Shown here: in pieces, positions 1-64,000 of the stretch
Layout of the letters: every line of letters begins with the position of its first letter
How positions within the stretch are numbered: the stretch's first letter is position 1
Source: Octopus sinensis
Lineage: Eukaryota
NCBI RefSeq assembly: GCF_006345805.1
Contig: NC_043013.1
Coordinates: 6,944,001 to 7,008,000 of the forward strand
Reading direction: 5' to 3'
DNA length: 64,000 bases
The notes under the pieces: model-generated
Seen by the model: only the letters and a program-made list of their open reading frames with translations
Databases searched by the model: none
Told to the model about the DNA's origin: nothing
Translations under genes and position numbers: made by a program

Positions 1-838
1 TTCATCTGCAAACCAAGCATTAACCTGTTTTCAATCCATTCTTTCAAGATTGTCAGCCTTATGAAATTCCTTCCTTGTCCATGTTTTTCTTCCGGCAGCG
101 ATCGACATGATACTATTTAAGATCAACTGTGTCAATCTTACCAGTTTTGTGTAGCCTGCAAAGACCATAGGCACAGCTCTTGCCTTTCGTCTCGGAAAAA
201 ATTCAAAAGCCCCTTCGATCAGCTAAATTGTTCAAATAAAACAGAAAAAAAAACTAAAAGAAAAGCAGTATCTGCTATTCCTATGAATTAATAAGCTGTA
301 TACTATATCAAACTGAGCCAACATCATCATTTCTCTCTAGAATGGCAACCTCTACAAGGAATCCCTTTTTCTTCGGGCATTAATTTACACAAGTTTAAAA
401 AAGCATCGTCGACATTCACATTAACAGTTTGGGAAGCCTGCAGATGTTCTCTGAACACCATTTTTTCTCTTGCTCAAACTAAATAATAGTACTAATAAGA
501 ATTTCTAACAAAGACACAAAGCAAGAAATTTTATTGGAGGACACAATTAGTCAAATATACTGATCCAGTACTTACTTATCAAGTGTTTTATTTTGTTGCC
601 CTCAGAAACATAGAAATATGACGTAAAGCGTGCTGACTAAGCCTTCCATGATTTAATTTCTGATAGGTAATCTCTTTCAATTAATCTTTTGTGCAACTTT
701 AGCATACAGTATACGTGGCCATTTACACTTTAGCATGCTATCTTATCCTAGTTCTAAACCATAGCTGTAACCCTAATCTAACCCATAACGAGGCATGTAT
801 ACGATGTAAACAAAAAGAAAAACAATAGAAACGGATAA

Positions 839-1125
839 AGATTAAATCAGTTTTAATGCGGAATATTAAACTTTGAAATGCACTGTAAGATTTCATGGCA
901 GTATATACACAGTTCGAGCAGAGGTGCATATAACAAAAATAATTAAGCAGGCGTAGCACATAGAAAATCAGAGATACATTGAAAAATAATACAGAGCAGA
1001 GATTAAATCAGTTTTAATGCCTGATATTAAACTTTGAAATGCACTGTAAGATTACATGGCTGTACATACACAGTTCGAGTAGAGGTGTATATAACAAAAA
1101 TAACCAGGCAGGTGTAGCACATACA
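839..1125. repeat. Diverged tandem duplication, ~161-bp period
   Basis: AGATTAAATCAGTTTTAATGC...GTAGCACATA at 839 and 1000 with scattered substitutions. Confidence 0.9.
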
Positions 1126-2058
1126 AATGAACGCAGGCAGGTAAACAAATGTTGGTGAAAATAAATCTCGAACTTAACGCAGGTAAGTAAACAAATATAA
1201 AATAGAACAGAGTGGTGAAAATAATTATAGACAGTAAGTAAAAATATACAAAAACACAACAGCTATAAAGGATAGCTGATAATATAGTGGGTTAACAATT
1301 TCTTGGACGGAGGAGGGCAGCAAAGTTCCTGTCAAATTCGAAACAAGCTTCTTTCATAACTTAAATGTGTTAACCGTTACAGTTAAGTAACTTTCTGATG
1401 TCATTGATAATGGTTTCAAATTTTGGGCCAGCCAATTTTGAGGGGACGAGGAAGTCGATTAGATCGACCCCAGTGCTTAACAGGCACTTATTTTATCGAC
1501 CCGAAAGATGAAGGGCAAAGTTGACTTCGATGGCATTTGAACTCAGAGCGTAAAGCAGGTTGAAATGCTGCTAAGCATTTTGCGCGGTGGGTTAACGATT
1601 CAGCCAGCTCGTCGCATTGGGAATCATAAATAATCCTTTCTACTAAAGACACAAGGCCTGAAATTTGGGGGGGGGGACTAATCGATTACATCGACCCCAG
1701 TATTTGACTGATACTTAATTTATCGACCCCGAGAGGGTGAAAGGCAAAGTCGACCTCGACGAAATTTAAACTCAGAACGTAAAGATGGACAAATTATCTA
1801 TTTCTTTATTGCCCACAAGGGGCTAAACATAGAGGGGACAAACAAGGACAGACATAGGTATTAAGTCGATTACATCGACCCCAGTGCGTAACTGGTACTT
1901 AATTTATCGACCCCGAAAGGATGAAAGGCAAAGTGGACCTCGGCGGAATTTGAACTCACAACGTAACGGCAGACAAAATACCTATTTCTTTATTACCCAC
2001 AAGGGGCTAAACACACCCAGTGCTTTCTATGATTGTATTGATTTCAAGTGATTTCAAG

Positions 2059-2174
2059 TTAATCCTTTTGCTTTCTTACAACAATGAACACAAGAACAGC
2101 AACAAGAATTGCAAGGACACATATGACAGCGATTAGAACTCCAAGTGCCACTCGTACTGTTGGGTTGGTTATAG
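2059..2174 (-). CDS. Terminal coding exon of the MCO: transmembrane helix and short basic tail
   Basis: Acceptor ctttacAG at 2176-2175. The phase-1 join gives (A)ITNPTVRVALGVLIAVICVLAILVAVLVFIVVRKQKD* with TAA at 2061-2059. Phase matches the donor at 3823; ~24 hydrophobic residues are followed by RKQK (positive-inside pattern). Confidence 0.85.
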
Positions 2175-3073
2175 CTGTAAAGATAAAGAAAAACAATATG
2201 GAGTTTATATACAAACAGCAAATTATTCAAATATTTCATGCATGTTTTATTTCAATAATATATTTCTTTGCAAGACCCGAATTCGAACTTCACATTCTCT
2301 ATATTGAAAGTAGTTCACGAACCTCACGCCTGAGGAATAAAAGCAAGCAAGGAAGGAGTTATCTATGTGGTTGCTCTATTTTCTGAAATAATAACTGAAT
2401 CTCCTTTGAATCACTTCCTGCTCTGTTGAAAAGTTGGGGGACATCTTAAATAATTATTTTTTGGAAATAATTGGGGAAAGGCGACTATTTTGGGGGACAA
2501 GGACGATTCGATTACATCGACCCCCAATGCGTAACTGGTAATTTTCATCGACCCTGAAAGGATGAAAGGCAAAGTCGGAATTTGAACTCAGAACGTAGCG
2601 GCAGACGTAATACCTATTTTTTTACCACCCACAAGGGGCTAAAAATAGAAGGAACAAACAAGGACAGACAAACGGATTAAGTCGATTATATCGACACCAG
2701 TGCGTAACTGGTACTTTATTTATCGACCACGAAAGGATGAAAGGTAAAGTCGACCTCGGCGGAATTTGAACTCAGAACGTAGCAGCAGACGAAATACCGC
2801 TAAACATTTCGCCCGGCGTGTTAACGTTTCTGCCAGCTCGCCGCCTTCAGGCCACCTTGAATAATATTATATCTGATATACCTGATAATGTTATATTTGA
2901 TATACAGCTATATCTGAAGAAGGTACGATCGTGAATTAAAAATTATCCACTTCCAGAACCTTCTATGATCTAATTTACATTTCTCTTTATTTGTTTTTGT
3001 GAAACAATCCTTCGCCATTGGCTCATATCATTCAGTCACGTAGTTTGCAAGGAACCAGGGGCGGTATACATAC

Positions 3074-3139
<66 letters not shown>

Positions 3140-3823
3140 TATATATAGATATGTGTGTGTGTGTGGTGTGTGTGTTGTGTGTGTGTGTGTGTGTGTGTGT
3201 GTATGAGTGAGTGTTTGTGTGACACATTGGGAAAGTATTCTGAAACGCACAAAGTGTTGTGAAGGGATTGGATGTGTGTATGTGTGTGTGTGGGGGTGGT
3301 GGCTATGTCTGTACACCCCAACACTTGACCGTGGTTTTTTGGTGTATTTACGGCTCCGTAACTTAGCCGTTTGGCAAAAGATGCAAATAGAATAAGCACT
3401 GGGAAGACTTCTTCAAGGCGGTGCTCCAGCAAGGCCGCGGTCTAATAGCTCTCAATCTCTCACTTTCACTCTCTCTCTCTCTTTCTCTTTCTCTGTCTGT
3501 CTCTCTGTCTCTCTCTATCTCTCTCTGTCTCTCTCTGTCTCTCTCTCTCTTTCCCTCTTTCCCTCTCTCTCTCTCTCTCTCTCTGTTTCCATCTCTCTCT
3601 CTCTCTCGCAGTGTTTCTATCTCTCGTACTTTTTAGAAACACAAATCATACTACGGTGCTTCTCGTTCCCATGAAAAGCACAACCCTTGCCCCATATTCA
3701 ATCTCATAACTATTCATGTATGGTAAATATTTTTTTTTAATCACCAGATAATCTGTGATAAACATACATAGAATAAGAGATGAAATTAGAGAGAAAAGAT
3801 AAAAGAATAAGCGTAAAACATAC

Positions 3824-5894
3824 CAGCGTGTTCATTTTCTAATCTTTGTCTCTCTATATATTCAGCACTTGAGTGCGTGTGGTCATCCATTTCTTTATCA
3901 TTATCTTTCTGTTTTTGATTCTCTTTATGTTCACCACTTTTGTCCTTGTGGTCATCCTTTTCAGTATCTTCTTTCAGGTTATAAATCGCCTTCCCGAAAC
4001 CACGACACTGTGGGAAATTGTCCGGCACTTTTGGCAACTGCGCGAAAGATTCGTTAAGAACAAGAGCCATTCCATCCATACTGTGTAATTCAATATGGCA
4101 GTGCACAAACCACATTCCAGGATTATCGGCCCGTATTCTCACTACAGCGTATCCACCTGTAGGGACCATAATTGTATCCTTTCGAGGGGCGTTTCGTAAA
4201 TTCATTCCGGGAATGTTGTCTCCCTCCCAATTGCCGTTTGACCAAGCTGCATCATTACAATAGTTCATTTTCGGATCACCTCTGCAATCAATATCTTTAG
4301 TATCATGTATAATTTCTCCCGCTGTTTCATTGTATTTCGCAAAACCCAATTTAACTACATAAAATGAATGTCCGTGCATGTGTACGGGGTGGGAGAATCC
4401 TTTGCCTTTTCCCAAGTTTGTCATTACAATCTGGACAGTATTATCGGGTATCGGATTTAAGGAATGAGTACAATGGCACACTTTATCAACGCCACATTTG
4501 GTACTATCGCACCGAGTTTTTACTTCGTTCGGTTGTGTTAAAAGGTTTACACCGGGTTCCTTGAACGCCCGTCCATTTACTGATGAAGGTGTGTGCCCAG
4601 GTTCACCAGGAAATGCAAAATTCAAAAAATGTTCCTCAAACTTTCCAGGCCGGAAAGGCGGTACAACATCTTGATAATTAGACTCTAAGTCACCAAAGTT
4701 TAAACATGGTTTATCACTTTTATAGGGATCATAACGAAAGGGACAGTTGAGTAAAGTGCAGTTCTTTTGTTGAATGCAGTCAGAAACTGTGGAGTTAGGT
4801 TCTTCGACCGGTGCACCCTTATATCGAAGAATTGCTTCAAATGTACTATTTCTGTTTATTTCCAGCGTCTTTCCACGGATCCAGTAATTCCCGACAGAGT
4901 TATTTGCATGTATTGTGAAGTCAAATCTCTCACCCGGGTTGATGATAAAGTAATCGACAGGTGTTGGTTTTAGTTCATAGCCATCAGAGGCAACGATCAC
5001 CATCTGGTGACCATCAACAGATACTTCAAATGGGTACAGAGCCCCTGCAGCGATCACTCTAAAACGATAATGTTTACCTGTTTCTACTTCAAAGACAGTC
5101 AGCGGGGCCCCATTGTGATTCCCTGATTCATCGTAATAGCGGCCTCGACCATTCACAAGACCAGAATGGAACTTAAAAAGACTAAAAAGCGCTCCGTCAG
5201 CGGATCTAGAATTTGTAACTTTTTTACCATTCAAATAAACTCCGTAAATCATTTTTATAAAAGTCATGTCGGAATCCCACTCATGATTGTAATCTGAAAC
5301 TAACATTATATGTTCTTCCATTTTAGGCTTTGTCTTTTCGTGTAGTATTAAAGCACCAAATTCTCCCATAGTACGCTGTGACCCAGTGTGAGAATGGTAC
5401 CAGTAAGTTCCAGTTTGTGTAGCATTAAATTCATACCTGAATGATTGACCTGGTTGAATAGGGCATTGTGTAATCCAAGCTACGCCATCCATGTGTGATG
5501 TTCCCCTTTGATGCAAGCCGTGCCAATGTATTGTCGTACTTTCTGAATATAAATGGTTTTCTACTTCAATGATGACTCTTTGTCCTTTATAAACTTCTAT
5601 TGTTGGTCCTGGAACTGTACCATTAACTGCAATCACCTTCATTGGCTGAGAGTAACCATCCATAGTAATAACTTCATCAGTTGGTATCGGTTGAGCAGTT
5701 GTTAAATTAGTGGCGTCATATCTGTAGAGTTTTGCATCGTAGGATTTTACCAAGGTACGATTAACTAACATAGTTAATTTATACGCAATTATCAGCTTAA
5801 ACTCACACACGTCGTCTTCCATACGACATGTACGGGAATAAACTAACGGTGAGAATAGGCCCAGGAGGAATACAATTGCGTTGGAGTGAATCAT
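3824..5894 (-). CDS. Laccase-like multicopper oxidase, large coding exon (signal peptide, three cupredoxin domains, charged stalk)
   Basis: Hydrophobic N-terminus (MIHSNAIVFLLGLFSPLVYS). All four MCO copper motifs: HWHG, WYHSH, HPVHMHGH, HCHIELHSMDGM (T1 Cys/His with axial Met). Many N-x-S/T sites. Acceptor ttgtgattccAG at 5920-5919; phase-1 donor CACGCTG|GTATGT at 3824/3823, so the ORF-track tail is intron read-through. Confidence 0.95.
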
Positions 5895-6194
5895 AGTTGA
5901 ACCACTGTGCGCAGATATCTGGAATCACAAAATATGAATATGAGAAACAACGAAATCACCAAGGACGATGTGACAATTAAATCATGAAATATTTCTATGT
6001 TTTAAAGACGAAAGAATACCAACATATTAAAGAGAAGGAATGAAAGTAAACCCTCTGTGACAGGTGGACGACAGGGAGATCGATATTGTTTTGTTAGTAG
6101 GACATTTCTGCGCCGGAACAAACTTTGATTAGGAATTTTTGCGAGTATAACAGTTACTGGCTACAGTCACTTTTTTCTCTGTCTTTAACTTACA
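5895..6194 (-). other. Splice acceptor 24 nt upstream of the MCO ATG, and candidate donor of an upstream (probably 5'UTR) exon
   Basis: Pyrimidine tract plus CAG at 5921-5919. The nearest strong upstream donor is CTT|GTAAGT at 6194/6193, giving a 275-nt intron. The pairing is inferred. Confidence 0.4.
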
Positions 6195-7360
6195 AGACGA
6201 CCCTTTTCAACATTTGGTGGCACAGTATCATAAGTAAGAAGTAAAGAATATTTCAAGCATGCCTGTCAGACCAGAAATACCGGTGAAGTAAATGAAAATA
6301 CAGGAGGATCCAGTAAGTGTGACTGCGTGATACAGTGTGCTCCAGATGATACTAGTATATCCTCTAACATGGACAATTGAGATTGATTACATAATATGGT
6401 TCTCATTCGGTTTATAGAACAAGCTATGGTTACGTAACAGAATATTTTTTGTAGACGACAAGACATTGGTAGGTTAGAGATGCATCGGTGTGGCCGTGCG
6501 GTGATTGTACATGGAACCAAATTTGATGCATTCATCAAAGACATTTACTAATTAGAAAACTAGTAAATAAAGTTAATAGCCTTCTAAATCTATAGTATTA
6601 GATGGTTAAAAGACATTTCCTTTCACATGAAGCATAAATCAGTGCTAGTTATTTCACAAAAGAAAGCGTCATCTAACCTCTATGAACGTACTCGATCTGC
6701 TAGAAACAAAAGCTGAATCTAATCTTAGTATTGCTCGATAAAGATCGTAGAAGGTATAATATTTCATGTAAAATGTAGATGAAACAGTTCTTGGCCTTAG
6801 ATACTAAAAATGATAGTGTGGCCATACATATGATATCGTCGATATATTTGGAAACGATTATATTTGAATGTCCTAGAGTAATAATGGTGGGCGGGATCTG
6901 GCAGGTCTAAACAATAGCAACAACACCTCCGTCAACGAAGTTAATCATAAAAATTCCATATTCATTCTCCGTGAAATATTGGACTCTGCTCACATATCTA
7001 GGTATTCCGTCTTAACATTCTGAGATCAAATTTCATTCAGACCGACTACTTTTTATCATTTAGGGGTCGATGAAATAAATACCAGTCAAGTACTGGAGTC
7101 GATGTTAGCGACTCTCCCCTTCCCAAAAAATTTCAGTAGAAATGATTATACAAATATTTATAGTCACCATGATAGATCGTTAGCCACCACACACATTTTT
7201 TCTCTCCTTGTTTCTCTCCTTGTTTTTTCTGTGTCCCTTTCTGTAGAGGAGCGTAGGCTCGAAACGTAAAAGACTTTTTCTATTCCTGAGCGTTATTCTA
7301 ATACATGTTTGTTTTGTACACCACCTATCTTCGTCTTTTGTTTTTTTCTTAAACTCTTCC

Positions 7361-7418
<58 letters not shown>

Positions 7419-7437
7419 ATATTATATATATATATAT

Positions 7438-7474
<37 letters not shown>

Positions 7475-7479
7475 ATACC

Positions 7480-9300
7480 TCAAAGCAAGACCGCAAAACA
7501 ACGCTTACTGAAAGACAAATCCACCCTCACTTATAGATGAGGGAATTAAATGTGCCAAAAAATAGACATAAAAACACTAAGAACAACAAAATATAACACC
7601 ACACCTCATCTCAAAACACTACTATTTATATCAACACATAACCCCAGAAACAGTAAGGCATTCAACACTATTGTGCAAAATCTTCCTTTACTAACTAGGG
7701 TTCCTAAAATGAACTACATCCTGAAATCGCACAAACTCATCAAATGCAAAAAGCAACACAAATCGCTAGTGACTACTAACAAATGTGAAGCTTTACAAAA
7801 CAACCACGAAACCGATGGTTAAAAAAATGTGTACGCCCATACTGTGGAAACTGCCCCAACTTACTTGAAGGCTCGGATTTCCTTTTCAAACAAGGACAGC
7901 GGTTCACAATTAAAACTAGTTTCACTTGTGCCTCTGAGAACCTAATTTATGTAATAACCTGTTCGTGTTGCGGACACAACTATATTGGACAGACGAGTAT
8001 GACCTTGAGAAGGATAACTACTCTACATAAAGTGCAAATCCGTTTCCCACAATACAGGTAAATTCCTCTCAGTGAACATATAGAAAAATGTGCAGATAAC
8101 ATCAAACCGAATTTCACAGTCTTCCCCTTCTACCAGTGCAAAGACGCAATCTCTCCACAAGAACTTTTAAATAAAGAAACTTTTTTCATTGAAAAATACA
8201 GAACACGTCTTAATATGCACGCATAACAAACTTTTATCTTTTTACATATTTCAGTTCACGATTACATCACTGTACATCACTAAACAAGTTTTTCGAAACC
8301 TTTTTTTTTTGTGTGTGTGTACATATATATCCTCCCTTACCGAAAGCTGAACAGTTATCTCCCTTGCCCACAATGACAACAATAATAACGGTAACAATTA
8401 CCTTCCTTTATTTTTCTACTTGTGAAGTCATTCACTCGTTAATATCACACACAACATGGACAAAAATTACTTCGTAAGAAAATATATATTCAAATAAGTA
8501 AACCATAATGTCATGAATAGCGAAAACGAAACCGGTCGGTATATTAAAAATCATATTAAACTATGTAAAGTGTGTCTATTTTCCTTTTTTAATTTCTTAT
8601 ATATATTACAACTCCCTACGCGGGGATAATCGAAATTCCTCTTTTTCTGTTACTACTACTATTTACCACACGTGGAACGGTAAATGTCACCAAAACCTAC
8701 AACAAACTCATCGGATAAAATTACCAACAAGGACATATTAAAAGAATTGAAAGAAATTAACTCAAATTTAGTTATTCTAACTAACAAAACAGATGGATTA
8801 AATTACTGTATCCGAGAAGAAGCGGAATATGAACAAAGAAAACAGTCTACAGAACAGGTTAGTCAAAGTTTGAACGAACTGTGCACGACACTGCATTCAT
8901 TTGTCACAAATAACTTTGAAAAAGAATCATCACCAAAATACCTAATCCATAACGAAAATATACCAATATCAGCACATTTGATTAAAAGTCGCATTAGCCA
9001 TATTTGGTCCAAAAATCTTAACGCTAGAAAATTTTCATTTTGAAACATGATAAAAAATAACAATAAAGCAGAAATATATGAAAAGGGGATTAACTCAACA
9101 CCTTTAATTCTACCACGCAAGATACAAATTAAGCCAATCCCAGAAGAACCCGAACAGCAAAGGAAATTTAGGGAGAAATTAGCACTAGGATAAATGAAAA
9201 TAGAGATTGAGTTACTCAAACTCAGAGCATCGAATAACGAACAAAAATATAAAACAATCGATGAAGAAATGCACACCGAACTCACTAAACATACTGGTTA
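7480..9300 (+). mobile_element. Penelope-like element remnant: GIY-YIG endonuclease 3' end followed by the start of a new ORF
   Basis: ~7924-8215 translates to TCASENLIYVITCSCCGHNYIGQT...LSEHIEKC...KETFFIEKY (GIY-YIG). A degenerate hammerhead-like GAAACCGGTC lies at ~8527; broken ORF from 8684. Confidence 0.7.
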
Positions 9301-10489
9301 TAAAGAATGTTTTTATATTAAATCATCCTCAACATTTGAAGCAATCATAAGCGGAATTCTACAGGAATCAGTAATATAATCTGGGACCTCAAGGGCTCTA
9401 ACAAATCTTTTTCTTTCGTATGGAAGATACTTACTTGAATTTTTCCTTATGATAAAGGGAAATCTTTCCCGTCTTATACACACGGAAGTGCAGAATTTTA
9501 TTTTCCTTTCTAAATTTAAATTGGTAAACAGATTTACAGAGAGAGTTTACAAATGTATTCATTGGAAAAAATACTTTCAGTTCTTTCAAATAATATCCTC
9601 CCGTAACCTAATAATATTTTCTGCAAATTTTCTTTTCTTTATTCTTCTATCTTCTCTTCTTTTCTTTTAGGCATTTCCATGTATATAATTCGCCTGTTCG
9701 TCTTCATTCTCTCTTTCGACCTCCTGTTTTTTTCTCTTTTCATCTATATCTTTCTATTCCTTTTCTCCTTCTCTCACCAAATCTAGTTAATTTCCTTGAA
9801 ACCATTTCACATTTCTAGAGTTCCCTTACTACTTGGCTTTCCAGATATATTTATGGGTATGTACCCGTTTTTGCTATCGTACATATGTATATTTTCGGTG
9901 AGCACAATAATGTGTATGTGCTTAGTGAGTGTGTGTACTGGTTTGTTATAGTGTGTCTGTTGATGTTTTGTGATGTGAGTGCCCTTCTGTATGTTTGTGA
10001 ACCCCCATAACCAAATAATAATTTCTGCAAATTTTCTTTTATTTTTTCATCCATCTTACTTCCCATAATTTTCTCCATTCCACTTCTTTTCTTTCTTTTC
10101 ATGCATTTTTTTATATTTACAATTTGACCGCTCCTCTCTCCCCCACTTACTCTCTCTTTTATTTTGTTTTATGCTTCCTTTCTTTTCCCCTCCCAACCTT
10201 TCTATACATCTTCTCTCACATTATCTAGTTCGTTTCGATAACGCCATTTTAAATTTCTATCGTCCCCTGTTCGTATCTAAGTATTTTGCGAATGAACAAT
10301 AACGTATATGTGTTTAAGTAACTGTGTGTATGTGTATATAAATATGCGTTTGGGTCTATCGATGTTTTGAGAAGTGTATGCTCTTGTGTATGTATATGAT
10401 CGTTTGTTTTTGTGTATAAGTATGAGCTCGTAAACGTGTACTTGGGCATAAGTATGTATCTATGTTGTTGCTGCGAGATTATTCACAAG

Positions 10490-10555
<66 letters not shown>

Positions 10556-10638
10556 TATGTCTGTGAGTATATTTCTGCCTATGTATGTATGTACGTATGT
10601 ATGTATATATGTATGTGTGTTTGTGTGTATGTATATGT

Positions 10639-11015
10639 AGGCACAGGAGTGGCTGTGTAGTAAGTAGCTTGCTAACCAACCACATGGTTCAGGGTTCAGT
10701 CCCACTGCGTGAGATCTTGGGCAAGTGTCTTCTGCTATAGCCCCGGGCCGACCAATGCCTTGTAAGTGGATTTGGTAGACGGAAACTGAAAGAAGCCTGT
10801 CGTATATATGTATATATATATATGTATGTGTTTGTGTGTCTGTGTTTGTCCCCCTAGCAATGTTGGTGTGTTTACGTCCCTGTCACTTAGCGGTTCGGCA
10901 AAAGAGACCGATAGAATAAGTACTGGGCTTACAAAGAATAAGTCCCGGGGGCGATTTGCTCGACTAAAGGCGGTGCTCCAGCATGTCCACAGTCAAATGA
11001 CTGAAACAAGTAAAA
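10639..11015 (+). mobile_element. tRNA-derived SINE family C with CORE-like CCTTGGGCAAGT and an internal microsatellite
   Basis: Head GCACAGGAGTGGCTGTG...GGTTCAGTCCC; tail GGCGGTGCTCCAGCATG...GACTGAAACAAGTAAAAG. Other copies at ~3290-3450, 19030-20600 (split), 23280-23460, 24140-24545, 47600-48130, 51535-52142, 62478-62560. Confidence 0.88.
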
Positions 11016-11078
11016 GCAAAAACAAAATGTATTTATGCATATGTTTATATATATATATAAGATATATATGAATATGTG

Positions 11079-11109
<31 letters not shown>

Positions 11110-11115
11110 GAATAT

Positions 11116-11440
11116 ACTAGTTGTTGAACCCAGCGTTGCTCGTATTTTCCGTGTGGACTTTGAATTGAAATCTACGTTCTCTGCGCCAACTACTAATAAT
11201 AAGAAGGAAAAATAACCTCATTATGGGAATTTCCATACAAACGCCCAATTGAGATTACAAAAATCGATGCCAACTGAGCATTATCGAGTTTTCAAAAAAC
11301 TCCTGCTTTATCTGAACTTCAGGGCATGTGTTCTATCTATGTTCCAAAAATCATTAAAATTGGTTGGACGGTGCGGGGGGTGTTAGAGTAACCCCAAACA
11401 CACACATACACACACACCATTACACATTTAATATATAGAT
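11116..11440 (+). mobile_element. Non-autonomous Helitron/Helentron-like (DINE/HINE-type) element
   Basis: Starts ACTAG...ACCC...CGTTGC and ends (CA)n...TATATAGAT, in (TA)n. Confidence 0.55.
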
Positions 11441-11959
11441 ATATGTATATCATGTATATATATATTTATATATATATATATATGTATATACATATATATT
11501 TATGTGTATGTATGTTAATTAGTGCGTACGTGTTTGTGTACGTGTGTGTGCATTTGAATATAAATACGTTACATATGTAGAAAAATTCAAGATATAAATA
11601 GTTTAACAACATCCCCAGGGTTCGTCTCCCTGTTCAATTTTCATACGCGTGTGTGTGTGTGTGTGTTGATATACATTGGAAGGGAAACGAAAAGTTCTTG
11701 GATTTGGGTAAAAGAAAATGCAAAGGGAATCAGTTGATTATGGATATATTCAACAGATTCCCTTCTCAAATTCATACACTTGTTGTAGCAGTCCTTAAGT
11801 TTTTTTAAGCCCTGCAAAAGATTTCAGAAGTTTGGGCCCTAAACCAGGCCTTTCATGATACCCATAAAGCCAGGAATTTTTCAGCATCACCTCGCACATA
11901 GAAATACATTCACATACTTAGAGACCGAAGGAGAGGCTTATATATATATGTATATATGT

Positions 11960-12650
11960 AAGTAACTACACGCCCTCAAAAGGTAAGAACAAAACACTTG
12001 ATCATTTCTGTGAACTCATCTCGAATTACCCGTATCAATATATGCACAAACAAAAACACAAACCAAACTTCAACAAAAAAGAATGGGCTGAGCTGAACAA
12101 ATTAAAAAAATGACAAAACAATTACAATCAAAGAGGCAGATAAAGGGAGTGCAGTTGTCTTAATGGACACGGTATTTTATATAACTCTAGTACTATCCAT
12201 ATTGGAAGACACAAAAGATTATTAAAAGACCCAACACTGCAGTCAGCAGAAAATAATGAGAGACCTAAAATCCATCTTAAACCTATACAAAGAAGGGCTC
12301 ACCGACAAAGAATATGATTATATGACCAATTTCACAAGTAAAACCAACCAATTCTACGGTATTCCCAAAACACACAAAAGTGAGAAAATAAGTAACGCAT
12401 GCAAGATAGCCACAGACATGATAATTAAAGTCCCTACTCCTAATGACCTCAAATTGAGACCTATAATAGCAGGTCCTGCATGCGAAACCCACCGCCTCAG
12501 TAACTTTTTAGACACCCTCTTAAAACCATTCTTCAAACATGTCAAAAGCTATATAAGGGGCGACCTGGATATGATCAATCACCTTCCTAAAACAATAAAC
12601 AAAAACACCCTATTAGTATCCTTCGATGTAGACAACCTCTGTTCCATATC
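11960..12650 (+). mobile_element. Penelope-like reverse transcriptase fragment
   Basis: IKEADKGSAVVLMD, FYGIPKTHK, LRPII, LVSFDVDNL motifs typical of PLE RT; disrupted and truncated at (TA)n. Confidence 0.85.
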
Positions 12651-12669
12651 CCCCACAATACATACATAG

Positions 12670-12718
<49 letters not shown>

Positions 12719-12719
<1 letters not shown>

Positions 12720-12839
12720 CTTATAAATAAGGGCAAACGAATAAATTTCTAATGCCAAATATACCGAAAATTGGACATAATGTCCAATTTTTGGCATATT
12801 TGGCATTAGAAATTTTTTCGTTTGCCCTTATTTATAAGT
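12719..12839. repeat. 121-bp palindrome (59-bp arms, 3-nt loop, 3 mismatches)
   Basis: ACTTATAAATAAGGGC...TTGGACA-TAA-TGTCCAA...GCCCTTATTTATAAGT. Confidence 0.95.
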
Positions 12840-12936
12840 TGTTTATAATTTAACCTTTAAAGGTATCTTTTAATATGCTGGCCATTGATAAAATTTTTTT
12901 TCGGAAAACAAAATTTATCCTACATTAGATATATTA

Positions 12937-13029
<93 letters not shown>

Positions 13030-13485
13030 CATATATATATATAAAATAATATATATATATATATCTTTATATAAAAGAAATGTATGAATACTCACATTTT
13101 TCTCTCTCTCATAAGACCACTGAAAGCAGCTACCTTAGTTCGTTGCAGCCACAATTCTACTATTATGACGCAACCTTTCTGATTAAAATTACTTATATTC
13201 GGCTACCAGCACTTAAATGCGTCATGCTATATTTGTTTCTCTTTTTTTATGTATATATTTTTTAAGACTTTCATTCGATACGCTTACAGTTTTGGTTACG
13301 CTTCTGTAATTTATGTATATATATATATATATATTCTACACATGTATCAATATACATATTACTTATATAACTTATATCTATATATACCCACTTACACACT
13401 CACTCTCTCGCTTTTATTCTTCCTCTCTCTCTTTCTCTCAAATACCCACACACACACACACACATACACACACACACAACCACAC

Positions 13486-13552
<67 letters not shown>

Positions 13553-13578
13553 CTGTGTGTCTGTGTATCTGTGTCTGT

Positions 13579-13820
13579 GTGGCGGCGCGTGGCTTAGTGG
13601 TTAGGGTGTCAGCATCATGATCGTAAGATTGTGGTTTCGATTCCTGGACCGAGCAACGCGTTATGTTCTTGAGCAAAACACTTCATTCATTTCAAGTTCC
13701 TGGCAAAAATGAGTAACGCTGCCATGGACTGGCGTCCCGTCCAGCTGGAGAACACATACGCCATTGAAACCGGGAAACCGAGCCCATGAGCTTGGCTAGG
13801 CTTTAAAAGGGCGCGTTTAT
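13579..13820 (+). mobile_element. tRNA-derived SINE family D
   Basis: GGCGGCGCGTGGCTTAGTGGTTAGG...GGTTTCGATTCC head with A/B boxes, followed by a non-tRNA body. Confidence 0.75.
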
Positions 13821-13868
<48 letters not shown>

Positions 13869-14193
13869 CATACATACACACATACATATTTACACACACA
13901 CATTCTCCCTCTCTGTCTCCCACACAATATGTAAATATTGGCGTTATATTCTGAATAGAATACAACTTAGAGCATGGGAAATAAAAAACTCAGACGACAA
14001 AAACATGATGTCAGACATACAGACTTCTGTATGTATGTACAACACCCAACAACAAATACAAACAATCACATACACATACACGCGCGCGAGCGCACACTTT
14101 TATCTCTTGATGAATTCGTGGGCGATGTTCTGAACATACGACAATTTTAACAACCAAACTGCTTGCTTCACCCTGCCGGTAAATCGAAATAAA

Positions 14194-14423
14194 GGCGGCG
14201 AGCTGGCAGAAACGTTAGCACGCCGGGCGAAGTGCTTAGCGGTATTTCGTCTGCTTTACGTTGTGAGTTCAAATTCCGCCGAGGTCGACTTTGCCTTTCA
14301 TCCTTTCGGGGTCGATAAATTAAGTACCAGTTACGCACTGGGGTCGATGTAATCGACTTAATACCTATGTCTGTCCTTGTTTGTCCCCTCTGTGTTTAGC
14401 CCCTTGTGGGTAATAAAGAAATA
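14194..14423 (+). mobile_element. tRNA-derived SINE family B, full-length copy with 16-bp TSD
   Basis: A/B-box-like head GGCGGCGAGCTGGCAG...GAGTTCAAATTCC; core GCCTTTCATCCTTTCGGGGTCGATAAA; TSD GGTAAATCGAAATAAA at 14178-14193 and 14424-14439. Further copies at ~1420-2015, 2490-2830, 15045-15270, 22290-22520, 24278-24510 (13-bp TSD), 29215-29600, 47755-47980, 50290-50770, 53350-53530, 57650-57770, 63880-64000. Confidence 0.9.
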
Positions 14424-14660
14424 GGTAAATCGAAATAAATAGTCACGAAGGAGGGCTGTACCAATACAAAACATCAATGAGGACTGGGACTCTATTTTAT
14501 GATATCGTGGGGCTAGGAGGCGAAAAATGTAAGAGAAGTTTCGAAAAATCCCGAAAAGAAATCGAAAGTATTATATTTGACGATCTATACCCTACAACAC
14601 CCAACCAATATATGTGTACGTAAGTATGTATGTATGTATGTATGTATGTATGTATGTATG

Positions 14661-14692
<32 letters not shown>

Positions 14693-15569
14693 AGTATAAA
14701 AGTAAAAATAAGAATTTGAATACAAGTAGAATTAGCTTGTTAATGTTTTCTCTACTGATTTTCTGTAGAAATCAAAGCCAGGACCGATTTGTTGCGACCT
14801 TTCGTATCCGAATACGTCTAAGGAAAGCAATGCAACCGATGATGGAAAAATAAGGGGCAAATGGGTTCACATGTATATTGCAAGAGTCCTTGCTCCTTCT
14901 TGAGCACCACATCCAACCCATTAACAATAAAACTAATTCATTGTTCGTAAGCAATGATTTCGAAAATTCGCCCTTGATACCTTTCGCCATTTTTGTGGCT
15001 TATCAACATCACGTGCTTTAACGGATTCGATAACGAATCGAATCACCAGCTGGCAGAACCGTTAGCGCGCCGGGCGAAATGCTTAGCGGTATTTCGTCTA
15101 CCGTTACGTTCTGAGTTCAAATTCCGCCAAGGTCGACTTTGCCTTTCATCCTTTCGGGGTCGATAAATAAAGTACCAGTTTCGTACTGGGGTCGATCTGA
15201 TCGACTTAATACCTATGTCTGTCCTTGTTTGTCCCCTCTATATTTAGCCCCTTGTGGGTAGTAAAGAAATATATTTATAATTAGAGTGAAAACTATTTGC
15301 TGATATGCCACGGCGATGTTAGCGCCAGTGATGTACACATTATCGACCGCACTTACTCAGTTTATGTGTTTTTATTTGTTCGCTGTTTCACAGCAGTATA
15401 GCGGTTGGGGCACAACTCTCTCCTTACGCTGCGTGCCAAAACACATGAAAGTCATACAAAGGTGCGACAACCTGCTCTCATTTCCAGTAAAGGAGAGATG
15501 GATACCTATATTTGGCTATTTTTGTGGCTTATCAACATCACGTGAAAACACGTTATAAAAGGAAAACTA

Positions 15570-15647
<78 letters not shown>

Positions 15648-15648
15648 T

Positions 15649-17362
15649 ATGGATGACCTAAAACTATACGCTACAAATGACGAACAGCTGGAAACACTAC
15701 TACATGCAGTTCATGGATTTGCCAAAGAAATAGATATGAAATTTGGATTAGAAAAATGCGCCAAAGTAACCCTGAAAAGAGGGAAACTAGTTAAGAGAAG
15801 CAACATCACACTAGATAAAGCCAATGAAATAAGAGAATCAGACCAAAGCCAAACTTACAAATACTTAGGAATCCATGAACTAGATAAGATACAACACACA
15901 CAAATGAAAGAGAAAATAAAGAAAGAATACTATAGACGAGTGAGATCAATACTAAAAACAGCTCAATGCTAAAAACAAGATAATAGGTATTAAAACTTTA
16001 GCCGTCCCAGTTATAAGTTACAGCTACAATATCCTTAACTGGACACTAAATGAACTAACCAAAATAGATAGGAAAACAAGAAAAGTAATGACAGGATCTT
16101 GGATGCATCACCCAAAATCTGACATAGAAGGTGGTAGAGGCCTTATACAGCTGGAAAACTATTATAAAATAACCACCATAGGACTGCAAAAATATCTACT
16201 TCAGAAGCAAGGAAAACTGATACAAATAGCGGCAAAACACGAGTAAAACAAAAAACTGTTCTCAGTATTTAAGGAAACTGACAAATACAAACAAGAAATC
16301 ATACCACCTAACAAATATGAAGAAGAAGAAGAAGAAGAGAAGAAGAAGAGAAGAAGAAGAAGAAGAAGAAGAAGAAGAAGAAGAAGAAGAAGAAGAAGAA
16401 GAAGAAGAAGAAGAAGAAGAAGAAAAAGAAGAAGAAAACACAACAAAAGCTATAAAACAAATGAAATTCAAACAGCAACGGACCATGATAAAACGATGGC
16501 AAGAAAAGCCCCTTCATGGCAAATACTGGACCGAACTAAATGCAAAAGAAATAGACAAAGAAAAATCCCAGCAATGGTTGAGAAGTTCAGGACTCAAAGC
16601 AGAGACAGCGGGATTTTTAATCGCAGCACAAGACCAAAGCCTCCCCACCAGAAATTACCAAAAACATATAATGAAAAGAAACATGACAAGTAACTGCAGA
16701 ATATGTGGAGATGGACAAGAAACAATAAATCATATTATCTCTGGCTGCCCAGTCCTGGCTAAGAAGGAATATATTCACAGACATGACAGAGTTGGGACCT
16801 ACATACACTGGAAGCTATGCCAACATTATGGAATAACATCAGAAAAAAGATGGTATAGGTACACACGAGAAAAGGTCACAAAAAACGAGAAAGCAACCAT
16901 ACTCTGGGATATGCCAATACACACAGATAGAGAAATTAAGGCCAACAGGGCAGATATAGTTGTCAGAGATCATGAAAAAAAAAATGCTTTCTAATTGATG
17001 TATCAATACCAGCAAGATGACAACGTGCCTCTAAAAGAAATGGAAAAACTTTCAAAATACAAAGACCTGGAAATAGTGGTAACTCGAATGTGGAATCTAA
17101 AAACAGAAACAATCCCTATCATAGTAGGTGCATTAGGTATGATAAAAAATTATTCAGACAAATACATAACAAAAACACCAGGACTTACAAACACATATGA
17201 CATACGGAAAATTGCACTACTGGGCACTGCACACATCCTACGCAAAACACTTTCAATACAGTAACCATCAGAGCATTACAACAAGTCACAACACATACCC
17301 AAGGCACACAGAGCTGCGCTCGGTAGTGAAGTGAAAGCACGATATAAAAATAAAACTATTGA
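15649..17362 (+). mobile_element. 5'-truncated R4/Dong-clade non-LTR retrotransposon in an (AAT)n tract
   Basis: Begins at the RT YMDD motif; CRICG...H...C zinc knuckle, RHD, and a restriction-like endonuclease region (RADIVV...LID...EKLSKYKDL). (AAT)n on both sides (15574-15647, 17365-17420); stops and frameshifts. Confidence 0.85.
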
Positions 17363-17365
17363 ATG

Positions 17366-17422
<57 letters not shown>

Positions 17423-18024
17423 TCATGGAAAATGAGAAAGCAACAATGCTATGGGATATGCCAATACACACAGAAGGAGAAATTAAGGCCAACTGGCCAA
17501 ATATAAATATATATATATATATATATGTATGTATATATGTGTGTGTTTGTATGTGTACCTACAACAGAGAGAATAGAAATGGGTTAAGCTTTACTACAGC
17601 TGTTTTAGACAGTTTTTTTAACTGAAGAATAAACTGTTCACAACATTATAATAGCAAGCGTTTTCTCTAGGTGAATTAAAATCTTAAATATGAAATCTAA
17701 AATGTGGTTCGGAAACAGCTGAAGTGAGCGATAACCCATTTGTTTTCTTTCTTTATGTGAATGTCATACCTGGGACCTACTCTGCGTTGAATCAGGAATT
17801 GATAGTGAATCGTGAAACTGTGTACCAGCCTGCATTTGTGTGTATAATTTCATATACATGCATACATATATGGATGTGTATATTAATTTGTTCATATGCA
17901 TGTATATGCAAGTGTTGAAACATGTCCGCATGTGCATTAGTATACACGTGGGTTTCTGTATACAGAATTTACACGGCTATATTAATCTTGACCCTAACTT
18001 GGTGACATTTGTTATTAAAATACC

Positions 18025-18975
18025 TTAGCCATCTTTGCTTGCTATGCAGACGATACAAAAGTGCCTCAGAGGATATAGAAACCTGGCGACATTGCGCATC
18101 TGCAGCGTGAGTTGGAGACAATATACAAGTGTGCTGAGGAAAATAACATGCAGTTTAATGCTGGAAAATTTCAAGCCCTGCACCACCATACATGAAGCGC
18201 AATAGAAGGCAGATCGGATACTTTGGCCCAGGATGGATTGCAATCTCTGAATCAAAATTAGTGCGTGACCTGAGCATCGACATGAGTAACAATGCATCTT
18301 TCCAGCTGCATATTACCAAGTTGTCAATAAAATGCAAACGCTTGGCCGGATGGATCCTTCGAACTTTCAAGACGAGAGAAAAGAAAACCATGATGGTCAT
18401 CTGGAGGGCTTTTGTCGTTAGTCGTCTGAATTACCGCTCCCAAACTGTAAAATTAACTCCGGAACTCGAGGCAATTCAGCGAAGCTATACAATGAAGAGA
18501 CACATTGCGAGAGACTATAAGGGACTGAAAGAGTTAAGACTCTGCTCCCTTGAACGAAGGCGGAACAGATATGCAGTAATATACAACTGGAAAATCCTAG
18601 AAAAACTTGTACCAAAATTTGGCATTGTCAGTTACACAAACAGCAGGATAGGGCCCCACTGTATAGTACCAAAAGTCCCAACCTTGCCACCAGCATACAC
18701 GACCAGATACTGCAACAGTTTGGGCTTCAAGGGCCCAAAATGCTTCAATATCCTCCCGCAAAGCCTGGGAGACCTGCATGGCGTGGATGTAGGAGTTTTC
18801 AAAAGCAAACTGGATCAATTTCTGTCAAGTCAAGAAACACAGATGATGGCAGTAAGGTCAAATTCCCTAGTCCACCAAATGTTAACTCTCAGAGGAGGCT
18901 TAGTGAAAGAGCAGCAAAGCAAACGGCAGTGTCTCAGCATGGCTGCAGTCCTCGGACTGGAACGAAATAAGAAAA
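18025..18975 (+). mobile_element. CR1-group LINE 3' fragment
   Basis: YADDTK, FNAGKF, RDLSIDMS...FQLHI, LERRR motifs; ends in CAGCATGGCTGCAGTC...AAGAAAA. Confidence 0.85.
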
Positions 18976-19249
18976 AAATATACGAATAATTAATACACAC
19001 ACACACACACATATGCACACACATATACGTAATATAATTCTTTTTCTTTTACTTGTTTCAGTCATTTGACTTCGACCATGCTGGAGCACCGCCTTTCGTC
19101 GAACAAATCGATTCTAGGACTTATTCTTTGTAAGCCTAGTACTTATTATATCGGCTTCTTTTGTCGAAACGCAAGGTTACAGGGACGTAAACACACCAAC
19201 ATCGGTTCTCAAATCAAGGGAGTCAAGTACAGACACATAAATACATACA

Positions 19250-20362
19250 TATTAGGTTGGTTACTAAGTTGCCGCCATTTCTTTTTTTTTAAAGTTTTAA
19301 TAAAACATAACAACTAATTAATCAATAATGTATTCACCCTTGGTGAATACAACTTCTTCCCAACGTTCAACAAGATTTTCAATACCTCGTTGGTAGAAAT
19401 CACCCGATATCGACTCGAAAAATTGATCCAACCAAGCTCTCAATTCTGCATCAGTATTGAACGAAACTCTGCGCATAGCATTTGAAAGAGATCGAAAGGG
19501 GTGGAAATCCGTTGGTGCCTAATCAGGAGAGTACGGCGGGTGTGGCAGCACTTCCCAGCCATGCGTTTGAATGGCTTCCTTGGGCTTATTGGCAATATAA
19601 TGGCGGGCGGTGTCGTACAGTAGAACTCCATGCTGCCGAATAGGTTTTTTCTCTTGAATAGCCATGTTAAGTCGTTCCATCTGTTGAACATAGAGTTCTC
19701 GTTTCACGCGCGGTGTTTAGCGAAGGTAAGCCATTCCTTACGCTGCTTCATATTGATGTACAGGCACCATTCTTCGTCGCCAGTAATGATTCAGTAAAGA
19801 CATCATTGCTTGTGTCCATGAGTTGAGCGGTGACGAGCAAGCAAACCAGCAGAGATTGTGGCTTGTTGATTTTTGTTGTTGTCACTTAAAGCATGCAGAA
19901 CCCATGCTCCATACTTCTGAACCTTTCCCATCGAGTGAAGATGCTTCTCTATAGCAGTGGGGGAGCATTCCATTTTCTCTGCAAGTTGCCTTGTCGATTT
20001 ACGAGAATTTTCCTGCGAAAATTGGTTTAATCGCTCTTCATCGAACTCAACTGGACGGTCAGAACGAGGTGCGGTTCTTTGAGCTATGGCACGTTCTCCA
20101 TACACAGCACAAATATCGCGAGCAGCTTTTGCGACCTTAGAACCTTGATTAAAATAAAAAAAAGGAGGTATCGAAAATGCTCGTTTTTCTTAACCTGATA
20201 TACCAATTTAATGATCTGAAAATAAACAAAAATTAACTAAAAAATAAACATGTAGATTCCAAAATGATTAAAAAATAATATTCTCGAAAAAAATGGTATT
20301 CTCTAAAATTAAAAACGCAATAAATTCCAAAATTTAAAAAAATCGGCGGCAACCCAATACAT
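19250..20362 (-). mobile_element. Decayed mariner transposon nested in the internal microsatellite of a SINE
   Basis: WVLHAL (WVPHEL-like), ITGDEEW and HPPYSPD motifs. Imperfect TIRs TATTAGGTTGG...GTTGCCGCC / GGCGGCAACCCAATA. SINE-C halves at 19030-19245 and 20440-20600 flank it. Confidence 0.85.
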
Positions 20363-20377
20363 AATACATATATAAAT

Positions 20378-20444
<67 letters not shown>

Positions 20445-20759
20445 GCGGGCTTCTTTCAGTTTCTTCTACCAAATACACTCACAAGGGTTTGGTCGGCCTG
20501 AGGCACTTTCCCAAATTGCCACGTAGTGGGACTGAACCAAGAACCATGTGGCTGGTAAGCAAGTTACTTACTTACTTACCACATAGTCACTCTTGCGCCT
20601 ATATATATATATTTTTTTTTTCTCTAGTTTCAGTTCAGAGCTGCGGCCATGCTGATGCACCGCCGTTTTGTGCTACACTGTTATTACGAAGAATCTCGTC
20701 TAATATGTGGCACTTGGTGAAGAATGGAGTTTCATATAGCTACTCTCATTTGCACCTCT

Positions 20760-21430
20760 TGCCGTGACGTAGGTTCATCTGGGTACTCTTGACAGGAAGA
20801 TGCCCAGCTTTGATTTAAAAACCGCTACATCTACTTTGTGCAAGTTCCTCAGACTCTTTGGGAGAATATTAAAAAGCTGTGGGCCCTTGAAACCCAGGCT
20901 GTTGCAGAAGCTGGTCCTGAAGCGTGATGGCATTGCTGGGATCTTTGGCACTATGCAGTGTCGTCCCGTTCTAGCATTGGTGTAGCTTACAATGCCAAAA
21001 TTTGGCACAATTCCTTCCAGGATCTTCCACACATATATTACTACATACCTCTCCCGTCTTCTCTCCAGGGAGTAGAGTCTTCGCTGTTTCAACCTTTCCC
21101 AGTAGCTGAGCTGTTGCAAAGAGACGATCTTCTTTGTGAATCTTCTCTGGATTGCTTCAAGGTCTGCTGTTATCTCTGGTTCTGAATGTTCTTAGGATCC
21201 ACCCAGCCAGTCGTCTGCACTTTGACGCCATCCTGGTAATGTGCACTTGGAAAGAGGTATCACCACTCATGTCGATACCCAGGTCCCTCACAGACTTAGG
21301 CGCTGGGATTGAAATTCCCTGTGGACCGGTGTATCCTGTAAGTTTAATATTCAGTTTTGGATGCTGGTAGCGCAGGGCCTGGAATTTTTCAGCATTAAAC
21401 TGCATATTATTATCCTCAGCCCATCTTTAG
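20760..21430 (-). mobile_element. Second fragment of the same CR1-group LINE
   Basis: MQFNAEKFQAL...RDLGIDMS...RRLAGWILRTF and LYSLERRRERY, homologous to 18025-18975. Confidence 0.85.
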
Positions 21431-21743
21431 ATTGAGTCCAGGGAGGCGCAATGGCCCTGTGGTTAGGGCAACGGACTCGTGGTCGTAGGATCGCGGTTTC
21501 GATTCCCAGACCGGGTGTTGTGAGTGTTTATTGAGCGAAAACACCTAAAGCTTCACGAGGCTCCAGCAAGGGATGGTGGCGATCCCTGCTGTACTCTTTC
21601 GCCACAGCTTTCTCTCACTCTTTCTTCTGTTGGCCTGCTCACTCAGCCAGCGGGGTGGCATCATTTGAAGGCTAAAACAATGCGAAGCGCATTGTGACCA
21701 GCGATGTTTAGCAACATCAGATAGCCTGGTTACGGTGATCACG

Positions 21744-21780
<37 letters not shown>

Positions 21781-24700
21781 ATGCGTATACACCCCACCAC
21801 CACACAGGCGCGCGCACACACACACACACATAAATGCTTGCCTGTATCTCACAGGATCTCCTATTGCAACACTGAGAATTTCAGACACTCCCACTCGCTC
21901 CCATACGCATTTTTACGTACGCCCACAAATTATTCACGACGCTTATTCAATAAAACCCCTTCATATGCTATTCAAATGTTACAACATAAAATGTTGCGGA
22001 ACAGTTGTGATGACAGTTTGTTTTATACTCGCACCGTATTATTATAATATCGGGTAGATGTTATATAAAAGTCATTATTTGTAAAGAATGTTTTGGGTGG
22101 ATTTTGTGAGGTTTACTGGAGCTTTACTAATGTTATCTTTAGAAATCTAATAAGAATGATGGCGACAAGAGAAACCTTGTCTTTGTGGAAACATACTCTG
22201 TTCTAATAAATTTTGAACTTTAAGAGTTGAGATTTGTTAAAGAAATCCATAAAAGGAATAAACCACATTAAATACTGTGCATGAGATACCTATTTCTTTA
22301 TTACCCACAAGGGGCTAAACACAGAGGGGACAAACAAGGACAGACATAGGTATTAAGTCGATTACATTGACCCCAGTGCGTAACTGGTACTTAATTTATC
22401 GACCCTGAAAGGATGAAAGGCAAAGTCGACCTCGGCGGAATTTGAACTCACAACGTAACGCAGACGAAATACCGCTAAGCATTTCGCCCGGCGTGCTAAC
22501 GTTTCTGCCAGCTCGCCTGTGCATGAAGTACCGACACACTTATGACATCCCACCTGAAGGCTACAGCCATGCAATCCAAGTGCAAGAAAACCCTACAAAC
22601 TACCTGTAGAATAGTTAGTCTAATATTAATTCTTAATTTTCGCTTTCATTTCTATGGGTTGCATTTTAATTGCCTCGTTTCTTCCCAAGTATTTGTAGCG
22701 TGTTTATTATACTGTAATTCTCTAATTTCATTATGAATGCCGAGAGTGATATTTTCAGTTTTAGTGAATTGACTTCCACTTAATGTCCCTTTATTGCATT
22801 TGCTTAATCCCATGTTCATTCTTATGTCTTTGCCAAAATTTTGGAGAAATTTGAGGAGAGTTTCTCATTCGCTGATACTTTTTGCGAAGATTTTAATACA
22901 TCTCCATACACACGGGATTCTATTTTGTCTATAACATCTGTATCCCACTAACCACTAAGCCACGCGCATCCGCTCATGGTGTGACTTGTGCTAAAGTAAA
23001 TACATTAAAAGCATATCAGAACAAGGGCAATGACTGCAACGTTTAACGAAACAGAAGAAAATATTGGAATTGGTCTTAGATTTGGATTGTGGCAGAAAAC
23101 ACATGGTGGCACATCTTCCGACTCTTTATGGTTTGAGTTCAAATGACGCCAAGGGCGACTTTACCTTTCATCCTTTTAGGATTCATAAATGAAGTAGAAG
23201 TCAAGTACCAGGGTCGACTACTATCCACCCCTCACAATTACTGGTCTTCTGCCAAAATTACAAAGAATTATGATTGTCACCTATTCTTTGGTTTGACCGA
23301 GGCCATGCTGGTGCAACGCCTTTAGTAGAACAAATCGACATCAGTATTTATTCTTTGTAAGTCTAGTACTTATTCTATTGGTTCTTTTGCCGAACCGCTA
23401 AGTTACGAAGAGTTAAACACTCAAGCATCGGTTGTCAAGTGATGGTGGAGGACAAACACATAAATATATATATATATGCGTGTGTATATGTATGTATGTA
23501 TGTATGCGTGTGTATATGTATGTATGTATGTATGTATATCAAATAAGCAACAGGCTATCGAAAGGTGATATCCTGTTGCTTATTTTGATTTTATTATCCT
23601 TACCTTGAATTGTACAGATAATACCGCACTGAGTTGGTGCTTCAACATAAGTACCTATTTCAACTGAATCTCAATTGTATATATATATAAATATTATATA
23701 TATATATATGTATGTATGTATGTATATGTATCAAATGAAATAATACCAAGTATGTCTATGAAGATTTACAAACATACTTTCCCAGTGATACTCGGTTTAC
23801 CTACAATTATAAACAATACCAAATGTTTTTCTCAAACCTTTTATAATGTGATACAAGTCTTTGGTGTAGCAATTGCATGCTGCTGAAGAGGGCTTTTGAA
23901 CTATCTGTTATGTCGATTATGCATTGATGTAAGAATAAGTTGTTCTATAAAGCTCGAAACATATGTACCGCGACATCCTTTGTGTCCTGTTTTTTCATTT
24001 ATTTCATTTGATACATATATCCTCTCACCTATGCTACTAGCTGGCATATACAGGTGCTTACATTTATCAAGTATTCACCCTGAATTTATATATGTATATA
24101 TGTATGTACGTATGTATGTATGTATGATTATGTATATACCTCGAGGTTCTTTCAGTTTCCATCTACCAATTTCATTCACAAAGCTTTCCTCGGCCCGAGA
24201 CTATAGTAGAAGACACTTGCCCAAGGTGCCACGCAATTGGATGGAAGCTAGAAAAGGTGGTTGGGAAGTAAGCTTCTTATTTCTTTATTGCCCACGAGGG
24301 GCTAAACATAGTGGCGTCAAACAAGGACAGACAACGGGTTAAGTCGATTACATCGACCCAGTGTCTTACTGGTACTTAATTTATCGACCTCGAAAGAATG
24401 AAAGGCAAAGTCGACCTCGGCGAAATTTGAACTCAGAACGTAGCGCCAGACGAAATACCGCAAAGCATTTCGCTCGGCGTGCTAACGTTTCTGCCAGCTC
24501 GCCGTCTTATAAGTAAGCTTCTTGCCACACAGCCACGCCTGTACCTAAAGTGGAAGAATCTATAAAACAATAGTAAAAACTTGTTGTGGCTTATTTATAT
24601 CAGGGTTCTCAACGGGAGCCATATAGCCCCTAATTAGCCATGAAACATTTCTTGGGGGTGACAAAGTTAAGAGTGAAAAATAGGGAGCCACATGGGGCTA

Positions 24701-24789
24701 CGGGGACCACAAAAATTTTGGGAATCATAAAATATTAACATGTAGGTATGTATTTTTATTTGTAAAATCCACATTACAGATATACATAT

Positions 24790-25172
24790 GGAATAGAAGC
24801 ACTCCGTCGGTTACGACGACGAGGGTTCCGGTTGATCCGATCAACGGAACAGCCTGCTCGTGAAATTAACGTGTAAGTGGCTGAGCACTCCACAGACACG
24901 TGTACCCTTAACGTAGTTCTCGGGGATATTCAGCGTGACACAGAGAGTGACAAGGCCGGCCCTTTGAAATACAGGTACAACAGAAACAGGAAGTAAGAGT
25001 GAGAGAAAGTTGTGGTGAAAGAGTACAGCAGGGATCACCACCATCCCTGCCGGAGCCTCGTGGAGCTTTTTAGGTGTTTTCGCTCAATAAACACTCACAA
25101 CGCCCGGTCTGGGAATCGAAATCCTACGACCGCGAGTCCGCTGCCCTAACCACTGGGCCATTGCGCCTCCAC
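24790..25172 (-). mobile_element. tRNA-derived SINE family A
   Basis: Head GGAGGCGCAATGGCCCAGTGGTTAGG...GATTCCCAGACC. Near-identical body at 34997-35310; related head with a different body at 21441-21750 (+). Confidence 0.88.
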
Positions 25173-25554
25173 AAGATATGCATATAAGAAAGGCGTGTAT
25201 ATGCGTTTACAATTATGATGGATCATCCTTATGTACTAATTTTCTTCTACATTCATAAAGAACTCATGTTAGAATATTAGATTTTGAGTATTGTATGTCT
25301 GGTTCCTAAGATGAACAGCTACATGTCATTGTATCATACCAAATCTCTCCAAAACTTTGAAGCTGAAAGACATCCATACATAATGGACAGCGCAGAAGGC
25401 AAAGTCACAATTAGTAATCCAAACTCCACTTCAACATTATTGACGAAATGGATAATCCATCCATACAGCAACGTCCACGCTAACGGATTAACTTCTGCAC
25501 AAGTCTGCATCAGGTTTATTTATTTATTTATTTTTTGCTTTGTCAAATTATACC

Positions 25555-25585
<31 letters not shown>

Positions 25586-25625
25586 CTTCTTCTTCTTCTT
25601 CTTCTTCTTCTTTCTTCTTCTTCTT

Positions 25626-25665
<40 letters not shown>

Positions 25666-26067
25666 TCTCTCGCTATCTGCTTATCTCACCCTACTTCTTC
25701 TGCTCTTGATTCCGTACTTGCTTGTTTAATTATATTTGTCTGCACATATCTCCTTCTTTTTACTCCCTTCAGCCTAAGTGTTTATAAGCAACTTTAATTA
25801 ACATAAATATTCCATCTAGGTCCATAGCGTCAGAGGCGGGGGGCAGAAAGGTCGATCCACCAAGTTAAATCATTGATCAATCATTCGAACTGGACCCACG
25901 CGGTCAGGAAAACGGCTCCTTCACATACGACTATAGGATTTATTTTCAATAAATCTATAATTAATAAGGGCTTTGAGAAGTATTCAAACTAAGATGGGGG
26001 ATGAAGAGGGAGACGAGAGACCGAGGGTACCCCCGAAAACAAACAAACAATTCATTAGAAAAGTTTT

Positions 26068-26700
26068 ACTAGCATTATGACCCGTCGTTGCCGGCTCATA
26101 GTGCTAGTGCATGTATATATGTGTACATATTACATGTACATCTATATATATACATCTACACATAAAATACAAAATACAAAGTTATATCTTGATATCTCTA
26201 GTGATAACAATACTGAAAATATATAACAGACTGTAATTGTAGGACTATTCCATTTCTGAACGCTAATTTTATTTTTAATTTATTCCCATTCATGTGAAAC
26301 CACTTATTCAAGTTCAAATCCTTGATGCAATTTTAACCCAATTTCTATTTTTACTTTTGTTATGTTACGATTATATTATACTTTAGTTTGATTTTAATTA
26401 TTACTTGCTACATATAATTCAATTATTATTATTTTTATTGTTAAAGTGAAAGTATCTGACATAAAATAGAGAAATGTTTTTGTTTCACTTTTAACACGTA
26501 ATACTGAAATAGTGGAGAAGATATGATATTGCTATGGGCTCGCCCTAGGCAAGAAGTTGAATATTTTTTTGCCCATGAAACTACATGGATCCTAAGTAAG
26601 GCATGTGTAAAATTTGAATGAAATTGGTCGTGTAGTTCTCAAGTTTTAGGGAAAAACACAGACAGACAGACACACATTCTCAGTTTTATATATATAGAGA
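26068..26700 (+). mobile_element. Non-autonomous Helitron/Helentron-like element nested in the hAT remnant
   Basis: ACTAG...GACCCGTCGTTGC start; (CAGA)n and TATATATAGAGAT end. Confidence 0.55.
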
Positions 26701-29700
26701 TAAGCATAGATATTAATCTGTTTCTCCTGATTAATAAATCCTTTGATTTAGCTAAGTGCGTAATGTATTAACTTTATAAACTTGGTTTTAGATCTAATTT
26801 TATTCTTGGCTAAAAAGGTTTATCGATTTACCTCACTCTGTATTCACCTCTGACGAAAACACTTGAAACTAATCTTTTGTTTATTCAACATTTTTGAAAA
26901 TATTTGTTTATTATTTCAGATAAACATGGCAGATGTATCAAAAAATGGTATAGACAATATTCTGCAGAATATTTTGTTAATGGATTCATTAAATCTCCAC
27001 AAAATTCTCCCATGTCTATGTGTCTGCTATGCAAGACTTCGTTCTCAAATTATAGTATGCGTCCCTGCAAACTAAGAAAAACATCTGGAGACTGCACATA
27101 GAGATAAGAAAGATAAAATATTAGATTTCTTCAAACGGTTGCGTGATGAGTTTCAAGCAAGAATGACAGTCGATCACATGTTCATTCAAAAAGCAGCAAA
27201 ATTAGACAATGGAATGTTGACTTCTTACAAGATAGCAAAGCTGGTAAGCCTCACATCGTTGGTGAATCTTTTACTATGCCTGCAGTGGCTGTATTGCTTC
27301 CAAGTGTCATGGATCAGAGTCCACCAGATGATACTAGTGTTATTCCTCTGAGCAACTCATTAGTACCACGACGGATTGATGAAATGGCAGCTGATATTGA
27401 AAACCATTTAGTTTCAAAACTTAGGGTAAATGACTTCTCACTTCAAATAGAAGAATCGATTCTATCTGATAATTCTGCTTTTATAACGGCATTTGTTAGG
27501 TTTGTTAATGTTAATGATATGTGTCAAGAATTGTGTCAGGAATCCATCTTCAAAAAACTTGAGGCCTATTTTGAAAAAAACAACATTCCTTTGAAGAACA
27601 TTGTGGCTTGTGCAACAGATGGCGCTGCTTCTTTGCTCGGAAGATATCAAGGATTCAGCGCTTACTTAAAAAAAGATGTTCCTAATGTGTTCATCGACAG
27701 CATATCAGAAAGCCTACCACATATCAGAAAGTTTGAACGATGCACTTATAAAAGTGATCAAAGCTGTCAACTTGATTAAATAGTACTGCAAGATCGCCTC
27801 TTTAAGTAATATGTAAAAATAATGACGAGGAATTTGAACTTGTGTTGCATACTGAAGTCTGATGGCTATCCACGGGTAATTGCCTGCATCTCTTTGTTAC
27901 ACTTTGTAACACTGTTATCCCTTTTTTGAGTGAAAGAGGACTTGGAGAGAAATTTGCTGATGCAAAGAGTGGTATGTTTTACTTGTCTGACATACTTGAA
28001 AACCTAAATGTCTTTAAAAAGAACTTCAAGGAAAAAGTCCACTCGGTTTTCTTGCAAAGAAAAAATTAATATATTCAGCGGGAGACTAAAGTTATTCTGA
28101 TTGAATCTTGGAAGACGTGAACTTGTACAGTTTCCTTTATTGGCAAGCTGCTTGATGATGACTTAACAGTTTTTGTCGATCATTTGAAGAAGTTCGCTTC
28201 TCTGATCTACTCCAAATGCCGGCGCCGCAGTGGTTTTTGTGTCCATTCGTTGTCGATCCATCTGAAATCGATATTGACATGTAAGGGAGCGTCATTGAGC
28301 TTCAAAATAACACAGCAGCTCAAGCAAAGTTCAGGTAATGAGGATACCAGAAGCTTGTGGATGAATGAAGAGATCTTTAAAAAGTACCTGTTACTTTGTT
28401 TTAAAAACGTTATGTTGCTTTTACTCGCTTTTCCCACGTCTTATTTAGTTGAGTCAAGTTTGAGTCGTGTGATGTTTCTGCTGTCAAAGACTCGAAATCG
28501 CCTTGACATAGAAAGAAGAGATGTACGCTTCTCACTGGCGGCATTGAAACCTAACATTGACACGTTGATAGCCTGCATCAGTCACAGGCATCCCATTGAA
28601 ATCAGGCAATATTAACTGAAATTGTTAGATTTTTTCCTTCGTAAATATAAATATATTTATTTAAATGAAATATTCTTTTCTTTACAAGTGGGGTGGATGT
28701 TTTGATACAAAACTGCAACTTTAAAGGTTTCTTTCTACTGCTTTAGATGAAATAAGTTGAGGGACAAATTGAGGATAAAAACTTAAATTAACATGGGGAC
28801 CATAACGATTTCGCACTGAATTAAAGGGGGCCACGGTCTGAATGTGGTTGACAAACACTGATTTATATGCATTTCATTCTTTTCTACGTTCGAATCCTAC
28901 TAAGCTCATCTTAATTTTATTCTCCCATGAGCCGATAAAATAGTACCACTCTGTCCTTGAATTGACGTAATACAATCAACCCTTGGCGAATGCATTTGAA
29001 GTTTTAGCTACAGCACTTTATATCCTGACTTCAAATCTGAACGAGGTCAGTTTAGGCTTTGATCCTTTTGCAGTTGCGAAAATGAAGTAGCGTTGAATCA
29101 CCTGTTTTGGTTTCGTCGACTAAACCCGACTCATAACATTGACGATTTAACAGAATACTAGGTTTTCCTCACAGAATACGTCCTTCTTGTCATCGTCATT
29201 GTTATTACATTTCCAAGGCGGTGAGCTGGCAGAATCGTTAGCATACCGGGCGAAATGCTCAGCGGTATTTCGTCTGCCGTTACGTTCTGAGTTCAAATTC
29301 CGCCGAGGTTGACTTTGCCTTTCATCCTTTCGGGGTCGATAAATTAAGTACCAGTAACGCACTGGGGTTGATGTAATCGACTTAATCCGTTTGTCTGTCC
29401 TTGTTTGTCTCCTCTGTGTGTAGCCCCTTGTAGGTAGTAAAGAAATAGGTATTTCGCCCGTCTTTACATTCAGAGTTCAAATTCCGTTGAGTTTGACTTT
29501 GCTCTTCATCATTTCGGGAATGATAAATTAAGTACCAGTCAAGTACTGGGTCGATGTAATCGACTTACACAATCCCCGCAAATTTCAGGGCTTGTGCCGA
29601 TAGAAGACAGGATTACTATTATATTTCTAAAAACATTCCAGTAAGCCTCATAATATCTACAGAAAAAGGTTTTTACGGATAATTACTTTTATATATGTTC

Positions 29701-29786
29701 CAGATAACATACAGAGCGTGTATAAAGCAAAATGTCTGCATCGTCGATTGGCAAGACTTAATGCTCTAATGGTTGAATAGCACGTA

Positions 29787-31051
29787 CGAGGGGCGTTCAA
29801 TAAGTAATGCCCCTGACCCACTTCCCATAGCAGTAGAGCAACGACACTTGGCACAGTTATTAGTCTTTTCCTACATAGGAACAACCCAGAGTTATGCATT
29901 TCTCCCATCGTTTGATACAGCTCTGGAGACCGTTTTTGTAGAAGACCCCAGCTTGGTCCTCCAACCACGACGTGACTTCAGAAATCAAGGCTGCATCATC
30001 TGGGAAACGCTTTCCTTTCAAAATTAACTTCATGGCTGGGAAGAGGTGAAAATCAGAGGGTGCAAGGGGAGGAGTTCATAGCTGCACGCCTGTGCTTCTG
30101 ATCTGGCGACACGCGAGTTGTGGACCGGAGCGTTGTCCTGCAGGAGGAGGATGCCTTTGCTGATCTTGCCCCGCCTCTTGATTTTGATAGCTTCTCTTAA
30201 TTTCCTCAAAAGTGAAGCATAATAGGCTCCTGTAATTGTGGTACCCTTTGCCAGGAAATCTGTCATCACTACTCCGTCCTGGTCCCAGAAGACTGTGAGC
30301 ATAACCTTGTCAGCGGAGGGCTGCACCCTTGCCTTCTTTGGAGGAGGTGAGTCACGGTGCTTTCACTGCATTAACTGGGCTTTGGTCTCTGGATCATAGT
30401 GATGGACCCAGGTTTTATCCTGTTTGATCAGTCTTTTGAAAATTTTTGATTCATCTTCTTGGCACATCTCCAAATTCATCCTCGAGCACTCAACGCGTTC
30501 TTGCTTCTGGAAAGGTGTGAGCAACCTGGAAATCCATCTGGCAGACACCTTTTGCATATGCAAATGGTCATGAATGATAGTTTCCACAGACCCGGTACTA
30601 ATCTTGACCTTATGGGCTATTTGGCGAATAGTTATGCGTTGACCTTCCAAAATGGCAGCCTCAACTTGACGGACAGATGCCTCATCAATGGCAGAAGCGG
30701 GGCGACCAGATCTGGGAGCTGTTTCCACAGAGTTCCGACCATGTTTGAATTCACGATGCCAGCGTTTTACAAGGTCATATGATGGGGCATCATCACCATA
30801 AGTTACTTTCATTTCATCAAAAGTCTCCCGTGGTGTGCGTCCTTTCAAATACAAAAACCGCATCACTGCTCGACACTCAACAGGCTCCATTTCACACTTG
30901 ACTCAGTTCAAACACCTGTAAATCAGAAACCACAATTAGTTCAGAGCTGTAATTCGCCACTTAATCTATAGATGTATAAATAAGTGCACATGCAACATTT
31001 CAGATAGATCAAACAACTGAAAGTGGGTCAGGGGCATTACTTATTGAACGC
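29787..31051 (-). mobile_element. Near full-length mariner transposon, inactivated
   Basis: 28-bp TIR match GCGTTCAATAAGTAATGCCCCTGACCCA at both ends, with TA at 29785. Transposase from 30890 has HTH, KVSARW, DKTW and QDNAPVH motifs; one in-frame stop near 30363 and a frameshift near YSPD. Confidence 0.92.
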
Positions 31052-31339
31052 AAGAAAACATTAAAAGATGAAGGGCGGAAAGAAATGAATTGTGTTGTGT
31101 GTGCGTGTGTGTATGTGTGTGTGTGTGTATATATATATATCTATATGTATGTATATATAGGCTCGAAACGTAAAAACTTGTCTTATTTCTATTCCTGAGC
31201 GCCATACTAATACATTGTTTGTTTGCACTCCACCTGCCTTCGTCTTTTGTTTATTTTCGTAAACCTTCCCGTTATATATATACTAGCAGTATAACCCGGC
31301 TTTGCCCGGAATTAAGTTAGGATTATTAAGCTAATCAAG

Positions 31340-33379
31340 TTCTACTTCGCGAGTGGTTTACTGTTCTACTTTACGCTGTGTTGTGTGTGATTTTTTTTGT
31401 TTCTTTTCGTTGAACTTTGCGTTTTTAACCCACACAATGGCTCCCACACAATGCTGCTTCTTCCGAGGCTGGTATTGAGCCTGAACGCAAACGAAGAATG
31501 ATGACGATCGCTGAGAAGGTAAAACTTCTGGATACGTTGAAGGAAGGGAGAACTTTCGCTGCCGTAGCTCGCCATTTCAGCGCGAACGAATCTACTGTTC
31601 GCTACATCAAGAAGGACAAGACTAACATTAGGAAGACGGGTGCCATCACCTTTAATAAGTCGGCGAAGAGAGTGGTTACGACTCGTAATAAAACTGTCAT
31701 CCGTATGGAAGCTGCTTTGGCCGTATGGATAGCCGACCGCCGAAAGAAGAACATAGCCTTGGATATGAACATAATCCAAACAAAGGCTAGGAGCCTGTAC
31801 GAGACTTTGACCGCTAAGGGATCTGAGGACGACAGTGGCGACCATGAAGAGGAAGAAGACGAATATGACGTAGAAGATCCGTAACCAGGGACGTCCAGTG
31901 ATTCACAACCTAAACAACGTCCTTTTTTCTGCTATCAAAGGGTGGTTTGTTAAGTTTCGGCAATGCTTCGGCCTAAAAAGCGTGGCGACGCTGCTTCTAC
32001 TGACACGAGCGCCGCTGAAACATACGTGAATGAAACTTTCAAGAAGATTATCTCCGAAGGTGGATATAAGCCCGGACAAGTTTTTAATATGGAAAAGAAT
32101 GCCGTCGCGAACGTTCAAAGAGGAAGCAAAAGCCTCTGACGTTAAAGCATACAAGGATCGTGTGACCCTCGTGATGTGTGGCAATGCTGCGGGATTTTCG
32201 TTAAAACCAGGACTTATTTACAAGTCTAAAAACCTAAGGGCTTTAAAAAACAAAAGCAAGAATCGGCTGCCCGTACATTGGATGCACAATCCAAAGGCGT
32301 GGATAACGAAGATGCTGATCTTCGACTGGTTCGACCAGTGTTTTATCCCGCAAGTCAAGATGTATCTATTAGCGAAGGGCTTGCCATTTGAAATTCTTCA
32401 CCTAATGGATAACGCTGGTGGCCACGCTACTGATCTGTCGCATGAGGGCATTCAGATTGAGTTCCTTCCGCCCAACACTATGTCACTTATTCAACCAATG
32501 AACCAGGGGGTTATCAGGGCGTTCAATGCCCTATACACGAGGAATGTCCTGGCAAACCTGGTTGCTTCTGTGGATGCCGCCCAAGAAGAAGAAGAAGAAG
32601 AAGAAGAAGAAGAAGAAGAAGAAGAAGAGAAGAAGAAGAAGAAGAAGAAGAAGAAGAAGAAGAAGAAGAAGAAGAAGAAGAAGAAGAAGAAGAAGAAGAA
32701 GAGAAGAAGAAGAAGAAGAAGAAGAAGAAGAGCAAAAACAACAACAACAACAAGAAACGGAAAAAGTTGTTGACCAAACTGGCTTGACTTTGGAACGGCT
32801 GGCCAAGCTGTGCAACCTGGCTAAAGAAATGAAAGAGGGGTCACAGGAATGGGATGACGATATGGTTCGTTTTGTGAAATTTTGCAACAAGGTCGTCAAA
32901 GTCATGAATCCCTACAAGATGCTCATTGAACGGAAAAAGAGGCAGCGGCAGCAACTTCCTATCACACTGTTTTTGCAGCCTCGCAAAAAAAGAGCCAGCT
33001 CCTGCTGCTACTACTACGGTTGCACCTTCGAAAGAAGTGAAAGAGGTGTCCTAGGAAAGGGCACTGCCGTCAGCTTCATCATCATCATTTCTACTGCGCA
33101 ACAAATTCATCACCATCATCATTCAAATTTTACTTCAACTTCCTTCGTGTTGAGTACCGTAACAATCTTTATATTTTTTTAATCTAAAGTGTTATTGCTT
33201 AACAGTTGGCCTTGTTATTAATAGACTACTGTAATGGGTGGGTTGTTAACAGTACAGGGAGGGTTTTAAAAGCCCAAATACACGTTAAATACTCTAAGTA
33301 TGGTGTCTCTACTTCACGGAAATTCAGTTATCGCGGCCGGTCTCGGAACCAATCTACCGCGATAAACGAGGGATCACTG
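31340..33379 (+). mobile_element. pogo/Tigger transposon remnant
   Basis: CENP-B-like HTH (31498-31884) and DDE region (MDNAGGH, FLPPNTMSLIQPMNQGVI). Right TIR ...CGCGATAAACGAGGGATCACTG|TA; left TIR not seen. Confidence 0.88.
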
Positions 33380-33441
33380 TATTTGAAACCAAACTAAGTA
33401 ACATCGACGTCAAATTTGGGCGAAATCCGTTGAAATTGTTT

Positions 33442-33507
<66 letters not shown>

Positions 33508-33871
33508 GCAATACACACACACACATACACCTATTGCATACATGTTTTTTGTATGCACACATGTTCATATGTGTGTGTGTTGTGTGTCTGTGTGTATTGC
33601 CCGTAGACTTTTTTCCCTCGATGGAAAAAAAACACAAGTCTTAACAAAACTTACTCGTCGCTAGAAGGGGACTTAACTCCTCTTTGCAAACAATGGTGAT
33701 TTCTCCAACTTGAAAATTGTTAAAAGTTTTGGTTGAAAATTTATTTTTACTACTATTCACTGGCGACTTTGGGTAAAATAAGTTGACGAAAACACAGCTA
33801 GGGTCATGACGAATGTCCTAAAATTGGAGCGACATGTGTGCTAATTTGTGAACGTGCATAAATTACATTCA

Positions 33872-33916
<45 letters not shown>

Positions 33917-33963
33917 CCTGCCTTTTATATATACAGATATATATATATATATATATATGATAT

Positions 33964-33996
<33 letters not shown>

Positions 33997-34123
33997 TATA
34001 TATATATATATTATATATATATATAATATATATATAATATATTATATATATATATATATATAATATATATATATATATATGTATATATAAATATATATAT
34101 ATATATATAAATAAATATATATG

Positions 34124-34165
<42 letters not shown>

Positions 34166-34212
34166 GTGAATTGAAGAAATGGAGCTGAACGCAGATTGAA
34201 CAGAAATCGTTT

Positions 34213-34305
34213 TATTTCATTCTACACGTGTTTCGAAAGGCACAAATTACCAAAATCCGATTGAATAATGGGACCATATTGTGTCTTTCTCTTCAGGAAG
34301 AAAAT
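34213..34305 (-). ncRNA. Type I hammerhead ribozyme, canonical core
   Basis: Minus strand reads AUUUUCUUC-CUGAAGA-GAAAGACACAA...UUGUGCCUUUC-GAAA-CACGUG-UA-GAAUGAAAU. Stem I is 9 bp with one mismatch, stem II has a closing G-C, stem III is palindromic (ACACGUGU), and the cleavage triplet is GUA (cut at 34223/34222). Confidence 0.75.
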
Positions 34306-34484
34306 AGGAAATCCGTTGGAAAAACAAAAACAGAACAGAGGCGGAGCAAAAACAAATCGAACTATGCTCCTAAGAGCCCTTTGCTACTAAGGTATCGGTT
34401 AAACTTTTGATTAATCTACTACAAGATTATTCATCTTTCTATTTCACATAAATTATATATAAATATATATATATATAAATATAA

Positions 34485-34527
<43 letters not shown>

Positions 34528-34683
34528 TATATATATGTAGGCCAGGTGTTATAGAGCGTAATATGAATTAATGACTAGCAGAAGAATAGGGACTTATGTA
34601 AACACTTATGTAATAGGAGTTATGTAATGGCCAATCCCCTCGCTACTATCTCTGGGCATTATGATGTTAATGAGTTTCGAGTA

Positions 34684-34805
34684 TTATTTTTTTTTTTTTT
34701 GCTTCGTTAGAAGTATTAAAATAAGAACGACAACAAGAAGACTCAAGAGGCCAACATCTGCGATTACAACTCCAAGTGTCACCTTCACGGTTGATTCCTT
34801 TGTAT
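34684..34805 (-). CDS. Paralogous transmembrane-anchor exon (catalytic exon not in window)
   Basis: Same acceptor context (ctttacAG at 34807-34806) and same phase; encodes (D)TKESTVKVTLGVVIADVGLLSLLVVVLILILLTKQKKKK*. Exon and ~150 nt of upstream intron align by eye with 2059-2330 (shared ACTCCAAGTG, CTGTAAAGATA, ATTATTCAAATATTTC). Confidence 0.7.
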
Positions 34806-35739
34806 CTGTAAAGATAATGAAAAGCAATATGATGTTTATTCGACAGATATTCAAATGGCGGATTATTCAAATATTTCGTACATTTGTTTATTTAATTACT
34901 GTCAATCAATGATGTATTTTTATGCGATACTGGAATTCGATCTCAAAAGCAGTCCACTGTTTTTCAGTTTGTTCAACAAGCTTCATTTCTTACTAATGGA
35001 ATGGAAGCACTCCGTCGGTTACGACGACGAGGGTTCCAGTTGATCCGAATCAACGGAACAGCCTGCTCGTGAAATTAACGTGTAAGTGGCTGAGCACTCC
35101 ACAGACACATGTACCCTTAACGTAGTTCTCGGGGATATTCAGCGTGACACAGAGAGTGACAAGGCCGGCCCCTTGAAATACAGGTACAACAGAAACAGGA
35201 AGTAAGAGTGAGAGAAAGTTGTGGTGAAAGAGTACAGCAGGGATCACCACCATCCCCTGCCGGAGCCTCGTGGAGCTTTAGGTGTTTTCGCTCAATAAAC
35301 ACTCACAACGCTTTCTTACTAATAAAAACAAAGCATATAAGACCAAGGAGGTCTTCTGAAGTGGTTGCTCAACAATCTAGTGATAGCAGTTAAATCTCCT
35401 ACGAATCACACCATTCCGGGATCAAAACGAACAGCGCACTGGATGAAGTTGTGCAGGATACACTATATTTGAATATACAGTGTGGTCTAGAAAGAAAATT
35501 TTCATTCCAGCCTACCACCAAAAATGTTTTTTAACGTCTTTCTTAGCTAAAAGGCCTGAATCTCAGAATCCATTTATCTCTTTTTTTTAATGTAACAACA
35601 TAATTATACTTAAGGAATTTTGTTATAAATATTGGGTGGGTGCATAATTATTACGGCTTTTTTATCAACAAATTTTAATCAGTTATGTTTCAATTTGGCC
35701 AGTAAAAAAGATTTTGCCCTCAAAACTTTATATATATAT

Positions 35740-36491
35740 ATTAGTAATATAATAAGAGTAAATAATTTCTTTAATGGTTCTTAAAAAATCCAACAATTAT
35801 TTACTGGTAGATTTCGGCATGTAAATATAACCATTAACGGTAGGAATTTCTATAAAGTTCAGTATATATATATTGTATATAAATAAAAGAGGCAGGCAAC
35901 AGGTTGCTTAGCCGCATACCGAAAAAATTAGAAATAGCAGTCATAGACTGTTTATTTCTATTTTCTACAAATGGGACTCCACATACGACATATCCCTGTA
36001 ATTCACATATGCAAAACAGAAGGAAGAAATAACGAAAACAAAGTCTAACGGTCATTTACGAACATGTTTCTAGATTAGAAATATAATGAATATATATTTC
36101 ATGTCTTTCATCAGCGTAAACCTCCACTAAAATAGATTTATCAAATGCTACGTACCTCCACTTCCTGACCAGACGACATCAAAATAGTGGAAGACAGCGA
36201 GCATAGGCTAAACCTATATAGACAATTGAATTCGTAAATTTTCCCTCCAAAACATATCCCTGAACTTTATAGAAGTTCCTACCGTTAATGGTTATATTTA
36301 CATGCCGAAATCTACCAGTAAATAATTGTTGGTTTTTTTTTAAACCATTAAAGAAATTATTTACTCTTATTATATTACTAATTGGAATTTTCACTCCCTT
36401 ACGACAACCCATAGTTTCTACCTCTAAGGAACTATTTTTGTAATGCGCATGGTAAAGTTTTGGAGGGAAAATTTACGAATTCAATTGTCTA
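35740..36491. mobile_element. Penelope-like terminal region with nested inverted repeats
   Basis: A ~135-bp arm at 35740-35872 is inverted at ~36260-36382; a second arm at ~36219-36252 is inverted at ~36457-36491. A hammerhead fold lies between the arms. Confidence 0.5.
36055..36120 (-). ncRNA. Type I hammerhead ribozyme with defective stem II closing pair
   Basis: UUUACG-CUGAUGA-A-AGA...GAAAUAUA...UAUAUUUC...UCU-A-GAAA-CAUG-UU-CGUAAA. Perfect 6-bp stem I and intact core, but an A.A mismatch at 10.1-11.1. Confidence 0.6.
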
Positions 36492-36929
36492 TTTCTTTCT
36501 CCAGGACTTTACTGCACCGGGTGGCCTCAACACTTGCTTTCGCATAGTCTGATTTGGCTTACAAGTGAAGGAGAGAAGACACATGTTAACCAACATCAGA
36601 CAAAATCAGTTTAGTGACTTTATTCAAAGTGCACGGGTAACAGGTTAGTAAGGGCACGTGCCAAAACCTTTAGATTTTTTTGCTACTGGTATTATTGTTA
36701 ACACCCAGGTCAGTCCTATGCAATCAGAATTATGGCCAAAAGTGATCCAATGTTGTTCATCTTGCCCTTTTTTTTCAGACACAATATCAAGAACTACATT
36801 ATCCAATAAGTGCACCATAAGGTGACAGAGTGTGCTTTCAGGCAGATTAAGGTGCTAATTCTAGCAGTTCTGGGCACCCTTTTTTGCTTGGTTTCTTGAT
36901 TTAATATATCTCAAGATGTATATAAATAC

Positions 36930-36966
<37 letters not shown>

Positions 36967-37004
36967 TATATATATACATGTGTGTGTGTGCATGTGTGTG
37001 TGTA

Positions 37005-37035
<31 letters not shown>

Positions 37036-37049
37036 TGTGTGTGTGTGTG

Positions 37050-37620
37050 TGTGTATGGTGCATACCAGAAGTTTTGAGACTTTTCCAGGCAAGACATTTG
37101 TTAATTTCAAAGTAGGACCCTCTGACTTCAAAAGGTAACAATAAAGTTACCTTCTCAAGTCATACCAACCCATAAAGGTCAGTTTCCCAGTTTCATAGCA
37201 TATAAATTCCCCCATCTGGACAGGAGGCAGATCCATCACAGGAATACACATTTTTGCCAGTCGAGCGAACTGGAGTAATGTGAAATGAAGGGTATTGCTC
37301 AAGAACATAATACATCACCTGGTCCAGGAACTTAAAGCACAATCTTACAATCATGAGTCCAACAGCCTAACCATTAAGCCACATGCCTCCACCCCTCTGA
37401 CTTCAGTGCACTTCTTGTAGTGCTCCAGCCACTTCATAGAAGTCCTCAAAAAGGAAGGTGTTCAGCACCCTTTTTACAACTTTCATTTTCTTAACACCTT
37501 CAAAACAACTGTCTCCAAGGTTCTTCTTCAGCTTGAGGAACATCCAAAATTCACAGGGAGCAAGGTTTAGACTGTAGGGAGGGTGAGAGAGTTTTGATGC
37601 TCATCTCTGTTTAGTAGTTG
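37050..37620 (-). mobile_element. Old mariner C-terminal fragment with SINE insertion
   Basis: Degenerate PYSPDL-like region and FWMFLKLKKNL at ~37440-37590. Confidence 0.55.
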
Positions 37621-38354
37621 GTTACCGGGACGGAATTGGGACAACCAGTGTTTAGTAGGGTGGGTTCAAAGTGCTGTAACAACTGCCAGCTTCTGTCAAA
37701 CCATCCAAACCCATGCCAGCATAGGAAATGGACAATGATGTCAACGACGCCAATGATAAAACAAAGGCACTGCATTTGAAACAAAAAATGGTAATGAAAC
37801 TGTTAAAGTCGCTCTCAGCACCATGGCCCACTTGTACAACTTTACTTCTGCCACTGAAATATTTGAACCATATCATCTTTATGCAATGTGCCTTTTTTCT
37901 TTTAAATCGTTGTCTGTTTCTTTCCCATTTTGTCTATGAATAAATGACAAGCAACCCAAGTATAAGTAAGTACTGTCTGGGAGTCCGAGAATTCATAGGG
38001 CCATTTACCCAGTTTTCATGGCATATATAAGTGACCGGGGTCACAACATTCACCCCGAAGAGGAAACCAGGCTATCACACAGTTACATATTTAAGGTTGA
38101 ATGGAGTGGAGCAACATGAAATGAAGTGGGATTTTCACTCAAGAAAATAATGCACCACCCAGTCTGAGAATTGAAACTATGGTCTTGCAATTGTGAGAGC
38201 AACACACAAACCACTAGACCATGTACATTCAACAAGCAACTCAAGGCAAAACACCATAACTTAACACACACACACACTGCTCTCACATATACATACACAC
38301 ACATACAGTTATAGATATCCATGCACATACTCATGCATGTTCACAGGTGTGAGG

Positions 38355-38394
<40 letters not shown>

Positions 38395-38615
38395 AAAAAC
38401 AGTAAGATAACAAAAGAAAGAGACCTCGATATTATGTAAATAGAGGAATTCATCTGTAAATGTAATATGTGACAATTTATCATGGCTACCGAATAATTGT
38501 CACATATTCCATTTACAGATATATATATATATATACAACATACATACGATTGTTTCACACCTGGAAACAATTTCTGTCTCTCCAAAACAACATTGCATAT
38601 GCCTCTGCCAGTGTT

Positions 38616-38687
38616 TGACTTTGGACAGCTGAAATATTTTGAACTGTAATATATTACAGTTCAAAATATTTCAGATGTCCAAAGTCA
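38616..38687. repeat. 72-bp spacer-less palindrome, one mismatch
   Basis: TGACTTTGGACAGCTGAAATATTTTGAACTGTAATA|TATTACAGTTCAAAATATTTCAGATGTCCAAAGTCA. Confidence 0.95.
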
Positions 38688-39585
38688 GTCCCAATTCAAC
38701 AGACATACAATCAAAAGCATTCCAGTCAAAACAAGCCCACATTTGTTTTTGAAAGAATAACTAGGAGGAAAATCATCCAAAACATCTGTCCATTTCTAAA
38801 GATAGCAGGATGTGATCTATGAGAGTTCTAGCCACTGTTTCTCACAGACCAGACAGCAGCATAGAGGTGCCCTCATTGTCTTTAGTGAAGATTGTTTGTT
38901 GTTTGTGAGTTATATCATTGCTGCTTCTCACACTGCATACAGGAGGTTTGTTGAAACATGGATGAATGTGGCAAGGATTGTTCAAGTGAGCAGACCGGGT
39001 CTGAACTTGTGCCTGCAAGCTGGAAAGAATGGATGGGAGGGAGGCACCTCCCATGGTTTCCTTGGTGGTCAGGGTTTCTGGGATCAACGGGGTGGGATCC
39101 CTTGGTTGCCCTAGAGCAGAGGTTCTTTTAATTACAATCGATTTTTCAAAAATCAATAGGACATTTCAATGCAAATTCTCATATGAATGTTATTTTCTGT
39201 CATAACTTTTAAAGCTTTCAACCGATTTTCTTGAAATTTTATATACAGATGGAATATGCACTAAGGATGGGTTGAGACGAATAGAATTTTACCTAGGCCA
39301 CTCAAACAAAGTGCAAGATGATTTTGGATTAACTGATTAATGAAATTTGGTCTAAATTATTAATGGGTTAAAATGTTCATCAATTATTTCAGCATTTTCA
39401 GGTTGCTGAAACGTGTATTTTCTTCAAACCTGCACTTAAAATTATCGATTCTAAACATTGCAGCATTGTGTACTAAAATATGTAATATGTATTTTCTTAA
39501 CACTTGCACTTAAAATTGTTGGTTCTAACCGTTGCAATCGATATTTGATTCTCATGATCAGTGGAACTATACCCATGAAACTATA

Positions 39586-40812
39586 CCCTCTTTAATCTCT
39601 GTCGGCTCGCTCTTTGATTTCTGTCGGCACCTTCTTTGATCTCTGTCGGCACCCTCTTTGATTTCTGTCGGCACCTTCTTTGATCTCTGTCGGCAATCCT
39701 CTTTGATCTCTGTCGGCACGCTCTTTGATCTCTGGAATATCAGGAATGCCTGCAATGTCGGGAATGTCAGGAATGTCTGGAATATCAGGAATATCGGGAA
39801 TTTCTGGAATGACTGGAATGTCTGGAATACCTGTCGGCACCCTCTTTGATCTCTGTCGGCACCATCTTTGATGTCCTCCGCGACCCTCTTTGATCTCTAT
39901 CGGCACTCCTTTTAAATCTCTGTCGGCACACTCTTTGATCTCTGTCGGCACCCTCTTTGATTAATGATTGCACCATATTTGATCTCATTCGTGACCCATG
40001 CTCTTTGATCTCTATCGGCAGGTTCTTTGATCTCTGTCGGCACCCTCATTGATCTCTGTCGGCAACTTCTTTGGTCTATGTAGGCACCCTCTTTGATCTG
40101 TGTCGGCACTTTCTTTGATCTATGTCGGTACTCTCTTTGATCTCTGTCGGCACTCTCTTTGATCTCTGTCGGCACCCTCTTTGATCTCTGTCGTCACTCT
40201 CTTTGATCTCTGTCGGCACCCTCTTTGATCTCTGTCGGCTCCCTCTTTGATCTCTGTAGGCACGCTCTTTGATCTCTGGCGACACCCTGTCGGCACTCTC
40301 TTTGATCTATGTCGGCACTCTCTTTGATCTCTGTCGGCACCCTCTTTGATCTCTGTCGGCAACCTCTTTGGTCTATGTAGGCACCCTCTTTGAACTGTGT
40401 CGGCACTTTCTTTGATCTCTGTCGGCACCCTCTTTGATTTCTATCGGTACTTTCTTTGATCTCTGTCGGCACCCTCTTTGATCTCTGTCGGTACCCACTT
40501 TGATCTCTTTCGACACCGTCTTTGATCAATGTCGGCACGCTCTTTGATCTCCGATGGCACGCTCTTTGATCTCTGTCGGAACCCTCTTTGATCTCTGTCG
40601 GTACGCTCTTTGATCTCTGTCGGCACGCTTTATGATCTCTGTCGGCATCCTCTAGATCGCTTTCGGCATCCTCTTTGGTCTCTGTCAACACTCCTCTTTG
40701 AACTCTTTCGGGACTCTCTTTGATCTCTGTCGGCAGACGTTTTGACCTCTGTCGGCACCCTCTTTCATCTCTGTCGGCACTCCACTTCGAGCTCTGTCGG
40801 CACGCTCTTTGA
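39586..40812 (-). repeat. 22-bp minisatellite array, unit GAGGGTGCCGACAGAGATCAAA on the minus strand
   Basis: Tandem (TTTGATCTCTGTCGGCACCCTC)n with variants; contains a 99-bp 9-mer insert. Confidence 0.97.
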
Positions 40813-41111
40813 TATCAAAGTAGTAGTATTAGTATTAGTAGAAGACGTAGTAGTAGTAATAATAATAATAATAAAAAGAATAAAAAGAATAATAATAATA
40901 ATATTTATAATAAAAATAAATATAATAATAGTAGTAGTAGTAATAGTAATAGTAGTAGTAGTAGTAGTAGTAGTAGTAATTGTAATAATAATAATAATAC
41001 TAGTCGTAGTAGTAGTAGTTGTAGTAGTAGTAGTAATAGTAGTAGTAGTAATATTTATAGTAATAGAAATATTAATAGTAATATTAATAGTAATGGTAAT
41101 AAAAATAATAA

Positions 41112-41145
<34 letters not shown>

Positions 41146-41223
41146 TGTAGTAGTAGTAGTAGTAGTAGTAGTAGTAAATAGTAGTAGTAATAATAATAAT
41201 AATGATAATAATAATAATAATAA

Positions 41224-41700
41224 TTGTCTTGGTATAAAAGATAGGCTACAGCAAATATTCTGCTCAATACCACAGATTTGCTTGTCAGTTGTTTGACCTT
41301 AACCAGTTGAGCATGTCCCTTAGTGGCTGACGATATGTGCATCTCTGATCACGAGCAGAAGTAGTGGGGGAGCATCATAGCCATGTGTTGAGAGGGATTC
41401 TTTGGGGTTTGAATAATTCACCTCTGGAAACATGGGTGGTTCTTTCAACATCCTTAAGCAACCCTTATTCAGGGACCGTTTGAGCGGGATGGGCTACTCA
41501 ACCTGAAGAAAATTCTAACTGGGCCCCACCTGCAAGGTCATGTGCTGTTTATCTTGATATGAGATCACCATGTCGCGCACATATGGTTGTGATGCATGTG
41601 CCTGGTGTACCTTTATCAGACGGGTAGTCATGATGGGTATATTGGGCTTCGTATATTTTACCCCAGTGTCACTTTGATGGCATGAACTGCTCTCTCACTC
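41224..41700 (-). mobile_element. ~480-bp non-coding interspersed element flanked by (AAT)n on both sides
   Basis: Sharp boundaries inside an (AAT)n tract and no ORF. Strand inferred. Confidence 0.6.
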
Positions 41701-41775
<75 letters not shown>

Positions 41776-41984
41776 TGCTGAGCTGAAAGGGAAACAAACC
41801 CTCTGAAGCTACGTCCACAAAAGGAAGTATTTACTAACCAATGCAATCCCACATCAGAATCATTTTTACAAAACAACAAACCACAGCCAAAAGATGAAGT
41901 TAAAGCAATAAAAAAAAGCACTTCACTAATAAATAAAAAGAAATGGCAATTATTGTTATAATGAGACATGTTATGACAGCATAA

Positions 41985-44900
41985 GGGTGCCGAAAGAGAT
42001 CAAAGAGGAGTACCGACAAAGATGAAAGAGGAGTACCGACAAAGATGAAAGAGGAGTGCCGACAAAGATCAAAGAGGGTACCGACAAAGATCAAAGAGGG
42101 TGCCGACAAAGATCAAAGAGGGTGCCGACAAAGATCAAAGAGGGTACCGACAAAGATCAAAGAGGCTGCCGACAAAGATCAAAGAGGAGTGCTGACAAAG
42201 ATCAAAGAGGAGTGCCGACAAAGATCAAAGAGGAGTGCCTACAAAGATCAAAGAGGGTGCCGACAAAGATCAAAGAGGGTGCCGACAAAGATCAAAGAGG
42301 GTGCCGACAAAGATCAAAGAGGGTGTCGACAAAGATCAAAGAGGATTGCCGACAAAGATGAAAGAGGAGTGCCGAAAGAGATCAAAGAGGGTACCGACAA
42401 GGATCAAAGAGGGTGCCGAAAGAGATCAAAGAGGAGTGTCGACAAAGATCAAAGAGGAGTGCCGACAAAGATCAAAGAGTAGTGTCGACAAAGATCAAAG
42501 AGGAGTGCCGACAAAGATGAAAGAGGAGTGTCGACAAAGATCAAAGAGGGTGCCGACAATGATCAAAGAGGGTACCGAAAAAGATCAATGAGGGTGCCAA
42601 CAAAGATCAAAGAGGGTGCCGAGAGGGATCAAAGAGGGTGCCGAAAGAGATCAAAGAGGAGTGCCGACAAAGATCAAAGAGGAGTGTCGACAAAGGTCAA
42701 AGAGGAGTGCCGACAAAGATCAAAGAGGAGTACCGATAAAGATCAAAGAGGGTGCCGAAAAAGATCAAAGAGGGTGCCGACAAAGATCAAAGAGGGTGCC
42801 GAAAAAGATCAAAGAGGGTGCCGACAAAGATCGAAGAGGAGTGCCGACAAAGATGAAAGAGGAGTGTCGACAAAGATCAAAGAGGCTGCCGACAAAGATC
42901 AAAGAGGGTGCCGAAAAAGATCAAAGAGGGTGCCGACAAAGATCAAAGAGGGTGCCGAAAGAGATCAAAGAGGAGTGCCGACAAAGATCAAAGAGGGTGC
43001 CGAAAAAAATCAAAGAGGGTGCCAACAAGATCAAGAGGGTGCCGAGAGGAGCGAGAGAGAGAGAGATCAAAGAGGAGTGCCAAAGTGCCAACAAAGATCA
43101 AAGAGGGTGCCGAAAAAGATCAAAGAGGGTGCCGACAAAGTTCAAAGAGGAGTGCCGACAAAGATGAAAGAGGAGTGTCGACAAAGATCAAAGAGGGTGC
43201 CGACAAAGATCAAAGAGGGTGCCGAAAAAGATCAAAGAGGGTGCCGACAAAGATCAAAGAGGATGCCGAGAGAGATCAAAGAGGAGTGCCGACAAGGATC
43301 AAAGAGGGTGCCGAAAAAGATCAAAGAGGCTGCCGACAAAGATCAAAGAGGAGTGCCGACAAAGATCAAAGAGGAGTGCCGACAAAGATCAAAGAGGAGT
43401 ACCGATAAAGATCAAAGAGGGTGCCGAAAAAGATCAAAGAGGGTGCCGACAAAGATCAAAGAGGGTGCCGACAAAGATCAAAGAGGGTGTCATAAGAGAT
43501 CAAAGAGTGCCGACAAAGATCAAAGAGGAGTGCCGACAAAGATCAAAGAGGAGTGCCGACCGACAAAGATCAAAGAGGATTGCCGAAAAAGATCAAGGAG
43601 GGTGCCGAAAGAGATCAAAGAGGATTGCCGAAAAAGATCAAAGAGGGTGCCGACAAAGATCAAAGAGGGTGCCGAAAGAGATCAAAGAGGGTGCCGACAA
43701 AGATCAAAGAGGGTACCGACAAAGATCAAAGAGGGTACCGAAATAGATCAAAGAAGGAGTGCCGACAACGATCAAAAAGAGTGCCGACAAAGATCAAAGA
43801 GGGTGCTGAAAGAGATCAAAGAGGAGTGTCGACAAAGATCAAAGAGGGTGCCGACAAAGATCAAAGAGGGTGTCATAAGAGATCAAAGAGGAGTACCGAC
43901 AAAGATCAAAGAGGAGTGCCGACAAAGTTCAAAGAGGAGTGCCGACAAAAATCAAAGTGGAGTGTCGACCGACAAAGATCAAAGAGATTGCCGAAAAAGC
44001 GAAAAAGATCAAAGAGGGTGCCGACAAAGATCAAAGAGGGTGCCGAAAAAGATCAAAGAGGGTGCCGACAAAGACCAAAGAGGGTGCCGAAAGAGATCAA
44101 AGAGGAGTGCCGACAAAGATCAAAGAGGTGTGCCGACAAAGATCAAAGAGGGTGCCGAAAAAAATCAAAGAGGGTGCCAACAAAGATCAAAGAGGGTGCC
44201 GAGAGAGATCAAAGAGGAGTGCCAACAAAGATCAAAGAGGGTGCCGAAAAAGATCAAAGAGGGTGCCGACAAAGTTCAAAGAGGAGTGCCGACAAAGATG
44301 AAAGAGGAGTGTCGACAAAGATCAAAGAGGGTGCCGACAAAGATCAAAGAGGGTTCCGAAAAAGATCAAAGAGGGTGCCGACAAAGATCAAAGAGGGTGC
44401 CGACAAAGATCAAAGAGGGTGTCATAAGAGATCAAAGAGTGCCGACAAAGATCAAAGAGGAGTGCCGACAAAGATCAAAGAGGAGTGCCGACCGACAAAG
44501 ATCAAAGAGGATTGCCGAAAAAGATCAAGGAGGGTGCCGAAAGAGATCAAAGAGGATTGCCGAAAAAGATCAAAGAGGGTGCCGAAAGAGATCAAAGAGA
44601 AGTGCCGACAAAGATCAAAGAGGGTGCCGACAAAGATCAAAGAGGGAGCCGAAGTAGATCAAAGAAGAGTGCCGACAATTATCAAAGAGGCGTGTCGACA
44701 AATATCAAATAGGGTGCCGACAAAGATCAAAGAGGGTACCGAAATAGATCAAAGAAGGAGTGCCGACAACGATCAAAAAGAGTGCCGACAAAGATCAAAG
44801 AGGGTGCCGAAAGAGATCAAAGAGGAGTGCCGACAAAGATCAAAGAGGAGTGCCGACAACGATGAAAGAGGAGTGTCGACAAAAAATCAAAGAGGGTGCC

Positions 44901-45865
44901 GACAAAGATCAAAGAGGGTGCCGAAATAGATCAAAGATCAAAGAGGACTGCTGACAAAGATCAAAAAGGAGTGCCGACAAAGATCAAAGAGGAGAGCCGA
45001 CAAAGATCAAAGAGGAGTGTCGACAAAGATCAAAGAGGGTGCTGAAAGAGATCAAAGAGGAGTGTCGACAAAGATCAAAGAGGGTGCCGACAAAGATCAA
45101 AGAGGGTGTCATAAGAGATCAAAGAGGAGTACCGACAAAGATCAAAGAGGAGTGCCGACAAAGTTCAAAGAGGAGTGCCGACAAAAATCAAAGTGGAGTG
45201 TCGACCGACAAAGATCAAAGAGGATTGCCGAAAAAGATCAAAGAGGGTGCCGACAAAGATCAAAGAGGGTGCCGAAAGAGATCAAAGAGGAGTGCCGACA
45301 AAGATCACAGAGGGTGCCGACAAAGATCAAAGAGGGTGCCGACAAAGATCAAAGAGGGTGCCGACAAAGATCAAAGAGTAGTGCCGACAATGATCAAAGA
45401 GGAGTGTCGACAAAGATCAAATAGGGTGCCGACAAAGATCAAAGAGGGTACCGAAAGAGATCAAAGAGGGAGTGCCGACAACGATCAAAAAGAGTGCCGA
45501 CAAAGATCAAAAAGGGTGCCGAAAGAGATCAAAGAGGAGTGCCGACAAAGATCAAAGAGGAGTGCCGACAACGATGAAAGAGGAGTGTCGACAAAAATCA
45601 AAGAGGGTACCGAAAGAGATCGAAGAGGGTGCCGAAATAGATCAAAGAGGGTGCCGAAAAAGATCAAAGAGGACTGCTGACAAAGATCAAAAAGGATAGC
45701 CGACAAAGCTCAAAGAGGAGTGCCGACAAAGATCAAAGAGGAGTGTCGACAAAGATCAAAGAGGGTGCCGAAAGAGATCAAAGAGGAGCGCCGACAAAGA
45801 TCAAAGAGGGTGTCATAAGAGATCAAAGAGGAGTGCCTACAAAGATCAAAGAGGAGTGCTGACAA
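41985..45865 (+). repeat. 22/23-bp minisatellite array GATCAAAGAGG(A)GTGCCGACAAA, opposite orientation to the left array
   Basis: ~3.9 kb tandem array with higher-order block duplications. Confidence 0.97.
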
Positions 45866-46291
45866 TGTAAAGTTGACTTCAAGATTTAAATATTAAGGGT
45901 TGAACTAAATAACACTAGGTATTTTGTCTAATGCTCTACCGATTCTACCAACTTGTCATCATCATCATCATCCTCATCATCATTACCATGCTCATCATCT
46001 TTAGCTTTGTTGTTATCATCGTTACCATCATAGCTTATATTCTAAATTTGAAATATTTTTTACTGGATTTAAATATTTTCTTAACGACTTCCCAGGCTCA
46101 GGTAATAATTTTTGTTTTTGTTTTAGTTGGATCACTGTATGTAATCTATTTTTTGTTGTTGTTGTTATTGTTGATGATATTTTGGTTTCTTTTTCCTTTG
46201 GTGGGTTTGATGTAGCTCTAAACTGTCTGATCAACTGACTGGATCAACTGCAACCTTCATCATCGTAACCAATGGAGTGCTAGAAAGATGA

Positions 46292-46363
<72 letters not shown>

Positions 46364-48978
46364 ATATTAATAATATTAATTAGGGAATATGATTCCAAAC
46401 TTACAGGGAAAAATTCAACTTAGTAATACTAAATCAAATTTCACAATATATAGAACCAAATAAAGTACTTTATTTGGTTCTAGGCAAATGTTTTATCGTA
46501 TATTTAATTATTTTCTACATGGTATGATTTAATTATATCATTGTTGAATTGCTACATGGTGGTTCTTCTCTAATTTATATACATACATATATATATATAT
46601 ATATACATATAGACCACATTTATCAAATAATAAAATATATATATTGTTATTTGATAGAGGTGGTCAGCTCAGCTTGAATAGAACTATGACAGATTATCAG
46701 TAAATCCAATGATAATCCAATGAAATATTCACGCTTCATCACGTGGCAGTTTAAATGAAGGTTGTATCTTATGCAATTTAAATGAAGGTTGTATCTTATG
46801 TAAGAGATTTTTTTTTGTTTAAGGGAAAAATAGAAAAATAAGAGTGAACGTTCATTTTACAAGTGCTGTGTATTAAGTCTATAAAATTGTGCATAAAGTA
46901 TATAAAATGTATATATAAAATGCCTTAAGTAATCATCATATTCCAATTTCTTTCATTTTTCAATGAGTAGCAGATGAGCAACTATTTTTCCATACAGACA
47001 CAACACAGGCTACACTTTAATGCTTTTTGGATAAAGTTTCCAGAAATAACCCAATACGTTTAATTCCGTGAAATATTCACGGGTCCTGTTAGTAAATAAA
47101 TAAAAGACATGAATAATTTCAAAATTATTTCAAAATTTATAGAGAAAAAATGAGGAACCTGCCAACTAGAGAGTAAATACATTATCCCTTTAACATATCT
47201 GGTCCAAATACTCTACCTATTTTATGCTCAAAGTAACCAGATCTAGCCTCTCAGACTTACCCAACAATGCCATTCTAAAAATAAACAATCACATATTCAA
47301 AATCTCAAAGCTACAAGATAATGCATGATTTATTCAAAATAATATGACTAAATAAACATTACCTTTGACATATTAATCTGAATGATAAAAGGTTAAAGCA
47401 AGGATCAGCAAAATGGCTTGTATTGAACACCTAGGCAGTCTATGAGATATCCAAGGGATCAATAAACACCTAAAATGATTTTGAGCATTTAGGGCGCTGA
47501 ATTATTAGCAAACTAACTGTGGACAAATGCAGAAACTATTTTCCAGGCCAAATATGGATTCACTAACTAGTACTAATCAAAGGCATACTTCACATGAAAT
47601 GTTCCAATGGCTGTGTGGTAAGAAGCTAGCTTCCCAACCACATGGTTCTGGGTTCAGCCCCACTGCGTGACACCTTGGGCAAGTGTCTTATACTACAGCC
47701 TTGGGCTGCCCAAAGCCTTATGAGTGGATTTGGTAGACAGAAACTGAAAGAAGAAGGCAGCAAGCTGGCAGAAACGTTAGCACGCCAGGTGAAATGCTTA
47801 GTATTTCGTCTACCGCTACATTCTGAGTTCAAATTCCACCTAGGTTGACTTTGCCTTTCATCCTTTCGGGGTCGATTAACTAAGTACCAGTTACGCACTG
47901 GGCTCATATAATCGACTTAATCCATTTGTCTGTGCTTGTTTGTTCCCTCTGTGTGTAGCCCCTAGTGGGCAGTAATGAAATAAGAAACTGAAAGAAGCCC
48001 ATCATGTGCGTGTGAGCATGAGTGTGTGTGTATATACATACATATGTATGTGTGTGTCTTTGTTTGTACCTCATCACCATTTGACAACAGGTGTTGATGT
48101 GTTTACACCTCCATAACTTAGCAGTTCAGCAAGGGCGAAAGGTAAAGTTGACCTTGATGGAATTTGAACTCCAGATTGTAAAGAGCTAGAAGAAATACTA
48201 CTAAATATTTTGTCTGGCAAACTAATGATTCTGTCAGCTCATCACCTTTTTCAATGCTGGAATGAGTTGAACAGTTCAACATGAACAGATGAGCTAGAGG
48301 GCTGTGCTGTGTTCCAATGTTGGCTTTGGTATAGTTTTTAAAGCTGGACGCCCTTTCTAATATCAACCACTTCACAATGTGTACAAGGTGCTTTTTTTTG
48401 TGGCACCAGCACTGGTGTGGCCACTAAGTACTTACAAGACAAGAGCCCTCAACTAAGTAAGAGTATAGAATTCAAGGATGAGAAAGATAGTGGGCATCAG
48501 TTGTTAGTTGTCGGAGCACTGCATCCTTCAAAACTTCCATGCTTCCTGAGATTCGCCAACACTACACCTAATTTTCTCCCCTCCATACACAAGCAAGCAT
48601 TTATCTGACTCATACACTGTTCGCTTTCCAGACATTTGTACATTATTGCATATGCTTTATATGCACTTCTGACAAGTTATGGTGCACCTGAGCACTGTAT
48701 ACAATAATTTCATTATCATTTTAAGAGCAGGTGTGTGTAGCTGAAGAGAAAGAGAGAGAGAGAGAGAGAGACATAGACAGACAGACGGACAGCCAGAGAG
48801 ACAGGGATGTGAGGTCAAGGTACAAAGTAAATATGAAGACGAATAGAATAGAGAAACAGAGGAACAGAAAAAGTGAACAGGTTGGTAAGTTTGCTAGAGT
48901 GAGAATAGCATGACAGATGATTAGGGAAAGGGAATGAGCTGGGTGTAGAGATTCTTATGGAGTTAGGGAACAGCTTAC

Positions 48979-49047
48979 CTTTTTTTGTTTACACTTGGGT
49001 CCATAATCAGAGAGAAGTCTCAAGACATTGGCATCAAGACGTTGCAC
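48979..49047 (-). CDS. Candidate isolated 69-nt internal exon of an unidentified gene
   Basis: ttgttgatttcAG|GTG...AAAG|GTAAGC. Only phase 0 is open (VQRLDANVLRLLSDYGPKCKQKK). No homology recognised. Confidence 0.4.
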
Positions 49048-50769
49048 CTGAAATCAACAATTTGTAAATGGAAATCACTTTTTTTAAAGCTAGGTGAGTT
49101 ACATTGTTAGTTGTTTTGCAATTGTCATAAAAATTAGGGAGTTTAGGTAACAGAATGTTACACTTATTGCTGAAGAAGCTTTTATGACTAGGCAAAGTGA
49201 GAAGAGGAAGTGAAATGGAAATATGTCAATCAAAACGATACGATCACATGATCAATCAGGTGATTAAATGACTCATTTTTGTTGGATGAAGGATCACAAG
49301 CTTTGAGGAACTATGAGAAGCTACAAAGTGAATTATCAGTTTTAAATAAATATGAATACAAATAAACTCTATTACATACACAGAGTACTTAATTCTCATT
49401 TGTACATCCAAGTATATGTGTGGTGGCCATGGTGGAGCTGACAGTTGATCAGCCACTCCCATGTGCATATGTATATATATATATCATCATCATCATCATC
49501 ATCGTTTAACGTCCGCTTTCCATGCTAGCATGGGTTGGACGGTTCAACTGCGGTCTGTGATGCCCGAAGGCTGCACCAGGCCAGTCAGATCTGGCAGTGT
49601 TTCTACAGCTGGATGCCCTTCCTAACGCCAACCACTCCGTTATATTTTATATAAATAAAATATTTCGTTCTTGACATTAGCAGCCGGTCATGTTGCAAAG
49701 GTATTGGTCTACCAGCTGAATAGTCAGAACCTGATTTTATTTAATACTTTTGGGGCTAAACTATATCCTTGGCAAAAGTGCCAAAGTCTCAAACTGGCCA
49801 TTCCACCAAGCTGTAAATCGGTATTGCAAGGTGGAATGTTCCAGTGACATAAGCAAAAAACACTGTAAATCTAAATATTTCATCACCTTACAAGATCCCC
49901 TTCCAGGGACTTATAGAGAGCTTCAATGAGCAAAACTTAACAAGGGATTTTACATATAATTCCTTGATCTGCTAGAAATAGCAGTATAATCTTCTTTAAC
50001 CCTTTAGCATTCAAACTAGCCATATGCACTAGATGATTAATTCCAGGTTTAAAGGGTAAAGACTCCCTTCAGTCACGAATGACTATGAGATTGCACCTAG
50101 AAAGTTACCCTCCAAAGCACAAGCCTGGGCAAGGTTGTTTATGGAAGACCAGCAGTCATCCATGCATACCAGCCTCCCCTCACAACACCACTGATGTTAC
50201 CCAAGAGAAAACCAAAGGCTGACACAGCTTGGCACCAGTGATGTTGCAACTCATTTCTATGGCCGAGTGAAGTGGAGCAACATGAATTTGAACTTTGAAT
50301 GTAAAAACAGGCGAAATACCGCTAAGCATTTCGCCCGGCATGCTAATGTTTCTTATTTCTTTACTGCCCACAAGGGACTACACACAGAGGGGACAAACAA
50401 GGACAGACAAACAGATTAAGTCGACTATATCGACCCTAGTGCATAACTGGTACTTATTTAATCAACCCCAAAAGGTTGAAAGGCAAAGTCGACCTCGGCA
50501 GAATTTGAACTCAGAACGTAGCAGCAGACAAAATACCTATTTCTTTACTACCCACAAGGGGCTAAACACAGAGAGGACAAACAAGGACAGACAAACGGAT
50601 TAAGTCGATTATATCGACCCCAGTGCGTAACTGGTACTTATTTAATCGACCCCAAAAGGATGAAAGGCAAATTCGACCTCGGCTGAATTTGAACTCAGAA
50701 GGTAGCGCAGACGAAATACTGCTAAGCATTTCGTTCAGCATGCTAATGTTTCTGTCAGCTCGCCGCCTT

Positions 50770-51125
50770 CAGGAGTGTAGTGGGTGTTTTGTTTACATAC
50801 CACCAGCACAGGTACCATTGACCTGACACCGACATCGACCACAATTACGGTCTCACCTGACTTGCTTGTGTAGACCTGCCAAGCCAAGTGAGACCGTAGT
50901 CGTGGCCAATGATGGTGTCGTGTCGATGGCACCTGTGCCGGTGGTACCACGTAAAAAACACCCACTACACTCTCGACATTCGGAGTGGTTGGCATTAGGA
51001 AGGGCATCCAGCCACAGAAACCCTGTCATATCAGATCAGAACCTGGTGAAACTCCTTGGCTTATCAGCTTTCAGTCAAACCGTCTAACCCATGCCAACAT
51101 GAAAAACGGACGTTAAATGAAGATG
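50770..51125 (+). mobile_element. SINE body ending in GGACGTTAAA(TGA)n
   Basis: GAAGGGCATCCAGC core and CCATGC...GGACGTTAAA tail; an inverted copy lies at 49486-49640. Confidence 0.7.
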
Positions 51126-51741
51126 ACTAATATTAATAAAGGACCCATGGGGACACATCGATTGACGAGCAGTTTCAGTTAATCGACCTCGAAAGAATGA
51201 AAGGCAGAATTTGAACACGGAACATTCAAGAAACTTAGTTCTGCCGCTATGCAATTTGTCCGACGCGCTAACGACTCTGCCAGTCTACCGCCTTAAAATA
51301 AGGAAATGTCTATATCTGAAGAGAATGTCATAGCACAGAAGGAATAATTTCATAGCACTGTGTCAGTCGTTTGTATCACAGGCCAAGTGAAATCGATTCG
51401 GGGATGATGATGTCCGAGTTTTATAAACGAACTCCATGAAAGATCCAAAAGTTACACAATAACGAGGGTGAAAGGGAGATAACCTAGGCTATATCTAAAG
51501 GTGACGTAATGCTAAGATTGTTATGTTCTGTTTACTCTTTTACCCTTTTACTTGTTTCAGTCATTTGACTGTGGCTATGCTGGAGCACCGCCTTTAGTCG
51601 GGCAAATTGACCCCAGGACTTATTCTTTCTAAGCCTAGTACTTATTCTATCGGTCTCTTTTGCCGAACCGCTAACACACCAGCATCGGTTGTCAAGCGAT
51701 GTTGGGGGGACAAACACAGACACACAAACATATACACACAT

Positions 51742-51847
<106 letters not shown>

Positions 51848-51850
51848 GTA

Positions 51851-51922
<72 letters not shown>

Positions 51923-51925
51923 ATG

Positions 51926-51978
<53 letters not shown>

Positions 51979-53526
51979 CGTATATACGACGGGCTTCTTT
52001 CAGTTTCTGTCTACCAAATCCACTCACAAGGCTTTGGTCGGCCCGAGGCTATAGTAAAAGACACTTGCCCAAGGTGCCACGCAGTAGGACTGAACCCGGA
52101 ACCATGTGGTTGGTAAGCAAGCTACTTACCACACAGCCACTGCTATGTTGTGAAATATTTATACAAATGAGTACGTGCTAATTTCAAATGCTACCAAGGT
52201 AGTCTTTATCTTTCATTTTTTTCGGGGTCGATAAAATATTTGTGAAATGCTGGCATCAAGGTAATCTAGTGACCCTTTCCCTCAAATTTCAGTCCGTGCC
52301 CTATATGAGAAACAAGATATATATTTACATAAATGCTACAGATGTTGTTACACATTCATATCTGTGTGTCCCCTAAATGTGCAGTTTCTGCATGTATGGG
52401 TCTGTGTCAGACAAGAGTAGTTTTTTTCTCCCCTCCCAGGCAACATCTTGGCATATTACTGGTATACATTTTATTGATTTGACAATCTCCAGAATTGAAA
52501 AATATGTTATATTTAAACATTTGGGCGCCAAACACTGAATATCACAACACCGTGTGTAATATTTGGTTATCTTAATTAGCTGTCTGCACTAATTACACAC
52601 ATATATGTACAGCTGTTAGCCAGTTGAGGGGCAAAAATCAGGTGTTATTTGTTATATAATAACAAATACACACAACAAGAAAAGCAGGTGCTTTGGGATT
52701 CGGTATGTTAGAAATAACAGCTAAATTTCTATCATGTCAGAATCTTTAAAACTTAGGGTGTGTGTACCAAAGTACACATAGAATCTGGCAGAGCCCCCTG
52801 GTTTATGTGTTAAATGATAATGATGATATTTATCTACATACACACAAGTTTCTTTTCACTCTTTAAAAATTATAAGTAGTAACTTTTGTCTGGCCGAGTG
52901 TTTGTGCCCTTGAGGGTCAGGGTGATCCTAGAAAAGTGGGTTTCTTTCATTGGCCCTTGCTGGTGGGTCTCGTATATCAGGACTGTTCATATATTTTGAA
53001 TACCATGTATACTTTTATGTCATTTCCCCTCCTCTCCCTACCTTACTCTCAACTTTTATGCAAGGTCCCACATAAATCGTAAACCGTCCTTGTAATGTGC
53101 CTCTCATCTGATCCCCCAGTAGCTAACAGCAACAACGATAATAATAATTATTGTTGTTGTTGTTGCTGCTGTTATTGTATTTCGACTTCGCCTTTTATCT
53201 TTTGTAGATCGATAAATTAAACACCAGTCAAACACTGGGGTCAATGTGATCAACTAGCTCCTTCCCCATCACCCCACAAACAAACAAAAAATTACTATAG
53301 GTCCTGTGACAATAGTAGAAAAGATTATTATTATTATTATTATTATTATGCGAGCTGGCAGAATCGTTAGTACGCCGGACAAGATGCTTAACGGCATTTC
53401 GCCCGTCTTCACGTTCCAAATTCAAATTCGGCTGAAGTCGACTTTGCCTTTCATCCTTTCGGGGTCGATAAATTAAGCACCCTTGGGACGTGGGTGATGT
53501 TACCGATTTATCTCTTCCCTGAAATT

Positions 53527-53614
<88 letters not shown>

Positions 53615-53674
53615 TTATATATTCTTTTAACCTTTAATACGTTTCAGCCCTAAAGCTGTGGCCACACTGGTGTA

Positions 53675-53740
<66 letters not shown>

Positions 53741-53746
<6 letters not shown>

Positions 53747-54196
53747 GAAATATTAAAATAACTAAGTCTCTCTAAAAGTGAACAGCGGCAGCGTTCCCGG
53801 AAAATAATAGTTATCGCCATACTAATATGGCATTCTTATAAAAATAAGAAAAAAGCTGTCCGCTTATTAGCTCCATGAGGCCATCGCCTTAAGTTAGCTA
53901 TTTGATACACAACTGTATCCATATAACCTTCGAACAAGGGAGGTTAGTCGCTCCACACTACTTGACCGGCAGCTACAGACGCGTTTCGGGGTATTGCCCC
54001 TTTTCAATGCAGCGTAGCCAGCCAGTAGGTGTCGCTTCCGACAATCTCTGTTCGATGGTTTTATTTACCTAGTTTCGGTGGAATACATCCACTTGTTTTC
54101 AATAATAGAAATATTAAAATAACTAAGTCTCTCTAATAAGCGGACAGCTTTTTTCTTATTTTTATAAGAATGCCATATTAGTATGGCGATAACTAT

Positions 54197-54202
<6 letters not shown>
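53741..54202 (-). mobile_element. Retrozyme/Penelope-terminus-like non-coding element carrying the hammerhead
   Basis: 35-bp direct repeat (53741-53775, 54102-54136) and 70-bp perfect inverted repeat (53801-53870 vs 54133-54202) around the hammerhead; flanked by (TA)n on both sides. Confidence 0.55.
53969..54018 (-). ncRNA. Minimal type I hammerhead ribozyme with U3-A8 core variant
   Basis: GCUGCA-UUGAAAA-GGGG-CAAUA-CCCC-GAAA-CGCG-UC-UGUAGC: 6-bp stem I, 4-bp stem II, palindromic stem III ACGCGU, GUC cleavage triplet. Confidence 0.7.
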
Positions 54203-54274
<72 letters not shown>

Positions 54275-54278
<4 letters not shown>

Positions 54279-55371
54279 ACGGAATCACCCGTCGTCGCCC
54301 GTCCCGAACGGCTCACACGAGTTCCGCCACGGAACCCAAAGAGGCGGAGAGAGGAGATACAGATAGATACTGCCACAACCTCAGCAGCACAGAGATACAG
54401 AGGCACAACCCGAGATACAACCCAAAGAGGCAAGGCAACAACTGGCAACACTGGCTTATATTCAAACAACAGTTTATACGACAATTACAATTGTTACAAC
54501 ATCAAGATACATCAAAGCATGCACGTGACTACTCAATACATAATACAACAGCATTTCAAGAGTACAACTCAAAGCATAATACAACATCATGTAACAATTC
54601 AAGAGTACACGTCCCAAGACAACAGTTCTTTAAAGTCTCTTCCTAAACATCACAATCAACAAGTCCTTTACTCTTCTTCTTCACAATGTCCTTTATCGAC
54701 CACATCGACAGAGTCCTTGACTGTTCTTTTCACTGTTCAATACACCGTGACACATATCAATGCACAAACACATACCTCAATTCCTAATTGAATCTGCCAG
54801 TGTCCCATTCCTCTCAATACTGCTAATTCCTCTGAATACTGCTAATTCCCTTCTGTGCCGCCAAGCTTTCTCGCATCCAACTTGCTCCTAAGAATTCCAA
54901 CGCTTGCTCCTTAAATCCAAGATCCGTCTGCGTTCCTCGACGACCGCTCAACGACTGCCCAGACCTCACTTCGTCTCTGTCCTTCTTCAACCCCCCTCAT
55001 CTCCCTCTGTACCGCTCACACCCTCTCTAACTGCCCTGGTCCCTATACTCTATCTATATCCTCAATCTGTCCCTTACTGCTTATCCTTTCTATTTGCCCT
55101 CTGCTCTTACTCTATCGCTATCGCCTACTGTCCCTTACCCTCTCCTGACAGCTCTACCATACTCTCTGCCTGTCCCTCTCTGCCCCCTCATCCTCTCTCA
55201 CGACATATTCAAGGGGTGTCCAGAGCGACCCCTAATTCACCCGCACAAGGTCACAGGTCATTCCAAAACCCATTAGTCCTCCATTAGACAAAAGACTGTC
55301 ACATTTTCACCAGACATGATGGTGCCATTATTCCTATGTGGGACAGAAACACTGCACTAGTTAAACCCCGT

Positions 55372-55375
<4 letters not shown>
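54275..55375 (-). mobile_element. Solo LTR (probably Gypsy)
   Basis: TGTTACGG...CCGTAACA termini, 1101 bp, ATAT on both sides inside (TA)n, no coding capacity. Orientation inferred. Confidence 0.75.
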
Positions 55376-55425
<50 letters not shown>

Positions 55426-56136
55426 ATATATATATATATACACACACACACATACACATACATATGCAAAAAAGCTAGTTCTAAAACCTCTCTAAGAGAT
55501 CAACGCAGTAGTTGTACTGACAAGTAATATTCGTAGCAACTTTAATGTGGCTGTCCGTTGGAGCGGACTCTAGGGCTATTTTTTAACCCCAAGAAGATAT
55601 CTCCTTTAGTTGGTTAACGATGCACAGCTGCATCCGATAAAATTGCGAGCAGGGTAGCGAACCCCCACCATCTCCCAACGACGGGACCAGTAGACCAGTC
55701 CTGGTTTCGGACTATTTCTGCCACTCCTCAGTATTCGTCAGTTCCACACAGTGGAATTGAACCCGGAATCATGAGGTTGGAAAGCAAACTGCAGTGTATA
55801 TATTTGTTTATCTTTTCCTTATTCATTTACGCATTTAGTTGAAAGAGCAGTGTCCATGATTCTTTTTAGGGTCTCCGATACTTGTAGGAAACAGGGGGTG
55901 AGGGTGATGGCTTTCAAGCAGGAGTCCTGGTCTGCGTACTTGTAACAGAGAGGAGTCCACTGATGTCACCTAAGGTGCAGGCGTCGAGTTAAGTCTTCAA
56001 CAAGTCCACGAATATACTTTTGGAGACATCGTGCTGAAAATAGAGAACTATCCAAGGGAAACAACTTTTGTCATAAACGTATTTATTAATTCCCTTCACA
56101 ACGTGTGCTTTTCTCTCTCTCTCTCTCTCTCTCTCG

Positions 56137-56224
<88 letters not shown>

Positions 56225-56559
56225 CTCTGTATTTGCTGGGATAATGTTTTCTTAAAAATCAAACGGGGTGCACTGTTAATGCCGTTCAGTCACGGACAAA
56301 ACGAGCTCCGTCATAGACCATGATAGGTATAACACTTATTGCTTCATATCCTGAGATTGAAATCTAATAGTTTATCCACAAGAAAAGTGAGTCGACTGGA
56401 AAAAGAATAGGAGTCCATTTAGCAGTAATAAAAAAAATTTGCATTTATTTCAATTACAATATAAAGTTGTAATTGAGAAAGTCATAATCTCCACAAGATC
56501 TCGTTTAACGCTAACACACACACACACACACACACACACATGATGATATACATACATAC

Positions 56560-56910
56560 ACATGCATGTATGTTCGTATGTATGTATGTATGTATATATT
56601 TATGTATGTATGTATGTATATATGTATGCTTGTATGTATGTATGTATGTATGTATATATTTATGTATGTATGTATGTATATATGTATGTTTGTATGTATG
56701 TATGTATGCATGTATGTATGTATGTATGTATGTTTGTATGTATGTATGTATGTATGTATGTATGTATGTATGTATGTATGTTTGTATGTATGTATGTATG
56801 TATGTATTTATGTATGTATGTATGTGTGTATGTATGTATGTATGTATATATGTATGTATGTATGTATGTATGTGTATGTATGTATTTATGTATGTATGTA
56901 TGTATGTATG

Positions 56911-56944
<34 letters not shown>

Positions 56945-56982
56945 TGCATGTATGTATGTATGTGTGTATGTATGTATGTATG

Positions 56983-57016
<34 letters not shown>

Positions 57017-57220
57017 TGTATTTATGTATGTATGTATGTATGTATGTATGTATGTATTTATGTATGTATGTATTTATGTATGTATGTATGTATGTATGTA
57101 TGTATGTATGCTTGTATGCATGTATGTATGTATGTATGTATGTATGTATGTATTTATGTATGTATGTATGTATGTATGTATGTATGTATGTATGTATGTA
57201 TGTATGTATGTATGTATGTG
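56560..57220. repeat. (TATG)n tetranucleotide array (representative of many microsatellites)
   Basis: ~660 bp. Other long tracts: (TA)n at 33940-34160, 51780-51975, 53660-53742; (GAA)n at 16318-16440, 32583-32730; (CT)n at 3455-3605, 56110-56220; (AGT/AAT)n at 40817-41222. Confidence 0.98.
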
Positions 57221-57864
57221 TGCAGATTTGTATGTTTTCTTTTATGTATATATTCTCATGCTTATAGTTGCATGTCTTGACATGCTCGTATATATTTAAA
57301 CGATAAACTTCTGGAAGGTTTTACAGATTTTATATTTCAAATACAAGGGGCATTTTCCTTGTTCCTGCCTCGAACTCACAGGAGTAAACAAAAGAAAGCA
57401 GAAATAAGGAATTTGAATACTACGCAAATATTCTTGTAAAAAAATTTTCTTTTAATTTTTCCAAAATTTAATTGTTTTCCACACTTTGAAAAAGTCTCAA
57501 TGACTGAAACCGGTACTAAAATGTATTTTATGATAAAATTATTTTAGCATTTTTTACCTTGAATTTTTTTTTCCTTGTACATATCAACTTGTGTGTTCCT
57601 TTTCAACCTTCTACATATTTATACTCTAGGTAGATGGCCTGAAATTTTGGGGGAGGTGGGGCAGTCGATTAGATCGACCTCAGTACGCATCTGGTACTTA
57701 ATTTATCGACCCCGAAAGGATGAAAGGCGAAATCGACCTCAGCGGAATTTGAATTCAGAACGTAAAGACAGATGTGTGTGTATGTATGTATGTATGTATG
57801 TATGTATGTATGTATGTATGTATGTATGTATGTATGTGTGTGTGTGTGTATGTATGTGTGTGTG

Positions 57865-57898
<34 letters not shown>

Positions 57899-58025
57899 TG
57901 TATGTGTGTATGTATGTATGTATGTATGTATGTATGTATGTATGTATGTATGTGTGTGTGTATGTATGTATGTATTATGTATGTATGTATGTATGTATGT
58001 ATGTATGTATGTATGTATGTATGTA

Positions 58026-58056
<31 letters not shown>

Positions 58057-58078
58057 ATGTATGTATGTATGTATGTAT

Positions 58079-59764
58079 GCATGCATGTATGTGAGTATGA
58101 AAAGGCATGGTTCAGTAGTAAGCGTATTCGGCTCACGAACATAAGGTCATGGTTTCGATTCCCTACGGCGCGTTATGTCCTGTGTATAACTGTAAACTGC
58201 ATCTGGTGTGGTGGATCTGGTTCGGAAGTCCCAAAGCTTTGAAGACTGGATCTGCTCCCCAGCCACTATTGTTCCCCGTTTTATTCTGACCTGATGTAGT
58301 AGCTCCTGTCAGGTTCCTAGCTATGTGATGGCAACTAGCATATATGATGACAATCAATCTGAGTACGGAGGCACAAAAATACCCTTGGTTGGTGACAGAG
58401 CCCGCAGTAAAAACCACCGAGAGTGAGAGACCCCTAGCTATTGTCACAGCATCCTTCTAGGAGAAGATACTCTGATATAAAACCTGCGGTTTCACGCGGT
58501 TATTAGTCATCTCGCTTTGTTCTGTCCCTCGGTGCAAATCAAAGAGACTCGGCGAATGGTACAAGCGTTTATCATTATAATCCAATAACGTACAGATGTC
58601 TGTTCATGATGATTTTATTCGTTATTCCATCTACTGAAAAGTCTATGGCCATGATGAAAAGTGGAGATATGTGCAAACCCAACCAGTTGCAAGCACACAG
58701 TATGTTACAACTTTCGTCTGTCACCTATGCTTCAAGCCATGCTGATCTACAACGGGATTGGATAGTTATTTGAAAGGTCATGGATGGAAAGTCAGAAATT
58801 GTATTGATAACGATGAAGCACAAGGAGCTGGTAATCATCTGTGAAGATGGTGCAATCCCCATGTATGTATGTATGTATGTATGTATGTATGTAGTATGTA
58901 TGTATGTATGTATTATGTATGTATGTATGTATGTTGTGTGTGTATGTATGTATGTATGTATGTATGTATGTATGTATGTATGCATGCATGTATGTGAGTA
59001 TGAAAAGGCATGGTTCAGTAGTAAGCGTATTCGGCTCACGAACATAAGGTCATGGTTTCGATTCCCTACGGCGCGTTATGTCCTGTGTATAACTGTAAAC
59101 TGCATCTGGTGTGGTGGATCTGGTTCGGAAGTCCCAAAGCTTTGAAGACTGGATCTGCTCCCCAGCCACTATTGTTCCCCGTTTTATTCTGACCTGATGT
59201 AGTAGCTCCTGTCAGGTTCCTAGCTATGTGATGGCAACTAGCATATATGATGACAATCAATCTGAGTACGGAGGCACAAAAATACCCTTGGTTGGTGACA
59301 GAGCCCGCAGTAAAAACCACCGAGAGTGAGAGACCCCTAGCTATTGTCACAGCATCCTTCTAGGAGAAGATACTCTGATATAAAACCTGCGGTTTCACGC
59401 GGTTATTAGTCATCTCGCTTTGTTCTGTCCCTCGGTGCAAATCAAAGAGACTCGGCGAATGGTACAAGCGTTTATCATTATAATCCAATAACGTACAGAT
59501 GTCTGTTCATGATGATTTTATTCGTTATTCCATCTACTGAAAAGTCTATGGCCATGATGAAAAGTGGAGATATGTGCAAACCCAACCAGTTGCAAGCACA
59601 CAGTATGTTACAACTTTCGTCTGTCACCTATGCTTCAAGCCATGCTGATCTACAACGGGATTGGATAGTTATTTGAAAGGTCATGGATGGAAAGTCAGAA
59701 ATTGTATTGATAACGATGAAGCACAAGGAGCTGGTAATCATCTGTGAAGATGGTGCAATCCCCA
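58079..59764 (+). repeat. 903-bp-period near-identical tandem duplication bounded by (TATG)n tracts
   Basis: The non-microsatellite blocks 58079-58861 and 58982-59764 look identical by eye; ORF-track translations at 58163 and 59066 are identical. Confidence 0.95.
58560..58862 (+). mobile_element. 3' end of a different RTE-like LINE (duplicated at 59463-59765)
   Basis: FVCHLCFKPC*STTGLDSYLKGH resembles the C-terminal C2H2 finger of RTE ORFs, followed by an (ATGT)n tail. Confidence 0.5.
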
Positions 59765-59986
59765 TGTATGTATGTATGTATGTATGTATGTATGTAGTAT
59801 GTATGTATGTATGTATGTATGTATATGTATGTATGTGTGTGTATATATAAATATACACAATATATATATACATGTATATATATACATGTATATATACACA
59901 CACACACTCACGTACATGCATACATACATACATACATACATACATACATACATACATACATACATACATACATGCCTACACACATA

Positions 59987-62115
59987 CAGAGGATCGATGT
60001 CTCGCGTCTCAAACTCGAGGCTGGGAACCATTTTCGGCTTGAGCTCAGAAACCGATTCCTAGCGCTTGGCGACGAGTTGGTTCACCAACCGGAGCAGGAA
60101 TAGAGCGCACTCAAGACGGCGACGACTGAGGTGGCCGGGAAGCATCTTGGGTTCACCAGACGGCGCCATCGGGGCTGGATCTCCAGCGACACTCTTGAAC
60201 TCGCTGAGAGGGCGAGAGTGGCTCGACTGGAGGGTGCACCAAGTTTTCGAGATCTGCGACGACGCGCCTCGAGGGCCATCCGGGCCGATCGGAATGCACA
60301 CTGGCGTGCATTCGCAGAGCAGACGGAGGGGGCAGCAGCCTGTGGTGACTCGTGCAAACTCTACCAGCTGGTGAAACAGGCTAGCCGAGGCAATACGGGT
60401 ATCAGTGAGACGATCCATGATCGGACTGACGCGGTCATTACAAATCTTAGTGACCGGCTGGATCGATGGCGGGACCACTTCTCTGAGCTGCTCAACCATC
60501 CGCCACCATCTTCACAAGCCTTCGTGCAGCCAACTGAGGACGACTACGGTTGCAGCACTGCCCCTCCAACGGTTGAGGAGGTACGCGGTGTCCTGACCCG
60601 TCTCCGGAACAACAAAGCGTCAGGCGAAGATGGTATTCCAGCAGAGGTGTACAAAGCCGAGCCAGATGTCTTCGCATCCTGGCTCCATCGAGTCTTCCCT
60701 GAGGACTGGAGTGATGCAACCCACCTGCCGTTCTTCAAAAAAGGCGACAAAAAGCTGTGCTCAAACTATAGGGGCATCAGCCTTATCGATGTTGCTGCCA
60801 AATCCTTCGTAATTCTTCTGCTGAAGAGGTTCCAGACCGTCCGTGATGTGTGTACCCGCCCTTCTCAGGGTGGCTTCTGTCCGGGAAGAGGGTGAGTCGA
60901 TCAAACCTTCAACCTCCGGCGTGTTCTGGAACAAAGGTGGGCGTACTAGTAGCCTACTGTTCTATGCTTCATCGACTTCGCTGCTGCCTTTGATTCTGTA
61001 GATCGGGAGGCCCTGTGGCGCATAATGCAGGCGGACGGTATCCCAGAGAAGCTGCTCCGCCTCATACAAGGCTACTACCGATCGAGTCGAGCACGCGTCA
61101 GGGTCTATGGTGAGCAGACGGCGTCGTTTGATGTTGGGACAGGTGTGCGGCAGGGGTGCGCGCTGTCGCCAACCCTCTTCAACTATGCCATTGACTACGT
61201 TCTCAACACCGCGCTCCGGAACTACCGGGGCATAGAGGTTGGGACAGGAGTCGCGGTGACGGACCTGGCCTACGCGGACGACATCGTACTGATGGGTGCA
61301 AGCAGGGAGGATGTTCAAGCGACTCTCGAAGGGGTTCAAACGGCAGCAGCCGAAGGTGATGAGGTCGTTGGTTCCGACTGACATCTGGCAGCCAATATCC
61401 CTCGCGGGGAGGACCTGGAGGATGTGGAGTCTTTCGTCTACTTGGGCTCAACGGTGATCCCAAACGGTCAGGGTGCAGCTGAGGTCGATCATTGCATCAA
61501 TGCTGCTCGATCTGCCTTTGGACGCCTAAAGCGGTGTCTGTGGGACCGAAGGGAGATCTCATCGGTGCCCAAAGGGCGAATATATCAGGCCGTCGTTCGT
61601 ACAGTACTTCTCTATGGCTGTAAAACGTGACCTATGCGGGTGGTCGATCAATGAAGGTTGGAAGTCTTCGACAATGACTGCCTCCGGTGCATTCTTCGCT
61701 GCCATCGGGTGGATCGAGTTCCCACCGCCAATCTCCGACTTCGCCTGTCTCTGCGGCCCCTTCCATCTGTCCTTCTGCGACGGCGCTTGCGGTGGTTTGG
61801 CCATGCATGTAGGCGCCCGGTGGGTGAACTGAGCCGTGATGTCCTTCTCCCAACTCCACTTCCCAACTGGCGGAAACGCGCGGGCGGAAACGCGCGGGCG
61901 GGCAGCTGAAGACCTGGGCTACGACGATCAAGGAGGACCTCTCCGTGCTCACGGATCCGCAGATGGTCGGCCTACGCCGATGGAACCGTGACTGGCTAGC
62001 TATCTCCAGTGAACTGGCGCAGGACTGTTGTGCGTGGGCTGCCATGGTTCGAGATGCCTCGAGGGTGGTAGAAGAAGCCGACTCAACCCGCCCAGGGTGA
62101 ATGTCACCACAAGTT
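59987..62115 (+). mobile_element. 5'-truncated RTE-clade LINE, GC-rich
   Basis: KASGEDGIPAEVYK, KKGDK...NYRGISL, FIDFAAAFDSVDR, GVRQGCALSP, YADDIV, RRRLRWFGH motifs; a few stops and frameshifts; inserted in (CATA)n. Confidence 0.95.
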
Positions 62116-63377
62116 CATACATACATACATACATACATACATACATACATACATACATACATAGCCTGGGATATGTAACACACTGCCTAAATACCAATCT
62201 TGAGAAATTAGGCTTCTCAAAACCAGAAAGGGGAAAACTAATTCGAAGACTACAGATCCAATCCATCAGTGGAACTGTAAAAATCTGTAAAACTTTCCAG
62301 AAGTTTATCATTTAAATATATATGAGCATGTCTAGATATGTAACTATATGCATGAAAATTCATACATAAAACATACAATACATACATACAAAAATTACCC
62401 TAATATTGATGTTGAAATTCCAATGACGGAACCTTGGATCTAGGTTAGAAACCGGTTCTTTCTCTGTTAATGACATACATATAAAACAGGCTTCTTTCAG
62501 TTCCCGTCCACCAAATCCACTCAAAAGGTCTTGGTCGACCAAGAGCCATAGTCGAAAATACTTACTAAAGTCGAAAATACTTTCTCTGAGTTTGCATATC
62601 GTTTCAACGATATGGGTTGCAGTTAGTCAATCAATAGAACTATCTTCTCATTACATGATAGGATAAGCAAGCATAAAGATATTTCGTAAGCATTCGTAAT
62701 ATTAACAGAATCCACAAGCAAATTCGTTGTAACAAAATACGTGTGCAGTCTTTCGGAGAAGGAAGTGAGGAAATGACAGAGTTTTCCTTTCCTTGCTTTT
62801 AGACACAAGGCCTATTGTTCCTAGACTGTACATGGGATGTCGTCATTTGGAAGTGTGTTAACCATTCGGCCTTTTATATAAGTGAGTGTGTGAATGAGTG
62901 AGTGAGTGAGTGACTAATGGATGACTGATTCTGCGTGTGTGTGTGTGTGTGTTTGTGTGTATGAGAGAGAGTTAGAGAGAGAGAGAGAGAGAGAGAAGTC
63001 AGTATAGTCAGACAGAACTTTTTTCCATGAAAAAAAAAACACGTAACTGAATCAAATTAAGCTGAAGTTAATATAGTAAACGGTTTTATTATCCAAAATA
63101 ATATAAAAATATATAAATAATGGTTGCAAAACAGATAAATTCTTCAGTTTATATCTCATTTAAAAAATATATATATAATCTTTGTTTTTAAAAAAAAACT
63201 GCTTCTTTTATAGTTTCTTTATTTATTCGTTTGTCCTATTTTTGAAGACATATAAACACATCCTACTGTTTCATTTTAATTTCTACAGGAAACTGCCGTC
63301 GCGATGTCTTGGGCTAGTTTCTTGTTTTCTCTCTGCTGTTTACAAATGGGAATAAACATTCTATCGTTATTACTTCT

Positions 63378-63590
63378 CCAACCCTTTTGTTACCAACCCG
63401 GCTGAAACCGCCTCTGGCTCTGAGTACAAATGTCTTGTTTTCATAAGTTTTGAATTTAAATCTTCCACCAAACCTTAGTCACAATTCATGTTCCTAACAC
63501 TTGCTTATTGATAACTAAGTTATTTTACTAAAATTGTAATTGAAAGAAACACAGAGCATCTCAAAATAAATACAGTAACAAAAGGGTTAA
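63378..63590. mobile_element. MITE with AACCCTTTTGTTAC terminal inverted repeats
   Basis: AACCCTTTTGTTAC at ~63378 and GTAACAAAAGGGTT at ~63576-63589. Confidence 0.65.
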
Positions 63591-64000
63591 TCGAATGAAG
63601 AGTTCCTTTACATGTTATGGGTTGAAAGCGGATTGTTCGGGCGTGGCACATCCCTTTACGGGTTATTGAAAATGGCAGCTAAATGAAACAATGTGCTTCA
63701 ACCTTAAACCAAATATGTCTCGCATATTCGAAGTAAACCACCAAGTTAGGGACATTACATTGTGCATTCAAATCTTACTGAAGCCGAATTTGTTTTTCAT
63801 CTTTGCTAGGGTTAGTAAAATCAAGGATTCAAAGTTTGGCACAAGACTAGCACATTTAAAGAAAGGGGTAAATCAATAAAGTTGAGGATAAAAGGCAAAC
63901 TCGACTTCAGCAGAATTTGAACTCAAAAATGTAAAGAGTCGGAAAAAATTCCACTCAGAGCTAACGATTCTGTCAGTTCGATTGGTAAAAAAATAATGGC

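What the first reader, a model, noticed from the sequence alone, without database searches (positions are those of the whole stretch)
2059..5918. Type I membrane multicopper oxidase with the whole ectodomain in one 2.1-kb exon
Seen: splicing 3824 to 2174 turns the apparent secreted laccase-like ORF into a ~727-aa single-pass protein with all Cu ligands, an axial Met and a 5-residue tail; no intron interrupts the three cupredoxin domains. Established: animal laccase/MCO genes are usually multi-exon, and membrane-anchored MCOs such as yeast Fet3p and hephaestin act as cell-surface ferroxidases or cuprous oxidases. Inference: a retroposed or intron-stripped catalytic module that acquired a TM exon could give a cell-surface oxidase for metal handling, melanisation or sclerotisation in a probable cephalopod.
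Basis: partly seen in the sequence, partly recalled or inferred. Interest (0 to 1): 0.8.

Follow-up and report, generated by a model that had tools for sequence, protein, structure and literature searches.

The report
Membrane-anchored octopus laccase, already annotated
The identical protein is already in the public Octopus sinensis annotation, and the same anchor and exon layout occur across molluscs, an annelid and a ribbon worm, so it is ordinary.

Summary
The minus-strand exon 5918-3824 carries codons 1-690 of a three-domain multicopper oxidase without interruption. A strong donor (G|GTATGT, 3824/3823) and acceptor (ctttacag|C, 2175/2174) join it in phase 1 to a 116-nt terminal coding piece (2174-2059). 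That piece encodes a 25-residue hydrophobic helix and the tail RKQKD.

The spliced product is 728 aa and letter-for-letter identical to RefSeq XP_036366185.1/XP_036366186.1 'laccase-2-like [Octopus sinensis]'. All ten copper-binding His, the Cys and the axial Met are present.

The interpretation as a cephalopod novelty fails. One phase-1 intron just before the anchor, with the whole ectodomain in one exon, is also found in:
- O. bimaculoides, a cuttlefish, two non-heterobranch gastropods, an oyster and a chiton;
- the annelid Owenia and the nemertean Lineus;
- the other paralogues in this genome.

Only heterobranch snails are intron-rich, and they form one nested clade. A C-terminal anchor is present in 65 of the 120 closest relatives.

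An earlier scan report (s1-113133) reached the same verdict on a paralogue.

Verdict: a correct, already annotated member of an old lophotrochozoan family. Its substrate is untested.

The parts
3824..5918 (-). Main exon, 2095 nt: 24 nt of 5'UTR (5918-5895), the ATG at 5894-5892, then codons 1-690 plus the first base of codon 691. It encodes the signal peptide, an N-terminal extension, three cupredoxin domains with all copper ligands, and a charged stalk (residues ~634-690).
   Evidence: The O. bimaculoides orthologue has an exon of the same 2095 nt.
2175..3823 (-). Intron, 1649 nt, phase 1, GT..AG. It contains long dinucleotide microsatellites (about 3030-3640).
2059..2174 (-). Terminal coding piece, 116 nt: it completes codon 691, then encodes a short linker, the transmembrane helix (about residues 698-723), the tail RKQKD and the TAA stop (2061-2059).
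   Evidence: It is modelled as a continuous helix 695-727. It is conserved in frame in O. bimaculoides with a one-codon length difference.
1989..1994 (-). AATAAA hexamer about 65 nt after the stop codon, a likely polyadenylation signal. This is read from the sequence and was not tested.
   Evidence: sequence only.
3786..3823 (-). Read-through continuation of the open frame into the intron (GMFYAYSFIFSL then TAA at 3788-3786). It would be translated only if the intron is retained.
   Evidence: The tail is 10/12 identical in O. bimaculoides, but neighbouring intron DNA is about 90% identical anyway, so this says nothing about coding.

Best explanation
This is the annotated Octopus sinensis gene for a laccase-like three-domain multicopper oxidase (RefSeq 'laccase-2-like', XP_036366185.1). 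It has at least three exons: an untranslated 5' exon outside the stretch studied, a 2095-nt exon encoding the whole extracellular enzyme, and a terminal exon encoding a single transmembrane helix with a five-residue cytoplasmic tail. The inferred product is a glycosylated type I membrane protein. Its signal peptide would be removed. The three cupredoxin domains would hold one type-1 copper (H502, C599, H604, axial M609) and a trinuclear cluster (the other eight His). A ~50-residue disordered stalk rich in Lys, Asp, Glu and His would hold the enzyme above the membrane. By homology it takes single electrons from a reducing substrate at the type-1 site and reduces O2 to water at the trinuclear cluster. 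The most likely substrates are diphenols or catecholamine-type compounds (laccase-type phenoloxidase, linked to epithelial or haemocyte defence in molluscs), but the substrate is not shown. Both the anchor and the exon layout are inherited from the common ancestor of this lophotrochozoan family. Shown here: the gene model, identity to the annotation, the copper ligands, the fold, the hydrophobic anchor and the conserved intron. Inferred: membrane topology, catalysis, substrate and role.
For: The spliced CDS is identical to P0122 = XP_036366185.1/XP_036366186.1. Pfam finds three MCO domains. All 12 copper-site residues are invariant or nearly so across 121 relatives. The AlphaFold model has pLDDT 84.8 and pTM 0.81, with a disordered stretch at 634-675 and a helix at 695-727. 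The best structural matches are termite laccase BP76 (8r7i, E 6e-49), ascorbate oxidase and fungal laccases. A C-terminal hydrophobic anchor is present in 65 of the 120 closest relatives. A single phase-1 intron lies just before the anchor in octopus, Sepia, Gigantopelta, Haliotis, Crassostrea, a chiton, Owenia and Lineus, and in the O. bimaculoides orthologue with identical exon length. The other copies in this genome also have one-exon ectodomains, and two of them show a separate TM exon about 5 kb downstream. Fourteen small runs from four studies hold 46-64% of the words of 2000-6000, against an exonic share of about 57%. Such small runs could not assemble a single-copy locus of a 2.7-Gb genome from DNA, so this suggests expression (inference only). 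Literature context: squid laccase-3 is expressed in light-organ crypt epithelium as an immune effector (PMC7665748); an oyster haemocyte marker is laccase-24 (PMC12064177); Biomphalaria haemolymph phenoloxidase activity is laccase-type (PMC4722754).
Against: No exact product was found on transcript contigs. The terminal coding piece is less conserved between O. sinensis and O. bimaculoides (85% nt) than the flanking intron (87-93%), so nucleotide conservation alone does not mark it as an exon. The evidence for it is the preserved frame, hydrophobicity, splice sites and homology. The substrate, surface location and glycosylation are untested. The closest characterised insect relatives (MCO1) have been assigned ferroxidase or ascorbate oxidase roles (PMC4593997), so a phenol substrate is not assured.
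Confidence: 0.9

Rival explanations
1. A retroposed or intron-stripped catalytic module arose in the cephalopod lineage and then captured a TM exon, creating a new kind of surface oxidase.
For: The ectodomain is indeed intron-free. Heterobranch snail relatives have 14 coding exons, so an intron-rich form exists in molluscs.
Against: The same two-coding-exon layout with a phase-1 intron before the anchor occurs in three phyla. Intron-rich heterobranch genes share that last phase-1 intron, so the TM exon predates any intron difference. Heterobranch genes form one clade (SH-aLRT 99) placed among gastropods, with weaker support (81-88). That makes intron gain there more parsimonious than five or more parallel complete losses elsewhere. 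No multi-exon parent copy was found in this genome. A 5'UTR intron is retained.
Confidence: 0.03
2. The main product is a secreted 702-aa enzyme made by retaining the intron or polyadenylating within it, stopping at the TAA at 3788-3786. On this reading the anchored form is minor or absent.
For: The frame stays open for 12 codons past the donor. An ATTAAA hexamer followed by an A-run lies at 3741-3736, about 45 nt after that stop (sequence only). Secreted, anchor-less paralogues exist in octopods (P0119, P0064). Mollusc laccase-type activity is largely in plasma (PMC4722754).
Against: The donor is near-consensus and the acceptor has a long pyrimidine tract. Both are conserved in O. bimaculoides. 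RefSeq models in three Octopus species use the splice. The anchor exon keeps its frame and hydrophobic character over very long evolutionary distances.
Confidence: 0.07
3. The C-terminal hydrophobic segment is a GPI-attachment signal that is cleaved off, as has been predicted for insect MCO1. The mature enzyme would then be lipid-anchored and not a type I transmembrane protein.
For: Insect MCO1 has a C-terminal hydrophobic region and is predicted to be GPI-anchored (PMC4593997). The octopus tail after the hydrophobic stretch is only 5 residues.
Against: The hydrophobic run is about 25 residues and ends in a basic RKQK stop-transfer cluster. Most relatives carry 20-40-residue cytoplasmic tails, often with an N-P-x-F/Y-like motif, which makes sense only for a membrane-spanning protein. 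No GPI predictor was available.
Confidence: 0.08

Closest known systems
RefSeq XP_036366185.1 / XP_036366186.1, 'laccase-2-like' [Octopus sinensis]
   Different: Nothing. This is the same gene.
Orthologues in O. vulgaris (CAI9735563.1, 728 aa) and O. bimaculoides (XP_014787384.1 / LOC106881494)
   Same: They are 98.6% and about 91% identical. The O. bimaculoides gene has the same 2095-nt exon, donor, acceptor and anchor, with tail RKQKN.
   Different: The O. bimaculoides anchor exon has one extra codon. Its isoform X2 model adds 17 residues from an upstream exon.
Lophotrochozoan laccase-like MCOs (bivalves, gastropods, chiton, Owenia, Lineus)
   Same: They are 45-58% identical with identical copper ligands. 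A signal peptide plus C-terminal anchor is present in about half of the 120 closest. A single phase-1 intron lies before the anchor.
   Different: Most have 20-40-residue cytoplasmic tails, often ending in an N-P-x-F/Y-like motif, and a Gln or Glu inside the helix. Octopus proteins have a 4-5-residue tail and lack these. Heterobranch members have 14 coding exons.
Insect multicopper oxidases (termite laccase BP76, PDB 8r7i; MCO1)
   Same: BP76 is the closest solved structure. MCO1 also combines a signal peptide, ten His plus one Cys, and a C-terminal hydrophobic anchor (PMC4593997).
   Different: Identity to BP76 is only about 25% over the structural alignment. MCO1 is predicted to be GPI-anchored. 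Insect gene structures could not be fetched for comparison.
Yeast Fet3p and vertebrate hephaestin (membrane ferroxidases)
   Same: They are copper oxidases with one C-terminal transmembrane helix. Fet3p is a three-domain MCO and a clear structural match (1zpu, E 3.5e-41).
   Different: Fet3p ranks below the laccases and ascorbate oxidase. Hephaestin has six domains. The iron-binding residues and a permease partner were not examined, so ferroxidase activity has no specific support.

Membership tests
Three-domain multicopper oxidase (laccase / ascorbate oxidase / Fet3p group) | Three cupredoxin domains (Pfam Cu-oxidase_3, Cu-oxidase, Cu-oxidase_2) | tested here: met
   All three domains score far above their cut-offs. 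The model has pTM 0.81 and matches laccases at TM 0.74-0.85 by target.
Three-domain multicopper oxidase (laccase / ascorbate oxidase / Fet3p group) | Four copper-binding motifs with ten His and one Cys (HWH, HSH, HPxHxH, HCHxxxH) | tested here: met
   HWHG is at 123, HSH at 167, HPVHMHG at 502 and HCHIELHSMDGM at 598. These positions are invariant in 120-121 of 121 relatives.
Three-domain multicopper oxidase (laccase / ascorbate oxidase / Fet3p group) | Oxidase activity coupled to reduction of O2 to water | not testable with these tools
   This needs purified protein.
Lophotrochozoan membrane-anchored laccase-like MCO | N-terminal signal peptide and one C-terminal transmembrane helix | tested here: met
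   There is an N-terminal hydrophobic helix at residues 2-13 and a top hydrophobic peak at 705-723, helix 695-727. This rests on a hydropathy scan only; no SignalP or TMHMM was available.
Lophotrochozoan membrane-anchored laccase-like MCO | Ectodomain in one coding exon, with the anchor in a terminal exon after a phase-1 intron | tested here: met
   This holds for the window gene and eight relatives in three phyla.
Lophotrochozoan membrane-anchored laccase-like MCO | Cytoplasmic tail of 20-40 residues with an N-P-x-F/Y-like motif (common but not universal) | tested here: not met
   The tail is RKQKD only. The median tail in anchored relatives is about 30 residues by a crude boundary rule. The motif is strict in 14 of 68 and relaxed in 26 of 68. 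The octopus state looks like a derived truncation.
Membrane ferroxidase (Fet3p type) | Acidic Fe(II)-binding residues near the type-1 copper, and a partner permease | not tested
   No residue-level alignment to Fet3p was available. Fet3p is only a mid-ranking match.
Processed retrogene | Loss of all parental introns, with a multi-exon parent elsewhere in the genome | tested here: not met
   The gene keeps the conserved phase-1 intron and a 5'UTR intron. All paralogues found in this genome also have one-exon ectodomains.

The most novel reading that the evidence does not exclude
The two-coding-exon layout may record one very old event at or before the base of Lophotrochozoa. That event would have stripped all ectodomain introns while sparing the last, phase-1 intron. 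Heterobranch gastropods would later have inserted about 12 new introns into the same gene. Separately, octopods cut the cytoplasmic tail to 4-5 residues and lost an N-P-x-F/Y-like sorting motif, which could turn a recycling surface oxidase into a resident one.
Probability: 0.2. Interest if true: 0.35.

Novelty: already known. Interest (0 to 1): 0.12.

Why it matters
As a finding about this window it matters little. The gene model is in RefSeq, and its design is the family norm. It does show that the first-stage reader can recover a correct splice and topology from raw sequence. The comparative by-products are mildly useful: a deeply conserved phase-1 intron before the anchor, an intron-rich heterobranch clade, and the tail truncation in octopods. 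They concern the family and not this locus, and they need outgroup gene structures before any claim can be made.

Tried and rejected
- **Read laying:** The Rfam scans were split at 3540 and 3604, and other look-ups used proteins. Local scripts read the window file only for translation and pairwise alignment beside those places.
- **Exact look-up of the 728-aa product on public contigs:** Nothing was on record. The tool says records of the window's own genome may be left out.
- **Other MCO copies in the 64-kb window:** None were found.
- **Rfam on the intron and flanks:** Only sub-threshold miRNA-family matches on dinucleotide repeats came up, which I take as chance.
- **Literature searches:** I found no paper in the held library that describes the anchor or exon layout of mollusc laccases.
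- **Nucleotide conservation as a test of the terminal exon:** This was uninformative, because intron and exon are about equally similar between the two Octopus species.
- **Outgroup gene structures (arthropod, deuterostome):** None could be fetched, because the homologue list shows only the best 120 hits and all are lophotrochozoan.
- **First MAFFT run:** It timed out and was repeated with faster settings.
Full report
**What is in the sequence**

On the minus strand, an open frame of 702 codons runs from the ATG at 5894 to a TAA at 3788-3786. It matches the three Pfam multicopper-oxidase domains in the canonical order:

| Domain | Residues | E-value |
|---|---|---|
| Cu-oxidase_3 | 79-187 | 5e-45 |
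| Cu-oxidase | 243-361 | 2e-28 |
| Cu-oxidase_2 | best stretch 552-615 | 1e-33 |

- Thirty-eight bases before that stop lies a near-consensus donor, CTG|GTATGT, with the exon ending at 3824.
- At 2175/2174 there is an acceptor preceded by a long pyrimidine tract, tttttctttatctttacag|C.
- The intron is 1649 nt and phase 1.
- Joining 5894..3824 to 2174..2059 gives 728 residues ending AITNPTVRVALGVLIAVICVLAILVAVLVFIVVRKQKD.
- The exon itself starts at an acceptor (AG 5920-5919 | 5918), 24 nt before the ATG. At least one untranslated exon must therefore lie upstream.
- An AATAAA hexamer sits about 65 nt after the stop (read from the sequence only).

**It is already annotated**

- The best database hit was an O. 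bimaculoides 'laccase-like' protein of 729 aa.
- Its 90% cluster also holds XP_036366185.1/XP_036366186.1 'laccase-2-like [Octopus sinensis]' and CAI9735563.1 of O. vulgaris, both 728 aa.
- The window is G000:C17:6944001-7008000 of a 2.7-Gb genome.

**The protein**

- *Copper site.* The four copper motifs are present: HWHG at 123, HSH at 167, HPVHMHG at 502 and HCHIELHSMDGM at 598. They supply ten His, Cys599 and the axial Met609. In an alignment of 121 relatives these positions are invariant, apart from one gap at each of the three HPxHxH positions and one Leu at the axial position (also alignment A1).
- *Fold.* The AlphaFold model built on A1 has mean pLDDT 84.8 and pTM 0.81. It shows a confident beta-rich ectodomain, a disordered stretch at 634-675 and a continuous helix at 695-727.
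- *Nearest structures.* Its closest solved relatives by sequence and by fold are the termite blue laccase BP76 (8r7i), zucchini ascorbate oxidase (1aoz) and many fungal laccases. Fet3p is a clear but lower match.
- *Topology signals.* A hydropathy scan finds the N-terminal signal-like segment. The only other strong hydrophobic peak is at 705-723 (3.66), followed by RKQKD.
- *Other features.* There are ten N-x-S/T sequons in the ectodomain, and the stalk at 633-690 is dominated by Lys, Glu, Asp and His.

The inference is a glycosylated type I membrane protein with the oxidase outside the cell. No dedicated signal-peptide, transmembrane or GPI predictor was available.

**Is the anchor unusual? 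No.**

Of the 120 closest proteins, 65 have a C-terminal hydrophobic segment scoring at least 2.0. These proteins come from cephalopods, bivalves, gastropods, a chiton, the annelid Owenia and the nemertean Lineus. Some of the others are genuine anchor-less paralogues, for example P0119 and P0064 in octopods. Others are probably truncated models. Insect MCO1 is likewise described with a signal peptide and a C-terminal hydrophobic region, predicted to be GPI-anchored (PMC4593997).

**Is the exon layout unusual? No.**

I fetched the genomic loci of relatives and mapped each protein exactly onto its DNA. In every case below there is one intron in the coding sequence, always phase 1, a few residues before the anchor:

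| Species (protein) | Group | Intron after residue |
|---|---|---|
| Window gene | octopus | 690 |
| Sepia (P0006) | cuttlefish | 670 |
| Gigantopelta (P0010) | gastropod | 647 |
| Haliotis (P0030) | gastropod | 655 |
| Crassostrea virginica (P0045) | bivalve | 652 |
| Liolophura (P0039) | chiton | 680 |
| Owenia (P0053) | annelid | 664 |
| Lineus (P0117) | nemertean | 683 |

- The O. bimaculoides orthologue has the same 2095-nt exon, the same donor and acceptor sequences, and a 1657-nt intron.
- In the window's own genome every other copy found has its ectodomain in one open frame (query residues 1-653 to 1-667, or 16-633). Two of them show a separate anchor exon about 5 kb downstream.
- The exception is the heterobranch snails. 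Lymnaea (P0078) and Biomphalaria (P0101) have 14 coding exons with the same series of intron phases, and Aplysia (P0066) is also multi-exon. Their last intron is again phase 1 before the anchor.
- In a maximum-likelihood tree of 47 family members, the heterobranch sequences form one clade (SH-aLRT 99). It groups with other gastropods with weaker support (81-88). The cephalopod sequences form their own clade (99).
- The simplest reading is that the two-coding-exon layout is ancestral for the family and that heterobranchs gained introns. The opposite polarity would need the same dozen introns to be lost completely, and the last one always kept, in at least five lineages.
- The tree is unrooted and no outgroup gene structures could be obtained, so this polarity is an inference.
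- Either way, the anchor exon and its intron predate the cephalopods, and the idea of a captured TM exon is not supported.

**What differs in octopods**

In anchored relatives the part after the helix has a median length of about 30 residues by a crude boundary rule that starts inside some helices. It often ends with an N-P-x-F/Y-like motif, strict in 14 of 68 and relaxed in 26 of 68. Many non-cephalopod helices also carry a central Gln or Glu. Octopus proteins have only 4-5 basic residues after the helix, and one Sepia paralogue keeps a 21-residue tail. This looks like a derived truncation, and its meaning for trafficking is speculative.

**Transcript evidence**

- Indirect support comes from fourteen small runs (56-116 million letters, four studies, two species labels) that hold 46-64% of the sampled words of 2000-6000. 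The exons make up about 57% of that stretch. Runs of that size could not assemble a single-copy locus of a 2.7-Gb genome from DNA. This suggests abundant spliced RNA but does not prove the junction.
- Nucleotide conservation does not help. Between O. sinensis and O. bimaculoides the main exon is 92.6% identical, the intron ends 87-93% and the terminal coding piece 85%.
- Coding constraint shows only in the codon pattern of the main exon (76 synonymous against 62 non-synonymous codon differences) and in the preserved frame and hydrophobicity of the anchor.
- A secreted isoform made by intron retention or intronic polyadenylation (ATTAAA at 3741-3736) cannot be excluded.

**Function**

The chemistry follows from the family: one-electron oxidation at the type-1 copper and four-electron reduction of O2 at the trinuclear cluster. 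The substrate is unknown. Related mollusc enzymes are discussed as laccase-type phenoloxidases of immunity:

- squid laccase-3 in the light-organ crypt epithelium (PMC7665748);
- oyster haemocyte laccase-24 (PMC12064177);
- laccase-type activity in Biomphalaria haemolymph (PMC4722754).

Insect MCO1 has been linked to iron handling and ascorbate oxidation (PMC4593997). I rank a diphenol or catecholamine substrate as most likely. Ascorbate or a metal ion are alternatives, and none of these was tested.

**Earlier notes of this scan**

Report s1-113133 reached the same verdict for a paralogue in the same genome (anchor exon real, already annotated, design common in molluscs and annelids). I read it only after my own tests. 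Note s1-111603, on ribozyme-like motifs in a paralogue's intron, led me to scan this intron with Rfam, which found nothing.

**Verdict**

The interpretation as a novelty is not supported. This is an ordinary, already annotated member of an old lophotrochozoan family of membrane-anchored laccase-like oxidases.

Noticed in passing
L019:3001-19493 (Lymnaea), L021:1001-27067 (Biomphalaria), L020:1001-18860 (Aplysia): Heterobranch snail members of the family have 14 coding exons (Lymnaea and Biomphalaria, with the same phase series; Aplysia is also multi-exon). All other sampled lineages have two. The heterobranch genes form one nested clade, which suggests a burst of intron gain. Their last phase-1 intron is shared with everyone else.
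   Followed up: partly
C-termini of P0010-P0120 (relatives), compared with window 2174-2059: Most anchored relatives have 20-40-residue cytoplasmic tails, often ending in an N-P-x-F/Y-like motif, and a Gln or Glu inside the helix. Octopus proteins have only 4-5 basic residues. This may be the loss of a sorting signal.
   Followed up: partly
window 3741-3736 (-): An ATTAAA hexamer followed by a run of eight A lies about 45 nt after the read-through stop inside the intron. It could be an intronic polyadenylation site giving a secreted isoform, or a source of oligo-dT mispriming.
   Followed up: no
window 3030-3640: There are long dinucleotide microsatellites (TA/CA/GT and CT/GA types) in the intron. 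They attract sub-threshold matches to repeat-like miRNA families (mir-1277, mir-568, mir-297), which I take as chance.
   Followed up: partly
window 32030-32773 (+) and 16317-16994 (+): One ORF matches the DDE_1 transposase endonuclease domain (E 2e-30). Another weakly matches zf-RVT (E 1e-05, just under the Pfam cut-off). Both are likely remnants of mobile elements. Eight other ORFs of 200-700 codons, including 42528-44657, had no Pfam match.
   Followed up: partly
L023:3001-3027: The O. bimaculoides isoform X2 model starts in a 27-nt coding piece 7.8 kb upstream, which puts 17 residues in front of the signal peptide. Whether O. sinensis has an equivalent upstream exon was not examined.
   Followed up: no
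G000:C17:38843303-38947226, C9545, C9589, C10074: There are further family members in this genome: a cluster about 32 Mb away on the same contig, near-duplicate copies on unplaced contigs (equal scores, possibly haplotigs), some fragments, and one anchor-less paralogue at 51% identity.
   Followed up: partly
window about 1900-2000 (-): The sequence just past the likely poly(A) signal resembles, from memory only, an abundant tRNA-derived short interspersed repeat of octopus genomes. This was not tested.
   Followed up: no
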